This document shows positions 1 to 64,000 of a stretch of DNA of 64,000 nucleotides, piece by piece. The position numbers were made by a program, and so were the translations under genes. Positions within the stretch are counted from its first letter, which is position 1. The number at the start of each line of letters is the position of its first letter. The notes below the pieces were generated by a model that saw only the letters and a program-made list of their open reading frames with translations, had not been told where the DNA came from and made no database searches. This DNA is from an uncultured Verrucomicrobiae bacterium (lineage in GTDB: Bacteria > Verrucomicrobiota > Verrucomicrobiia > Limisphaerales > Palsa-1400): positions 1,088,001 through 1,152,000 of the forward strand of contig CAVXRD010000002.1 of assembly GCA_963764165.1 (NCBI GenBank), in the 5' to 3' direction.

Positions 1-121
1 ATAATTCAAATACACGAACGGCCATCGGAAATCAACGCCACGGGGACCAGCCCAAAGGGCAGGCGCCCAGGGAACAAAAGGTTCGACCGGCGCCGCGAAA
101 GCGTTACGATGGGTCATTGCT

Positions 122-1306
122 ATGAAGATGACAGGACTTTCCGGGAACGAAATTTACTGCTTGCGCTTGAAGGGGCTTGAGGCAGGTGAACTGTTGATCG
201 GCAACAGCGTCTATTCCATGGGCTTCCTCGGGGGCCTGGGCGCGAATTGGAGCGGCCTGATCGGCGGCGAGGTGAGGCAAGTCACCGACATTGTGGCCGA
301 GGGCCGGCGTCAATCATACGATCGCTTGATGGCCGAATCGCTGAAACACGGGGCGCACGGCGTGACCGGTGTCGTCAGCGATTTGCGCATGTTCAAGGGC
401 AACATTGAATTTCTTTCCGTGGCCTCGGCGGTGCAGGCGGCCAGCCAGCCGCCCACCAACCGAATCTTTTCGTCGAGCGCGGATGGCCAGGAGCTATACT
501 GTCAAATGGATGCGGGCTACACGCCGCTTAAATTCGCGTTCGGCAATGTGGCGTATTCCATGGGACTGGGCGGAGGCATCATGGGCGGGCTGAAGACATT
601 GGCCCGCGGCGAGATCAAGGAATACAGCGATGTCTTCAATCTCACGCGGCACCTGGCCCTGGGCCGCCTTGTGGAGGATGCGCGGGCGGCGGGGGCGAAC
701 TCGGTGGTGGGCATCGAGACGCGCATTCTGCCGTTCAAGGGCATGCACGAGATGTTCATGATGGGCACGGCCTCCTACAACCCGGAGCTGACCAAGATTT
801 CCAACGACGTCATGACCAGCGATCTGACGTGCCAGGAAATGTGGAACATGGCCAATCTCGGCTACATGCCGCTTAAGCTAGTCCTTGGGACGGCGGTGTA
901 TTCTCTTGGCGTGATGGGCGGGCTGAAATCGATTTTGAAGTCCTTTGCGCGGGGCGAGATCAACGAGCTTACGTCGATGATTTATGACGCGCGCGAGCAT
1001 GCCATCGGCCTGATTCGCGATGAAGCTGCCGCGCTGGGAGCCGACGAGGTGGTGGGAATTAAAACGCACATCCACGAGATTGGCGGAATGATCGAGTTCA
1101 TGGCGATTGGCACGGCGATGAAGCGAATTCCCGGCCTCACCACCCTCAGCCCGCAGCTTCCGCCCCAGGCGATCATCGCGGACAAGGACACGTGGATCAG
1201 CGCGGACGATATGTTTTACACCGCGGAATCGTCCGAGCGATCCAACGAAGGCGGCGGCGCAGTCGGGGGAGCTATGGAATTGCTGAAGGTGCTTGGCAGC
1301 CGGTAA
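122..1306 (+). CDS. Heavy-metal-binding/YbjQ (UPF0145)-like protein with three tandem YbjQ-type domains
   Basis: Three repeats of a G-x-x-V/A-YSxG...GEx-x-E...R-x-x-A...A-x-x-x-GA-x-x-VxG...F-x-x-x-GTA pattern typical of YbjQ. Confidence 0.75.
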   Translation: MKMTGLSGNEIYCLRLKGLEAGELLIGNSVYSMGFLGGLGANWSGLIGGEVRQVTDIVAEGRRQSYDRLMAESLKHGAHGVTGVVSDLRMFKGNIEFLSVASAVQAASQPPTNRIFSSSADGQELYCQMDAGYTPLKFAFGNVAYSMGLGGGIMGGLKTLARGEIKEYSDVFNLTRHLALGRLVEDARAAGANSVVGIETRILPFKGMHEMFMMGTASYNPELTKISNDVMTSDLTCQEMWNMANLGYMPLKLVLGTAVYSLGVMGGLKSILKSFARGEINELTSMIYDAREHAIGLIRDEAAALGADEVVGIKTHIHEIGGMIEFMAIGTAMKRIPGLTTLSPQLPPQAIIADKDTWISADDMFYTAESSERSNEGGGAVGGAMELLKVLGSR

Positions 1307-1568
1307 GGCCGCGCAAACCATTTGCGCAGCCTCACGGGACTCCGAGCGCGCAGCAAAGTCACCCTGCTCAATACCGACAGGATCGAATTGGCGCGATTCA
1401 TAACCTGCCATCGCGGCCAAATCCGTAGAACACCTGATTTCTCCGCATTCATAATCGAGCCATTCTTTCAATCGGACGTTCATTTGCGAATTCGAAAGAC
1501 ACATCTTTAAAACAGTAACGATTTTTGACTGCAATGCTCCCTGTTTATAGTCGACGCCATTAGATTTT

Positions 1569-3641
1569 ATGCCAACAGACCCCAGGATTGTTCTTTCCGC
1601 GGACGACGATGAAGACGCGCATTTCTTGCTTGCCAAAGCATTCCTAAAATCCAAGACCAATGCCGAACTCAAGCATGTCTATGACGGGACCCAGGCCCTG
1701 GCCTATTTGGATGGCGAAGGCGAATTTTCTGACCGAAGCAAGTTTCCCTTTCCAAATGTTTTGCTCCTGGATTTAAAGATGCCAAACCTCTCAGGGCTTG
1801 ATGTGCTGGAAAAGCTTGGCCATTCGAAAGACAAGCGATTGTTTTCGGTCATTGTCATGACGTCTTCCGAGAACACGACCGATCGGGAAGACGCGGAGAA
1901 GCTGGGCTGCGATGGATTTCTTGTCAAACCCACTGCGTTCAAGGTGCTCGTTGAGATGGTGAAATTGATTGTGGAGTCGCCTCAATCCTCGCATGGGGGC
2001 AAGCCTGAGGAAAGCGATGGAGCGGCAAGTGCGCATGAACTCCGCCAAACGCCTCCCAGCGTAGCAAAAGAAGAAAAACCGCCTGAACCTTTGGAGGAAA
2101 TATACAATTGTCTCAGCCACAACTCGAAGGGCGAAGAAGAGCGGGTTGAATCGCCGGAAGTTTTCAAATTGCTCGTTGAACAAATTCAGGATTACGCCAT
2201 TTTTCTGTTGAGCCCCAAAGGGATTGTTCGCTCATGGAATCAGGGGGCTCGGCGCATCAAGGGATACGAAGCGAGCGAAATCATCGGGGAGCATTTTTCG
2301 ATTTTCTATCCGCAATCCGATATCGAGGCAAAAAAGCCCGAAAACGAGCTGCGCATTGCCCAAGAAATGGGAAAATACGAGGAGGAAGGATGGCGCTTGC
2401 GAAAAGATGGATCGCGGCTCTGGGCCAGTGTGGTTCTGACGGCGCTGCGCGATGACAAAGGCAACGTGTGCGGATTTGCGAAAGTCACACGCGATCTGAC
2501 ACAGAAGAAATTGCAGGAAGACCAGCTGCGCCAATTGGTCGAAAGCGAAGAGAGATTTCGCCTGCTGGTTGAGCAGGTGAAAGATTACGCCATTTTCTTT
2601 TTGGATACGAGAGGATATGTCAGTTCATGGAACCAGGGAGCGCGGCGCATCAAGGGATACGAAGCCGACGAAATCATTGGAAAGCATTTCTCCACCTTTT
2701 ACACGGAGGCGGATTTGGCCACCGAGAAGCCAGCCCGGGAACTGGCGATCGCCATTCGAGAGGGCCGCTACGAAGAAGAGGGATGGCGCATTAAAAAGGA
2801 TCGAAGCCAGTTTTGGGCAAATGTCGTCATCACGGCGCTCTGGGATTCCCGCGGAAACTTGACGGGCTTTGCAAAAGTGTCGCGCGACCTGACCAAAAAG
2901 AAGAAAGCGGATGAGTCATTGAGGGCGCGCACCACGGAATTGGAGGCGTTCGCCCACACGCTCTCACACGACCTTCGAGCTCCCATTCGAACCATTGCCA
3001 GCTTTGCCGAATTGCTTGAAGAAGACGACGGAACGCTCGCGGAGGCGGATCGGAAAATGCACCTCCGAAGAATTAAGAAAGCCGCCGTCTCCGTCAATTC
3101 CTTGATCCACGACATTTTAAAGCTGAGCGAGGCGTCCCTGACAAAAACCGAAAGTGTCAGGTTTAACGTGGAAGAAGTCATTCGCGACGCTGTGCAACTT
3201 CAGGAAGGCGAGATTCTGGAACGCAAAGCTGTGATCAATATTCAGAAGGCCATGCCGTGGGTTTCACTGAATCGAACCGCGCTGCTGCAGATTTTTTCCA
3301 ATCTCATCGGCAACGCGCTTAAATTCTCCCGCCCCGGCGAGATTCCCAAGGTGGAGATTTTTTCGGTCCAGGTTGACGGAGGGTGCGAAATTCATGTGAA
3401 AGATTCCGGCATCGGCATTGCAAGGGAAAATCAACACGTCATTTTCAATGCCTTCTATCGCGCAAACCGAAATCCCGTGCAAAGCGGGAACGGAATTGGC
3501 CTATCCATCGTAAAACGTTGCGTTGAGCGCATTGGAGGAAGGATTTCTGTTTCTTCAGCCATCGGCGAGGGATCGAATTTTATCGTCCGACTGCCGGGCG
3601 AAAATCCCGAGCGGGCCCAAGCCACCGCCGTTGCGAAATAA
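1569..3641 (+). CDS. Hybrid sensor histidine kinase: N-terminal receiver, two PAS/PAC domains, HisKA and HATPase
   Basis: LLLDLKMP receiver; two WNQGARRIKGY..EIIG.HFS.FY PAS repeats; SHDLRAP H-box; NLIGNALKF, DSGIGI and GNGIGLSI boxes. Confidence 0.92.
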   Translation: MPTDPRIVLSADDDEDAHFLLAKAFLKSKTNAELKHVYDGTQALAYLDGEGEFSDRSKFPFPNVLLLDLKMPNLSGLDVLEKLGHSKDKRLFSVIVMTSSENTTDREDAEKLGCDGFLVKPTAFKVLVEMVKLIVESPQSSHGGKPEESDGAASAHELRQTPPSVAKEEKPPEPLEEIYNCLSHNSKGEEERVESPEVFKLLVEQIQDYAIFLLSPKGIVRSWNQGARRIKGYEASEIIGEHFSIFYPQSDIEAKKPENELRIAQEMGKYEEEGWRLRKDGSRLWASVVLTALRDDKGNVCGFAKVTRDLTQKKLQEDQLRQLVESEERFRLLVEQVKDYAIFFLDTRGYVSSWNQGARRIKGYEADEIIGKHFSTFYTEADLATEKPARELAIAIREGRYEEEGWRIKKDRSQFWANVVITALWDSRGNLTGFAKVSRDLTKKKKADESLRARTTELEAFAHTLSHDLRAPIRTIASFAELLEEDDGTLAEADRKMHLRRIKKAAVSVNSLIHDILKLSEASLTKTESVRFNVEEVIRDAVQLQEGEILERKAVINIQKAMPWVSLNRTALLQIFSNLIGNALKFSRPGEIPKVEIFSVQVDGGCEIHVKDSGIGIARENQHVIFNAFYRANRNPVQSGNGIGLSIVKRCVERIGGRISVSSAIGEGSNFIVRLPGENPERAQATAVAK

Positions 3642-4868
3642 CTATTGTGAATCACGGCGCGAGTGAAGGCTCTCCGGCATTGCAAAGCAGAGAATCGCCA
3701 GTGCGGCAGCCGCGACGCCGCCAAGGAAAAGAATTCCGGCGTTGAAGCTGTAGTGGTGGACGATCGCCCCCGCGATGAACTGGCTTAGCGACGCGCCAAT
3801 GCCGACGGCGCAATTGATCGCGCCCAAAGTCACATTGAAACGGCCCGTCCCTGCCGTCAAATCCGCGACCACGAGAACGGAGACAACGCCGAAAATTCCT
3901 GCCCCAATTCCATCGAGAATTTGAATCGCAATCAAAGCGGTGGCGTTATGGGTCAACGTATATAAAACGGCTCGAACCGGCAGAACCCCGAAGCCAATGA
4001 GAAGCAGCGGCTTGCGGCCCCATTCGCCTGCTTTCTTTCCCGTCCACGACGCGATCAAGGTGATGACAAGCTGCGTGGTTACAACGCATGCCGACATGAA
4101 CATCATCGACGATTTTCCTTTTCCCTTGGCCAGTGTTTCGCCCAGCAGCGGCAGCATGGCCGCGTTGGCAAAGTGGAACATCACCGAGCACGCGAGGAAG
4201 ATGAACAGCGGCCTGTCTTTCAGCATTTCACGCAGAGTCGCCGGCTCGCCCTCCTTCTCAGAAGTGCCGGCGCCGCGCGCCAGGTCGTAATTTATTTCTT
4301 CGCTCCGAATCGCCCTGAGCGCCAGCGCGGTTGGAGCCGCGCAAGCTGCGACAAAGAAAAAGACGCTTTGATTTGAAACAAAGTAGCCGAGCAGGCCCAT
4401 GGAGACGGCGGCAAAAACATTCCCGCCGGAATTGAAAGCCTGGTTGCGCCCTTGCCGCGTGTCGAATGCGGCGTGGCCGACAAGCCCAAGCGAAATGGCG
4501 CAGATCGCCGGAATGAAAACACTGGAAGTTCCACCGATGAGGACCTGGGCGAGCATCACGCTCCAAAAGGCTGGCAGCAGGGCAATCAGCAGCGCCCCCA
4601 GCGCCAGGGACACCAACCCGCCTGCAATCAATGCGCGCTTCGCTTTCAATCGATCCACCAGCGCTCCGGCTGGCGTTTGGGTGAGGATTCCCGCAATGCC
4701 TCCCACCGTCAGGGCGACGCCCACGCTTTGCTCATTCCATCCGCGAGCGGCAAGGTATATGGCGAGGAATGGGCCAACGCCAGTTTGCACATCCGCGAGA
4801 AAAAAATTCAGCCAATCCAGACCCCGAAGTGTTCGCGCTGAGGTGCTTGTTGCGCTTGAGTCCGGCAT
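3642..4868 (-). CDS. MFS transporter
   Basis: About 12 hydrophobic segments, GALVDRLKAKR motif A, LNFFLADVQTGVGPF N-terminus; start placed at ATG 4868 (track start 4937 overlaps the next gene). Confidence 0.88.
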   Translation of the reverse strand: MPDSSATSTSARTLRGLDWLNFFLADVQTGVGPFLAIYLAARGWNEQSVGVALTVGGIAGILTQTPAGALVDRLKAKRALIAGGLVSLALGALLIALLPAFWSVMLAQVLIGGTSSVFIPAICAISLGLVGHAAFDTRQGRNQAFNSGGNVFAAVSMGLLGYFVSNQSVFFFVAACAAPTALALRAIRSEEINYDLARGAGTSEKEGEPATLREMLKDRPLFIFLACSVMFHFANAAMLPLLGETLAKGKGKSSMMFMSACVVTTQLVITLIASWTGKKAGEWGRKPLLLIGFGVLPVRAVLYTLTHNATALIAIQILDGIGAGIFGVVSVLVVADLTAGTGRFNVTLGAINCAVGIGASLSQFIAGAIVHHYSFNAGILFLGGVAAAALAILCFAMPESLHSRRDSQ

Positions 4869-4893
4869 GTCGAAAAGCGGAATGATCCGCCGG

Positions 4894-5250
4894 TCAGGTC
4901 CGCATATAATCCACGGCGTCCTTTTGAGACCAGCCATTGGAAATCGGACGGGGCGCAGGCACCGAGAAATAAGGCCGGGTTGGAACCTTCGGCATATGCG
5001 GAAGCAATGGCGTCTCCTTCAACGCCGGGCGGGAAGGTATCGCCGCATCAGAAGAAGCCGAGAACGCGACCACAAAGTTATCATTGTCAAACGCCACCCC
5101 ATCTTCGAACCAGCCAATGTGATGCCCGCGAAGAGAATACAAGCGATGCCCGTTTACCCAGCCAATGGCCTTTCCGCGAACATCGCGGACAACGTCTTCA
5201 TCGATGATGAGACGGGCGGAACCCGAGTGATCAAACAACCATTCAGCCAT
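4894..5250 (-). CDS. Small beta-repeat protein resembling the '4-fold beta flower' family
   Basis: MAEWLFDHSG...GKAIGWV...YSLRGHHIGWF repeats and a Pro-rich tail; real start ATG 5250 lies within track ORF 4894..5673. Confidence 0.6.
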   Translation of the reverse strand: MAEWLFDHSGSARLIIDEDVVRDVRGKAIGWVNGHRLYSLRGHHIGWFEDGVAFDNDNFVVAFSASSDAAIPSRPALKETPLLPHMPKVPTRPYFSVPAPRPISNGWSQKDAVDYMRT

Positions 5251-5338
5251 ATTGTATTGTTGATATAACTCATTAATTTGGAGGGTGATCATCTTTTGCA
5301 CGGAAGAAAAAAACGCGCAAGCCGGAATTATAAATATT

Positions 5339-6319
5339 TCACTTTTTCCTGGGTCTCCATTCAACCTTGGGCGGTTCGGGGAGTCCTTGCGCGCGGAGGG
5401 CGGTGCGGAAATGAATTTTGCCGACTGCAGCCAGGGCCGCTGCGCCGCGCTTGGCCACAAACTCTTTCGCAACGGCGTCGACGTTGACCCCGGCGCCCTT
5501 TGGAAATTCCATCTCGTATTCGCGTCCCAATTTTGCCAGCCGCGACACAAATTCGTTGCGGGCCAGGATCGAGGCTGCCGCGACGACGAGATCTTCTTCC
5601 GCCCGATGGCGCTGCACCAATTCAATGCTGCGCCCGAGCGGCATGAGCGCCTTGGCCACCGTCTCCTTCTCATGCGCGAATTGATCGCTGATGGCGCGCA
5701 CGGGCGGCGGGCTCATCTGATATTTGACACCCATCAGGTTTTCAATCGCCCGCGCGTGGCCCCAGGCCAGCACGCGATTGACGCTTTTCATCGTTGAATA
5801 AAGCCGGTTGTAAGCGGCGTTGCCGATGGGCACGACACTGTAAACGCAGCCCGGCGTCTCACGGATCATCTGCGCCAGTTCAGCAATGCGCCGGTCGCCG
5901 CCGATTTTTTTGGAATCGCGCACGCCCGCTTTTTTCCAAATGGGAACGATGCTGGCGTTCAAATAAACTGCGGCGATGCACAGCGGCCCAAAAAAATCGC
6001 CCTTGCCGCTTTCGTCCACGCCGATGCGCGCGTCCAGCAACTCTGGATTCAAGACCGTTTCGTAACCCAGCTTGACCTCCTGCAAAATTTTCGGCTCCAG
6101 CACGAACTCGACAAAATCCTGCGTCCCTTTTCCCTGCACAACGAGCTTGCCGCTTTGGTAAAAAACGACATTCGTCTTTTCCTTTTCCGCGGCGAAACGG
6201 GCGTAGGGCACTTCGCGAAATTTGAAATCATTTTCGCGCAAATGCTTTTCCAGCGACGCCGCCTGGGCGTCGGACAATTTGCAGGTATGAATGGTCAGCG
6301 GTTGCACCAGCAAAGGCAT
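5339..6319 (-). CDS. rnhC: Ribonuclease HIII
   Basis: N-terminal TBP-like domain (YQSGKLVVQGK), GVDESGKGDFFGPL, DSKK, VAAASILAR, KIHF. Confidence 0.93.
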   Translation of the reverse strand: MPLLVQPLTIHTCKLSDAQAASLEKHLRENDFKFREVPYARFAAEKEKTNVVFYQSGKLVVQGKGTQDFVEFVLEPKILQEVKLGYETVLNPELLDARIGVDESGKGDFFGPLCIAAVYLNASIVPIWKKAGVRDSKKIGGDRRIAELAQMIRETPGCVYSVVPIGNAAYNRLYSTMKSVNRVLAWGHARAIENLMGVKYQMSPPPVRAISDQFAHEKETVAKALMPLGRSIELVQRHRAEEDLVVAAASILARNEFVSRLAKLGREYEMEFPKGAGVNVDAVAKEFVAKRGAAALAAVGKIHFRTALRAQGLPEPPKVEWRPRKK

Positions 6320-6636
6320 AATCCCAACCGCGGCGGAAAGAAATCATTTTGCGGAGAATCAGATGCGCAAAGGCGCGTCTCAGTTCCGGCCGCCCGGCCC
6401 GAAATAGCGAAATTCCCCGGTATATGCGGTGCGATGGTCCGGTCGATGTTAGCATTACGGAATATATGCATTTCCCGACCAAGTTTGGACTCACCATGGC
6501 CTAAACATGCACTAACATGTCCCGCCGCCAAACCGATTTCCGGTTGAGTTACCAAGACTGGCACAATAAATGGTTAAGCTTACGCGAACGCAAATGTGAA
6601 ACGGCTGTCGTGAGCTGACAGGCAAATATTCAACTA

Positions 6637-7362
6637 ATGAGAATTAAATCAAATTTATTGTGCGGTATTGTCGGAACAACAGCGCTGATCGCTTCCCCGA
6701 GTGCTTTTGCGTCTTTTATTGGAACGGGTTCGCTGTATATTACAGCCCCGGGTTACTTCGCGACTGGCGATCAGGCGGGGCCCTATTCGGTTTCCTCCTT
6801 GACGCCATTGACCGGCGCAAATCCCGGCAGCAGCTTCACCACGTTCTGCCTGGGCAGCCAGGTGGATTATTATCCAGGCACAACTTACAATTACCAAATC
6901 AGCGACTCTGTTCAGCCCACCAGCGGGGTTGGCGCTCCCGGCTACGTGACTTGGGGCACTGCCTGGCTCTATAGCCAGTACAGGGACGGCTTGCTTGGTG
7001 GCGGCGCGGGAGTAAATAATCCAGCCAACGACGCCCTTCAGGAAGCTTTTTGGACCTTGCAAAACCAAAGTCTCTCAGGCGTCTATTTTACGCCAGACCA
7101 GACCGCTTACAGCAATTACTTGAGTGAGGCGTCAGCGGCGGCGGCGGCAGCACATCTCAGCAGCGACGAAGTCGACGCCAACGGAGCCTTCGGAGTTTAT
7201 GCCCTTAATTTGTGTTCGGGCAGTGGAAACAACATCAATTATTACCAGCCTCAACTGTGCATGGTCCCCGTGCCCGAGCCATCGACATACGTCGCTGGTG
7301 CGATGATGTTGCTGCCCTTCGGAGCGAGCGCACTGCGCATCGTTCGCAAGCGATTGGCCTAG
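6637..7362 (+). CDS. PEP-CTERM-type exosortase substrate (verrucomicrobial variant)
   Basis: Signal peptide, FTTFC motif, C-terminal VPEPSTYVAGAMMLLPFGASALRIVRKR. Confidence 0.85.
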   Translation: MRIKSNLLCGIVGTTALIASPSAFASFIGTGSLYITAPGYFATGDQAGPYSVSSLTPLTGANPGSSFTTFCLGSQVDYYPGTTYNYQISDSVQPTSGVGAPGYVTWGTAWLYSQYRDGLLGGGAGVNNPANDALQEAFWTLQNQSLSGVYFTPDQTAYSNYLSEASAAAAAAHLSSDEVDANGAFGVYALNLCSGSGNNINYYQPQLCMVPVPEPSTYVAGAMMLLPFGASALRIVRKRLA

Positions 7363-7539
7363 TCGACTGGCCAAACAGAAATCAACGCGTTGGCGCCATG
7401 TTTGATTGAGCCGGCACAACGCGGTCTGCCTCTGCCTCGCAGTGATTCTGAAAAAGGGCAATTTGTGATTATGTTGGTCTGACAACTCGTGAGTCAGCTG
7501 CCTGAATGATCGAAGGCTAAGATCGAACTTGAATTTATG

Positions 7540-8376
7540 CTAGTTGTCGTCTGGGTACTTTAATTTGATCGGCTGAAGTACCGCGTAATCAACATGTTGT
7601 CCTTCTCGAAGTGCGAAACGATTTCCGCTGGAGCCACTGGAAGGAGGTGCGGCAGAGATAATCTTTATGTCGGAGGGAATCGGACCATTCGCGGGCCTAT
7701 TATGAGCCTTAGCATACTGATCGACATTAATCAATCTGGCCGCCACGACCCAGTCGTGGACAGCTTCTCCTTGGTCTGCGTAGACGTTTCCTTTTGCTCC
7801 AAAAGCGGGCGACGACCCGCTTGCATTTGCACTCTCCTTCGCAGCGTAAGTGGTGGTGACGGTCGAAATGTACAGATCCGAGAGCCAGTACCGCGGGACA
7901 GAGCTACTTGTTGCTGCCAAGGCGAAGATTTGATCATCTGGAATCTGGGCAGGAGGCACGTATGCGTGGATCGCATCGACAATGTCGATTTCTGCCGCTT
8001 GAGACGCAGATAAACTCGCAGCAACAGTCAAATAGTTGCCTTCGACAGACGCACCACTGTCAATTTTTGAAGTGTAAACGCTTCCATCCTTCAAAGCAGC
8101 GACAACTGGCACCGAACCAGCGGCGAGCATCGGTTTGCCAATTATGTGATACTCATTATTTGCATCTGGGGCAATAATCAGGCCAATGTTCGATGCTGGA
8201 TCCATTCGGAATTCGACACTGTTTTTGAGCACCGTGCGATAACGAAAGTCATCAGGAGTTCTCTTATTCAGTGTGACGTCGCTGAACGTTACGCCGCATC
8301 CGCACAATGCCACTCCTCCGATAGTGGCCAAAATGTTCAAAACTAATCTTAGCATGCCGCAAGGTAATGAAGTCAT
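7540..8376 (-). CDS. Hypothetical lipoprotein
   Basis: 278-aa ORF with hydrophobic N-terminus and lipobox-like ALCGC; codon usage looks atypical for the window. Confidence 0.6.
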   Translation of the reverse strand: MTSLPCGMLRLVLNILATIGGVALCGCGVTFSDVTLNKRTPDDFRYRTVLKNSVEFRMDPASNIGLIIAPDANNEYHIIGKPMLAAGSVPVVAALKDGSVYTSKIDSGASVEGNYLTVAASLSASQAAEIDIVDAIHAYVPPAQIPDDQIFALAATSSSVPRYWLSDLYISTVTTTYAAKESANASGSSPAFGAKGNVYADQGEAVHDWVVAARLINVDQYAKAHNRPANGPIPSDIKIISAAPPSSGSSGNRFALREGQHVDYAVLQPIKLKYPDDN

Positions 8377-8483
8377 GCTGTATTCTAATGCCAGAAACAG
8401 AATGCCTTGTCAAATTATTTTTGCTTCGACCGTAATTTGCGTCGCTGGCGGTCGTCGTTAGTCTGTCAACCTTTTCGCGCCTC

Positions 8484-11400
8484 TTATTGTGGTAGCAGTG
8501 TAAAAAACTGTGCCCCAAGGATTGTATTAACTGTCGTTGTGTAGTTGGTTCCGCTGATGGTGATGCCCGCCGTTACGGGTGTCCACGCAGTCGGGGGCGC
8601 GAGATTTATTGTCTGATTTAGCGCGAAACCGGCGGCGTTGGTTGGCCAGTAGAGGGTCATGGTGCCTGGGCCGGACACGTAGCTCAATAAGGTTGGCGGC
8701 GTGATTATCGTGGAGAGCGCGAGGACCCCGGCGGGGTCTGCTTGGGTGCCTGACGCAGAGGGAGTGATCGTGACGGTCCAGCCGTTGCCGGAATTGATGG
8801 TGTTTACGGTGTAGAAGCCGTTCGTGGCGCAGCCTGTGATGAATTCCTGGGTCACGTTGGCGGGGACGGAGAACGTCGTTCCAGTGAAGGGCGTGGTGGA
8901 GTCCACTGTGAACAGCACGGCGGTGTTTCCGATGATTGCGCCGTCCATTGGCGTGCCACTCGTGCTGTGGATCAAGGTTGCGCTCTCGGCTTGCACACCA
9001 GCGTTTGCGCCTTGGAAGACGTGCAGGAATCGCTCGTTGACGGGGTTGTTTGAATCCTGGATCACGACGCGGTAATGGCAGGGTTCCTGGTCGGCAACGG
9101 TCGTCAGAAGGCCGTCGATTGAACTGGGCGTGATTGTCGCGCCGGACGGCAATAACGAGGTGATGTAGAGGTTCTGGCCACCGGGTGTAACGGTGGTAAC
9201 GACGTTGCCGTTCACTTTGGGTGACGTTGGGAATGTCAAATTGAATTCTTTGAACAGGCCGGCCGTGTGCGTCGCGGCGCGGTCGTAGGTGACGATGTAG
9301 TCTGGCTTGAGCCAGATGATCGACCGGCTGGCGTGCTGGATGTCGAGAGCCGCGTCGGGCGGGCTCCAATAATCCGGGCGGTTGTAGAGTTGGGTCGTGT
9401 CGCCGTAGGCGTAGTCGTAATTGGTCTGGACGCTGGCGTAGGTTATCGGGTCGCCATTATTGATCGCGAGAGGCCATTGCGATCCGTTGGTCCACCAGGT
9501 GATTTCCCAATCGATGTTGCCCGGGGTGCCGTTCGAGCACCAATTGTGCAACGTCAGGGTGTTATGGTAATCGGAGGATTGGCCGTTGTCGTTGTTATCA
9601 TAGTTGGCGACGCCTTTGGTCAGCCATTCGCCGTTGCGGTAGAATTCGAACTGGTTGGCATCGCCTTGCTGGTGGTTGATGGATTCCCAACTGCAACGGA
9701 AATCAAACATCGTCGCGTTCGACGCCCAACTTGTGCGGTCGACAAGGCGGCCCTGGCCCGCATCATAGAATGAGGTAGAGTAGCCCGGGCGCGGATCGGT
9801 CGTGGTGGCAGAAGGATCGAGCAGCATGTATAGGAAGATGGAATCCTGGACGCCCCAAGTCCACGGATCCGTAACGCGGGTTAGCAAACTGGGAGCGCCG
9901 CCTTCCACGGCGTTGATGGAAAACCACCGTTCCGCATTCTGCCGGGATAGATCGTTGTTTTGGCGATCCAGCAGGCTTAACGAGCCGAACACCGTCACTT
10001 GGTCGGGCGTGGAAAACATGCGGAGAATGTCGCCGTAGCTGGCGAATTCGTAGATGGGGCCGAGATAGCTTTCATCGGCGGGAATTTGCTGCGCGGGAAC
10101 CAGAGACGAGATGAAGCCCGTCACAAATCGCGACCAAACCGGAGCGCTCACCAGCGCCACTTGCGGGCCGGAAATGGCCGGATCGGCAAAGCCAGCCGTC
10201 TTGAGCGCGAGCAATTCTTCAACAATTGAGCGGACGGAATCGCCATAAAGCATGCCCTCCGGCGGAAGTCCGCCGCTCGCGAGGCCCACGACGGCGTTGG
10301 TAGGAAGCGCGTAGGCGGCTCGAACCACGTCCGGATCCCCAAACATCGCGAACTGCTGGTAAAGCCATGCGCCGGTCACGTCAAGAATATAGCTGCGAAG
10401 CGTGTTGCCAAGCTGAGCGGGCGGCGAATTCGTGTTTAGCGAAGGATCATCTGCAGGATCAATGGCGAGTGACATCAATGTCATCAGGCGCGCGTGGGCC
10501 TGATAGTAATTGTTGGCCGCCATGCGGTAAGCATTGCCTCCCGGAAGCAGGACAGGATTATTCATGACACCGACTTGCGGAGGGCTGTCGCCGCCAGTGG
10601 TGGAGGCTGTCAAACATTCACTGGCCCAGATTAAAAAGACATTGCGGATGGTCGCTTTGTCCTGGGCGGAGAAAATAAGCTGGCCGGAGGCATTGGTGGC
10701 ATCGTAAAGCCAGTCCAGCGTGAGCGGCCAGCTTTCTGACCCGGAGCTGGCGCGGTTGTAAATGGGGAACGTGGGATCCCGGAACGGCGCGCCGGACAAC
10801 GGGCCGAGGACGGCCTGATTCATCGCATACATCATGAGGTTATGCGCATATTGGGCGTACTCAATGCGGTTTGCGGGGCTGGGATCAATCAGCGCGTTGA
10901 AAGCAAATACCATCATATACTGTTCGCTGATCAGGCCGGTGTAGCCTTGAGAGTCACCCTGATCGGGATAGTTCGAATTTGGCGCGCCTCCCGGAAAGAA
11001 TTGGGTTTGGTAGTCACTCACACACTGGCTTAACAGCGGCAGCATGCCTTGGTGATAGATCGGATTGGTCGCCACGGCCCAGCTTTGCAGCCGGGGCAAA
11101 TCGGCGGGCGTAATCCAGAGGCGCGGATGATTCGTGACCGGCTGCGGAACGTTCGTGACGGCGGGCGGCGCGAACGCGTAGGTGGCGGTCACTGTGACGT
11201 TGTTGGAAGGCATGACCAAAGTTGTATTTGACGCAGTAGCATTGGCAACGACCGCCCCGGACCAACTGCCAAAAATCTGGCCCACGGGCGCTGGATCGGC
11301 CGATATGGAAACGGTTGTATTCGCGGTGAAGTTCCCGCTCCCTGTGCCATTCACCACCAGCAACGAATAGGTCGGGGCAGGCAGTCCGAAATTGGCGGTC

Positions 11401-12233
11401 ACGGTTGTTGGGGCCGCCGGCATTATCATCGTCGTTGAGGCAGAATTGGGATTGGCCACGACCGCCCCCGTCCAATTCACAAAGACTTCGCCTGCGGGAG
11501 GATTGCTGGCCGTGATGGTGACAGTTGAATTGGCGGGGAACGATCCGCCACCGGTGCCACCGACGACCGTCAGCGGATAACTTGGCGGCGCGGCGCCGTA
11601 GACCGCCGTGACGGTCACATTGGAGGCTGGCATGACGAGGGTGGTATAGGCGTCGGCGGGATTTGCCACCGCCGCGCCGGTCCAAACCTGAAAGACTTCC
11701 CCCGCCGGCGGAGCGTCGGCGGTGATGCCAACAGAAGTATTAGTCAAATAGAGACCGCCACCGGTGCCGTTCGACACGGTCAGCGTAAAATAGGTGTTCG
11801 GAGCCGGGTCCACCCGCATCGAGAAGCTGGCTGCGTCCGAATTGGAAACGGAATCCGTGACAACGACATAGGCGTCATAAGGATAACTGAAAACGTAGGA
11901 GCCATTCGCCGTGGCGATGCCGGCGACTTCGCCGTTGGTGGCATTCAGCGCCAAGCCGCCGGGAAAGCTGCCCGCCTGCACATTCCATTTGTAAGGCGGA
12001 GTGCCCCCGGTGGCGGTCAGTGTTTGCAAGTAAGGCGTGCCAACAATGGCGTCCGGCAGCGTTTCGGAATTGAGCGTCAACGGGGCCGCCGTCAATGATC
12101 TGGCAATCAGCAGAAGGGCGATCAAAAATTGGCCGGCGAGAGTCGCCTTGCGGTTTCGCCCCGCCATGCTGGCAAACCAGCGGTCATTGGCTCCAATAAA
12201 TTTATCTGACTGCACGAACTCGACATTTCCCAT
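8484..12233 (-). CDS. Large secreted protein: putative Ig domain, three small beta-sandwich (InlB-B-like) repeats, heparinase II/III-like core and shared C-terminal domain
   Basis: LPDAIVGTPYLQTLTATGGTPPY; repeats LTV.NGTGGG...F..WTG; HPRLW; HQQGDANQF and YHNTL motifs; C-terminus ...WPTN..GF.L...QFFTL. Confidence 0.72.
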   Translation of the reverse strand: MGNVEFVQSDKFIGANDRWFASMAGRNRKATLAGQFLIALLLIARSLTAAPLTLNSETLPDAIVGTPYLQTLTATGGTPPYKWNVQAGSFPGGLALNATNGEVAGIATANGSYVFSYPYDAYVVVTDSVSNSDAASFSMRVDPAPNTYFTLTVSNGTGGGLYLTNTSVGITADAPPAGEVFQVWTGAAVANPADAYTTLVMPASNVTVTAVYGAAPPSYPLTVVGGTGGGSFPANSTVTITASNPPAGEVFVNWTGAVVANPNSASTTMIMPAAPTTVTANFGLPAPTYSLLVVNGTGSGNFTANTTVSISADPAPVGQIFGSWSGAVVANATASNTTLVMPSNNVTVTATYAFAPPAVTNVPQPVTNHPRLWITPADLPRLQSWAVATNPIYHQGMLPLLSQCVSDYQTQFFPGGAPNSNYPDQGDSQGYTGLISEQYMMVFAFNALIDPSPANRIEYAQYAHNLMMYAMNQAVLGPLSGAPFRDPTFPIYNRASSGSESWPLTLDWLYDATNASGQLIFSAQDKATIRNVFLIWASECLTASTTGGDSPPQVGVMNNPVLLPGGNAYRMAANNYYQAHARLMTLMSLAIDPADDPSLNTNSPPAQLGNTLRSYILDVTGAWLYQQFAMFGDPDVVRAAYALPTNAVVGLASGGLPPEGMLYGDSVRSIVEELLALKTAGFADPAISGPQVALVSAPVWSRFVTGFISSLVPAQQIPADESYLGPIYEFASYGDILRMFSTPDQVTVFGSLSLLDRQNNDLSRQNAERWFSINAVEGGAPSLLTRVTDPWTWGVQDSIFLYMLLDPSATTTDPRPGYSTSFYDAGQGRLVDRTSWASNATMFDFRCSWESINHQQGDANQFEFYRNGEWLTKGVANYDNNDNGQSSDYHNTLTLHNWCSNGTPGNIDWEITWWTNGSQWPLAINNGDPITYASVQTNYDYAYGDTTQLYNRPDYWSPPDAALDIQHASRSIIWLKPDYIVTYDRAATHTAGLFKEFNLTFPTSPKVNGNVVTTVTPGGQNLYITSLLPSGATITPSSIDGLLTTVADQEPCHYRVVIQDSNNPVNERFLHVFQGANAGVQAESATLIHSTSGTPMDGAIIGNTAVLFTVDSTTPFTGTTFSVPANVTQEFITGCATNGFYTVNTINSGNGWTVTITPSASGTQADPAGVLALSTIITPPTLLSYVSGPGTMTLYWPTNAAGFALNQTINLAPPTAWTPVTAGITISGTNYTTTVNTILGAQFFTLLPQ

Positions 12234-12289
12234 GCAGGCATTTATGGCAGAGCCAGAAAATTAGCACTATACGCCGAATGGCGTAGTGG
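12150..12289 (+). repeat. Direct-repeat copy 1 (5' end and upstream region of the 8484..12233 gene)
   Basis: Aligns by eye with 14379..14520 (aaatttatctgactgca, ctcgacattt, catttatggcagag, gccgaatggcgtag). Confidence 0.85.
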
Positions 12290-12331
12290 ATGGACGAATT
12301 CGGCCATTGGTGAGGAAGATCAGTGGTCCAT

Positions 12332-14125
12332 TCACTGCGAACGAACACGGTAAAAACGCTCCGCATAATTCGTCGAAGAGGGATCACTGAAATAATACGA
12401 TCCATTTACAAGCACGTTGGTTTGAAGCGGAATCCACACTGCATCGACCAGATTTGTGCAGGATTCAATCACGACACACTCGTTTGTCGCCCAGGAAACC
12501 GTAAAACCGAAACTGTTGGATTGAACGCCGAGAGAGGAACTGCCGCTCAGGACCACTGGGTAAGGGAGCGCCCAAGGCAGCAGGTTAATCCAGTATACCT
12601 CCGCCCCAAATGCATCCCACCCGGGGGTGCCGGGCAAGTAATAAATCGTCACGTTTCCAAAGTAATAGAAAAAAGCGGTCGGATCGGCAGTCGGGGCATT
12701 TCCTTGGAAATAGATTCCAACCAAGTTAGTGCATCTTGCGAATGCATAATCTTCGATGTTAGTGACACTGGCTGGGACAATGTAAGAAGAAGCGGGATTT
12801 CCCGGCGGGTATGCAATTAGTGTGGTCTGGCAGCGATCGAAAAGGACGCCAGCGGTAGTGCTATAGGCTGGATTATTTGGCTGAACAGTGATCGCTGTTA
12901 GCCTGGGGCAGAATTCGAATGCAGATTGTCCGATGGTGACGACGCCGCTGCCAATGGCGATGTTGGTTAGATACGGGCATTCCGCGAATACGCTGGGGCC
13001 TAGACTGATGACAGAATCTGGAATCGAGATGCTGAAGAGCGCTCCGCAACCCTCAAAAGCCCCTTCCCCGATCTCAGTTATCGTGCTTGGGATCGTGTAT
13101 TTGTGCGCAGGGTTCCCACCCGGGTATTGAATAAGCATCGTGTGATCGCTATCATACAAAACACCCGAATCACTCTCAAAAAAGGGGTTCGCGGGGTCGA
13201 CGTTGATCGCTGTTAATTTTGGGCAATTTGCGAACGGTCCACCACCAAAGTTGGTAACAGTAGCGGGAATAGCGACGATGGGCAAACTGAGACATCCCAA
13301 AAACGCTTCTTCATCGATGCTCGTGACACCGGGCGGAATGGTCACGTTTGTAAGAGCGGAACATTCAAAGAATGAACCCAAGCCAATATTCGTGACACTG
13401 TTTGGCATTGACACGTTCGCCAGAGCCGAACAGTTCCCGAAAGAAGCTAATCCGGTGCAGGAAACGCCTTGGCCAATCGTTACATTACTAAGGCCGGTGC
13501 AGCTATCAAACGCATAGTCTCCAATATAATTCACCCCGCCGGGAATCGTGATGTTGGTAAGACTGGCGCACTCAAAGAACGCGGAATTTCCAAGGTTCGT
13601 CAAATTGCCACCCAGCGTGACGCTTGTCAGCGATTGGCAGGAAGCAAACGCAGAATCGCCAAGGCTTGTGACATTTGCGCAACCTGTGACAATTCTCAAA
13701 TCAAAACAATCAGCAAAAGCTTGCGCATCAATTTCAGTCACGCTGTCCGGTATCGAAACATTGGTGAGGTACTCGCAGAAAAAGAATGAATTGCTCCCAA
13801 TAATGGTTACGTTGCTTCCGATCGTTATGCTGGGTAGGTAGGAGAGATAGAATGCACTGTCACCAATGGCCGTTACCGGCAGGCCATCGATGCTGCCTGG
13901 AATGCTGAGGGGAGAAAATCCGTCACCTTCCGCCAGCCCCGTGATTGTAACGCCATCCCCGTCTGCATTCGTTGTGTAACTGAACTGGCTTTGGGCTTGA
14001 CTGCTTTCGCCGACGAGCAGCGATGCCACAAATGCGCACTTCCAGATCAATTCTCTCCTAAATAGCGGTCTCACATCTTGTACATAATAGTCGTGTGAAT
14101 TCTCGGTGCGCGCAACAATATTCAA
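12332..14125 (-). CDS. BspA-type leucine-rich repeat (LRR_5) surface protein with C-terminal domain
   Basis: Many L.....IP..VT.IG..AF..C..L repeats, GVL(Y/F)D...TLI.YP inserts, C-terminus ERFYRVRSQ; exact start uncertain. Confidence 0.88.
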   Translation of the reverse strand: MNIVARTENSHDYYVQDVRPLFRRELIWKCAFVASLLVGESSQAQSQFSYTTNADGDGVTITGLAEGDGFSPLSIPGSIDGLPVTAIGDSAFYLSYLPSITIGSNVTIIGSNSFFFCEYLTNVSIPDSVTEIDAQAFADCFDLRIVTGCANVTSLGDSAFASCQSLTSVTLGGNLTNLGNSAFFECASLTNITIPGGVNYIGDYAFDSCTGLSNVTIGQGVSCTGLASFGNCSALANVSMPNSVTNIGLGSFFECSALTNVTIPPGVTSIDEEAFLGCLSLPIVAIPATVTNFGGGPFANCPKLTAINVDPANPFFESDSGVLYDSDHTMLIQYPGGNPAHKYTIPSTITEIGEGAFEGCGALFSISIPDSVISLGPSVFAECPYLTNIAIGSGVVTIGQSAFEFCPRLTAITVQPNNPAYSTTAGVLFDRCQTTLIAYPPGNPASSYIVPASVTNIEDYAFARCTNLVGIYFQGNAPTADPTAFFYYFGNVTIYYLPGTPGWDAFGAEVYWINLLPWALPYPVVLSGSSSLGVQSNSFGFTVSWATNECVVIESCTNLVDAVWIPLQTNVLVNGSYYFSDPSSTNYAERFYRVRSQ

Positions 14126-14138
14126 TTATTCGTTTGAC

Positions 14139-14375
14139 TTGACTTCAAGGAGGCGTGGTTTTACCGCCGTATCGGCGGTCGCCTCCGCGCGGATATTCCA
14201 AAACCAGTGAATCGCGAAACCATTTCTCGGAGTTTGGGGCATTTCACCCAAGCTGTCCAAACCAACAAAGTTTTCATCTGCCCAGCCAGCCCCAATTGCG
14301 GCTACTCCGGGTTCCTTATTTACGCTCAGAACAACGAGATGAACGCGTCGGAACTTGGCGTAAGCACGACGGCCT
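14139..14375 (+). pseudogene. Internally deleted relic of a paralogue of the 18765..19547 prepilin-type gene
   Basis: 14139..14235 matches the reverse complement of 19518..19612; 14238..14375 matches the reverse complement of 19067..19204 ([18 protein letters not shown]...SELGVSTTA). Confidence 0.85.
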
Positions 14376-14378
14376 GCG

Positions 14379-14520
14379 GCGATTTCGCCCTGCCATGCTG
14401 CCAATCTGACGGCATTTGGACCGGACAAATTTATCTGACTGCAAGCACTCGACATTTCTCATGTAACCATTTATGGCAGAGAGCCGGATAATTCGCACTA
14501 TAAGCCGAATGGCGTAGCGG
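14379..14520 (-). pseudogene. Relic 5' end of a paralogue of the 8484..12233 gene
   Basis: Reads MRNVECLQSDKF...SMAGRNR versus MGNVEFVQSDKF...SMAGRNR in the intact gene. Confidence 0.8.
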
Positions 14521-14602
14521 CGTCCCAAACCGGATGGAAGCCGCAGATCAACGCAGATTTTATTTCCTGTTCGCCGCCGCCGGGCCATAATCGCCGGGAT
14601 TC

Positions 14603-16471
14603 ATGCGGCACCTCGCGCACATCGTGATTCTTCTGGCATTGGCCGCGGCGCTACGTCTGAACGCGGCAGCGGTGACTTCGTCCTCGTGCCGCGAATGCCA
14701 TCAAAATGAATTTTCCAAATGGGCCGCCTCGCATCACGGATTGGCGGAGCGAACCGTTTCCCTCCCGCTCGACGGAAAAGCCTTTGCGCCGCCGCGTGTT
14801 TTGAAAGCGGGAACCGTCACCAACGAGATTCGGCTGACGGACAACCGGTGCCAAATCGTCACGCTGGGTTTCAAGACGAACATGGAAGCCTTCACCGCCG
14901 CCCGCGCCATTGGCGTCGATCCAATTCGCCAATACTTGACAGCCGGTCCGAATGGCCGATGGCAGACTCTGGAAGTTTCATACGACACGCGCTCCAACCA
15001 GTGGTTCGATGTTTACGGAGACGAAGACCGCCGGCCCGGCGAGTGGGGCCATTGGACGGGCCGCGGAATGAACTGGAATTCCATGTGCGCCCAATGCCAC
15101 AACGCGAATCTTCGCAAAAATTACGATCCCGCCACAGATTCCTATCGCACGGAGATGGATGAAATATCCGTCAGTTGCGGCGCGTGCCACAGTGAAATGG
15201 CCGAGCATAACGCCTGGCAAAACAGCCATCGCCACAGCAAGGAGAAAGATCCAACAGTCCATCCACCCGCGGCAGTTCGGATGATGGGAACGTGCGGAAC
15301 ATGCCATTCGCGCCGCGAGGAACTCACCGGGAATTTCTCGCCCGGCGATTCGTTTTTCGACCATTTCCAAATGCAAACCGCCGGCGAGTCGGACGATTGG
15401 TTTGCCGATGGTCAAGTACACAGTGAGGATTACGAATTCGCCTCCTTCATGGGCAGCAAGATGCACGAGCGCGGCGTCACTTGCGTGGATTGCCACAACC
15501 CCCACTCGGGAAAAACGCTGCTGGCGGGAAACGATTTGTGCATGCGCTGCCACAGCGGCGCGTTCACGAATGCGCCGATCATCAACCCGCCTGAACATTC
15601 GCATCATCTCGCCGCAAACTCGGGAAACGCCTGCGTGGGCTGCCACATGCCGGTCACTGTTTATATGCAGCGCCACGCCCGCCACGACCACGGCATGACG
15701 ATTCCCGATCCGCTTTTGACGAAGGAACTAAACATCCCCAACGCCTGCAACCGCTGCCACGCGGACAAAAGTGTCGAGTGGGCCATTACGTCCACGGACG
15801 CTTGGTACACAAACAAAATGAGCCGCCCCACTCGCGACCGCGCGCGCGTCATCGCGGCCGCGCAGTCCGCCGATAGATCCGCCGAGGCTTCATTGATTGC
15901 CTTGCTTGACAGCAGCCATGAAAGTCCTTACTGGCGCGCCGTTGAGGCGAATTTGCTCTGGCAATTTTCCGATGATGCCGCTGCCAGGTCCGCGCTGGTC
16001 CGCGCGCTTCACGACGATCATCCGCTCGTGCGCGCGCTGGCCATCAAATCACTGGAACCTCATTCTTCGGGAACAAACGAAATTTTCGCGGCAATTAAAC
16101 CGCTCTTGAACGATCCGATTCGAAGCGTCCGCATCGCCGCCGCCTGGGCATTGAGAACTAGTCTTGACACAAATAGCGCCGCGGGCCGCGACCTGCTTGC
16201 AACGCTTGCTTTCAACAGCGACCAGCCGGTGGGGCAATATCGCGCGGCCATGTTCGAGTTGGATCGCAACGATCCGGCAAAGGCGCTCGGACATTTGCAA
16301 AAGGCGGAAGTGTGGGATCCATTTTCGCCGCCGCTGCGATTGGAAATGGCGGACGTTCTTTCGCAATTGGGAAAGACGAACGACGCCATCCGAGAACTGC
16401 GCGAATTTCATCGCCTCGATCCAAACGCGCCGCCCCCGCGGGACTTGCTGAGGCGGCTCGGGTTGCAGTGA
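14603..16471 (+). CDS. Multiheme c-type cytochrome with HEAT and TPR repeats
   Basis: Signal peptide; eight CxxCH motifs (CRECH, CAQCH, CGACH, CGTCH, CVDCH, CMRCH, CVGCH, CNRCH); C-terminal D..PLVR..A HEAT and TPR. Confidence 0.88.
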   Translation: MRHLAHIVILLALAAALRLNAAAVTSSSCRECHQNEFSKWAASHHGLAERTVSLPLDGKAFAPPRVLKAGTVTNEIRLTDNRCQIVTLGFKTNMEAFTAARAIGVDPIRQYLTAGPNGRWQTLEVSYDTRSNQWFDVYGDEDRRPGEWGHWTGRGMNWNSMCAQCHNANLRKNYDPATDSYRTEMDEISVSCGACHSEMAEHNAWQNSHRHSKEKDPTVHPPAAVRMMGTCGTCHSRREELTGNFSPGDSFFDHFQMQTAGESDDWFADGQVHSEDYEFASFMGSKMHERGVTCVDCHNPHSGKTLLAGNDLCMRCHSGAFTNAPIINPPEHSHHLAANSGNACVGCHMPVTVYMQRHARHDHGMTIPDPLLTKELNIPNACNRCHADKSVEWAITSTDAWYTNKMSRPTRDRARVIAAAQSADRSAEASLIALLDSSHESPYWRAVEANLLWQFSDDAAARSALVRALHDDHPLVRALAIKSLEPHSSGTNEIFAAIKPLLNDPIRSVRIAAAWALRTSLDTNSAAGRDLLATLAFNSDQPVGQYRAAMFELDRNDPAKALGHLQKAEVWDPFSPPLRLEMADVLSQLGKTNDAIRELREFHRLDPNAPPPRDLLRRLGLQ

Positions 16472-16500
16472 GAAATTATCCGTGTCCAAAGAAGTTGAAT

Positions 16501-16629
16501 TGGGAGCGCGGTCGTCCCGCCGAAGGCATCTTGCCTTGACGGAGCATCCCTGAATAATTAAATGACTTGTTCAGCGACGGCCAGTCGGTGAGACGCCGGC
16601 TGGAAGCGACCGAGACGGTCGCGCTCCCC
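16501..16629. repeat. REP-like imperfect inverted repeat (GGGAGCGCG.CCGTC family); related copy near 35895..35945
   Basis: gggagcgcggtcgtccc ... gcgaccgagacggtcgcgctccc between convergent genes. Confidence 0.6.
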
Positions 16630-16644
16630 TTCTCAACTGAATTG

Positions 16645-18678
<2,034 letters not shown>

Positions 18679-18764
18679 TCCGAAACGCTAATGTAGCGCA
18701 TGGCCTTCGTCAAGCAACCCGAATTGCCGAGAATATCATCGATCGAAAGAGAGAGTGCGACAGC

Positions 18765-19547
18765 TTATTGGGGCGCCGGGAACGGAGTGTTCGGGTTAAA
18801 AATGTTCGTTGGGGCGGACTTGCGCAACTCGATGTGCGAATCAAGGAACACCAGATTAGCGCGGCCCATTTTGGGTTTCGCGCCAATCACCCCTCCCTCC
18901 GTTGTGCTGAGAGAATAGACACTGTGTTCGTTACCGCCTTGATGGCGATAGCAGACGTTGCCGCCGCCGTCGTCAGTGTCCGCATAGAGACAGGCATCGT
19001 AACCATCAGTCTCCCCATACATGACGGTCCATGAGGGGTGGGGAATGTACTTCATCGACTTGATGTAGGCCGTCGTGCTTACGCCAAGCTCCGACGCGTT
19101 TATCTCGTTGTTTTGGGCGTAGGTAAGAAATCCCGAATAGCCGCCATTGGGGCTGGCTGGGCAGATGAAAACCTTGTTGGTTTGGACAGCCTGTGTGAAA
19201 TGCCGCCCAAGGTATGGCTGAAGCGTCGAATACCATACGAGGTCATAATTAAGCCCCGCGCCCAAGTCATCGGGCGGATAGCCGAGCGGCAGAGCTTTCT
19301 GATCGTCCTCGTAATTGATGGTGGCGATGATCAACTGGCGCAAATTGTTCGCGCAAGCAGTCGTTCTGGCCTGGTCCTTGGCCAAAGCGAGGGCCGGCAG
19401 GAGCAGGCTCGCGAGGATGGCGATAATTGCAATGACAACGAGCAATTCAATCAGCGTAAAGGCCTCCCGGCAGGAGCGAAGGGGCGGGACACTGAAAGCC
19501 GCAGTTGCCTGCCTGTTCAAATTCAGAGAAATGATTCCGCGGTTCAT
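18765..19547 (-). CDS. Prepilin-type N-terminal cleavage/methylation protein (DUF1559/H-X9-DG-like)
   Basis: [28 protein letters not shown]....C.NNLRQL; VFICP; YRH...ANLVFLDSH; start at ATG 19547 supported by the relic copy. Confidence 0.9.
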
Positions 19548-19795
19548 TGGTCTGGCATGCTCGCGCGGCGGCTGCCGATGCGGTATTAAAACCCGCGCTT
19601 CCTCGAAGTCAATAAAAAGCGTCCGAATCACGAAAACCGAAAAGGCCATTCAGCCGCAAATGGGCGCAGATCAGCGTAGATAACGACAAATCATACAACG
19701 GAAGCAAACCGCGCGCATCGCAATGTTGTCGCGTAAGTTAAAGGGTTTTAAAGGTTTCTCGGAAAATCTGCGTTAATCTGCGTCTCTTGCCAACA

Positions 19796-20254
19796 TCAAC
19801 GGAGCATCGTGTCCAGCATGTTGATATGCTGATGGTCGTAATAGACGTAGGGAGCAAAGGTTGATACCCGGCTCATCGCGTCGTCGTAATAGCCTGAGGT
19901 TATGCGCGATTTCCACGTATCGCGGAAGGACAGGATTCCACTGCGCCTTGCGGACGAGTCTCTGGACAGGAGTTGTGGCAGGTTCGGATCTTCGGCGCGA
20001 TCCGGCGCACCGGGAGCCATTTCTTCGGTGCCCGCCACTGGCGCATTCGTTGCGGGGGGAGTTGGCAGCGGAGCGGTCTTTGCGGACGAAGTCCTATTCG
20101 CTGGCTGCGCGACTGCGGCCGCGCTCACGACCGGGCCATTGGTTTCGTGCGGCGGTGTCGAACACGCCGTCAGCAAAACCATCGTTGCCACGAGACCGGC
20201 CAGCCCCTTCTCCCGGGACATTAAATTGCAAACTGAATTGCCTTCTATTTTCAT
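19796..20254 (-). CDS. Hypothetical lipoprotein, possibly truncated
   Basis: Lipobox LLTAC followed by a Pro/Ala-rich linker. Confidence 0.5.
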   Translation of the reverse strand: MKIEGNSVCNLMSREKGLAGLVATMVLLTACSTPPHETNGPVVSAAAVAQPANRTSSAKTAPLPTPPATNAPVAGTEEMAPGAPDRAEDPNLPQLLSRDSSARRSGILSFRDTWKSRITSGYYDDAMSRVSTFAPYVYYDHQHINMLDTMLR

Positions 20255-20696
20255 AATTCCTCCAGTGTCAAAAGCCTTTTCGCGCCCTCAACATACGCTA
20301 ATATTTAGTTTACGTCAGCGGGTAGTTGAACCCAAGCTGACGCCGCGTGCGGCGAGGCTCCCTCGAGCCCATATGGGTTGCCGGCAATGGGTCATGGCGT
20401 CTCTTTCCCGCACCTCAGAAATCACAGCTCAATAGAGTCTCGCCCTGCCTCAAAAAATGAAAATTCCCGGTCATGTGGCACAATTCTTTCTTTAAGGCCC
20501 CCCGAAGGTTTTATTGTGCGGTTTTGACCGTGGATTTGTTTGAATTTAGTCGGTAGAGGCGCATGACCTCTGGCGGGTTTAAAGGAACCCTTGTTAGAAA
20601 ACCAAAACGAAAGGACGCTTGCTTGCACAAGCGTCCTTTTTCGCGCTTGACGGCCTCCCCGAAAGTGGGCTAAGTGAATGCCTGAGGTCGATTAAA

Positions 20697-22106
20697 TTGA
20701 AGGCACATAGACTTATTACCCCATTTTTCGCCTGGCTCCTGGCCGGGTTTTGCTGCCTATCGGCGTTCGCGCAACCGCATCCGGTTCAAAGCGTTACGAA
20801 GCAATTCACCGCGACCACCTTGCAAACGCCAGGCACGCCTCGGCCCCCGGACAAGTTGAATCAGGCCCTCGTTGGAGGGAGTTCCGCCTACCTGCTTTCC
20901 AGCAAGGCGGGTTCAGCAGTCCGGAACAATGATGAAGTCGCATTGAGCCCGGCCACTTTGGTTGTATCCTGCGAACGTGTTAAAAAGCTGGTGCTTAACA
21001 GATTAGGAATGAACGACGCGTGGCGCGGGCGCATCGAGTTGACCATCAATCCCGCCATGGCGCAGGATGCCGTGCCGCAGCTCAGGGCCATCCATGACTC
21101 CTATGGCTGGACCTATCGGCTGGAGCTTTTTTCCCGGGTCAAAGAGCAAGTTTTGATGCGGTCCCTCATTCAAACCATCCTATTGGAAATCGCCAACCGG
21201 CAGGCCGGAGTCCAATCCGCTGACGTTCCGTTCTGGCTCGTTGAGGGGTTGAGCGCCGATCTGCAATCAACCAGCCTGCCGACGTTTATCGTTCAACCTG
21301 ATCAAAATTGGACAGGCGATGTGCGATGGAATAGAACAGCCGACACCATTCCTCCCGAATTGCGCCAGCGCGCTCCGTTGAGTTTTCAGGAGCTAAGTTT
21401 CCCGCAGTCGGCCGATTTTTCGGGCGCCTCCAGCCTGTATCGAAGCTGCGCCCGGCTTTTCGTCGAACAGCTTCTGCGATTCAATGATGGTCGCGCGTGC
21501 CTGGCGTCCATGCTCAATCAGCTGCCGCAGTGTTGGAATTGGCAGACGGCTTTCCTGCAAGCGTTCCATTCCCACTTCGCCCAGCTCCTTGACGTGGAAA
21601 AATGGTGGAGCGTGAGCTGGATCGATTACATCAGCGGCACGCGCTCGCAACTATGGTCGGCGGGCGATTGCCAGCGGACGCTGCAAAATAGTCTTGACGT
21701 TCCGGTCGATGTGCATTTTGGCCCCGATCAAATGCCGGTCGAAGCCAAGGTAACGCTCCAGGAAGTCATCCAGCAGTGGGCGCCGCTGGAAGCCTATCAG
21801 GCAATCCAGCGCTCGATGAGCCAGCTGAAATTTCTCATCCCGAGGGCCACTGCCGATGTGAAACCGTTTGCGCAGCTTTATTTAAAGACCCTGGCGGATT
21901 ATCTCAATGCCACTGCCTCAGCGGCACGCAATCATGAACTGGGGCGAAATCCTCCCAACCTGTTGCAATTCGCCAAAATTGAAGCGGTTCGGCAGCTAGA
22001 TGCTTTGGACCGGCAGCGCCAAGCCGCGCGGCCCGCAAGCGTGTCCACTACACCTCAACTGAGCGCCTTGGGGCAGGCGGCCCCAACGGCGCGCGCTGTT
22101 CAGTAA
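20697..22106 (+). CDS. Secreted hypothetical protein with a gluzincin/peptidase-MA-like PxWxxEG motif
   Basis: Signal-peptide-like N-terminus and VPFWLVEGLS; start uncertain (TTG 20697). Confidence 0.6.
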   Translation: MKAHRLITPFFAWLLAGFCCLSAFAQPHPVQSVTKQFTATTLQTPGTPRPPDKLNQALVGGSSAYLLSSKAGSAVRNNDEVALSPATLVVSCERVKKLVLNRLGMNDAWRGRIELTINPAMAQDAVPQLRAIHDSYGWTYRLELFSRVKEQVLMRSLIQTILLEIANRQAGVQSADVPFWLVEGLSADLQSTSLPTFIVQPDQNWTGDVRWNRTADTIPPELRQRAPLSFQELSFPQSADFSGASSLYRSCARLFVEQLLRFNDGRACLASMLNQLPQCWNWQTAFLQAFHSHFAQLLDVEKWWSVSWIDYISGTRSQLWSAGDCQRTLQNSLDVPVDVHFGPDQMPVEAKVTLQEVIQQWAPLEAYQAIQRSMSQLKFLIPRATADVKPFAQLYLKTLADYLNATASAARNHELGRNPPNLLQFAKIEAVRQLDALDRQRQAARPASVSTTPQLSALGQAAPTARAVQ

Positions 22107-22110
22107 AGCA

Positions 22111-22572
22111 TTATTTCTGCGGCGGCTGCGGCGCTCCGGCCGGAGGCGGCGTTTGCGGGGCAGCCGGCGGGGGTGTCCCGGGAGGGGTTCCGCCAGGAGG
22201 CATCCCCGCGCCTGGACGCTGGGGAGGCGGCTGCGGAGCGGGAAGAACTTTCATGATCGCCTGCAATTCTTCGAGCGCCTTGTCGCACGCATCAATGGCG
22301 GACTGTTTGTGACCGCTCATATCATCTTGGGAGGCTTGCAGGCCGCGCTTCACATCCTGGAGGCTCCGCACCGCCATCGGGACAGACGTCCGCAGCGGAC
22401 GCCCTGCCATGGGGCCGCCTGGCCGCCGCCCGGGGGGCATGGGAGCCGGGGCGGGCCCGGGAGCCGGAGTAGGAATCGGGCTTGGAGCCGGGGCGTCCTG
22501 GGCCAGGGTGGAATTCGCGCACACAGCCAGAACCAACGCGGCGCCGGCTGCCAATAGAGTATTTTTCTTCAT
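22111..22572 (-). CDS. Small secreted Pro-rich helical protein
   Basis: Signal peptide MKKNTLLAAG...AQD; core DDMSGHKQSAIDACDKALEEL flanked by Pro tracts. Confidence 0.7.
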   Translation of the reverse strand: MKKNTLLAAGAALVLAVCANSTLAQDAPAPSPIPTPAPGPAPAPMPPGRRPGGPMAGRPLRTSVPMAVRSLQDVKRGLQASQDDMSGHKQSAIDACDKALEELQAIMKVLPAPQPPPQRPGAGMPPGGTPPGTPPPAAPQTPPPAGAPQPPQK

Positions 22573-22800
22573 AAATTTTAAATATCGTGACTAAAGCCAA
22601 CGTAACTCCATGAAGAACCCCGGTAAAGTGGAAAAGTTAGGCCACTGGCATAGCCACAGATGGACACAGATAAGACAAAGAGCGGCAAAACAGGGAATGA
22701 CGGGATGCCCCTTCTCTTGAACGGGCCGCCGCTGAACGCCTTGCGAACGCCCTCGGAAAGCCTGTCGGATTTCTTCCACGGCGGTTATTAATTGATTGAG

Positions 22801-24408
22801 ATGCAGACAAAGCCGGACGCACAGCTTTTGCGAGATTACGCCGAACTCGGCCGCGAGGACGCCTTCGCCGAAATCGTCGCGCGACATACGGGCCTGGTCT
22901 ACTCCGCCGCGCTCCGGCAAGTCAGTTCGCCTGATATCGCGGCGGAAGTGGCGCAGGGCGTTTTTATTGGATTGGCGCAGGCGGCGAAATCATTGTCGCG
23001 GCGAATCGGGCAGGACGCGTCACTGGCGGGCTGGCTTTGCCGAAGCGCGCGCAACATCTCACACAACCACCGCCGTGATGAATTTCGCCGCCGCCGGCGC
23101 GAAGAACTCGCTATGGAAAATATCGATGCAGCCGCCGAACCGGATCACGAATGGGAGAAACTGCGCTCCACCCTCGACGATGCGATGGCGGATCTGGATT
23201 CAACCGATTACGACGCGATCGTCATGCGTTTTTTCCGCAATCAGGATTTCCGCTCCGTGGGCCAGGCGCTCGGCGTCAGCGATGACACGGCTCAAAAACG
23301 TGTTTCGCGCGCGCTGGAAAAATTGCGCGATCTCCTGAGGCATCGCGGCATTCAGACCACCGCCGCCGCGCTGTCAATCACACTTTCAGCGAAAGCCATC
23401 CATGCCGCGCCGGCCGGGCTGGCGGCCAGCATTTCGTCCGCAGCCATGCTTACGCAAAGCGCCGCCACCACTTCAACCGCCATCACCGTCACCAAAGGAA
23501 TTCTTATGACAACTGTTCAAAAAACACTCGTGGCCGCCGCCTTTGCCGCGGCGCTTGGCGCCGGAATTTACGAAGCCCGCCGCGCTGGATCCCTGCAGGA
23601 GCAAACCAGGGCGCTCGCCGCCGAACACGACACGCTTGCGAAACTGTTGGCGGACGAACGCGAGAAATCCTCGCGCGCGCTGGCGGCAGCCGCGGGGCCG
23701 AAGCCTGGCGCGCCCAACCAGCAATCAGAGATTCTGCGGCTGAGGTCACGGGTCGGCCAGTTGCAGGATCAATTGTCCAAAGCGCTGGCCGCCGAGAAAA
23801 ACCCTTCGTCGCCTGAAATAACTTCATGGCTCGACCGCGTGAAAAAATTGAAGGACAAACTCGCGCAGGCGCCCGAGCGGTCCATTCCGGAATTTCAAAT
23901 GCTCACCGAGCAGGACTGGCTCGACGCCGTCAGGGACATCCGACAGCTTGAGAGCGACGAGGATTTCAACAAGGCGCTGAATGCGCTGCGGGAAGCTGCC
24001 AAGCGCACAGTGAGCAACACTTTCCAAGGCGCGATGCAAGCGTATGCCAAGGCCAACAACGGCGCGCTGCCGGGCGATTTTTCACAACTCCAACCCTATT
24101 TTGCGACGGCGCCGGACGATTCCGTTTTGCAAGGCTACGAGTTCGCGCAGCCTGGCACTGTAATTTCGAAAAACACCTCATTGGTCGATCAAAACGGCAA
24201 TTACTACTCGTCGCAGCTAAAGATAAGCATGGACGGCATAGGCAGCTCTACGACCAGCGAGGATACATTGCACCAAGCCATCCAATCCTATCTGGCCGCG
24301 AATAATGGGCAAACGCTCACCGACCCAACCCAACTGCTGCCCTACGTGACAACCCCCGAGGAGAAAACCGCGCTGCAAAAGATTTTACAAGGGCGAGCCC
24401 CGCATTGA
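22801..24408 (+). CDS. ECF-type sigma-70 factor with a long C-terminal extension
   Basis: DAQLLRDY...AF.EIV.RH..LVYSAALR region 2; VGQALGVSDDTAQKRVSRALEKLR region 4; then a hydrophobic segment and coiled coil. Confidence 0.9.
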   Translation: MQTKPDAQLLRDYAELGREDAFAEIVARHTGLVYSAALRQVSSPDIAAEVAQGVFIGLAQAAKSLSRRIGQDASLAGWLCRSARNISHNHRRDEFRRRRREELAMENIDAAAEPDHEWEKLRSTLDDAMADLDSTDYDAIVMRFFRNQDFRSVGQALGVSDDTAQKRVSRALEKLRDLLRHRGIQTTAAALSITLSAKAIHAAPAGLAASISSAAMLTQSAATTSTAITVTKGILMTTVQKTLVAAAFAAALGAGIYEARRAGSLQEQTRALAAEHDTLAKLLADEREKSSRALAAAAGPKPGAPNQQSEILRLRSRVGQLQDQLSKALAAEKNPSSPEITSWLDRVKKLKDKLAQAPERSIPEFQMLTEQDWLDAVRDIRQLESDEDFNKALNALREAAKRTVSNTFQGAMQAYAKANNGALPGDFSQLQPYFATAPDDSVLQGYEFAQPGTVISKNTSLVDQNGNYYSSQLKISMDGIGSSTTSEDTLHQAIQSYLAANNGQTLTDPTQLLPYVTTPEEKTALQKILQGRAPH

Positions 24409-24681
24409 CGGGGGCGAATGCGGGTGTGATTGCAAAAGAAGTAATGCGCACACGCATTTAGGCGCGGCTGTGTTCGACGGAGCGAAGCGACAATGAATCA
24501 GCCGCAGCACACTGGAATTAGCAGGCGCGCGTGTCCGTTCAACGCACTGCGGCTGGTCTTCGACACAGCCGGGCCCCGCCTGACCGGCTGCGTCCCTCAC
24601 CCGCTTCTAATCACTCCCGGCGGACGCGCCGTTCGCCGAGCGCGTTTGACATTCACGGATTTGAAGCGTCATGCTTTCGGC

Positions 24682-26775
24682 ATGCGTTGGATGATTGTTT
24701 GGAACTGCCTGGCCTGCGCGATGGCACTGTGCACGAGCGCGACAGCGGATGAAATCAAGCCTCTCGCGTTTGCCGGTGAGGTGGAGACCCTGGATATCAA
24801 CCAAGTCCGCACCAATGGCGCGTCCGTGTCGCGAGTTTCCTCGGACGGGCGCCAATGCTGGCGCGTAGCGACAGGCCACCAAACGGACTGGCCCGGCATT
24901 TCGATTCGCGCCCCGCACGAGCATTGGGACTTGTCGCCCTTTGCGGAAGTCCGCATCGTTGTCAAGAATATCGGGTCGAATGCGCTTCCGATTTGCAGCC
25001 GGATCGATAATCCGGGCGCGGATGGAAAAAGCCATTGCGTCAACGGCAATTTGACCCTCGCGCCAGGGCAATCCGGCACGCTCGTTGCCGTCCTGGATCG
25101 AAAGTCCGAGAACGCCGTTTTCGCAAAGTTGTTCGGCATGGTCGGCTATCCGGGCAAGTGGGGCAGAGTGGGCACGATTGATCCGTCCAACGTCACCCAG
25201 CTCATTGTCTTCATTGCCAAACCGGCAGAAGATCATCTGTTCGAGATTTCCAGCATTGAGGCGGCGGGCGCCTACGTTGCGCCTGCCGTCTGGACCGGCG
25301 ATGCGGATTCGTTTTTCCCATTCGTCGATGCATTCGGCCAATACAAACACAGCGACTGGCCCGGCAAAACCAGGTCGGTGGCAGATCTCGCCGCCGCACG
25401 CGAGGCGGAAGACCGCGAATTGAAAGCGAAGAGCGGTCCTGACAATTGGAATAGTTACGGCGGCTGGACCGCTGGACCGAGTCTCGAAGCCACCGGCTTT
25501 TTCCGCGCGCAGAAAGTCAACGGGAAGTGGTGGCTGGTCGATCCATCCGGCCATTTGTTTTTTTCCAACGGCATCGACACCATCGGCTACGGCGACATGA
25601 CGCCGATTGACGAGCGGACAAATTGGTTCGAGAAATTTCCCGGAGACGACCAGGAATTTCCACATTTTCTGGAACACCAGCATTGCCTTTTGGGCCATTA
25701 CGCGGGCCGCTCGCCCCTTTGCTTTTCGTTCGTCAAAGCAAACTTGCAGAGGAAATACGGGCCGGACTGCCCGCTTCATTATCCCGCGCTTGTGCATCGC
25801 CGGCTGCGAAGCTGGGGCATCAATACCATTGGCAACTGGGCCGACCCAGGCGTCACGGCTGTACGTTTGACACCATATGTGGATTCCATCGGCAGCTGGG
25901 GAGCCAGGATGATTGAGGGCAGCGGCGGTTATTGGGGCAAATTCCCGGATGTCTTCGATCCATCCTTCGCGCCATCCATCCGCCGTTCCATGGCGGAAAA
26001 AGCGAAAACTTCCGCGGGTGACGAATGGTGCGTCGGCTACTTTTCCGACAACGAGATGTCCTGGGGCAGCGAAACCTCGCTGGCGCTGGCCGCCTTGGCG
26101 TCCGGGGCGGACCAGGAAGCGAAGAAAGTCTTCATCGCCGACCTCAAGGCGAAATACGGTGACATCGCCAAACTGAATGCTGCTTGGGGCACAACGCTTT
26201 CGTCGTGGGACGCGATGCTCCAGGAAACAATCAAACCCGATGCGGCCAAAGCGCGTGTTGATTTGACAGCGTTCTACACCAAACTCGCCGAGGAATATTT
26301 CCGCTCCGTGCGAAACGCGATCAAGGAAGTCGCGCCGCACCAGCTTTATCTCGGATGCCGGTTCGCCGAGGGCAATCCCCTGGCCTCCGCCGCCGCGGCG
26401 AAATATTGCGATGTCGTCAGCTTCAACATTTACAAGCGAAGCGTGGCGAATTTTGTATTTGACGGCGGAGCGGACGTCCCGATTCTCATTGGAGAGTTTC
26501 ATTTTGGGGCGATGGACCGCGGGCTGTTTTCGCCCGGCTTGGTTGAGCTGCCGAACCAGCAGGAGCGCGCGAACGCCTATCGCGAATATGTTCGGGGCGC
26601 CCTGCGCCATCCCCAGATTGTGGGCTGCCACTGGTTCGAATATCAGGACGAGCCTCTCACCGGCAGAACGTGGGACGGAGAGAATTATCAAATCGGCTTC
26701 ATCGACGTGGCGGACACGCCGTATCCGGAAATCGTCGCCGCCTGCCGCGACATTGGCTACCACCTTTACAAATGA
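24682..26775 (+). CDS. GH50-like (beta-agarase family, clan GH-A) glycoside hydrolase
   Basis: VDAFGQY...DWPGK, WWLVDP.G..F, GYFSDNEMSW and IGEFHFG catalytic regions, GENYQIGF. Confidence 0.82.
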   Translation: MRWMIVWNCLACAMALCTSATADEIKPLAFAGEVETLDINQVRTNGASVSRVSSDGRQCWRVATGHQTDWPGISIRAPHEHWDLSPFAEVRIVVKNIGSNALPICSRIDNPGADGKSHCVNGNLTLAPGQSGTLVAVLDRKSENAVFAKLFGMVGYPGKWGRVGTIDPSNVTQLIVFIAKPAEDHLFEISSIEAAGAYVAPAVWTGDADSFFPFVDAFGQYKHSDWPGKTRSVADLAAAREAEDRELKAKSGPDNWNSYGGWTAGPSLEATGFFRAQKVNGKWWLVDPSGHLFFSNGIDTIGYGDMTPIDERTNWFEKFPGDDQEFPHFLEHQHCLLGHYAGRSPLCFSFVKANLQRKYGPDCPLHYPALVHRRLRSWGINTIGNWADPGVTAVRLTPYVDSIGSWGARMIEGSGGYWGKFPDVFDPSFAPSIRRSMAEKAKTSAGDEWCVGYFSDNEMSWGSETSLALAALASGADQEAKKVFIADLKAKYGDIAKLNAAWGTTLSSWDAMLQETIKPDAAKARVDLTAFYTKLAEEYFRSVRNAIKEVAPHQLYLGCRFAEGNPLASAAAAKYCDVVSFNIYKRSVANFVFDGGADVPILIGEFHFGAMDRGLFSPGLVELPNQQERANAYREYVRGALRHPQIVGCHWFEYQDEPLTGRTWDGENYQIGFIDVADTPYPEIVAACRDIGYHLYK

Positions 26776-26780
26776 CCTGC

Positions 26781-26885
26781 GCGGAGCGCGGCTGTGTCGA
26801 AGACCAGCCGCAGCAACGTGGAATCGACCGGCACGCCCGGCAATGACACGCGCTGCGGCTGGTCTTCGACACAGCCGCGCTCCGC
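26781..26885. repeat. REP/REPIN-like element with a perfect 34-bp inverted repeat; degenerate copies at ~24461..24575 and ~32869..32898
   Basis: gcggagcgcggctgtgtcgaagaccagccgcagc (26781..26814) and its exact reverse complement (26852..26885). Confidence 0.85.
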
Positions 26886-26902
26886 AAGCCGGCCGGCGTC
26901 CG

Positions 26903-27793
26903 TCAGCCACTTTCAGCCACGCCGGGCTCGATGTGCACCAGCACATCGTGGACGGAGGGCATCGTTTGTTTGACCGAGTCTTTGACGCGGTGGGAAATCT
27001 CGTGCGCCGCCCGCACCGTCAATTCGGGATCGACCTCCATGTGCATGTCAACAAAATAATCATAGCCGGCCTTGCGCACGATGCATTTTTCAATCCGCAT
27101 CACGCCCGGGACTTTTCCGGCCGCCAATTTGATTTGATTGACAAGCCCCGGATTCGGCGCGGCGTCCATTAATTCATCCAGCGCGGGCCTCAGCAATCTC
27201 CAGCCGTTCCACGCAATGATGACGGCCGCGACAATCGCGGCGGCGTTATCCGCGAAGGCAAATTTCGGCCCGCCCAGCACCGCCAGCGTGATGCCGATGG
27301 CGGCCGCCAGCGAAGTGACGGCGTCGCTGCGATGATGCCATGCATCCGCGTGAACCACCATGCTCTCGGCGGATTCAGCCTCGCGCGCAACGTAGCGGAA
27401 CATCGCCTCCTTCAAAACCACCACCCCGACAAGCACCGCCAGCGTGAAGAGGCGCGGCTTGGCTTGTTCGGAGGAGGCGAGGTCATGCCCGGATTTGAGG
27501 ACGATGCCCGCCGCCGCCAGCAAGAGCATGATGGACACTGTCGCCGTCGCCAGCGGCTCCGCTTTGCCGTGGCCATAAGGATGCTCAGGATCGGCCGGTT
27601 CCGCGGCGACCACCACCGCGCGCCAGACAATAATCGAGCTGAGAATATCGGCGGTGGATTCCACGGCGTCGGCCACCAGCGCGTGCGAATGGCCGAGAAA
27701 GCCCGCGGTAAATTTCGCCACCGCCAGCACAGCGTTGACCGCCATGCCGACGAAGGTCGCTTGCAGGCTGCGCTTGAGCCGGTCCTTTGCCAC
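26903..27793 (-). CDS. Cation diffusion facilitator family transporter (FieF-like)
   Basis: S.ALVADAVES..D, HPYGHGKAE, ADAWHHRSD, VLVHIEP. Confidence 0.93.
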   Translation of the reverse strand: MAKDRLKRSLQATFVGMAVNAVLAVAKFTAGFLGHSHALVADAVESTADILSSIIVWRAVVVAAEPADPEHPYGHGKAEPLATATVSIMLLLAAAGIVLKSGHDLASSEQAKPRLFTLAVLVGVVVLKEAMFRYVAREAESAESMVVHADAWHHRSDAVTSLAAAIGITLAVLGGPKFAFADNAAAIVAAVIIAWNGWRLLRPALDELMDAAPNPGLVNQIKLAAGKVPGVMRIEKCIVRKAGYDYFVDMHMEVDPELTVRAAHEISHRVKDSVKQTMPSVHDVLVHIEPGVAESG

Positions 27794-27976
27794 GGCGAGG
27801 AATCTGGCAGGGATTGGCGCGCATCACAAGCGCGCCATTCCGCAATGGCAGGGACTCCTCTGGAAAGCGGAACTTCCGCCCGAGACGCACGAGGCCGTGG
27901 AACTTTTCCGGCGCATTCGGACTTGCGAGAGCCCCCGGAGGCCTCGGCGAGGCGTCCCTGCCATTAAAAAGCTGGA

Positions 27977-29248
27977 TCAGCTTTTGGCCAGGGATTGAGA
28001 TAGAACGGCAATCGCCTTGAGCAATTGCGCATCGTGACTTTTGCCCAGCTCATCAGCCGTCATCTCCTTTTCGGAGGACGGGCGCAGAATCGCGTCGGGT
28101 GGCATGGAGACTTTTTCATCCGGCTCGATGCCGCGATGCCAGAAAGATTGCTTATTGGGCGTGAGCCATTCCTGGACCGCCAGCAGCATGGCCGAGCCGT
28201 CGGGCAATTGGAATTGCGTCAACACCGTTCCGGTGCCGAGGGTCGTTTCGCCGATCAACTTGGCGCGATGCGAATCATGCAAGGCGCCCGCCACAATTTC
28301 CGAATCACTGGCTGAACCGGAATTGATGAGCACCGTTATTGGAATGTTTGTGGCCACGCCGTTGGATTGCACGGCGACGGGCGAAATTGCGCCCATGGCA
28401 TTTTTTTCCCACATCACATTGCCGGTCCCGATGAACTGGCTGGCGGCGCCGATGGCTTCTTCCAGCGCGCCGCCGGGATTATTGCGCAAATCCAAAATCA
28501 CGCCTTTGATCCCCTGCCCCTGAATGTCGACCAGCGCCTTGCGCAGATCAGAAGTCAACCCTTCGCTGAACATCGAAATGCGAAGGTGCGCGAGATCGGT
28601 GCCGGGCAAACGCTGCCACGTCACGTTGTTCACTTTCATCGCGGCGCGGACGATTTTGATTTCGCGCTTCTTGCCGTCGCTCGGGTTGCACAGCGTCAGC
28701 GCCACCGGCTTTCCCATTTCCCCCGCCATCCGCGCCGAAATATGGCTGATCGGCATCCCGCTGACCGAGTGGCCGTCCACTTCCAGAATGACGTCCCCCG
28801 GACGCACGCCCGCTTGCTGCGCCGGCGAGCCTTCCATGGGGGCGACGATCACGGTCTGGTGATTGGTGGATTGCGTAATTTCGACACCAATGCCGTTCAA
28901 GCGGCCCTGCACCGCCGCGCCCGCCTTGCGCGCTTCGTTGGCAGTGAGATAAACACTGTGGCCGGTGTCGCCAAGCGCCTCGGTCATCCCGGCGATTGCG
29001 CCCGCCGCCATCTGCGCATGACGCACCGCCGGGCGATCTACATAAAACCGGTCAATGATGCGCCACGCCTCGCTCATCAAGCGGAATTCCGCCGTCGAAT
29101 CGGGAGGGACGCCGGAATTCAGAAACCACCGCTCCAACCCCGCCCCCGCGCTCAGCGTCGCGACAAACAGCAAAGCGACGATATAACCGCGGCGCACACG
29201 CAAGGATATAAGCCGCAATTGGGCATCCGGGTTGTCGGTCGAATTCAT
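27977..29248 (-). CDS. S41 family C-terminal processing peptidase (CtpA-like)
   Basis: PDZ GIGV..., ILDLRNNPGG, SASDSEIVAGAL, GIEPD. Confidence 0.92.
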   Translation of the reverse strand: MNSTDNPDAQLRLISLRVRRGYIVALLFVATLSAGAGLERWFLNSGVPPDSTAEFRLMSEAWRIIDRFYVDRPAVRHAQMAAGAIAGMTEALGDTGHSVYLTANEARKAGAAVQGRLNGIGVEITQSTNHQTVIVAPMEGSPAQQAGVRPGDVILEVDGHSVSGMPISHISARMAGEMGKPVALTLCNPSDGKKREIKIVRAAMKVNNVTWQRLPGTDLAHLRISMFSEGLTSDLRKALVDIQGQGIKGVILDLRNNPGGALEEAIGAASQFIGTGNVMWEKNAMGAISPVAVQSNGVATNIPITVLINSGSASDSEIVAGALHDSHRAKLIGETTLGTGTVLTQFQLPDGSAMLLAVQEWLTPNKQSFWHRGIEPDEKVSMPPDAILRPSSEKEMTADELGKSHDAQLLKAIAVLSQSLAKS

Positions 29249-29401
29249 TACGGTGTCAAATCAAAAACGGCCCGCATCGCAAAGCCCACAGAATAAAGAT
29301 GCAACGTCATCGGCCCCATCATACGCCAGCGTCCCCGAGAACACAACGCAAGGCATTGCGGCAAAACGGCCATGGGGTGAGAAAAGAATTGCAAAGCAAT
29401 T

Positions 29402-30181
29402 TTATCGAACGAACTCCTTGTAAAACGTCGCTGCCGCAATGATGAATCCGATGGCGGTGACAATCTGCCGCACGCGAGCCTGGGAAATGCGCTGGGAATA
29501 ATGGGCGCCCAAATAATATCCCGCCACCGCCCCCACCGTCATGATGGCCGCGCGCGGCCAGTCAATCAAACCCGCGCCAATAAACCAAAGCGCGGCCATG
29601 AGATTGATGAGCGAGCCGAGAATGGTCTTGAGCGTGTTCATCTCGTAGATGTTGCGCATCCCGATGAAGCCCAGCGTGGCGAGCATCAAAATGCCAATGC
29701 CCGCGCCGAAGTAGCCTCCGTAGATGGCGACAATAAATTGAAAAAGGACCGCCCCCCAAACGTGCATGGGCTTTTCATCCTTTTTGGCGTCGCTCTGCGA
29801 ACTTGCGTAGCGCCGGAAAAAGCCCTGGGCCAGAAAAATTAGCGTCGCGAACAAAATCAGGAACGGCACCAATTTGGAGAACGTCGCGCTGCTGGTGCGC
29901 GTCAAAAGCGCGCTGCCGATCAACCCGCCCGCCACGCTCACCGGCAAAAATCGTTTCAGCAGCGGCATCACCGCCTTCGTGTATTGCCGATTCCCAAACA
30001 TCCCGCCACTGGTGCCAATGACTAGCGCCAAGGTGCTGGTGGCATTGGCAGTTACGGACGGAGTGCCAAACGCAAGAAGGGTCGGGAAGGTTAGGAGCGT
30101 GCCTCCCCCCGCGACGGCATTCACCGCCCCGCCACCAACGGCGGAAGCGACCAGCCCGACTATTTCCGCCGCAGTTAGCAT
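29402..30181 (-). CDS. Sulfite exporter TauE/SafE family protein
   Basis: NAVAGGGTLLTFP and YGGYFGAGIG, about 8 TM segments. Confidence 0.9.
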   Translation of the reverse strand: MLTAAEIVGLVASAVGGGAVNAVAGGGTLLTFPTLLAFGTPSVTANATSTLALVIGTSGGMFGNRQYTKAVMPLLKRFLPVSVAGGLIGSALLTRTSSATFSKLVPFLILFATLIFLAQGFFRRYASSQSDAKKDEKPMHVWGAVLFQFIVAIYGGYFGAGIGILMLATLGFIGMRNIYEMNTLKTILGSLINLMAALWFIGAGLIDWPRAAIMTVGAVAGYYLGAHYSQRISQARVRQIVTAIGFIIAAATFYKEFVR

Positions 30182-30301
30182 TCCAGATTAAACAATTGGG
30201 TGGAAGAACTGGCCAGCGCCATCACTTTAATCAATAGAATACCGCGTTTTTTCAATTACCACCTCGGCCAAGTATCAGTGTATGCTCTGCGAATCAATTT
30301 T

Positions 30302-31855
30302 ATGAAACAATTTTTCCTTGCGATTATTTCGGCACTGGCCATCGGGATGTCGTCATCGGTTCAAGGCCAAACCGGATCGGGCGGCGGATTCAATTACAGC
30401 GTCAATGCCGCCAATACCAACACCATCACACTCACCCTTTATACGGGAGGCAGCAATCAGGTCGTGGTCCCGGCCAGCATCAATGGCCTGACTGTCTCCG
30501 GGCTTTCGAACGGAACAAGTTCTGTCTTTCCGCACACCGTCGCCAAGGTGACCATTTCCAGCGGCGTGGCCAGCGTCGGGGAATACGCCTTTTCGAGTTG
30601 CTCCAGCTTGACCAACGTGACCGTTCCGGTCAGCGTCACAAATATCGGTTATGAGGCGTTTTTTAATTGCGGCAACCTGGCGACGGCCACCATTCCTGGA
30701 AATCTCACGAACTTCAATTTCAGCACCGAGTTTTACGAATGCTACAAATTGACGAATATCATTTTTGCCAACGGCTCGACCAGCATCGCCGCGTCTGAAC
30801 TGGCCAGCGACTTTGCCCTCACTGGCGTCACCATTCCGAATACAGTCACCAATATTGGCGCGAAGGCGTTTGGGCAATGCCCCTTCCTGGCCAGCGTCTC
30901 CATTCCCGCCAGCGTGGTTGTGATTGGGGCAAATGCATTCTACGGATGCCCGAAATTGTCGGCCATCAACGTGGATCCGCTCAACGCGAATTACAGCAGC
31001 ATCGCGGGCGTGTTGTTCGACAAGGCCGGATTGAACCTCGTCGCATATCCGGGCGGCAAAGGGAGCACTTACGCCGTGCCGAATGGCGTCACCAATATCG
31101 ACTTCGGCGCGTTCAGCGGGTCAGGCGTGGCCACTCTGACGATTCCGGGAACTGTCGCAAACGTGGCGTCGTTCACATTCGAGGCATGCACCAGCCTGAC
31201 CAATGTGACGATGCAGAGCGGCGTGTTGAATGTGGGGCAATCCGCGTTTCAAAATTGCACGGCCCTCGCCGCCGTTACGATTCCCGATACCGTTACTAAC
31301 ATTGGCCAGGCTGCCTTTGCTGCGTGCGACGATCTGTCCATGCTTTCCCTGGGCAGCGGAGTTGCGAACATTGGCGCCGGGGCCTTTGACTATGATGGCA
31401 TCACCAACCTTTTTTTATCCAGCGCCGTGACGAATCTGGGAGTCGAAGCCTTTTTCCAGTGCGAGAGTCTGTCAAGCGTTTACTTCCTTGGGAACGCGCC
31501 AGCGGCGGATTCCACTTCGTTTTCAGGCTGCCCGGCGACCCTTTATTATATGCCCGGCACGACCGGCTGGAGCACCTTCGCCAGTCAGACAGGATACGAA
31601 CCGATTTTATGGAACCCAGTCATCCAGACGGCCGACGGCAATTTCGGCGTGCGCAGCAATCAATTTGGCTTCGACATAACCGGGGCGAACAATTTTACAG
31701 TTCTGGTGGAAGCTTGCACCAACCTGGCCAATCCCGTGTGGACGCCGCTCCAGACCGTGACCCTGTCCAACGGGGCCAGTTATTTCAGTGATCCGCAATG
31801 GACGAATTATCCGGCGCGTTATTACGGGCTGGGATTGCCGGGAGGACCACCTTGA
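30302..31855 (+). CDS. BspA-type LRR_5 surface protein with C-terminal domain
   Basis: Signal peptide MKQFFLAII; VTIP..VTNIG..AF..C repeats; C-terminal VEACTNL.NPVW.PL...YFSDP..TNYPARYY. Confidence 0.88.
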   Translation: MKQFFLAIISALAIGMSSSVQGQTGSGGGFNYSVNAANTNTITLTLYTGGSNQVVVPASINGLTVSGLSNGTSSVFPHTVAKVTISSGVASVGEYAFSSCSSLTNVTVPVSVTNIGYEAFFNCGNLATATIPGNLTNFNFSTEFYECYKLTNIIFANGSTSIAASELASDFALTGVTIPNTVTNIGAKAFGQCPFLASVSIPASVVVIGANAFYGCPKLSAINVDPLNANYSSIAGVLFDKAGLNLVAYPGGKGSTYAVPNGVTNIDFGAFSGSGVATLTIPGTVANVASFTFEACTSLTNVTMQSGVLNVGQSAFQNCTALAAVTIPDTVTNIGQAAFAACDDLSMLSLGSGVANIGAGAFDYDGITNLFLSSAVTNLGVEAFFQCESLSSVYFLGNAPAADSTSFSGCPATLYYMPGTTGWSTFASQTGYEPILWNPVIQTADGNFGVRSNQFGFDITGANNFTVLVEACTNLANPVWTPLQTVTLSNGASYFSDPQWTNYPARYYGLGLPGGPP

Positions 31856-32352
31856 GAAGGGGCGTGGCGAATCATCCGCTGGAGAATCTCGGTCGTGACC
31901 GGCTTTACCAGATAATCACTCACGCCCAACGAGCGCGCTCTTTCCATATCTTTGACATTTTCGGAGCCGGTTAAAATGACAACTTGGATGTGATTGAAAA
32001 ATGGCTGAGTTTTCAGCCATTCCATGAGTTCAAATCCATTCACGAGCGGCAATTTCAAATCCAAAAATACGAGGATTGGGCGATGGCCATTGGATTTGAG
32101 AAACGCACGGGCTTCCACGCCATTGGCAACGCGAACGTATTCGCAGTGAACATCCGCCTTGGATAACGCGCGGCGGAAAAAGAAAAAATCCTCATCTGAA
32201 TCCTCCACCAGAAGCACACCCGGGCCTTGAACCACCGCCGGGATATATCCATCAACAATCTGGCGGTGAGAACGAATCTCATTCAAACTTGAGTGGAGTT
32301 CCCCAAGCAGCGCCCGCGCCTTCTCAGCGGCCTCGTGGTTGTCCGCCAGCAC
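31822..32352 (-). CDS. Response regulator receiver protein (Rcp1/CheY-like)
   Basis: VLLVEDSDED, FLDLKLP, ILTGS, YLVKP; start uncertain. Confidence 0.85.
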   Translation of the reverse strand: MLADNHEAAEKARALLGELHSSLNEIRSHRQIVDGYIPAVVQGPGVLLVEDSDEDFFFFRRALSKADVHCEYVRVANGVEARAFLKSNGHRPILVFLDLKLPLVNGFELMEWLKTQPFFNHIQVVILTGSENVKDMERARSLGVSDYLVKPVTTEILQRMIRHAPSQGGPPGNPSP

Positions 32353-32479
32353 CTTCCGAAACTCGTCGAAATCTTCTTCTTTTGCGATACGTAAATTTTA
32401 CCATGTAAACATTGCAATGCACCCTGAGCAGATTGCAAGGCATTCCCTTACACGAGTCTTACCGACTTTCGCTATAGAT

Positions 32480-32830
32480 CAGTTCGGCGGCTCTAATGGA
32501 GCAAAACGACGTGTTGTCGGGCCATTCCTTGAGGGCTGCCATGAGGGCGGCGTCGTATTCGGGCCGTTCAGCCGGCAATCCCAACTCCGCCCTCCGCACG
32601 CCAGCCCACCACCCGGGGGCACTTCTCACCTTAAGCGCGCGAGATTGTTTCAAAACCGTGACCGCTTCCTCCAGTCTATGAAAAAAGATTTTGAAGTCTC
32701 GTCCGCCAGCGCCACCCGCGCCGTAATCGAATTGGGTTTTGCCTTGATCCACCCCCTGAGGAGCGACAGCCGGTTCGTCCATTCGGCATCCGTGGAGTGC
32801 TGCGGAGGATTAGAGCCCTGTGGAAGTGCC
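32480..32830 (-). pseudogene. Frameshifted internal fragment of a DUF4034-like gene
   Basis: One frame gives EWTNRLSLLRGWIKAKPNSITARVALA and another gives FFHRLEEAVTVLKQSRAL...PGWW...ELG...YDAAL..A...WP; no start or full-length frame. Confidence 0.55.
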
Positions 32831-32980
32831 TCAATTTCGATTCCCCGACGCGCTTGGCAGTGCAACGCGCAGCGGCTGGACTTCGACACAGCCGCGCTTG
32901 ACGCAGGCACGGTGCCGCTCACTTCTAACCGCACGCAGGGGCTGACGCCATTATGCCTCGTGAAACCGGTGCTCGAGAGA

Positions 32981-33066
32981 TGGTGGTAGGTGATGGATTC
33001 GAACCATCGAAGGCGTAAGCCAGCAGATTTACAGTCTGCCCCCGTTGGCCACTTGGGTAACCTACC
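32981..33066 (-). tRNA. tRNA-Tyr (GTA)
   Basis: GGTAGGTTACCCAAGTGGCCAACGGGGGCAGACTGTAAATCTGC...GGTTCGAATCCATCACCTACCACCA with a long variable arm and encoded CCA. Confidence 0.97.
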
Positions 33067-33406
33067 ATTTGCCGGACCGTCCAACATCGGATCATCTCGC
33101 GTCCCGATTCGTGATCGAACGGTCATCTTATCCGCTCATCGCAGACCGCGCAACAATGAACGCGAACTCGGACGAGCGTCGGACCGCGAGAAAAAACAAC
33201 CCGCCTCCTGCCTTCCAAAGAGGGCAAAGGGCGGTCAGTCTCCCGCGTTCCGCAGCGCCTCTAATATGTCACCACCGCCCCTTTTCTGGCAAGAATCAAA
33301 TCGGCCAGCAGAATTTTTCGACGAAATCTTGAACCTGCTCCCGCTTCTGCGCTCCAACTGGAATGGAAAAGAGCCAATTTTCATCGATCAAAAGCCCGTT
33401 GGACGC

Positions 33407-34026
33407 ATGATTGCGGGGCTTAAATTCGTCGTCTGCACCGCCCTCATTTTGTTCACCTGCATTCTCGGCCTGGTGTTGAGCAGTCGCGGGCTTGGCCAGG
33501 CGCCTTCCGCTCCACAAACTGGCTCTTTTCAGGCCGCCAAACGCACGAACGATTCAAGCGGATTGAGCTGCCAAATGCTTCTGCCTTCATTGAAACCAAA
33601 CTCAAACGGAATGATCCATGCCGCTTTCGTCTTGAAGAATGGAGGCACCGAACCGATTCGAGTCTGCGCATTGTGCAATCCGTTGCGCAGCTGTGGTCCA
33701 GGAGGGATCTTCGATGTCTCCGTGATGGCGGGCTTCTTTTTTTAGACGGTCCGGCTGCGGCGGAGTTTTTCAAAGCGGTGAAAACACTGAAATCGTCGGA
33801 GAGCCTGCGGCTGCCGATCGAGATTGATCCAGGCACAAATCAGTCCCTGAAGATCACGGCGCATTTCGCCAGCGAGACAAATATGCTTCCGGCAAAACTC
33901 GACTGCTGGCACGGCGAGATCGATGCAAAGCCTCTCACCGTCAAGATAGAACGACGAAACCCGACAATGGAAGCTCCGCCAGATCATGAACGAAAACCGT
34001 GCCATCGAATCCTATTCGAAGGCTAA
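33407..34026 (+). pseudogene. Secreted hypothetical protein split by a frameshift at a T7 run (33737..33743)
   Basis: The signal-peptide ORF stops at ...VMAGFFF*; the shifted frame continues LDGPAAAEFFKAVKTL... Confidence 0.55.
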
Positions 34027-34147
34027 TCCCATCCGCATCCGCGCGCTCGCTCCCGCCGACGCGGAGGCATGCAGAGCGGCGCGGCTGCATGGACTTCGCG
34101 AAGAGCCGCCGACCTTCGGCTCGTGTCGGCCTGACGGTCGCAGACAC
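33986..34147 (+). pseudogene. 5' fragment of a GNAT acetyltransferase
   Basis: IRIRALAPADAEACRAARLHGLREEPPTFGS is a typical GNAT N-terminus, then runs antisense into mtnA. Confidence 0.55.
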
Positions 34148-35308
34148 TTAACGCTTTACTCCGCCGGTGTCGGGCTTGGCCCGCGAAAGGAAATCCTGCT
34201 CCGCGGTCTTGAAGCCCAACTTTTTGCGGTTCTTCCACAAATCTTTGGGTTTGAAGATGCCCTCGGGCGTGATGATGCCGGTGATCAATTCAGCGGGTGT
34301 GACGTCGAAGCCGGGGTTTCTCGCGGTGCTCGTTGGGTTGGCCACGCGGACGCAGCCAAATTCGCCGGTCTTGGCGTTTTTGCCCCAGGCGCCGAGGACT
34401 TCGCTCTCGCTGCGTTCCTCAATGGGAATGTCCAGTCCGCAGGGCATGGTCCAATCAATTGTTGACAGCGGGATGGCGACGTAGAAAGGAATTTTGTGGC
34501 GGGCGGCCAGCACGGCTTTGGTGTAGGTGCCGATTTTGTTGGCGACTTCCCCGGTGCGGCCCAAGGTGCGGTCGCTGCCGACGATGATGAGATCGATTTC
34601 CCCGCGCTGCATCAAGTGGCCGGCGGCGTTATCGGCAATGATTTGGTGCGAGACTTTTTGCTGGGCTAACTCCCATGCGGTCAATGTTGCGCCCTGGCTG
34701 CGCGGGCGGGTTTCGTCGCAATAGACGTGAAATTTTTTCCCGGCTTCCTGCGCGGCGTAAAGCGGGCCAGTGGCGCTGCCGATATCGACAAACGCAAGCC
34801 AGCCGGCGTTGCAATGCGTCAGCACGCGCATGCCTTCGCGAATGAGCGGCTCGCCGTGGCGGCCGATTTGTTCGCAATGCTGGACGTCGTCGTGGGCGAA
34901 TTGCTCGGCGGCGGCCAGCGCGAGCGATTGCTGTTCCTCGACCGTTTCGCCGGGTTGCATCGCGGCGCGGACGTCTTTCATCGCGTTCACCGGATCGACG
35001 GCGGTGGGGCGGGCGTTCGCCAACGTTTGAGATGCGCTCTCGATGTGCAGCAAAAATTTCTTCAGCTCCTTGCCTTTGAAGGCGAGCGCTGCTTGGGCCA
35101 ATCCATAAGCTGCGGTCGCCCCGATAGCGCCTGCGCCTCGAACTACCATATCAGCAATGGCGCGGGCGGTGGCTTTGTAATCGGCTTGCGGCGCGATCCT
35201 AAATTCGTGCGGCAGCAGCCGCTGCTCGATGAGCAGCACCTCGTTGGTTTTCGCGTCGAACGTGACGGTGCGATAATGCCGCCTTTGTCGATTTACAGTG
35301 ACATTCAT
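34148..35308 (-). CDS. mtnA: S-methyl-5-thioribose-1-phosphate isomerase
   Basis: MVVRGAGAIG, ARPTAV, LTHCNAGWLA, DETRPRSQG, ANKIGTY, NPGFDVTP. Confidence 0.95.
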   Translation of the reverse strand: MNVTVNRQRRHYRTVTFDAKTNEVLLIEQRLLPHEFRIAPQADYKATARAIADMVVRGAGAIGATAAYGLAQAALAFKGKELKKFLLHIESASQTLANARPTAVDPVNAMKDVRAAMQPGETVEEQQSLALAAAEQFAHDDVQHCEQIGRHGEPLIREGMRVLTHCNAGWLAFVDIGSATGPLYAAQEAGKKFHVYCDETRPRSQGATLTAWELAQQKVSHQIIADNAAGHLMQRGEIDLIIVGSDRTLGRTGEVANKIGTYTKAVLAARHKIPFYVAIPLSTIDWTMPCGLDIPIEERSESEVLGAWGKNAKTGEFGCVRVANPTSTARNPGFDVTPAELITGIITPEGIFKPKDLWKNRKKLGFKTAEQDFLSRAKPDTGGVKR

Positions 35309-35346
35309 GGGGTGGGTCGAGCGCGGCAGCCCGGCGGCAAATTGCC

Positions 35347-35766
35347 TTAGGACGCTTTTGGCGAAAGTTCGCGAAGTTTGGCGCGAATCTTTTTGTATTC
35401 GTTGTGATCGCGCAAGTTCTTCAGGTCGGGATCTTTGTCGAGGGATTTGAAGTCGCGGTATCCGAGCTTGATAGCCTCGTGAAGGGCCTCGAATGCCAAA
35501 TCAATCTGGTTGGTAAGGGAGTAACTGCACGCCAGGTTGTAGCGCGTGATGGCGTCCTCGGGGCGCAAGCGGATCAGCCGCTCGTCCATCCTCAGGCCAT
35601 CGGCAAAACGACCGCGGCGGGTGTAGTTATCTCCCAATATCTGGAGGGCCTCGATGTATTCGGGGTCACGGCGCACGACGCCTTCGAGGAACAGAATCTC
35701 CAGGTCCAGATCTCGCAATTCCTGACGGGTGAATTTCTTGCGTGGACTATTGATTTTCTTCGACAT
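35347..35766 (-). CDS. TPR-like protein
   Basis: YNLACSYSL...A...L..AIKLGY.D...L.KDPDL.NLR. Confidence 0.8.
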   Translation of the reverse strand: MSKKINSPRKKFTRQELRDLDLEILFLEGVVRRDPEYIEALQILGDNYTRRGRFADGLRMDERLIRLRPEDAITRYNLACSYSLTNQIDLAFEALHEAIKLGYRDFKSLDKDPDLKNLRDHNEYKKIRAKLRELSPKAS

Positions 35767-36058
35767 ATCGAACTGGCCATGAGTTATTCACAATATCGCG
35801 GCAATGTCGAATTTTTTTTGTAATAATTTGCCGGACGCGTCGGGGCCAATTCGGCTGAGGCGGAACGGTTTAGACGACCGATGCGGAAAAAAAGGCAGCG
35901 CGACCGTCTCGGTCGCCTCCAGTTGGCGTCCCGCTGACTGGCCCGGGCTGCAAACGCGGATTCGGCTTTGCTAATTTATAAGAGGCTTAACATATCTTCG
36001 GCGGGTCGCCGAAGACGGCGTTCGAGACGACCGCGCTACGATTTTGAACTGACGAACC

Positions 36059-37060
36059 ATGAACTGTTTTCTCACAGGTGCAACGGGGTTTATCGGGGCC
36101 AATGTGGCCCATCAACTGGCCGCTCAGGGCCATCGGCTGAAGGTCCTCAGGCGCGCTGGCAGCGATCAACGGGGGCTGGCGGGACTGGCGTGCGAGAAGA
36201 TCGAAGGCGACGTTTCGCAGAAGGCGGTCATGGAAAAAGCCATGCGCGGCTGCGATTGGTGTTTTCACGTTGCCGCCAGCTATCACCTTTGGCTGCCGGA
36301 TTACGCGCCCATGTATGCCGCGAATGTCGATGGCACGCGGAATGTGATCGAAGCCGCCGTGAACGCCGGCTGCAAACGCATCGTCTACACGAGCACGGTT
36401 GGCTGCATCGGGCTGGGTGCGCAGGATGCCGTGCCCTTCGTGCCGACCGACGAATCAACGCCAGTGAGCGAGGCGCAAATGCGCAACCATTACAAGCTCT
36501 CGAAATGGAAAGCCGAAGTGGTGGCGCGCGAGATGGCCGCCAAGGGCGCGCCCGTCGTCATCGTCAATCCCTCCGCGCCCATCGGCCCGCTGGACGTAAA
36601 ACCGACGCCAACTGGAAAAGTTATATTGGACTTTCTTCAGCGCAAAATGCCCGCGTATCTCGACACGGGATTGAATTGGGTCCATGTCCGCGACGTTGCG
36701 CTCGGGCACATCCTCGCGGCGGAGAAAGGGAGGATTGGCGAGCGTTACATCCTTGGCAGCGCGGAAGGGAACCTGACCATGAAGCAGGCCTTGGACATTT
36801 TGCAAGATTTGACGGGAATACCCGCTCCCAAATTTCGCGTGCCTTATGGGGTTGCGCTGGCTGCCGCCTATTTCGACGAGGCGATGTCTTCCATCACGCG
36901 CCGACCACCCAAAGCCCCTCTGGCGGGCGTGCGGATGGCGCGCTACAAGATGTTTTTCAATCCCGCCAAGGCCATCCGCGAACTTGGCCTCCCGCAAACT
37001 CCGCCGCGAAAAGCATTGGAAGATGCGGCGCAATGGTTTCGCCAGACTTCTAAACGCTAG
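36059..37060 (+). CDS. hpnA: Hopanoid-associated sugar epimerase / dihydroflavonol-reductase-like SDR
   Basis: TGATGFIG, FHVAASYHLW, YKLSK, GPLDVKPTPTG, PAYLDTGLNWVHVRDVA. Confidence 0.85.
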   Translation: MNCFLTGATGFIGANVAHQLAAQGHRLKVLRRAGSDQRGLAGLACEKIEGDVSQKAVMEKAMRGCDWCFHVAASYHLWLPDYAPMYAANVDGTRNVIEAAVNAGCKRIVYTSTVGCIGLGAQDAVPFVPTDESTPVSEAQMRNHYKLSKWKAEVVAREMAAKGAPVVIVNPSAPIGPLDVKPTPTGKVILDFLQRKMPAYLDTGLNWVHVRDVALGHILAAEKGRIGERYILGSAEGNLTMKQALDILQDLTGIPAPKFRVPYGVALAAAYFDEAMSSITRRPPKAPLAGVRMARYKMFFNPAKAIRELGLPQTPPRKALEDAAQWFRQTSKR

Positions 37061-37224
37061 GCCTGCTGCTGCTGCTCGCCCCAATCGCCTAACTTCAGGA
37101 ACCCGCGAATTTTGCGGCGTTCGTAGCGATTTTTCTGGGCTTTGGCCGGACGGTTGTCGGCCTGTCGGAAGGGGTGTTTGGTATTGTGGACAGTGTCCTG
37201 AATCAAGTTCAGCGTCTTTGTCAT
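37057..37224 (-). CDS. Small basic hypothetical protein (55 aa), absent from the ORF track
   Basis: MTKTLNLIQDTVHNTKHPFRQADNRPAKAQKNRYERRKIRGFLKLGDWGEQQQQA; AAGGA RBS 6 nt upstream; fills the prmA-hpnA gap. Confidence 0.6.
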   Translation of the reverse strand: MTKTLNLIQDTVHNTKHPFRQADNRPAKAQKNRYERRKIRGFLKLGDWGEQQQQA

Positions 37225-37298
37225 ACTCATTCCTTCTCGGATGGCGACGCTGCGTCATTGCGACGTCGCCGCAACCACATGAGCCCGGATCGAGCGGA

Positions 37299-38228
37299 TT
37301 AAATCCGCTGTTGCATCGTCCGGCTACCCATGGACTGCAACAGGGCGAATTGCCCCGATTTCCATTCCTTATTTACCTTCGATCTTTCCAAAGTCAAGTT
37401 AAAATCATGCAACACCTGTGTTAATTCGGGGAATTCCCGAGCAAGAATTCCGGCCACCAAAAGTTTTCCGCCGGGCTCGAGCCAATTGCGAATTTTCTCC
37501 GCTTCCTGAATCAGCAGGGGCGAAATCAAATTTGCGCAAACGACGTCGTATCGCTTTTTTGGACGAAGCGGTTCCTTCGTCAAATCGGCCTGGCGCAATT
37601 TCACCTCGACGCTATTGCGTTTGATGTTTTGTTTGGTGCTGCGAATGCATTCAGGATCGAAATCGAAAGCAGCGACGGGCGAGTAACCGATTTTCGCCGC
37701 GGAGATGGCGAGAATTCCCGACCCGCAGCCAATATCCAGGAGTGACTGCTCCGCGCCATCGCGCCGGAGACGCGTCAATTGTTGCAGGCAAAAAAGCGTG
37801 GTCGGATGCTGCCCGGTGCCGAAGCTCAATCCAGGATCCAGCACGACGACGCGCTGGCCGGGAAGCGCGCGGCGTTTGCTCCAGCTCGGTTTTAGCAAAA
37901 GGCGGCGGCCAACGGAAATTGGGTGGAAATGGTGTTTCCAGGATTCGGCCCAATTCTTTTTGGGCAGCGGCTTAATCTCGAACCGATTCGCACCCAGGTC
38001 GAGCCCGCAGACGGCAAGATTTTTCAGCGCCTCGGCCAAAGTTCCGCCCAGACGCGCCTCGGCTTCCGGCAAGATTTCCGGATACACCGTGATCAGAATT
38101 TTCCCGCTGTCCTCCTCGCGAAAAACAGAAGGCGCCGCTGCGAACATGCGTTCCAACAGCGACGCCAGAGCTTCTTCGCCTTCGGCAGACGATTCAACAG
38201 AGATCTGCCACAAGCGCGCGGGAATCAC
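37299..38228 (-). CDS. prmA: Ribosomal protein L11 methyltransferase
   Basis: NWAESWKHHFHP, LDPGLSFGTGQHPTT, LDIGCGSGILAI, ANL. Confidence 0.92.
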   Translation of the reverse strand: MIPARLWQISVESSAEGEEALASLLERMFAAAPSVFREEDSGKILITVYPEILPEAEARLGGTLAEALKNLAVCGLDLGANRFEIKPLPKKNWAESWKHHFHPISVGRRLLLKPSWSKRRALPGQRVVVLDPGLSFGTGQHPTTLFCLQQLTRLRRDGAEQSLLDIGCGSGILAISAAKIGYSPVAAFDFDPECIRSTKQNIKRNSVEVKLRQADLTKEPLRPKKRYDVVCANLISPLLIQEAEKIRNWLEPGGKLLVAGILAREFPELTQVLHDFNLTLERSKVNKEWKSGQFALLQSMGSRTMQQRI

Positions 38229-38708
38229 TTACTTCAACTTCGCCAGCGCGGCTTGGATGGCGCTGAAATTTGGCAACTCCTTCGGAGACGGCGTTTGCTC
38301 GGCGTATTGAACGACGCCTTCCTTGTCGATCACAAACGCGGCGCGGGCGGAAAAATCGCCAATGCCGAGGAAATTAGGAATCAAAACGTCATAGGCGGTG
38401 GTGACGGTTTTGTTCAAATCGCTGGCCAGCGGAATCGTGATGTTTTCCTTCTTGGCCCACGCTTCCTGCGCGAAGGGCGAATCGACGCTCACTCCAATGA
38501 CAGCGGCGTTCAGGTTGGAATACTGCGAGATGCCGCCGGAAATATCGCACATTTCCTTCGTGCAAACGCCCGTGAAGGCGGCGGGGAAAAACAGCAGCAC
38601 CGTATTTTTCTGGCCGAGATTTGCGCTGAGCTTGATGTCCACCAAGCCGCTTTCAGTCTTCGATTTGAGAGAGAAGTCCGGTGCTTTCGATCCAACTTTA
38701 ATAGCCAT
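38229..38708 (-). CDS. Peroxiredoxin (AhpC/TSA, AhpE-like)
   Basis: FFPAAFTGVCTKEMC, GVSVDSPF, RAAFVID. Confidence 0.92.
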   Translation of the reverse strand: MAIKVGSKAPDFSLKSKTESGLVDIKLSANLGQKNTVLLFFPAAFTGVCTKEMCDISGGISQYSNLNAAVIGVSVDSPFAQEAWAKKENITIPLASDLNKTVTTAYDVLIPNFLGIGDFSARAAFVIDKEGVVQYAEQTPSPKELPNFSAIQAALAKLK

Positions 38709-38860
38709 AGAGTTTCCTTTTTTGAGTTAATTTCAAAATAACGTGTTCGCTATAATAAGACGGCACAAGTCGGTGTCAAACTGTGAATTGTTACAAGCGC
38801 GCAAGAGGGCGTGAGGCAGAATCCTTCATCAGGGGTTAATCACCCTGGCGCGAGTCTATG

Positions 38861-38972
38861 GTTTTATGCATATAATCTCCGAAAAGCGGCAACATCCGTT
38901 ACATTGTTGATTGCCAGGCATTTAAGTGGCAACAAAAATGGCAACACAGTGGCAACAACCAGCAACATTTTC
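38861..38972 (+). repeat. Element A copy 1: phased GCAACA repeats
   Basis: GCAACA at 38889, 38929, 38941, 38952 and 38962; homologous to 40141..40193 and 46817..46920. Confidence 0.8.
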
Positions 38973-39007
38973 GGAATGGAAGAGCCCAATACGTCGCGAA
39001 AAACCAA

Positions 39008-39333
39008 GGGTGCAATAGGGTGCAATAGCGTGCAACGCCCCAATCACGATTTCTGATCCTCTGCGCACTCATCTTCTCTGCGCGAGAGTTTTTTCCCTTT
39101 GTGGATTCATCAGGTCATGAAACGCAGTCGCGCGCAGAGGCGCTGAGAACGCAGAGGTTCCTCGCGGCCTGAAATGAACGCAAGTGTTTATCAAAGAACA
39201 CGCCCTGATGGCAACAGGGAGAAAAATAAGCCCGAAAATCCCTCGTGTCAATTAAGGCTGCAATTGCACGATTCAGTGGTATTATGCCGATATGACAAAC
39301 GAAACATCGATTGTCCGAGCGGGAACGGAGGCG
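39008..39333 (+). repeat. Element B copy 1: ~330-bp non-coding repeat with divergent promoters and a boxA-like motif
   Basis: Colinear with 40431..40755 (gggtgcaatagcgtgcaacgccc...cctctgcgcactcatcttctctgcgcgaga...gcagaggttcctcgcggcctgaaatgaacgcaa...atgacaaacga). Confidence 0.88.
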
Positions 39334-39370
39334 GAAATGGTGTTTTGTTCCAGATCGCCAAGTCCGGTAA

Positions 39371-39613
39371 TTATTTTCCGGTTCCTTCTTTGGCGGCGGA
39401 AATGCGCTGGCGGATTTCCGCCAAAAGCTGGCGGCCCCGCGCGGGATTTCCACGCTGCTGCCGCAGCAGAAATCGCGCCTCGGCCTGACGCTCGGCAATG
39501 ACATGAGTCACAAAGTTGTCAAAAAGACGCTGCACGCTGGTTCCGCAGGAATGGGCCACGCCCATCAGCGCCTTGTGCTTGGCATCATCACAGCGATAAG
39601 GAATAGTTTTCAT
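39371..39613 (-). CDS. Antitoxin (RHH/HicB-like) of a PIN-family TA pair
   Basis: 80 aa; R.DD.KH..L...A...G.SV..L and AEARF..R..RG.PARG..LL; 4-nt overlap with the toxin. Confidence 0.78.
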   Translation of the reverse strand: MKTIPYRCDDAKHKALMGVAHSCGTSVQRLFDNFVTHVIAERQAEARFLLRQQRGNPARGRQLLAEIRQRISAAKEGTGK

Positions 39614-40032
39614 CGAACAATCTTCAAATGTTGTGCCGGGGTCACAAAGCGTGGCCAGCTAAAAGTGAGATCACCACGCTGGAAATCCCGGATATTATGA
39701 GTGACGAGGTGCTCCGCTCCGCAAGCAATGGCCAGCTCCAGGACATGGTCATCGCCAGGGTCGGGCAAATTCGGCCTCCATCTGAAATAAATCGGCTGCC
39801 AGAGAGCTGCCGCGCAAAAATCATCCAACAAAGTTTCGCGCTCTGCCAAAGACACGGGAACGTCCACCCATAAGGAACCCCGTTGGATAATTTCCTCGTA
39901 TTCCGCCAAAAGCGCTGCCCCCAGATAGGCCTGATCCAGAAGCGCCAAAGCGCGATCCAGCACCTCGGCGCTGGCTCCCTCCGAGCTCCGCAAGGCAGCG
40001 ATGAATACATTGGTATCTTGCACGATATCCAA
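39610..40032 (-). CDS. PIN-domain toxin (PIN_3-like)
   Basis: DTNVF, LLAEYEE, WRPNLPDPGDDHVLELA, VTHNIRDF. Confidence 0.9.
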   Translation of the reverse strand: MDIVQDTNVFIAALRSSEGASAEVLDRALALLDQAYLGAALLAEYEEIIQRGSLWVDVPVSLAERETLLDDFCAAALWQPIYFRWRPNLPDPGDDHVLELAIACGAEHLVTHNIRDFQRGDLTFSWPRFVTPAQHLKIVR

Positions 40033-40140
40033 GCCGAAAATATGGCATCACCCGTGATGCCAGTCAAGGTGGTTCGGCCACAACCAAGCCAATTGGTGTG
40101 ATTGGAGGCGCGCGAGCGCTGAGATGAAGTGGGGGATATT

Positions 40141-40193
40141 GTTTTATGCATATAATCTCCCAAAAAGTGGCAACAAAAAGGGCAACATTTTCG
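40141..40193 (+). repeat. Element A copy 2 (collapsed)
   Basis: gttttatgcatataatctcc identical to copy 1, then only two GCAACA repeats (40170, 40182) and cattttcg. Confidence 0.75.
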
Positions 40194-40430
40194 AAACGCA
40201 GGAGATCTCAACATCAAGGAAACAAAGGGGAATGCCGCCGGCCAAGTAGGCCGGGTGCCCCACCCGGCAGGGAATTGGTAAAACCGATAAACGCCAAATC
40301 GGACGGCGACGTTAGCAGTCCACGTGCAACTACAAAGGTTTATTGGCGGGTCTCACCAATTCTTTGGTGGGGACTCCTTTAAAGATCCGCACTAGCCAGA
40401 GGGATCACAAAGGCAGATATGCGCAACCAC

Positions 40431-40755
40431 GGGTGCAATAGCGTGCAACGCCCCGCTGACGATTTCTGTCCCTCTGCGCACTCATCTTCTCTGCGCGAGA
40501 GTTCTTTTCCCCTGTGGACGCGGTTTGGTTTCATTGTGGCATGAAACCCAATCGCGCGCTGAGGCACGGAGAGCGCAGAGGTTCCTCGCGGCCTGAAATG
40601 AACGCAAAATGTCAAAGAACACGCCCTGACGGCGACGGGGAGAAAAATAATGCCAAAAACCGCCTTTGTCAATTAAGCTTGCAATACCACGTTTATTTGG
40701 TATAATGCGAAGCATGACAAACGAGGCATCGATTGTCCAGGCGGGAACAGAGGCA
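40431..40755 (+). repeat. Element B copy 2
   Basis: Direct repeat of 39008..39333. Confidence 0.88.
40610..40714. promoter_or_regulatory. Back-to-back sigma70 promoters with a boxA-like motif (also at 39189..39292)
   Basis: Minus strand TTGACA(40672)-17 bp-TATTTT then GTTCTTTGACA; plus strand TTGCAA-16 bp-TATAAT(40701) with a TG extension, 7 nt before ATG 40714. Confidence 0.65.
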
Positions 40756-40908
40756 AAAACATTGGCGGCAGACCGTCATCCCGGAAGGGATTGCCAGAGT
40801 GCAGCCGGCGGTTAAGCGCAGCGACACCACTGGATGCAACGCCAAAAAATCCCAGGACCCCGGAGGAGGCGCCACCTTTGCCTTCCAAATTTACCACTAC
40901 GGTCTGGT

Positions 40909-41325
40909 TTATCTCGCCGTGGTGGTTGGCGACATCGAAAGACCCAGGCGTTGGAAATCCCCGGACAACTTGGCAAGGGATTCCTTGAGCGGAATCACGT
41001 CCTTGGCCGCCTTGGCGGCGCTGTCTTTGATCGCGGCCAGACCACCGGCGGTCAGGTCGGTCGAAAGAAACTTCTGCACGTCGCGCAGGTCAGACAGAAA
41101 TGGCTGAAAGGCGATTTCGGTTTCGTTGTATTGCTGGCTGATGCGGTTGAAGCGCCCCGTGACTTCGCTCCGGCGGGTTTCGCTGCCGCTGCGGATGTCC
41201 TCGTTCTGGATCTGGCCTGATTCTCTGTCCTAATTCGCAAAGTAATCCGCGCCTTGAGATTTCATTTGGCCGTCTTTGCTGGTGATATCCTTGGACGATA
41301 CTCCGAGTTCGTCCACGGCAATAAT
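40909..41325 (-). pseudogene. 5'-truncated DUF2959-like gene with an in-frame stop
   Basis: ...MKSQGADYFAN*DRESGQIQNEDIRSGSETRRSEV...FQPFLSDLRDVQKFLSTDLT; TAG at 41230..41232 where the family has Trp. Confidence 0.65.
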
Positions 41326-41612
41326 GCTGGTCCATTGACAGATCGCGTCATAATTACCGTGATGCGCAGGAGGCTAACCGGCGAGGCCTGACAGGCGCTA
41401 TACGGCGTTCTACGCAGCTTAAGAGCGTGAAGGTGGGAGTGAAGGGGTCCTATTCCACTGAAGGCATCTGGGAACCACGAATCATTGGGCAGACGCTTGC
41501 GCGTGGGGGCAATGCGGTTTTTAGGGCCCCGGCGCGAGCGGCGGGAATAACAGCGGATGAAAACTGATTCCCATTTCCGAATGCAAAAAGTGTCAAAAGT
41601 GAGGAAGCCGGT

Positions 41613-41671
41613 AACGCCTTTTATCAACAAAAGGGACCAAATGAGAAAGCATACTTTCATTTTTCTAGGAC
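41613..41671 (+). repeat. Left arm of a ~60-bp inverted-repeat pair (partner 43884..43943)
   Basis: AACGCCTTTTATCAACAAAAGGGACCAAATGAGAAAGCATACTTTCATTTTTCTAGGAC. Confidence 0.85.
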
Positions 41672-41823
41672 TGACCTTTTCACTTTCAAGGACCGTTTCA
41701 CTTTCAGGCCCAACCGGCATGAGGACGGGCGGTAGGGCGCAGTGGACCACAGATCATTTCGCCGGGGGGTTACTCCGCCAATACAAACTCACCTCGCAAT
41801 CCTACTAGCAAGGGATAATTACC

Positions 41824-43431
41824 CTAATTTGACAGTCGGTAAAACTGCTCCGTGCCGAAGATGGCATTCGTCACGGTGTTATTTGTGTTGACGACGACCG
41901 GCGCTGGGGAGACGGCTGTCCAGACCGCTGATGAGCCAAGGTTGGTGGCGGATTGCAAAGTGAAGCCGATCGCATTCGTAGGCCACGTCAAAAGGACATT
42001 TAGCCCAGAAAGAATAATTGTCAGTTGCGGCGGTGGTATCTGTGCAAAATTTGCCACCAGATTGCGGTCGCCGCTCAGCGTAAAATTGTAGCTGGCGGAG
42101 GCACTAACCACGCTTCCGTTCTCCGTCCAGTTGGTGAATTCATAACCGCTGTTTGCCGTGGCGGTCACCGTCTGTGAAGTGCCTGAAGCGAATGTGCCAC
42201 CGCCGCCAACCGTGCCGCCAATACTGGGCGAGGCGCTGACAGCGATGGCATACATAATCTGATTGAAATTCGCCACCAGATTGCGATTGCCATTGAGTGT
42301 GAAATTGTAGCTCTCAGAGGAACTAACCACGCTTCCATTTTCCGTCCAGTTAATGAATACATAACCGCTGTTTGCCGTGGCGGTCACCGTCTGTGAAGTG
42401 CCTGAAGCGAATGTGCCACCGCCGCCAACCGTGCCGCCAATGCTGGGCGAGGCGCTGACGGCAATGATATAGGTAATCTGTGTGAAGTTAGCAACCAATG
42501 CGGTATCCGCACTAACTGTGAATGGATAACTTGCCGAAGTGCTGACGACGCTTCCGCCAACAGTCCAATTAGCAAATGTGTAACCGGAGTTTGGGGTTGC
42601 TGTGACTGTAGCCGTCGTCCAATCATCGTATGTGCCCCCACCGCCGGTGTTCCCACCGTTACTCGGTGATGAGCTTGTTGTCATAGCCCACTGTTGCTCG
42701 AACGTAAGGCTTTCGGGATACCACGGGTTTACGGGAGAATTAGGTATTGTCTGCACAATCGCCCCAGAGCTAGGATTGATCTTCTCGATGCTCCCCCCGT
42801 TGTTTTCGACGAGCCAAAGATAGCCTCCTCCGTAGGTGAGACTATTGGGATACCACGGGTTTACGGGAGAATTAGGTATTGTCTGCACGATCGCCCCAGA
42901 GCTAGGATTGATCTTCTCGATGCTCACACCGTTGTTCTCGACGAGCCAAAGATAGCCTCCTCCGTAGGTGAGACTATTGGGATACCACGTGTTTACGGGA
43001 GAATTAGGTATTGTCTGCACGATCGCCCCAGAGCTAGGATTGATCTTCTCGATGCTCACCCCGTTGTTCTCGACGAGCCAAAGATAGCCTCCTCCGTAGG
43101 TGAGACTATTGGGATACCACGTGTTTACGGGAGAATTAGGTATTGTCTGCACAATCGCCCCAGAGCTAGGATTGATCTTCTCGATGCTCACCCCGTTGTT
43201 CTCGACGAGCCAAAGATAGCCTCCTCCGTAGGTGAGACTATTGGGATACCACGTGTTTACGGGAGAATTAGGTATTGTCTGCACGATCGCCCCAGAGCTA
43301 GGATTGATCTTCTCGATGCTCACCCCGTTGTTCTCGACGAGCCAAAGATAGCCACTATTGGACAATGCTGTTAACGGAGTCGCGACGAGGATAACTAAAA
43401 CACCCAAAATGATTTTCTGTACGATTCGCAT
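41824..43431 (-). CDS. Secreted protein: five near-identical 44-aa beta-propeller-blade repeats, three InlB-B-like repeats and shared C-terminal domain
   Basis: Signal peptide; (GYLWLVENNGVSIEKINPSSGAIVQTIPNSPVNTWYPNSLTYGG)x5; TVTAT.NSGY.F.NWT repeats; ...EQFYRLSN. Confidence 0.85.
   Translation of the reverse strand: MRIVQKIILGVLVILVATPLTALSNSGYLWLVENNGVSIEKINPSSGAIVQTIPNSPVNTWYPNSLTYGGGYLWLVENNGVSIEKINPSSGAIVQTIPNSPVNTWYPNSLTYGGGYLWLVENNGVSIEKINPSSGAIVQTIPNSPVNTWYPNSLTYGGGYLWLVENNGVSIEKINPSSGAIVQTIPNSPVNPWYPNSLTYGGGYLWLVENNGGSIEKINPSSGAIVQTIPNSPVNPWYPESLTFEQQWAMTTSSSPSNGGNTGGGGTYDDWTTATVTATPNSGYTFANWTVGGSVVSTSASYPFTVSADTALVANFTQITYIIAVSASPSIGGTVGGGGTFASGTSQTVTATANSGYVFINWTENGSVVSSSESYNFTLNGNRNLVANFNQIMYAIAVSASPSIGGTVGGGGTFASGTSQTVTATANSGYEFTNWTENGSVVSASASYNFTLSGDRNLVANFAQIPPPQLTIILSGLNVLLTWPTNAIGFTLQSATNLGSSAVWTAVSPAPVVVNTNNTVTNAIFGTEQFYRLSN
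42694..43353 (-). repeat. Intragenic tandem repeat, 5 x 132 bp
   Basis: Units differ at only a few bases; the last unit diverges at its 3' end. Confidence 0.95.
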
Positions 43432-43883
43432 TATTCAAATCTTTGGCGAATTTACATTTATTTCACCAGTGTCCCAGGCGTCGGCGTCGACGTTGCGGGC
43501 GGGACGTGATGATCCGGCGGGAAGATGCCCAGTTTGAGTTCGGCGCGGGACGGGGTTGGCCGGGTCAATCGCCGGAAATTCCAGGTCGGCGGCGTATTGG
43601 ATAGTCAAATCGGGATTTCCCATTTGGTTTCTTGCCCACTACCAGCGTGAGCCTTTTTCGTGATTTTCCTCTTGCTCCAAAGATTTGCAAGTCCTTTTCC
43701 AGTCTGCCTTTGGGGTTTCTCTGGCACAGGGGGTAACGCGGCCAAGGCAAGATGGACGAAAATCAAGGCGGCGAAGAAATGGACCTTTTGGCGTTTTCTG
43801 AAAGGCTGGAGTTTTAGCCGACTCCAAGCCTTTCAATTTGAGGCCGCAAACCGAACTGATGAACAATTGAGAGCTGTGAAAGG

Positions 43884-43943
43884 GTCCTAGAAAAATGACA
43901 GTTTTGCTTTCTCATCTGGTCCGTTCTGTTGATAAAAGGCGTT
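43884..43943 (-). repeat. Right arm of the ~60-bp inverted-repeat pair
   Basis: Reverse complement AACGCCTTTTATCAACAGAACGGACCAGATGAGAAAGCAAAACTGTCATTTTTCTAGGAC; 5 mismatches and 1 gap versus the left arm. Confidence 0.85.
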
Positions 43944-44221
43944 GTTTCATTTTTTCCAGCTTTCTGCTCGTCTTCCGTCTTCGCCGAGGCTGCCCCCTTC
44001 GCTGCAGCTTCCTCCTTCGCTAAAGCTTCGGAGGACGAGACGGCGGATAGGAGGCTTCGCGCTGGTCGCGCGTTGGCGAGACCCGTCTTCGCAAACATTT
44101 CGGAGGGCTGGCCACTTTTCCTGATTCAGGTTGGATGGCAGGCTGATCCGCTGTCATCAGCAAACTTGATTTTTTAACGATTCCCCGCTCCGGGTGTGAT
44201 TGAAAGCGGGTGCGAATATTT

Positions 44222-44343
44222 GGGCGGACACGCAGGTCCGCCCTACCAAAATTGGGGCAGGGCGAGACTCTGTCGAGCCCATTATGGATTTTTCGACTTT
44301 GGCGGAAAGACTTAATCAGGGCTCGACAGAGTCTCGCCCTACC
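44222..44343. repeat. GTAG-type REP cluster/doublet
   Basis: gggcggac..gtccgccctacc, then ggcagggcgagactctgtcgagccc ... gggctcgacagagtctcgccctacc; degenerate relative at ~20350..20449. Confidence 0.75.
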
Positions 44344-44397
44344 GAACGTGTTTTTACAGCTTGTTTCGGCGGCGGTCTCTCGCACACTGAGCGCTTC

Positions 44398-45363
44398 GTG
44401 AGCGAAAAATCACATGTCGTCGTAACCGGTGGGGCGGGGTTCATTGGCTCGCACCTTGTCGAAAGGCTGCTGGCGGAGGACCACGCCGTGACCGTCATTG
44501 ACGATCTTTCCACCGGCCGGTTGGAAAATCTGGATTCCGTGAAGTCCCACAAAGATTTAAGGATCGTGGTTTCCAAGGTTTCCGCGCTGGCCGATTTGCA
44601 AACGATCGTGGCCAGGTCACAGTTCATTTATCATCTTGCGGCGGCGGTGGGTGTCGAACTGGTGATGGCTTCCAGCCTGCGCACAATCCAAACCAATCTG
44701 CACGAGACGGAATTCATCATGGACGCGGCGACGGCAGCCAAAGTCCCCGTGCTGCTGGCCTCGACTTCCGAGGTTTACGGCAAGAGCCAGCGCGACGCGT
44801 TTTCCGAAGAGGACGATTTGCTGATTGGGCCGCCGCATTTGAGCCGGTGGAGCTACGCCTGCTCGAAGTTGATGGATGAATTCCTCGCGCTCGGGCATTT
44901 TCGCGAATACCAGACGCCCGTCATCATCACCCGGCTGTTCAACACCGTCGGCCCGCGCCAGACGGGGCAATATGGGATGGTGCTGCCGCGTTTCATCGAA
45001 GCCGCCAAAGCCGGGAAGCCCCTTCGGGTTTTTGGCGATGGAAAACAAACGCGCTGTTTTTGTTCCGTGAATGATACGGTGAAAGCGTTGTTGCTGCTGA
45101 AGGATTGCCCTAAAGCGCGCGGCGAAATTTTCAATATCGGATCCACCGAGGAAGTGAGCATTGTTCGATTGGCCGAGACGGTCATTGAAATTCTTCAGTC
45201 CTCGTCAACCATCGAATACATTCCTTACGACAAAGCGTGCGCGCCGGGCTTTCAGGACATGCTGCGGCGGAAACCGGTGGTTGCAAAACTTGGGCGGTAT
45301 GTCGGCTTTCGGCCAGGCACGACCCTTCGCGAAATCATTCGCCAAACGGCGCTGGGCGGTTAG
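44398..45363 (+). CDS. NAD-dependent nucleotide-sugar epimerase/dehydratase
   Basis: VTGGAGFIGSHL, HLAAAVGV, STSEVYGK, YACSK, RLFNTVGPRQ; GTG start at 44398. Confidence 0.92.
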   Translation: MSEKSHVVVTGGAGFIGSHLVERLLAEDHAVTVIDDLSTGRLENLDSVKSHKDLRIVVSKVSALADLQTIVARSQFIYHLAAAVGVELVMASSLRTIQTNLHETEFIMDAATAAKVPVLLASTSEVYGKSQRDAFSEEDDLLIGPPHLSRWSYACSKLMDEFLALGHFREYQTPVIITRLFNTVGPRQTGQYGMVLPRFIEAAKAGKPLRVFGDGKQTRCFCSVNDTVKALLLLKDCPKARGEIFNIGSTEEVSIVRLAETVIEILQSSSTIEYIPYDKACAPGFQDMLRRKPVVAKLGRYVGFRPGTTLREIIRQTALGG

Positions 45364-45373
45364 CTGTCCGAAA

Positions 45374-45751
45374 TTACTGCTTTGGGCAACGCCGTTTGAT
45401 GGTTGCCCAATAGACCAGCGCGATCAATAGCGGCTGGAAGGGAAGCCTTGCCCACAAGATCCAGCGCGCGATGTTCACACCTTTCCATCCGTGCAGGGCC
45501 ACTTGCAAGTTTGCCGGAAAAACTGCGACCAGAAGCGCGATCAAACCCCAGCCAGCCCACACTCGCGTCTGCGGAATAAGAACGCCAATGCCGCCCGCTA
45601 TCTCCGCCCCGCCGCTGATGATATTGAGCGCCTCGGGCTTTGGCAGATACGGCGGAATCATCGAGAGATACGGCGCCGGATTGAGAAAGTGATTTGCACC
45701 GGCTCCCACGAAAAACAAACCGAGCAGCCATACGACGACATTGCGAGTCAT
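45374..45751 (-). CDS. DoxX-like membrane protein
   Basis: AGANHF.NP..Y..MIPPYLP, SG.AEI, VFPAN, RLPFQ. Confidence 0.8.
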   Translation of the reverse strand: MTRNVVVWLLGLFFVGAGANHFLNPAPYLSMIPPYLPKPEALNIISGGAEIAGGIGVLIPQTRVWAGWGLIALLVAVFPANLQVALHGWKGVNIARWILWARLPFQPLLIALVYWATIKRRCPKQ

Positions 45752-45838
45752 GCTGGCGCACAGCCTAGCTTGCTTGCGCAGAATGCCAATCCCCTAACGC
45801 AATCGTCGCAGTGACAAAAAGAATTGCCCGAAGGAAAT

Positions 45839-45927
45839 TAACAGAAGGCAACGAAGTGAACGAAGAGGGACAAGTCGTCCGGTCTGTGCTCTGGTCCTTC
45901 TTCGTGTGCTTCGTTGCCTTCTGTTGA
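45839..45927. repeat. Intergenic inverted repeat (ACAGAAGGCAACGAAG family)
   Basis: aacagaaggcaacgaag ... cttcgttgccttctgtt. Confidence 0.7.
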
Positions 45928-45976
45928 TTCTGGTCCGGGTGACGGATAAACGAGGCACACCCCTTTCCAAATCGCG

Positions 45977-46159
45977 TTACGAAACGACAAATTTGTGCGC
46001 GCCGCGGAATTCGACGAGGTTCATCTTCAGCGCGAGTTGAATAATTCCCGCCGCTTTTTGCTGTCCCCACGTTTTGTAGACGCCGTTTACAAAATCGCCG
46101 AACGTCAACGGCCTCTTGCTCGATTGGGGTTTCATTCTCGGATTCTGCTTCAATTTCAT
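45977..46159 (-). CDS. Small hypothetical protein
   Basis: LTFGDFVNGVYKTWGQQKAAGIIQLALKMNLVEF; co-oriented with neighbours. Confidence 0.55.
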   Translation of the reverse strand: MKLKQNPRMKPQSSKRPLTFGDFVNGVYKTWGQQKAAGIIQLALKMNLVEFRGAHKFVVS

Positions 46160-46197
46160 ACGAGAGATAACCCCGCATCGGTTGGATTTGTTTCGGA

Positions 46198-46599
46198 TCA
46201 ATTTTCGTGATCTTCGTCCGGCGTTGAATCGCCGGAGTCTTGCGCGGCGAGCAATGCGTTTATCTCAGGATCGATGGCGAGCCGCAGCAGGCGCTGCAAT
46301 TCCGGGTCCATGTATTGCAGGGTTTCTGGAATGTCCAACACCTCAATCGGCGGCAGCCTCGAATCGCGAAATCGTTCTTGTATCCGCGCCTTGTGACCGC
46401 GCTCCATGACAAAGATGACATCGGCCCAATTTACGTCGGCTTCGCTGATGAGATGTTTTGCGCTGGAGCTCACGCCCGCCGATTTCACCGCCAGGCGCGG
46501 ATCGGATCGGTAAAGCATCTCCGCAGTGGGGCTGCGCCATCGGTTCAGGCTGCAGACGAAAAGAATGCGCAGGCGGTTGGTCATCGTTTCTTCGTTCAT
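46198..46599 (-). CDS. Low-molecular-weight protein tyrosine phosphatase-like protein
   Basis: ILFVCSLNRWRSPTAE, SAG, WADVIFVME, LDIP. Confidence 0.85.
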   Translation of the reverse strand: MNEETMTNRLRILFVCSLNRWRSPTAEMLYRSDPRLAVKSAGVSSSAKHLISEADVNWADVIFVMERGHKARIQERFRDSRLPPIEVLDIPETLQYMDPELQRLLRLAIDPEINALLAAQDSGDSTPDEDHEN

Positions 46600-46816
46600 T
46601 GGGCAGGATAAGGCTACGAGGCGCGGCAGTCCGGTGGAAGCATCAAATGGCTTTGGCGCGATCGATGCAGTTGGATTTGGGAGCGCCAGCCGTCATGACC
46701 GCACAGCGACATGCACGAGGCCTGCACGCGGGGAGCCAATGGCTGCATGATCAAGCCCGGCAAAGAACCCATTTGGAATCCAGGCTTGGCACTGGCTTGG
46801 CCAAAGCTCGGTATAG

Positions 46817-46920
46817 TGTATGATCTCGAAAAAGGGGCAACACCCGCTACACGGTTGACCATCAACGAGATAAGGGGCAACAAAAATGGCAACAAACCCG
46901 CAACAGACCCGCAACATTTC
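46817..46920 (+). repeat. Element A copy 3
   Basis: GCAACA at 46837, 46877, 46889, 46900 and 46911; same 40/12/11 spacing as copy 1. Confidence 0.78.
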
Positions 46921-47197
46921 TTCCCGCGCTGTCGGGTTGCATGAAACGCGGCGTCTTTCCGCCGTTCCCTGAAATTTTCATCAAGATGCCTGCACCATCA
47001 TTGTTCCATTGAAAACAGCGAGGAACCCTCCATTGGCCGCTACAACCCGCTACATTCCCTCCGAGGGTATCCAATCCAATGAAACAATACGTTTTCCATG
47101 GCATCCTGCAGCCTTCAGTTATCGCCGGCCATTTTCCGTTTTCTGGGCCTCTCGCAAGAGGCCGGAAGGCCGGCGCTCACCAAAGGACGGAGAAACT

Positions 47198-47266
47198 GGC
47201 CACGGATTCACACCGATCCGCACAGATTCTTGATGAATCTGTGCGGATATGTGTGAATCTGCGGCT
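47198..47266. repeat. CAGAT/ATCTG-type imperfect palindrome; related sequences at ~14540, ~19650..19785 and ~22653
   Basis: gccacggattcacaccgatccgcacagatt ... aatctgtgcggatatgtgtgaatctgcggc. Confidence 0.65.
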
Positions 47267-47297
47267 TTTTTGCCCGGTGGGATTGCCTTCTCAAACG

Positions 47298-47347
47298 TTG
47301 ACAACTCCCCCCGCTGGCCTATTCTTGAAGCGGACTAAATTCGTCCG
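47298..47347 (+). promoter_or_regulatory. suf promoter with a palindromic operator
   Basis: TTGACA(47298)-16 bp-TATTCT(47320), then CGGAC-TAAATTC-GTCCG (47331..47347) 2 nt before the sufB ATG. Confidence 0.65.
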
Positions 47348-47349
47348 AT

Positions 47350-48795
47350 ATGGAAGCCACCACAGATCCAATTGAGAGTTTTGTTAAATCCGAATACAAA
47401 TACGGGTTTACCAGTGAAATCGAGACCGAGGCCTTTCCGCCTGGGTTGAGCGAGGACGTTGTGCGCCGGATTTCCCAAGTCAAGGGCGAGCCGGAATTCA
47501 TGCTCGATTGGCGCATCAAGGCCTTCCGCCGCTGGCAAACGATGACGGAGCCGCATTGGCCCAACGTTCAATACCCGCCCATCAATTATCAGGATTACAT
47601 CTATTACGCTGTGCCAAAAGCGAAGAAGAAGCTCAACAGCCTGGATGAAGTGGATCCCAAGACGCGCGAGTTGTTCGACAAGCTCGGCATTTCCCTCACC
47701 GAACAAAAGCGCCTTTCCAACGTGGCCGTCGACGCCGTGTTGGACAGCGCTTCAGTTGCGACGACTTTCCGCGAAGAGCTGGCCAAAGTTGGCGTTATAT
47801 TCTGCTCGTTTTCCGAGGCGGTGAAGAACCATCCCGATCTGGTCAAAAAATATCTTGGCACCGTCGTGCCGCCGGGAGACAACTTTTTCTCGGCCCTGAA
47901 TTCGGCCGTGTTCAGCGACGGCTCGTTCTGCTACATCCCGAAGGGCGTCCGCTGCCCGATGGAACTTTCGACCTATTTCCGCATGAACACCGCCAACGCG
48001 GGGCAATTCGAGCGGACTTTGATCATCGCAGACGAAGGCAGTTACGTCAGTTACCTTGAAGGCTGCACCGCCCCGATGCGCGATGAAAACCAGCTCCACG
48101 CCGCTGTGGTGGAATTGATCGCGATGGAAAACGCCGAGATCAAATATTCCACCGTGCAGAACTGGTACCCCGGCGATGCCGAAGGCAAAGGGGGCATCTA
48201 TAATTTCGTGACCAAGCGCGGCAAGTGCGCCGGCCGCAATTCCAAAATTTCATGGACGCAAGTCGAAACCGGCTCCTCCATCACCTGGAAATATCCGAGC
48301 GTGCTCCTGCTTGGCGAAAATTCCGTGGGCGAATTTTATTCGGTCGCGCTGACGAACCATCGCCAGCAGGCCGATACCGGCACAAAGATGATCCACGTCG
48401 GGCGCAACACCAGCAGCACGATTGTGTCAAAAGGAATTTCCGCCGGGCGCGGCCAGAACAGCTATCGCGGCCTGGTGCAGATTCGCCCGAGCGCGGCCAA
48501 CGCGCGCAATTATTCGCAGTGCGATTCCCTGCTCCTGGGCGACCGCTGCGGCGCGCACACATTCCCGTATCTCGAAGTCGGCAACAGCACAGCCACCGTC
48601 GAGCACGAGGCATCCACCTCGAAGATCGGCGAAGACCAGATTTTTTATTGCAACCAACGCGGCATCTCCACGCAGGACGCTGTCAATATGATTGTCAACG
48701 GATACTGCAAGGAAGTGTTCAGCCATCTGCCCATGGAATTCGCGGTTGAAGCCCAGGCGCTCCTGGGTGTCAGCCTCGAAGGCAGCGTCGGTTGA
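47350..48795 (+). CDS. sufB: Fe-S cluster assembly protein SufB
   Basis: [41 protein letters not shown]. Confidence 0.98.
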
Positions 48796-48814
48796 TTCAG
48801 AATTTCATCCAACT

Positions 48815-49579
48815 ATGCTCGAAATCTCCAACTTAACCGCCGGTGTCGCCGGAAAGGAAATCCTCAAGGGCCTGAACCTCTCGGTCAAAGCCGGTGAAGT
48901 CCACGCCATCATGGGACCCAACGGCAGCGGCAAAAGCACATTGGCCCAAGTCCTCGCCGGCAAAGGCGAATACGAAGTGACCGGCGGATCGGTCACGTTC
49001 GACGGCGCGGACATTCTTGAATTGAAGCCCGAGGAACGGGCGCGGGCCGGGATTTTTCTCGCCTTTCAATACCCGGTCGAAATTCCCGGCGTCAACAGCA
49101 CGGTTTTCTTGAAGGCGGCTTACAACGAATGCCGCAAAGCCCGCGGCGAGCAGGAATTGGACGCGGTTGAATTCCTCGCGCTTGTCAAAAAGAAGTCGAA
49201 GATCCTCGAATTGGATCCGGCGCTGATGAACCGCGCTGTCAATGTGGGTTTCTCCGGCGGCGAAAAGAAGCGCAACGAGATTTTTCAAATGGCCGTCCTG
49301 GAGCCGAAGCTCGCCATTCTGGACGAGACGGATTCCGGCCTGGACATCGACGCGTTGAAGATCGTTTCCGGCGGCGTCAACAAATTGCGCACCCCGCGGA
49401 ACGCCACGGTCGTCATTACCCACTACCAGCGCTTGCTGGATTATATCGTCCCCGATTTTGTGCATGTGCTCGCGCACGGCAAAATCATCAAATCCGGCGG
49501 CAAGGAGCTGGCGCTGGAATTGGAAAAGCGCGGCTACGATTGGGTGCTCGAATCCTTTGGCAGCAACGGGAAGGCATAA
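48815..49579 (+). CDS. sufC: Fe-S cluster assembly ATPase SufC
   Basis: GPNGSGKST, FQYPVEIPGV, FSGGEKKRNE, LDETDSGLDIDAL. Confidence 0.98.
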   Translation: MLEISNLTAGVAGKEILKGLNLSVKAGEVHAIMGPNGSGKSTLAQVLAGKGEYEVTGGSVTFDGADILELKPEERARAGIFLAFQYPVEIPGVNSTVFLKAAYNECRKARGEQELDAVEFLALVKKKSKILELDPALMNRAVNVGFSGGEKKRNEIFQMAVLEPKLAILDETDSGLDIDALKIVSGGVNKLRTPRNATVVITHYQRLLDYIVPDFVHVLAHGKIIKSGGKELALELEKRGYDWVLESFGSNGKA

Positions 49580-50916
49580 TGGAATCCGCGAAACACACGG
49601 ACAACACCGCGGTGGCGGTCGGATTTCTGGCGGGCAAGCCGGGTCCTGGCCCCGCGTGGCTGCAAACGTTGCGCCAATCCGCCCAGGCGAAGCTGGCTGA
49701 CTTTGGATTTCCGAAATCGGACGACGAGGAATGGCGTTTCACGAAGATTTCCCCGCTGTTGGAATGGCCCCTGCACGCACCCTCAACGGATTCGCAGAAA
49801 ATTACTGCAGAGGATATTAAACCTTTTCGTCTCGCTTCGGACGGCTATTGCCTCGTGTTCGTCGATGGGAAATTTGAGGAAGAACTTTCGACGCTTCCGC
49901 CCGCCGGCGCTCCGTTTCGCTGCGCCAGCTTGGCGTCCCATTGGGATACCAGCGGCGCTGAATTGGAAAAGACGCTGGCGCGCGCCACCCAGGCCGATGG
50001 CAATTATTTCTCCGCCCTGAACACCGCTTCGTTCGAGGACGGCGCTTACATTTCGATTCCCGCTGGAGTCGCGGTGGAGGAGCCAATTCAGATTCTTTAT
50101 TTGGCTGCCTCCGAAAAGACCGGCGCGTCGATTCACGCCCGCAATTTGATTGTGGCGCACCAGAGCAGCTCGGCCAAAATCATCGAGAGTTACGCCAGCT
50201 TGACCGAGTCGCCGCACTTCACCAATTCGGTCACGGAATTGATTCTCGATCCAAACGCGAAAATTGAGCATTGCCGCGTGGAAAATGAAAACGAGCACGC
50301 ATATCACGTCGCGTGGATTCAGGGCATTTTGAGCCGCGATAGCTATTGGCTCTCGCACTCGATTGTGATGGGCGGGCGTTTGGTCCGAAATCAAATCCAG
50401 GCGCTGCTCAATTCCGAAAGTTGCCAGGCCGTTCTCAACGGGCTTTACATGGGCAGCGGCGAGCAGTTGATCGATCACCACACTGTGGTCGACCACTCCA
50501 AGCCGCGCTGCGAGAGCCACGAATATTATTTCGGCATTCTCGGCGGGCGGGCGCGCGGCGTTTTCAACGGGAAGATTTTCGTCCGCCAGGACGCGCAGAA
50601 GACGAACGCCAAGCAGACCAATCGCAACTTGGTTCTCTCCGACACTGCGTTGATCGACACCAAGCCGCAATTGGAAATTTACGCCGACGATGTGAAATGC
50701 ACCCACGGGGCGACGATTGGCCAATTGAACCAAGATGCCTTATTCTACTTGCAGGCCCGCGGCGTCGGCGCCGAAATGGCGCGGCGGATGCTGGTGCGGG
50801 CTTTTGCCAATGACGCGGTGGAGCGGATCACGATCGATTCCGCGCGCGAGTATTTGGAAAATTTGTTGACGCAGCGTTTTCAGGGATTGGAAATCCCGGC
50901 AGCCCATGGGCGATGA
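49579..50916 (+). CDS. sufD: Fe-S cluster assembly protein SufD
   Basis: EEWRFT, VFNGKIFV, KPQLEIYADDVKCTHGAT. Confidence 0.96.
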   Translation: MESAKHTDNTAVAVGFLAGKPGPGPAWLQTLRQSAQAKLADFGFPKSDDEEWRFTKISPLLEWPLHAPSTDSQKITAEDIKPFRLASDGYCLVFVDGKFEEELSTLPPAGAPFRCASLASHWDTSGAELEKTLARATQADGNYFSALNTASFEDGAYISIPAGVAVEEPIQILYLAASEKTGASIHARNLIVAHQSSSAKIIESYASLTESPHFTNSVTELILDPNAKIEHCRVENENEHAYHVAWIQGILSRDSYWLSHSIVMGGRLVRNQIQALLNSESCQAVLNGLYMGSGEQLIDHHTVVDHSKPRCESHEYYFGILGGRARGVFNGKIFVRQDAQKTNAKQTNRNLVLSDTALIDTKPQLEIYADDVKCTHGATIGQLNQDALFYLQARGVGAEMARRMLVRAFANDAVERITIDSAREYLENLLTQRFQGLEIPAAHGR

Positions 50917-51355
50917 ATTAAATGATTTGTATCAGGAAGTGATTCTGGATCACAGCCGGAAGCCCCGCAACTTCCATGTCCTGCCCGACGCCAATCGCTC
51001 GGCGGAAGGGAACAATCCACTCTGTGGCGATCGCTACACGGTGTATCTGAAACTGGAGGGCGATACGATCAAGGACATCAGCTTTCAAGGTTCCGGCTGC
51101 GCGATTTCCAAAGCGTCCGCCTCCATGATGACCGACCAGCTTAAGGGCAAGACGCTGTCCAATGCGCGCGACTTTTTTTCGCAATATCAATCGATGGTGA
51201 CGACCGGCAAAATGGACGAGGATTTCATGGGCAAATTGTGCGCTTTTGCTGGAGTTGCCCATTTTCCTATGCGCGTCAAATGCGCCATTCTCCCCTGGCA
51301 CGCCCTGCTCGCCGGGTTGGATGGCAAGGCGTCCGCATCGACGGACGTTCAATAA
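50906..51355 (+). CDS. sufU: SUF-system NifU-family protein SufU
   Basis: LYQEVILDH, NPLCGD, GSGCAISKASAS, RVKCA. Confidence 0.92.
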   Translation: MGDELNDLYQEVILDHSRKPRNFHVLPDANRSAEGNNPLCGDRYTVYLKLEGDTIKDISFQGSGCAISKASASMMTDQLKGKTLSNARDFFSQYQSMVTTGKMDEDFMGKLCAFAGVAHFPMRVKCAILPWHALLAGLDGKASASTDVQ

Positions 51356-51382
51356 ATCAAGACGGCGAGCGCTGTTACAGCC

Positions 51383-51925
51383 ATGAGCGACGAAATTATT
51401 CTAAAACGCAATTGCGACGCGGTCCTGATTCCCGCGGGAACCAAGATCACGCTGCAAGCGGGCGAGCCGGTGATCATCACCCAGGCGCTGGGCGGGAGTT
51501 ACACCGTCATCATCCACGGCAACATGGCCCGCATCGAAGCCCGCGATGCAGATGCCATTGGGCAGGCGCCTGCGGAATCCACTTCGACAGCCACGCCCGC
51601 AGGCGACGGTTCGGTGACCGAGGAATTGGTAATGGAGAAATTGCGGACATGTTACGATCCGGAAATTCCCGTCAACATTGTTGACCTCGGCCTCGTTTAC
51701 GACACGCAAATCTCCGCCTTGCCGGACGGCGGCAACCGTGTTGAAGTCAAGATGACTTTGACCGCGCCCGGCTGCGGCATGGGGCCGGTTTTGCAACAGG
51801 ACGTCGAGACGAAAGTTGCATCCATCCCCGGGGTCAAGGAAGCGGCGATTCACCTCGTTTGGGACCCGCCCTGGAGCCGCGAAATGCTGTCAGAGGCCGC
51901 CAAGCTCGAACTCGGACTAATGTGA
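51383..51925 (+). CDS. sufT: Fe-S assembly protein SufT (DUF59)
   Basis: TQALGGSYTV, CYDPEIPVNIVDLGLVY, MTLTAPGCGMG, WDPPW. Confidence 0.92.
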   Translation: MSDEIILKRNCDAVLIPAGTKITLQAGEPVIITQALGGSYTVIIHGNMARIEARDADAIGQAPAESTSTATPAGDGSVTEELVMEKLRTCYDPEIPVNIVDLGLVYDTQISALPDGGNRVEVKMTLTAPGCGMGPVLQQDVETKVASIPGVKEAAIHLVWDPPWSREMLSEAAKLELGLM

Positions 51926-53157
51926 CCTGCACCTCGCCAGATTGGGCCGCGCTGCGGGAGGATTTCCCGATCCTCCGCCAGAACGTCCATGGCCGCCCGC
52001 TCGTCTATCTTGACAACGCGGCCTCCTCGCAAAAGCCGGTGGCCGTGCTGGAAACGCTCGACCACTTTTACAGGCGCGACAATGCCAACGTTCATCGCGG
52101 CATTCACGAATTGAGCCGCCGCTCGACGGTGGCGTTTGAGGCCGCGCGCGAACGCGTGGCGAAATTTCTCAACGCGCGGCAATCGGAGGAAATTATTTTC
52201 ACGCGCGGCACGACCGAGGGCATCAATCTCGTCGCGCGCGCCTGGGGCGATAAAAACATCCGCGCGGGCGACACCATCCTGCTCACGGAAATGGAGCATC
52301 ACAGCAATATCGTCCCGTGGCAAATGCTGGCCCAGCGCACCGGGGCCAAACTGGCTTTCGTCCCCGTCACCGGCGACGACGGGCTTCTGGATTTGAGCGG
52401 GCTGGATACTTTGTTTGACAGCACCGTGAAACTGTTTGCCTTCACCCACGTCTCCAACACGCTCGGCACGGTGAATCCCGTTGTCGACCTTTGCGCGCGG
52501 GCGCGGAAACGCGGCATTGTGACGCTGGTGGATGGAGCACAGAGCACCGGGCATCGTCCTGTCGATGTGCAGGAAATCGGCTGCGATTTTCTTGCCTTCT
52601 CCGGGCACAAAGTTTGCGGGCCAACCGGAATTGGCGCGCTTTACGGCCGTCGTGAATTGCTTGAGAAAATGCCTCCGTTCCTCGGCGGCGGCGACATGAT
52701 TTCAAACGTCGAGTTTTTCTCCAGCACTTACAAAGACCCGCCTCATCGCTTCGAGGCGGGCACGCCGGATTTCGCGGCGGCCATCGGATTGGGCGCGGCG
52801 CTTGAATATTTGGCGGCGATTGGGATGGAACACATCGCGCGGCATGATTCTGAATTAGCCGCCCTCGCGCTCGAACGCTTGTTGAGCCTGCCGGGGCTTC
52901 GCTTGTTCGGGCCTCGCACCGGCCGCGCCGGCGTGGTGAGCTTTCTTTTGAACGACATTCACGCGCACGACGTTGTCACGGTGGCGGACCAGCGCGGCGT
53001 GGCATTGCGCGGCGGGCATCACTGCAATCAGCCATTGATGCGCAAGCTCGGCGTGGAATCAACCGCGCGGGCGAGCTTTTATTTTTACAACACCCCCGCG
53101 GAAGTCGAATGTCTGTTTGACACGCTGTGGGAAATTCAAAAATTTTTCGGCGCATGA
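51922..53157 (+). CDS. sufS: Cysteine desulfurase, SufS family
   Basis: YLDNAASSQKP, SGHK, FEAGTP, RGGHHCNQPL. Confidence 0.96.
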   Translation: MTCTSPDWAALREDFPILRQNVHGRPLVYLDNAASSQKPVAVLETLDHFYRRDNANVHRGIHELSRRSTVAFEAARERVAKFLNARQSEEIIFTRGTTEGINLVARAWGDKNIRAGDTILLTEMEHHSNIVPWQMLAQRTGAKLAFVPVTGDDGLLDLSGLDTLFDSTVKLFAFTHVSNTLGTVNPVVDLCARARKRGIVTLVDGAQSTGHRPVDVQEIGCDFLAFSGHKVCGPTGIGALYGRRELLEKMPPFLGGGDMISNVEFFSSTYKDPPHRFEAGTPDFAAAIGLGAALEYLAAIGMEHIARHDSELAALALERLLSLPGLRLFGPRTGRAGVVSFLLNDIHAHDVVTVADQRGVALRGGHHCNQPLMRKLGVESTARASFYFYNTPAEVECLFDTLWEIQKFFGA

Positions 53158-53699
53158 GCGACACCATTGATCCACAAACAACCATGACGCGCGTGCTGGA
53201 AGTTTTTCCGAGCGCGCAGCGGGCCTTGTTCCGAAAATACCACATTGGCGGCTGCGCGAGTTGCGCGTTTCAACCGGGCGAAACACTGGCAGGTTTGTGC
53301 GAGCGTAATCAACTGAACGTTACGGAAGTCATTGAACATCTTCGCACGAGCCATTTGCAGGACGAGGAATTGCAAATCTCGCCCGCTGAGGTTGCCAAAT
53401 TGCGGGCTGAAGGGACGGTGCGCATGGTGGATATTCGCAGCCGTGAGGAGTTTGACGCGACGCACATTGAAGGCGCGGTGCTGCTTTCGCAGCCGGTGAT
53501 GCAGGAAATTTTGGGCCACTGGCCGCGCGAAGGTTTGATGGTGCTCTACGATCATCGCGGACGCCAGAGCCTCGACGCCGCGGCGTACTTTACCGGCCAG
53601 GGATTTCGCAACGTCCGCTGCCTGCGCGGCGGCATCGACGCATGGTCGCGCGAGGCGGACAAGAATATCCCGCGCTACCGATTGGAGATGGCATCATGA
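53154..53699 (+). CDS. CxxC (DUF1858-like) domain fused to a rhodanese-like domain
   Basis: HIGGCASC N-terminal domain; VDIRSREEF...HIEGA and LRGGIDAWS; the active-site position reads YDHRGRQS. Confidence 0.8.
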   Translation: MSDTIDPQTTMTRVLEVFPSAQRALFRKYHIGGCASCAFQPGETLAGLCERNQLNVTEVIEHLRTSHLQDEELQISPAEVAKLRAEGTVRMVDIRSREEFDATHIEGAVLLSQPVMQEILGHWPREGLMVLYDHRGRQSLDAAAYFTGQGFRNVRCLRGGIDAWSREADKNIPRYRLEMAS

Positions 53700-54208
53700 G
53701 CGCGGAAAACGAGTATCAAAAACGGATCGAGGAAGCGTTGCGCGACCCGAAGAACCTCGGTGAACTCACCGGGGCGGACGCCGTCGGCACCGCCGGCAGC
53801 GCGGCGTGCGGCGACATGGTGCGCCTCTGGATCAAGTTCCGCGAGCAGGGCGGCAAAAAAGTTGTTGACAAAGCCACCTTCCAAAGTTTCGGCTGCGAAA
53901 CTGCCATCGCGGTAGCGAGCCTGGCGACGGAATTGATTCGCGGGAAAACGGCGGAGGAAGTTCTGGCGCTGTCCGGCGAAGAATTGGCCCCGAGCCTCGG
54001 CCCGCTGCCGCCGGTCAAGATTCATTGCACGCAACTGGTGGAAAGCGCATTGCGCTCCGCGCTCGAACCGCAATCATCCCCTGCCCCAACTGTCGTTGCA
54101 GCGCCCGCTCCCGTGTCCGCGCCAAGTTTGGTTGACAAGTTCACGCAAGCCAGCCAGCCCTCGGGAAAATTGAAAGTCGTCCTCCTCGAACCGGGCAGCG
54201 ACGACTGA
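53696..54208 (+). CDS. IscU/NifU-N-type scaffold protein
   Basis: PKNLG, ACGD, FQSFGCETAIA, PPVKIHC. Confidence 0.88.
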   Translation: MSAENEYQKRIEEALRDPKNLGELTGADAVGTAGSAACGDMVRLWIKFREQGGKKVVDKATFQSFGCETAIAVASLATELIRGKTAEEVLALSGEELAPSLGPLPPVKIHCTQLVESALRSALEPQSSPAPTVVAAPAPVSAPSLVDKFTQASQPSGKLKVVLLEPGSDD

Positions 54209-54237
54209 TTCGGTGTTTTCTCAGAACCCCTGATCAA

Positions 54238-54340
54238 GGTAGGGACGCCTCGCCGAGGCGTCCGGGGTGAGGCTCCAATTCATTCGAGAGCCGCGACCAT
54301 AAACGCGCGCAACCGGACGCCTCGGCGAGGCGTCCCTACC
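54238..54340. repeat. GTAG-family REP doublet (perfect 28-bp inverted repeat); half copy near 27940..27962
   Basis: ggtagggacgcctcgccgaggcgtccgg ... ccggacgcctcggcgaggcgtccctacc. Confidence 0.85.
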
Positions 54341-54365
54341 AGTGCTGGTTTCATTCGCCGCGACC

Positions 54366-55478
54366 TCAGACCCACCCGATTTTCTTCTGCCAGTCGCGAT
54401 AAGCGGCGGGAGCGATTTCTGAAGGCTTGATTTCGCTGCGACCGCCCCAGAAAACATTCGTATAACTGACAGGCATTCCCGCCTCGGCGAGATGGCGGTC
54501 AATCGCTTCCTTGTGCGCGAGCACGAGCGGCTTCTCCATGCCGTGCGCCACGCCCATGACGTTGACATTGTGAAACTCCGGCCCGCCTTCGCGCCAATAC
54601 GCGTGCGTCATGATAAAATGCCGGCCCACTTCACGCCCGGCTTCGATCTCGCGCCCCGGCGGCACGGCCCAATGAAACAGCGCATTGAAACGCGTGACGC
54701 GGTCGCCGTCCTTCAACGTCTTGACATGCTCGAGAAACGTCGAAAATCGCCCGATGATTTTGCGCCGCTCGAAATTGGCGGCGGTTTCGTAAAATGTGTC
54801 AAGAGGAACGTCCGCCTCTGCCGCGCGGGCGGGCCAGACATCCGCGGCGATTTCATCCACTTCAAATTCGCGTTTCAGCGCGGTGAGAATCCGCCACTCC
54901 GTTTCGTTCAACTCGACGATCGCGACTTCCTGCACATCGGCGGGAACATCCGCGCGCGCGCCCGGCTCCAATCCGCGTCGGCGAATGTGTCCGACTCCGA
55001 GCGCGAAAAGTCGCTTCGCGGGCATCAGGCGGAAATGTTCCGCGCCCGTTTTCGTCGAGAGAAATTCGCAATGTTCGCGCATCGAAAATCCCTGCGGCAC
55101 TTTCAGCGTTGTCCACAATTTGTAATTCGAGCCCGCCGTCGCTGTGTCCGTCGAGCGCAGCACGACGTGGCCGGAAAAAGGGTCTTGCTGGAACATGAAA
55201 TCGAAGGCGGCATCCAATTTTTCCGCCGGCACCTGCCACGCCACCAGCGCGCCTTGGGCAAGATTTGTGGCCAGCAACGTTTGCCGCACACGGCGGATCG
55301 TTCCTGCTTGCAGCATGGCGCGGATGCGTTCCAGCACGACGTCCAATTCCAACTCGGCTTGGCGGGCGATTTCGTGGAACGGATGCCGTTGAAAGCCCTG
55401 CAATTTGTCCTCGGAAATCGCCAGGATTCGGGCGTTGATCGGGTCGCTGATTTCGTATGGAACCACAGAAAGATTCAT
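54366..55478 (-). CDS. Fused AhbAB/NirDL-like siroheme decarboxylase (Lrp/AsnC fold)
   Basis: Two wHTH-RAM halves; PF.EIA, G.IRR, GH...R and THAYWR motifs. Confidence 0.75.
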   Translation of the reverse strand: MNLSVVPYEISDPINARILAISEDKLQGFQRHPFHEIARQAELELDVVLERIRAMLQAGTIRRVRQTLLATNLAQGALVAWQVPAEKLDAAFDFMFQQDPFSGHVVLRSTDTATAGSNYKLWTTLKVPQGFSMREHCEFLSTKTGAEHFRLMPAKRLFALGVGHIRRRGLEPGARADVPADVQEVAIVELNETEWRILTALKREFEVDEIAADVWPARAAEADVPLDTFYETAANFERRKIIGRFSTFLEHVKTLKDGDRVTRFNALFHWAVPPGREIEAGREVGRHFIMTHAYWREGGPEFHNVNVMGVAHGMEKPLVLAHKEAIDRHLAEAGMPVSYTNVFWGGRSEIKPSEIAPAAYRDWQKKIGWV

Positions 55479-55531
55479 GAGCGTTTTACCGTGCGAAGTC
55501 TATGCTCCGCTCTCCCATCGCGCAAGAAGTC

Positions 55532-56287
55532 TCACTTGGCTCGATGCGGCGCGCCCATCCACACATCGCTCACGCCGGGCGAATAGTGCGCGCTGGAAAA
55601 CTGCGCTTTGGAGAACCAAGCAAATGCGTTGCGAATCAGCCCGTCATCTTGAACGCGGACCGATGCCGATGCCTGCTTCCAAGGTTTGTGCCAAATATCG
55701 AAGTACCGCGTGAATCCCCCGATGCGCGTGAAGGCGGTGTAACGCTCAATCAGAAATTCATCGATGCTTCCGGGAATGGATTCGCGGAAATCATTCCCCG
55801 GCGAAGTCTCTCCAGAATACTCGAACGCGCCTCCCACGTTTCCTCCCAATGTCTGACAGCCTGGATCATGCGCGTATTTGATGCGGGCGAAGCGGTATGG
55901 CAATCCGTATGCAACCGGGCCACCCAACACGCACACAGGATTGTTGAGCCATTCGCTGATGAAGTAAATGGCTGGGCGCCCATGGTGAACAACGTAGGTG
56001 CGCAAATTAAGAAAACGATGATGAGAAATGGGCCAAAACAACCATCGCCCCAGCGCGCCGCCAAAATTCAACCGGAGCCGCTCCATATGAAAAGCAACTG
56101 CGCTGACATAGGCGCGACCGTTCCACAAATCCAGTTCGAATGGGATGTGGGGTTGGAGGCAATCGGCTGGAATCTCAAAATGCAGGAAGAGGGCTCGCGT
56201 CCAATCGCCGATCAACAGCGGTTTGCCCTCGCGGGCCAGGAATCGTTCGCGAGCTGCTGCCGAATAATTTTCGGCAGTGGCATTCAT
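55532..56287 (-). CDS. DUF2071 (YqjF-like) protein
   Basis: W..ALFLHF, LDLWNGRAYVS.VAF.M, LNLRTYV, FLIERY. Confidence 0.85.
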   Translation of the reverse strand: MNATAENYSAAARERFLAREGKPLLIGDWTRALFLHFEIPADCLQPHIPFELDLWNGRAYVSAVAFHMERLRLNFGGALGRWLFWPISHHRFLNLRTYVVHHGRPAIYFISEWLNNPVCVLGGPVAYGLPYRFARIKYAHDPGCQTLGGNVGGAFEYSGETSPGNDFRESIPGSIDEFLIERYTAFTRIGGFTRYFDIWHKPWKQASASVRVQDDGLIRNAFAWFSKAQFSSAHYSPGVSDVWMGAPHRAK

Positions 56288-57225
56288 TTTCGTCCAAGAT
56301 CCTCCAGCGCAGCCCGGAAAGTGGGGAACTTAAATTGAAACCCCGAAGCCAGCAATTTTCCTGGAACCACCCGGCGGCTCTTGATCATCAACTCCGTTTC
56401 CGTCCTCAGAAAGAATGCGCCGATTTCCAGCATCCATCGCGCGGCCGGCAATCCAATCGGAACGCCGCAAACTTTTCGATACTCCGCCATCATGTCGCGG
56501 TTCGTCATGGGATTCGGCGAAGCAATGTTGAATGGCCCGGTCAATTCGGGATGATCGAGCAGCCATAGCACCGCGCGGCAGAAATCTTCCTCGTGAATCC
56601 ACGCCGCGTATTGCCGTCCGCCCGCCATGTTTCCGCCGAGGCCAAACTTGGTCAGACGGCGCAGCACCGGATACACGGAGCCTTTGTGTGGAGCGAACAC
56701 CATCGACATTCGCATCGGAATTTTTCGCGTGATTGGTGTGGTGGCGTCGGACAGCGCCTTCTCCCACGCTTGCGCCACTTCCACCGAGAATTCGTCGTGG
56801 GCGTCTTTGTCGGCGGCAATTTCGCCTTGCTCGTCCATCACTTTGTCAAAGGAATGCTTGTAGATGGTGGCGGTGCTGGCGTTGAGCCAGGTGGCAGGAG
56901 GATTGGCGCAGGCAGCAATCGCTTCGCCCAGCGCGCGGGTCGAAAAAACGCGGGATTCAAGAATCAACCGCCGGTTCCCAGCAGTGTAGCGGCAGTTCAC
57001 AGACCGGCCGGTCAAATTGATGACCGCCTCCGCCCCCTCCAACTCCGCGCGCCAAGGCCCAACGGAACGCGCATCCCATGCGACGTTTCGCATGCCGGGA
57101 GTATTCGCGCCATCTGCGTTTCGAGTCAGAACGACAATCTCGCGCCCGCTTGCTGCCAGAAACGGTGTGAGAAGCCTTCCCACCAACCCGCTGCCGCCCG
57201 CCAGTATAATGCGATTCGATTTCAT
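56284..57225 (-). CDS. TIGR01777-family NAD-dependent epimerase
   Basis: GGSGLVG, VINLTGRSVNCRY, ASTATIY, SRRVVP..L...GF.F. Confidence 0.9.
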   Translation of the reverse strand: MKSNRIILAGGSGLVGRLLTPFLAASGREIVVLTRNADGANTPGMRNVAWDARSVGPWRAELEGAEAVINLTGRSVNCRYTAGNRRLILESRVFSTRALGEAIAACANPPATWLNASTATIYKHSFDKVMDEQGEIAADKDAHDEFSVEVAQAWEKALSDATTPITRKIPMRMSMVFAPHKGSVYPVLRRLTKFGLGGNMAGGRQYAAWIHEEDFCRAVLWLLDHPELTGPFNIASPNPMTNRDMMAEYRKVCGVPIGLPAARWMLEIGAFFLRTETELMIKSRRVVPGKLLASGFQFKFPTFRAALEDLGRK

Positions 57226-57352
57226 TTCTGTCTGTGCAGAAATTACTGTAACGTTTGGATATTGTCAAGGAGAGGCGGGTGGATTGGCAAAGTTTTTTAC
57301 GGAGGCAGGCGGATCATTTGCGGCTGGATCCCGGGCGAAAAAACTCGGGCGA

Positions 57353-57760
57353 TCACGCTTTCTTCCGCATGCCGTCAATGCTGAGGGGCCCGGCGCCGGC
57401 CGCGGCCAAATACAGAAACACGAAGCAATACAGCACCGCTAATTCGCCGTGGTTGACTAACGGCAGAAAACCCTTGTTCGCGTGAGCCATGAAATAGGCG
57501 ACAGCCATTTCACCGGAGAGAATGAACGCAACCGGGCGTGTGAGCAATCCGATCAAAATCAACGCCCCGCCCGCCAATTCCAAGACACCTGACCAACCAG
57601 GGATGGAGGTAAACAATTGGGTCACCTTTCCTGTGGCGCTGGGAGGGTATCCCAAAACCTTTTGCGTGCCATGGCAGAGGAACAAAAATCCCACCACGAT
57701 TCGCATCAGCGAAAGCAGGTATGGAGTAACTCGGGCGCAGATTGAAGCGACAATTGTCAT
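57353..57760 (-). CDS. DoxX family membrane protein
   Basis: RIVVGFLFLCHG.QK, ELAGG, SGEMAVAYF..H, NHGELAVLYCF. Confidence 0.9.
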   Translation of the reverse strand: MTIVASICARVTPYLLSLMRIVVGFLFLCHGTQKVLGYPPSATGKVTQLFTSIPGWSGVLELAGGALILIGLLTRPVAFILSGEMAVAYFMAHANKGFLPLVNHGELAVLYCFVFLYLAAAGAGPLSIDGMRKKA

Positions 57761-57824
57761 GGCGGACGGAATGTGCGCCCCTCAAGCCGCGCCGTCAAGC
57801 GACAGACTGCGGCAGAAAGGCAGT

Positions 57825-58205
57825 TTATTTCTTCTTCTTTTTTGCGGGTTTCTTTTTCTTTGGGCTTGCCTTGCTCTTGGAACCCTTCCGCTGCGGGACA
57901 AGATACGCCGTGAGGGAACTTGAGGCGAGCGCCACCAAGAATATCGGCACCGTGATGAAAAGCATGGATACCCTGCTGCCGTGCTGGCCCGCCGAGCCCA
58001 GGCACGTGAGAAGCGCCCAAAGCCCCAGCGGCACGCAGGTGATTCCGATCGCCACCTTGCCTTCAGCGCCAAACCATCGAGCCACCGCCGTCAGCAAGGC
58101 GAACACCAGCGCCATGCCAAGAAAAATAACCGGCACCGGCAAATCCACGCCCGGACCGGGCATGCCGTCGGCCAAAAACCATGGACAGATGTGGCTCGCG
58201 CGCAT
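57825..58205 (-). CDS. Hypothetical membrane protein with a Lys-rich tail
   Basis: Three hydrophobic segments, KKKKPAKKKKK tail; in an apparent operon. Confidence 0.55.
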   Translation of the reverse strand: MRASHICPWFLADGMPGPGVDLPVPVIFLGMALVFALLTAVARWFGAEGKVAIGITCVPLGLWALLTCLGSAGQHGSRVSMLFITVPIFLVALASSSLTAYLVPQRKGSKSKASPKKKKPAKKKKK

Positions 58206-58207
58206 CC

Positions 58208-59152
58208 TCAAAAGACGCAGGGGACGCCTTCCTGCTGGATGCGCAGGCATTCGCTGATGCCGCTGCTTTCGGCGAGCTCCGCGAGCCAGCGCGGCGGCTC
58301 GTCAATGTCTTCGAACGATAGTTTGAATGTCCCGTAGTGCATCGGCACGAACCATTTGGCTTTCAAATCCGCAAACGCTTTGATCGCTTCGTCCGGCCCC
58401 ATGTGGACGCGGCGAAAGCTGTCGGGATAGTAGGCGCCAATCGGCAGCATCGCAATCTCCGGCGGGCACACGCGGCCGATTTCCTTGAACCCGGGAAAAT
58501 ACGCGCTGTCCCCGGCGTGATAAACTCGGCGGCCCTGGTGCTCGATAATAAATCCGCCGAAACCGCGATGATGATCCCGCAGCGTCCGCGCGCCCCAATG
58601 ATTCGACGGCGTCAGCGTCACCTTCCAATTGTCATGCGAAAAACTTTCCCACCATTGCAATTCAATGATGCGCTCGAATCCCAGGTCCGACGCCAATTCA
58701 CCCATGCCCCACGGCATGATGGCGATTTTTGGCGAAGGCAGTTTTCGCAGGGTCGGCTTGTGGAAATGGTCGAAATGAGCGTGTGTCAACAAAACCAAGT
58801 CAATGGGCGGCAAATCCTGGATTTTCAAACCCGCGCGGCGAAGCCGTTTGATGACCAGCAGCCAGTTGGCAAAATTCGGGTCAATCAAAACGTTCAAGTC
58901 CGTGAATTGCGCGAGAAAGGAGGCGTGGCCGATCCACGTCAACGCCACCTGACCGCGCGCCAGCTTGGGAAATTTAGGCTTGACGTGCTCGCCGACGCGC
59001 CGGGTCACGAGCGCCTTCCAGACCATCTCGTGGAAAAAAGTGCGCGGGTTGAAATGCTTGCTGGGCGTCAGGTCCTTGAACGAGCGCGGCAGCGGCTGGC
59101 GCTTCCGCGGCGCCGGCTTCGCCATTTTCACATGCGTTTTATCTTTGGCCAT
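58208..59152 (-). CDS. MBL-fold metallo-hydrolase (NAPE-PLD/UlaG-like)
   Basis: TWIGHAS, THAHFDH, HAGDSAY, LPIGAY, PMHYGTF. Confidence 0.92.
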   Translation of the reverse strand: MAKDKTHVKMAKPAPRKRQPLPRSFKDLTPSKHFNPRTFFHEMVWKALVTRRVGEHVKPKFPKLARGQVALTWIGHASFLAQFTDLNVLIDPNFANWLLVIKRLRRAGLKIQDLPPIDLVLLTHAHFDHFHKPTLRKLPSPKIAIMPWGMGELASDLGFERIIELQWWESFSHDNWKVTLTPSNHWGARTLRDHHRGFGGFIIEHQGRRVYHAGDSAYFPGFKEIGRVCPPEIAMLPIGAYYPDSFRRVHMGPDEAIKAFADLKAKWFVPMHYGTFKLSFEDIDEPPRWLAELAESSGISECLRIQQEGVPCVF

Positions 59153-59170
59153 TTCTGTTTCCGCCTATCG

Positions 59171-60613
59171 CTATTTGCGGGTGGAAGGTTCGAATACCCG
59201 CAATGGACTGCAATTTCGCACTGCCTCCCGCATTTCCGCCAATGATTTTAATTCTCCCGCCGCTCGCGCTTGCGAGAGCAGATTCCCCAAAACCGTCGTC
59301 TCCGCCGGCCCCGCCACCACTGGGCGCCCGCATGAATTGGCGGCAAGTTGATTGAGCAGCGCATTATTTGAACCGCCACCGACAACGTGAATCACGTCAA
59401 TTCTATTTCCGGCCAGCTCCTCCAACCCGCGCAGCACCACCGCATATTTTGCCGCCAAACTTTCCAACACGCAGCGCACCAATGCCCCTTCGCTCTCGGG
59501 CGCCGGCTGGCTGGTGTCGCGGCACGCCTGCCGGATCGCGGTGGGCATATCGGGCGGATTGGCGAAGCCCGCGTCATCGGGATCGAGAATCGCGCGCGGG
59601 CCTTCGGAGGCCTCGGCAAGACGCGTCAATTCCGCATAATCGAACGTCTTGCCACCCGCCTCGAACGATTTCTTGCATTGCTGCACCAGCCACAAGCCGG
59701 TGATGTTTTTCAGCAGGCGAAATGTTCCGTCGATGCCGCCTTCGTTGGTAAAATTGAGTTGGAGAACCTTGTCCGTCAAAACGGCGTTCGGCGTTTCAAT
59801 GCCCATCAGCGACCACGTTCCGGAACTGATGTAGGCCCAATCCGTTTTGCCGGTGTTCGAGGTGGGAATGGCGGCCACGGCGGAAGCGGTATCGTGCGTC
59901 GGCGGAGCGACGACTTTTATCGGGCCGAGGCCCGTTCGCTGCCGGACGGATTCGCGCAGCGTTCCGAGTTCCGTTCCCGGCGGGACGACCTTCGGGAAAA
60001 TGCGCGCGGGCAACCCAAATTTCTCCAGCATGCCAAAAGCCCAATCCCGCCGCACCGGATCAAGGCACTGGCTGGTGGTGGCGTTGGTGAACTCCGCCAC
60101 CCGCGACCCGCACAGGCACCAATGGAAAAAGTCCGGCATCATCAGCAGGCAATCCGCCATCTCCAGCAAATCCGGATGCGTCTGCTTTAAAGCGAGCAAT
60201 TGATAGAGCGTGTTGATCTCCATGAATTGCAGGCCGGTGCGGGCAAAAATCTCCGGGCGCGGCACCTGGCTGAATGCGTGATTGAACATGCCATTCACCC
60301 GCGAATCCCGATAATGATACGGCTGCCCGAGAATCTCACCTCCCTTTGTCAGCAGGACGAAATCGACACCCCATGTGTCCACCCCCACCGAGACCACGGA
60401 GTCGCCATAATATTTAGCCGCGAGGGACAAGCCGGCCTGAATCTCCGCCCAGAGCTGCAGGACGTTCCAGCGCAAAGTGCCCGCCAGAGGAACCGGGCCA
60501 TTGGCGAAACGGTGCAATTCGCGGACGTGCATGGCGCGACCGTCCCAAGCGCCGGCCATGACCCGGCCACTTTCCGCGCCGAGGTCGATACCGAGATATA
60601 CTTGGTCACTCAC
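59171..60613 (-). CDS. rhaB: Rhamnulokinase
   Basis: [43 protein letters not shown]. Confidence 0.9.
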
Positions 60614-60932
60614 GGGTTTTGAGAGCGTGCTTCAGTCGTTTTGTATACGTGCCTTTGCGAGGGTGAAAGTTCAAGGGGGAAAACAGCGCGCCGACCACGA
60701 AAAATCTGGAACGGCTGAAATCCTGAAAAGAGTCCCATGTTGCGTTCAGGCGGGCCGTTAATTCGGTCCCAGTGCTGAGCCGCGCATCCTCGCGCCCGCG
60801 TTTGGGCGGCGACGCAGCACCGGCCCTGCCTCAATCTGGCGGGGCGGAGCGGGAAGACCGAGGGCGCGGAGAGGGGAGTCCTTTCATGGGTCCTGTCCAC
60901 GGCTTTCCGCACCAAGGAATCAAATGGATTTG

Positions 60933-63900
60933 TCACGGCGCCGTGAGGCGGAAGAATTGGTCGGCGTTCGTTGGCGCGATAGTCAAATAAAATGTCCCGT
61001 TGGTCTGCGCGGGCGTCGCGGTCACCGGCACCCACGCCACAGGCGGAGCGAGATTGGTGGCGGTGAAGAGTTGGAAGCCGGGCGAAGGCGCAGGCCACGA
61101 AATGACCAGAGAATTTGCGGAAGCGCTCCGTATTCCCAGCACTGGCGTGTTGGTTGCCGTGCCGTCGATGGTGGCAGTGAAACTGAAATTATCGATCGCC
61201 AGCCCTTGGGCCTTTCCGGTGGCGTCGGCCATTTCCCACACGAGCCACAACGCCGCGCCGTTCGTCCAAGGAGCAATGGCCAGGTCGGTGGCGGAAATGC
61301 TCTGCTGGTTGGCGGCGGCTGTTCCGTCGACGGCGACACCGCCCGAATCTCCAGCCACCGTTGGGATGGACACATTGAGCGCGGGAAGGAATTCAGTCGC
61401 GGCGGTCGACATGGCGGCGGTTGCGGTGGGATCGATATAATAATAGCATTCCAGCGTCTTCGGGATGTTCGATTGCCGCCAAACTTCCCCTGTCAACTGA
61501 ACATTCAAATAATGGAGCGTGCTGCCTGTGTTGTTGATGAATTTCGCCCCGAAGGCGGTGTATCCTGTCGTGCTGGTGGCGAGCAATCCAAGGGCTCGAT
61601 TGGAACTGCTGGGCAGGCCGAAGCTGATCTGGCCGCCCGTCGTCTGGTCGCCATCGGTCGCGCCGAATCTTGTGCCAACACTCGCCGCAGGATTGGCCAA
61701 ACCATACCAACCGGACAGTGCGTTAATTCCCAATCCTCCGTCATTGCCGTTGGGCGAGGAGGGAAACGCGAAATCAAACGGATTGGGCAGCGAATACGTC
61801 ACGCCATCGATGGTAACCGGGTTGGCCGAATTGACGGACGCCGCCCCGGGATCCGGCAGCGAATCGAAGTTTTGCATGTAAATCGCGCCCGGAGAATCGT
61901 AGGCGATGAACGAAGCGGGCGGCGTGCCGCTGTCGGAGTTTGATGCGCCGGGCGTCGGCGAATAAAAAGGCGCGCGCACAAAACTTTGCCCATCCGGCAG
62001 CGAACCGTAAGACCAGTTCGGCTGCAAATTGGTGTAGTCAATGTAATCGAGGACTTGCATTTGTCCGCTGAACATCCGGCTCAGCGCAACGGAGCCATTG
62101 CTGGCGGCGAGAGTGAAATTCGCGTGCAATTCATTGGCGGTGGAAAGATTCGTTAGCCCGTCCGCGAAGATGACAAGAAACTTGCCGGCGCCAATGGATG
62201 CGCCGGAGGGAATTGGCCACGCTGCCAAATTGGTGTACGCATCGGTCAAATATAAATTCGTGAGGGCAACCGTGTTGGTGCCCGGATTATAAAGCTCCAC
62301 CCAAGGCGCATGCTGGCCTGCGCTGTTGGTGATGCCGGTCAGGTTGACTGGCTCAACCTCATTGATCCACAGCGGGGCAAAGGGTGGCAGCGCGGCGGCG
62401 TCGCTGTTCGCAGCATAAGGCGTTGCCAGCGCGGTAGCAGGCAGCCCCGTCGGCGCGGGATTGGCCGTGTCAACAATTCCCGATCCCGACAGCCTGACCG
62501 TCAGCGGCCCGCCGTTGGTGCTCTGATAATACCAATAGCTGATCGTATAGGTGGCGTTGGGTGTGAGAGTCGGACTGAGAAATTGATAAATGGAACTGCC
62601 CTCGGTTGTGCCGGCGGCGGTTGAAACAAGGTGCAGGCTCGCGTTCCCGGAATGGGAGAAATTCGTGCTGATCGTCGAACCGCTCAAGTTCGGCGACACG
62701 TTCCACGAGCCGGAAAGCGCCGATTCAAATCCGCCGTCCGCCACCAAATTCGCGCCCTGCCCAGCCACGGTTCCGGCCACCAGAGATATATCGTCAATGT
62801 AAACATCCCCGGCCGATTGAAGATAAATGTAGAGCGTGGACGAACTGGCGGTGCCCGTCGCGGTCGCCTGAACCCATTGCGGCGCTTGTGTCACGGCGGC
62901 TGGACGTCCGGTCGACCAATTCCCCGCCCGCCAGTTATCCTGGCGCGGATCGATCAATTGCAGCGAAACGCCTGGCGTGCTGGCGTTCGACGGCCAGGGC
63001 AGGACGCTGTCATATTTCACCTGCGTGACAACCTGGTTGGAGCCGCCGGCCGGCTGTTCCAACCGAAGCCATTGGCCGGGGGCAAGGTTGCCGCTGAAAG
63101 TGTCAAATACAAAATTCGTGGCCCCGTAAGCGCCCGCGAACGCCTGGGCGTTGGCCGCCAGCACCAGGAAACCGTTTGGCGCGATCGTCGCCCCGGCGCG
63201 GAATGTGTAGCCCAAACCCTCCAATTGCCAGCCGGACATATCAAACGTCGTAGTGGCTGAATTATTGACCAGTTCCACGTACTGCGCGTTGCTGACCGCC
63301 GGATTCCACATGATTTCGTTGATGGCGATCTGGCCGACGGGTGACGGCAGGGCAGTATTATAATTGACGGAAACTTGCCCGCCCGCCCCGGCAATGGGCT
63401 GGCCGGAGCGGTCGACACCGGTGATGATCAATTGGTTTGCGCCGTTGGTCAACGGCACCGCCACCGTCCATCCGGCCAGGCTGGTCCAGGTGATCGGATA
63501 GGCCACTCCGTTGATCCAGACCGTGTCGACATTCACCGGCGCCTGCCCGCTGACGTAAGCGACATTGTTGCTGACAGCCACATTCGTATTGACAGAAAAA
63601 TCGGCGGCATTGACAGCGAACAGCTGCGATCCAATGCTGGCCGCCGCCTGCGACAGCCACGGCTCGATGTTTTGCGCCGGATCCTCAGGGTTGAGCCCGT
63701 TGTCAACAAAAGCATTGTACTTCGCGGTCAAAAGAGGGGCGCTGACGGCGGGATTGAGCGGGCCGCTCACCAGCTCGCCAAGGGCGCGCCAGTACATGCG
63801 CAGAAACTTGGGATCATTGTAAATATTCTGGAGGTTGGAATCCGCTCCATTGATCGTAAACAAATTTTGCCCGGGCGCCCAGGAGCCATTGCCAATGACG

Positions 63901-64000
63901 ATGTTGTAATCCCACATGAACAACGAATACTTCGTTCCCTGCGTCCCGATATAGCCATAAAGGTTCTGGGAATTCTGCGCGCCGAAGGAATCCCAGTTCC
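60933..64000 (-). CDS. Large secreted CotH-kinase and lamin-tail-domain protein (5' end outside the window)
   Basis: GNWDSF..N..N.Y...WD CotH motif; two INE(I/V)...ELyN LTD domains; CBM-like segment; C-terminus ...QFFRLTAP. Confidence 0.85.
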   Translation of the reverse strand, partial: NWDSFGAQNSQNLYGYIGTQGTKYSLFMWDYNIVIGNGSWAPGQNLFTINGADSNLQNIYNDPKFLRMYWRALGELVSGPLNPAVSAPLLTAKYNAFVDNGLNPEDPAQNIEPWLSQAAASIGSQLFAVNAADFSVNTNVAVSNNVAYVSGQAPVNVDTVWINGVAYPITWTSLAGWTVAVPLTNGANQLIITGVDRSGQPIAGAGGQVSVNYNTALPSPVGQIAINEIMWNPAVSNAQYVELVNNSATTTFDMSGWQLEGLGYTFRAGATIAPNGFLVLAANAQAFAGAYGATNFVFDTFSGNLAPGQWLRLEQPAGGSNQVVTQVKYDSVLPWPSNASTPGVSLQLIDPRQDNWRAGNWSTGRPAAVTQAPQWVQATATGTASSSTLYIYLQSAGDVYIDDISLVAGTVAGQGANLVADGGFESALSGSWNVSPNLSGSTISTNFSHSGNASLHLVSTAAGTTEGSSIYQFLSPTLTPNATYTISYWYYQSTNGGPLTVRLSGSGIVDTANPAPTGLPATALATPYAANSDAAALPPFAPLWINEVEPVNLTGITNSAGQHAPWVELYNPGTNTVALTNLYLTDAYTNLAAWPIPSGASIGAGKFLVIFADGLTNLSTANELHANFTLAASNGSVALSRMFSGQMQVLDYIDYTNLQPNWSYGSLPDGQSFVRAPFYSPTPGASNSDSGTPPASFIAYDSPGAIYMQNFDSLPDPGAASVNSANPVTIDGVTYSLPNPFDFAFPSSPNGNDGGLGINALSGWYGLANPAASVGTRFGATDGDQTTGGQISFGLPSSSNRALGLLATSTTGYTAFGAKFINNTGSTLHYLNVQLTGEVWRQSNIPKTLECYYYIDPTATAAMSTAATEFLPALNVSIPTVAGDSGGVAVDGTAAANQQSISATDLAIAPWTNGAALWLVWEMADATGKAQGLAIDNFSFTATIDGTATNTPVLGIRSASANSLVISWPAPSPGFQLFTATNLAPPVAWVPVTATPAQTNGTFYLTIAPTNADQFFRLTAP

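Follow-up and report, generated by a model that had tools for sequence, protein, structure and literature searches.

The window, a stretch of 64,000 nucleotides, contains a zone in which small accessory genes alternate with non-coding repeats between two conserved gene blocks. Its features are as follows; the hairpin labels H1–H6 are our own.

38229–38708 (−): peroxiredoxin gene, first gene of the conserved prx-prmA block and core side of the boundary
38870–38970 (+): A1, the outermost 5′ module, with phased hexamers (spacing 9–12 nt) around an IHF-like site
38996–39043 (+): C1, a triple 10-bp repeat
39056–39164 (no strand): palindromic hairpin H1, nested in B1, with 112 genome-wide matches
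39189–39335 (+): D1, a leftward sigma70-type promoter and the start (39292) of a decayed small-terminase-like ORF
39371–40032 (−): toxin–antitoxin (TA) pair, cargo, with a PIN_3 toxin (39610–40032) and a small partner gene (39371–39613)
40137–40204 (+): A2, a partial A copy with an internal deletion
40431–40757 (+): B2, with a partial C2 (40431–40455), H1 (40468–40588) and D2 (40609–40757; ORF start 40714)
40909–41335 (−): DUF2959 pseudogene, cargo
41509–41605 (+): module E
41613–41681 (+): module F, left inverted-repeat arm, with 7 matches genome-wide
41824–43431 (−): repeat-protein gene, cargo, with five 44-aa repeats and InlB-B-type domains
43880–43943 (−): module F, right inverted-repeat arm
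44200–46599 (both strands): epimerase gene (+) and DoxX-like, 74-aa and LMWPc-like genes (−)
44197–44344 and 45838–45927: hairpins H3/H4 and H5, respectively, amid the epimerase, DoxX-like, 74-aa and LMWPc-like genes
46766–47027 (+): 5′-truncated ISL3-type MITE containing A3 (46817–46920), followed by the 3′ half of a resident A
47350–48795 (+): sufB, first gene of the conserved suf block

The original prediction described this zone as a candidate cassette system punctuated by three repeat families, and its account of the repeats is partly confirmed. The three A copies and both B copies (B1 at ~38996–39335) are present and all on the plus strand, both inverted-repeat arms lie where they were described, and no recombinase or transposase gene is encoded inside the zone. 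The TA pair, the epimerase, the DoxX-like protein and the small genes were likewise identified. The DUF2959 pseudogene shares 74.6% identity with residues 80–209 of an intact DUF2959 protein, relative to which its 5′ part is gone and its frame broken. The presumed propeller gene contains five 132-nt repeats, together with DUF6923 and InlB-B-type domains. All three repeat families are real, but B combines three parts, modules C (the triple decamer) and D with a palindromic hairpin between them, and module E and five further hairpin families had been missed. The flanks had been taken as conserved. Each block is indeed conserved separately, but the two are not adjacent in relatives: none of 8 prx-side and 7 suf-side regions carries the other flank block or any gene of the zone. 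An Rfam search of the zone gave no structured-RNA match, and a tRNA att site was rejected, the only tRNA of the window lying ~5.8 kb away.

A3 is a genuine copy of the repeat but a passenger of the MITE, which lacks the first 55 of 318 nt and is 98.5% identical to a full copy. The terminal inverted repeats of these MITEs match the genome's single ISL3 transposase element. ISL3 elements generate 8-bp target duplications, and exact 8-bp duplications flank 5 of 14 paired MITE copies as well as the transposase element; the copy in the window is without its left end and unscorable. While its length, inverted repeats and target duplications are those of an ISL3-family MITE, the A3-bearing element differs in carrying a copy of its own target repeat: 17 of the 122 A copies in the genome sit within ISL3 MITEs, and 13 of these 17 MITE copies lie next to part of a resident A.

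Searching the whole genome revealed 122 matches to A, 83 to C, 50 to D, 13 to E and 7 to F. At least one of A, C and D is present at 128 loci, mostly as a single module set, and the modules follow a fixed order on one strand: A, C, D, gene, E, F. For 49 of 50 D copies, a C in the same orientation lies no more than 1 kb upstream (2.3% by chance), A lies upstream of 29 of the 50, and all 13 E copies have a same-strand D within 3.5 kb upstream. Among the genome matches, no opposite-strand pairs of A, C, D or E were found. By local GC skew, the modules show no replication-strand bias. The local cassette idea is replaced by a genome-wide rule, in which oriented non-coding modules mark a boundary between core and foreign DNA at ~130 sites.

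These data bear directly on two local explanations. A one-off tandem duplication giving rise to A1-B1 and A2-B2 would fit two copies lying 1.4 kb apart in the same orientation. B1 and B2, however, are 80% identical to each other and 83–85% identical to copies elsewhere in the genome, which refutes a recent duplication, and an old one would leave the genome-wide family unexplained; we regard this origin as barely credible. A local integron- or pdif-type array with a site-specific recombinase would account for the alternation of same-strand repeats and small accessory genes in the window, and E-cargo-E and F-gene-F layouts recur at a few other loci. In integrons, each gene is followed by attC, a folded imperfect palindrome, and the tyrosine recombinase IntI is encoded beside the array. 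Here, the modules are dispersed, non-palindromic and have cargo on one side, and the 22 tyrosine recombinase (PF00589) matches are all more than 3 kb away from any A, C or D. One of five serine recombinase matches is ~2.6 kb from a C-D locus, the other four not being near. A and D show neither a consensus fold nor double changes; E folds weakly, also without double changes. The 28-bp XerC/D sites of pdif modules alternate in orientation, whereas A, C, D and E measure 50–150 nt and are never paired on opposite strands. Together with cargo genes on both strands and flanks that are not syntenic in relatives, this largely refutes the array, which we consider very improbable.

Module D is made up of the promoter and the 5′ end of an orphan gene whose product resembles the Mu gp27-like small terminases. 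In D1 and D2 the ORF is reduced to its first codons, whereas the gene is intact in three D-linked copies elsewhere, where a 369-aa ORF begins at the D start codon and matches the terminase small subunit PHROG 426 (E 1.3e-7). Its score against Pfam Mu gp27 (PF11985), 24.5 bits, falls below the 28-bit cut-off. The core domain of the three intact copies yields pN/pS values of 0.13–0.19, indicating that the orphan gene is under purifying selection. A large terminase gene (terL) lies within 3 kb at 70 of 71 phage homologue loci versus 0 of 80 homologue loci in genomes; the phage homologues lie directly upstream of terL and portal, both of which were confirmed at viral locus L064. Phylogenetically, the orphans fall on one side of a well-separated branch from phage small terminases (terS) (100/99; 28 versus 34 rows). 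AlphaFold modelled the orphan protein as all-helical (pLDDT 88), and comparison of this model with the PDB gave no match at E≤0.001. The wider terS family, phage members included, has 4,188 representatives at E≤0.001; a single-protein scan of genome contigs gave no match. In a literature search of main texts, mostly outside subscription journals, we found no paper on orphan terS or on DUF3486 as a terminase small subunit. The leftward promoter of D was rejected as a driver of the 5′ gene, which points away from it in 29 of 50 cases against a background of ~60%.

A triple 10-bp repeat also occurs near the stop codon of 54 of 74 evaluable orphan genes, versus 0 of 71 phage terS genes and 3 of 669 other ORF ends. 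It is similar to repeats at the termini of some Mu-like prophages: among 51 phage loci with sequence past the portal gene, the decamer was found in 10 of 20 ‘end-type’ loci and 4 of 31 others, and all 9 distinct phage decamer units score better against the orphan profile in forward than in reverse orientation. Module C matches the phage and orphan profiles in reverse complement only, at p values of 0.10 and 0.39, neither of them significant, and C was accordingly rejected as a significant match to the phage decamers. We infer that the triple decamer is a candidate pac-like binding site of the orphan protein.

The modules usually mark the point at which core genes yield to foreign-looking genes. 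By our own gene calls, the gene with lower GC3 lies 3′ of the element at 96 of 128 loci (p 7e-11), a polarity that reaches significance in three of the four orientation classes and is absent at 87 control hairpins and at MITEs without D (n=9). It fades by the third gene, a range far below a headful. DNA shared with a sister-species metagenome lies 5′ of A in 20 of 25 cases and 3′ in 8 of 20 (p 0.012). Homology between loci points in the same direction, 3′ DNA being co-duplicated with the element in 25 pairs in 15 loci downstream and none upstream. In other genomes, where the decamer lies 3′ of the gene, the conserved DNA is, as predicted, on the 3′ side at 22 versus 4 of 37 loci, a comparison with promoter DNA as part of the upstream flank and with loci that are not independent; counted by hand per genome, the figures are 14 versus 3 of 25. 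The triple decamer faces conserved DNA in both layouts, in this genome and, mirrored, in other genomes, and the boundary rule extends in this mirrored form to a large clade of orphan small terminases in other Verrucomicrobiota. A, C and D themselves were not found in 20 relatives searched, in which only hairpin H1 was present, and no A-like arrays or A/C/D matches occur near 80 orphan loci of other genomes.

The genome harbours a Mu-like prophage at C4 (~316.5–352 kb) with matches to transposase, a MuB-like protein, Gam, terL, portal and capsid. The transposase matched PHROG 310 (E 2.4e-6) beside PHROG 296 (E 3.4e-29); a MuA profile built from other phages missed it. The gene that precedes terL in this prophage shows no match to the orphan family. 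In Mu, the pac site lies near one phage end. Taking these findings together, we tentatively favour a dispersed one-directional element that usually marks core/foreign boundaries and could quite plausibly spread by having a Mu-like helper phage package it, in effect a packaging parasite with a single gene, the zone in the window representing, as part of the same tentative reading, two stacked and decayed copies. The orphan protein would bind the triple decamer as a pac-like site, and the large terminase of a helper would cut just outside the decamer and package inward, so that the particles would contain the element together with any DNA on its 3′ side. After delivery to a recipient, the sharp end would be joined by illegitimate recombination and the far end by homologous recombination, frequently at a palindromic repeat. 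Such joining would yield a fixed 5′ edge, variable 3′ ends, one-sided gene gain and no target duplication. Afterwards, most copies would lose the gene, and MITEs, IS elements and hairpins would accumulate. The decamer-based model does not account for the loci with A alone (48/128), which show the same polarity (38/52). Also against it are the short range of the polarity, the non-significant, reverse-complement match of C and the mismatch between the orphan family and the prophage gene that precedes terL.

Phages and Staphylococcus aureus pathogenicity islands (SaPIs) are reported to be richer in defence and accessory genes downstream of their pac sites (PMC12829572). As in SaPIs and phage-inducible chromosomal islands (PICIs) with their lateral transduction, the element encodes a small but no large terminase, has its accessory genes to one side of a presumed packaging site and would depend on a helper. 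It differs in having no integrase, no replication module seen at terS loci and no fixed att site, and in comprising one gene in dozens of decayed copies per genome, for which packaging is a prediction. With Mu-like prophages and mini-Mu (PMC8705779), it shares a probable gp27-like terS and a decamer like that of some verrucomicrobial Mu-like termini, and a Mu-like prophage resides in this genome; unlike them, it has no transposase gene, no paired ends or target duplication were found, and the orphans form a separate, diverged clade. A bolder version appears doubtful to us: a one-gene packaging parasite, made of an orphan small terminase and a terminal recognition repeat without integrase, replicase or transposase, would occupy dozens of chromosomal sites across Verrucomicrobiota and provide a one-way entry for phage-carried genes, a dispersed, self-propagating lateral transduction that builds accessory islets. 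If packaging holds, this would be a phage parasite smaller than a PICI and a route of gene gain without an integrase; if not, the modules still predict accessory-gene entry points in these genomes. Our search, mainly outside subscription journals, found no paper that treats the pac site, terminase and left end of transposable phages together.

Packaging competes chiefly with transposition. In this rival view, a trans-acting transposase or recombinase would bind A and C as arrays of sites, with E/F forming the opposite end, in the manner of a mini-Mu or of an arm-type att site, and would move the element together with its 3′ cargo, the terminase-like gene being a passenger or regulator. The architecture of A speaks for this: phased hexamers surround an IHF-like site in 46 of 63 full copies, with 6.6 expected from shuffles, and the 5′ edge of A is sharp in duplicated pairs. 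Most D-linked C copies begin with TG, a near-exact motif is common to the prophage right end and the DNA just before one C, and a Mu-type transposase is at hand. However, of the 4 matches to the end motif outside the prophage, only 1 lies close to a C, no second end was found at the C locus with the motif, the right ends of duplicated pairs are variable and often at hairpins, and the A pattern has no match in viral contigs. The tyrosine recombinases, as noted, are not adjacent. Neither a target duplication nor a clean empty site appeared among the 17 upstream- and 5 downstream-anchored sister-species comparisons listed; the element copies are old enough to have lost such duplications. Transposition in trans thus seems possible but unlikely. 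Since the repeats are genome-wide and without a nearby tyrosine recombinase, yet tied to variable cargo on one side, the cassette interpretation is partly supported: the proposal of servicing in trans survives for a dispersed one-ended element, not for a local array. Of the refuting condition set by the original prediction, the genome-wide scatter of the repeats thus holds, whereas the missing association with variable cargo does not.

Rather improbable, in our view, is that the modules are passive, spread by ISL3 MITEs, REP-associated transposases and inter-repeat recombination into hot spots of gene gain, their polarity reflecting a landing preference beside core genes. The A copies inside MITEs fit such a history, as do several C copies without D that follow an ISL3-like end and the proximity of A to the 5′ gene (median 217 versus 525 nt). 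So do the rpsO spacer, with different cargo in relatives, and spacers that differ wholesale between sister species. At one ‘empty’ site, relatives carry other small genes, so that such spacers are hot spots without A, C or D, which also speaks against the packaging reading. Purifying selection on the orphan gene, its phylum-wide pairing with the triple decamer and the flip of polarity with decamer side would remain unexplained, as would the lack of polarity at hairpins and D-less MITEs. As in REP/REPIN families with RAYT, intergenic hairpins are abundant and the genome has 10 Y1-transposase matches; here, however, the hairpins are nested in and around the element, without polarity, and are not the element itself. 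As for a primase/replicase of the kind found in phage satellites, DUF3631 genes abut or lie near four A copies, but none was seen at terS loci.

The repeats at window positions 38861–46920, between the peroxiredoxin-prmA and suf blocks, belong to a polar, multicopy, modular element that has been co-duplicated with the DNA on its 3' side. Re-examination bore out the positions that the original prediction gave for the repeats and genes of this zone, as well as its DUF2959 pseudogene, a remnant 74.6% identical to residues 80–209 of an intact protein in a relative. Its repeat B is present but is not a single unit: a palindromic hairpin separates C, a triple 10-bp repeat, from D, a module of 150 nt. 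A further module, E, sits before the left inverted-repeat arm (F), and the second copies of A and C (A2 and C2) are incomplete. The window also contains the following features:

18561–18684 (−), TPP riboswitch
32981–33066 (−), tRNA-Tyr
39189–39235 (−), short hairpin and boxA-like stretch 3' of D's leftward promoter, which we take to resemble antitermination leaders

Profiles built from the window copies and run over the 7.0-Mb genome matched 122 A, 83 C, 50 D, 13 E and 7 F copies, the A, C and D matches merging into 128 loci. C lies upstream of D, on the same strand and within 1 kb, for 49 of the 50 D copies (2.3% by chance), A upstream of D in 29/50 and D upstream of E in 13/13; there were no opposite-strand pairs among the genome-wide A, C, D and E matches. 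An IHF-like site occurs in 46 of 63 full A copies (6.6 expected), and the leftward promoter, TTGACA-N16-18-TAnnnT, in all 50 D copies (1.8 expected). At one fetched locus (L247:7460-8440) a D copy passes into an F copy via a short common core, with a second F one gene on in direct orientation. The window itself holds C and D twice; a one-off duplication is the least credible reading, and a local cassette array, as first suggested for the zone, very improbable. A search of 20 related genomes turned up no A, C or D; one sister-species metagenome assembly has them at 35 loci, mostly at sites other than those of G000, the genome under study.

The accessory genes lie on one side. Beside A-C-D, the first gene has a median GC3 of 0.613 on the 3' side versus 0.701 on the 5' side (38/50, p 1e-6), a difference that persists at the second gene and is gone by the third. 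The polarity is shared by lone A (38/52) and by C copies that lack D (26/33); 87 control hairpins show no GC3 polarity, 81 multicopy genes being excluded from all these counts. Over all loci, polarity holds at 96/128 and reaches significance in three of the four orientation classes. DNA common to the sister species and G000 lies on the 5' side of A in 20/25 cases and on the 3' side in 8/20. In a comparison with three same-genus genomes (7 loci of 12 fetched; 40 candidates scored per genome), the first 3' gene was unmatched among the candidates at 6/7 loci, and the first 5' gene was matched at five, one of these matches being partial. At two loci, again among the candidates scored, flanks contiguous in a relative enclose 10.4 and 5.4 kb in G000; one of these sites holds other small genes in relatives. 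Passive spread into hot spots seems unlikely. Homology between loci links 25 pairs (15 loci) in 3' DNA and none in 5' DNA. Units that have been duplicated have a sharp beginning, at A or C or immediately ahead of it; their ends differ in position, in many cases falling at a hairpin.

The peroxiredoxin-prmA and suf blocks had been regarded as one conserved flank pair, which the relatives contradict: 0/8 regions on the peroxiredoxin side and 0/7 on the suf side contain the other block or a zone gene. A block that we read from sequence as thiG-panB-moaC-like precedes sufB in two same-genus genomes and lies 2 Mb from sufB in G000. From the unpaired flanks and the displaced block we conclude that the zone doubles as a rearrangement junction.

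The third A copy, A3, rides as a passenger inside a 318-nt ISL3-type non-autonomous element (MITE), of which the last 263 nt are left in the window (98.5% identity). The MITE's terminal repeats match the ends of the one ISL3 transposase element in the genome, exact 8-bp duplications surround 5 of 14 paired copies, and part of a resident A adjoins the MITE in 13 of 17. A second MITE family, of 280 nt, shares these ISL3-type ends and carries no A (G000 contig positions C2:754675, C2:1262429, C3:205878 and C3:544326). At copies of the polar element itself, no target duplication was seen in duplicated units or sister-species comparisons. Of the recombinase matches in the genome, 0/22 for tyrosine recombinases lie within 3 kb of A, C or D, and 1/5 for serine recombinases lies ~2.6 kb from a C-D locus. 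A reading of the modules as ends for a transposase or recombinase acting in trans is possible but less likely than the one favoured below.

A start codon in D begins an ORF of 369 aa. Three loci have it intact and another five have it broken or in part, and window copies D1 and D2 retain just its first codons. Its product is matched by PHROG 426 (terminase small subunit) at E 1.3e-7 and, below the cut-off, by Pfam Mu gp27. This orphan small-terminase-like gene (terS) is under selection, with pN/pS of 0.13–0.19 over residues 31–220 of the three intact copies, and has matches in 11/20 relatives (maximum 12 per genome). Among the best 80 of 139 genome loci, collected with an orphan-derived query, none has terL within 3 kb, compared with 70/71 viral loci. 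A triple decamer (three 10-bp repeats) stands close to the stop in 54/74 evaluable orphans versus 0/71 phage terS and 3/669 other ORF ends. One branch separates orphans from phage terS (support 0.92, 147 rows), and a thinned tree, keeping one orphan row in three and one phage row in two, gives the same split (100/99, 62 rows); because the tree is unrooted, we only infer the direction from phage terS to orphan. Orphan genes stand in tandem at L032/L048, with a triple decamer between copies, and at L033; at L045, L049 and L055 a small ORF directly upstream presumably resembles a KTSC domain.

Many viral records have, no more than a few hundred bases after terS-terL-portal, short repeats, a triple decamer and unrelated DNA, and the opposite end carries the short repeats in inverted form. 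A tyrosine integrase exceeded the cut-off in just 3/25 viral records, and our own profile found a MuA-like gene at 31 phage loci. At a relaxed threshold, decamers occur at 10/20 end-type versus 4/31 other phage loci, and 9/9 distinct phage units score higher forward than reversed with the orphan decamer profile. As judged from sequence, the orphan decamer resembles a prophage terminus. Module C scores higher reversed against the phage and orphan decamer profiles (p 0.10 and 0.39), so that its relationship to these decamers is suggestive only. Nine prophage records (L064, L068, L075, L079, L086, L098, L102, L111, L117) have terS-terL-portal at one extreme end and, where the left half was fetched, oppositely transcribed capsid and tail genes there; the end of L098 adjoins, by eye, a tRNA-like sequence.

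A decamer that marks the outer end predicts mirrored polarity in genomes where it lies 3' of the gene, an outcome that the data need not have given. Proteins conserved in G000 covered more of the 3' flank in 22 and more of the 5' flank in 4 of 37 evaluable 3'-decamer loci (p 2e-4), with 30 versus 5 over all 50 evaluable orphan loci, and 14 versus 3 with 8 ties when counted by hand per genome; promoter DNA in the upstream flank skews the GC measure, and coverage less. The terminal decamer faces core DNA.

We tentatively favour spread of the element with its 3' DNA through helper-phage packaging. The orphan protein would recognise the decamer, a helper terminase would cut and package inward, and capture in the recipient would proceed through one illegitimate and one homologous joint. 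PMC12829572 offers a precedent for accessory genes accumulating downstream of pac sites. Against packaging stand the lone A copies, the small distance over which polarity extends and the poor match of C. If packaging is correct, the element would act as a stripped-down PICI (a phage satellite), but it does not qualify as a PICI, an integron or a pdif module, and its place among mini-Mu elements is unproven. No publication on it was found in coverage lacking most subscription journals.

A candidate helper is resident on contig C4 of G000 (~316500–352000; L019, L329, L331, L332), an apparently complete ~35-kb Mu-like prophage with inverted end repeats and matches to transposase, MuB-like, Gam, terL, portal, protease and capsid genes. 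Its right-end motif recurs just 5' of one C, and the gene upstream of its terL falls outside the orphan family. Some 250 nt beyond its left end there is an A copy, together with a DUF3631 gene. On contig C2 (~560–564 kb; L330:10450-14280), a stranded late-gene fragment ends with a large terminase gene, beyond which lies a toxin-antitoxin-like pair.
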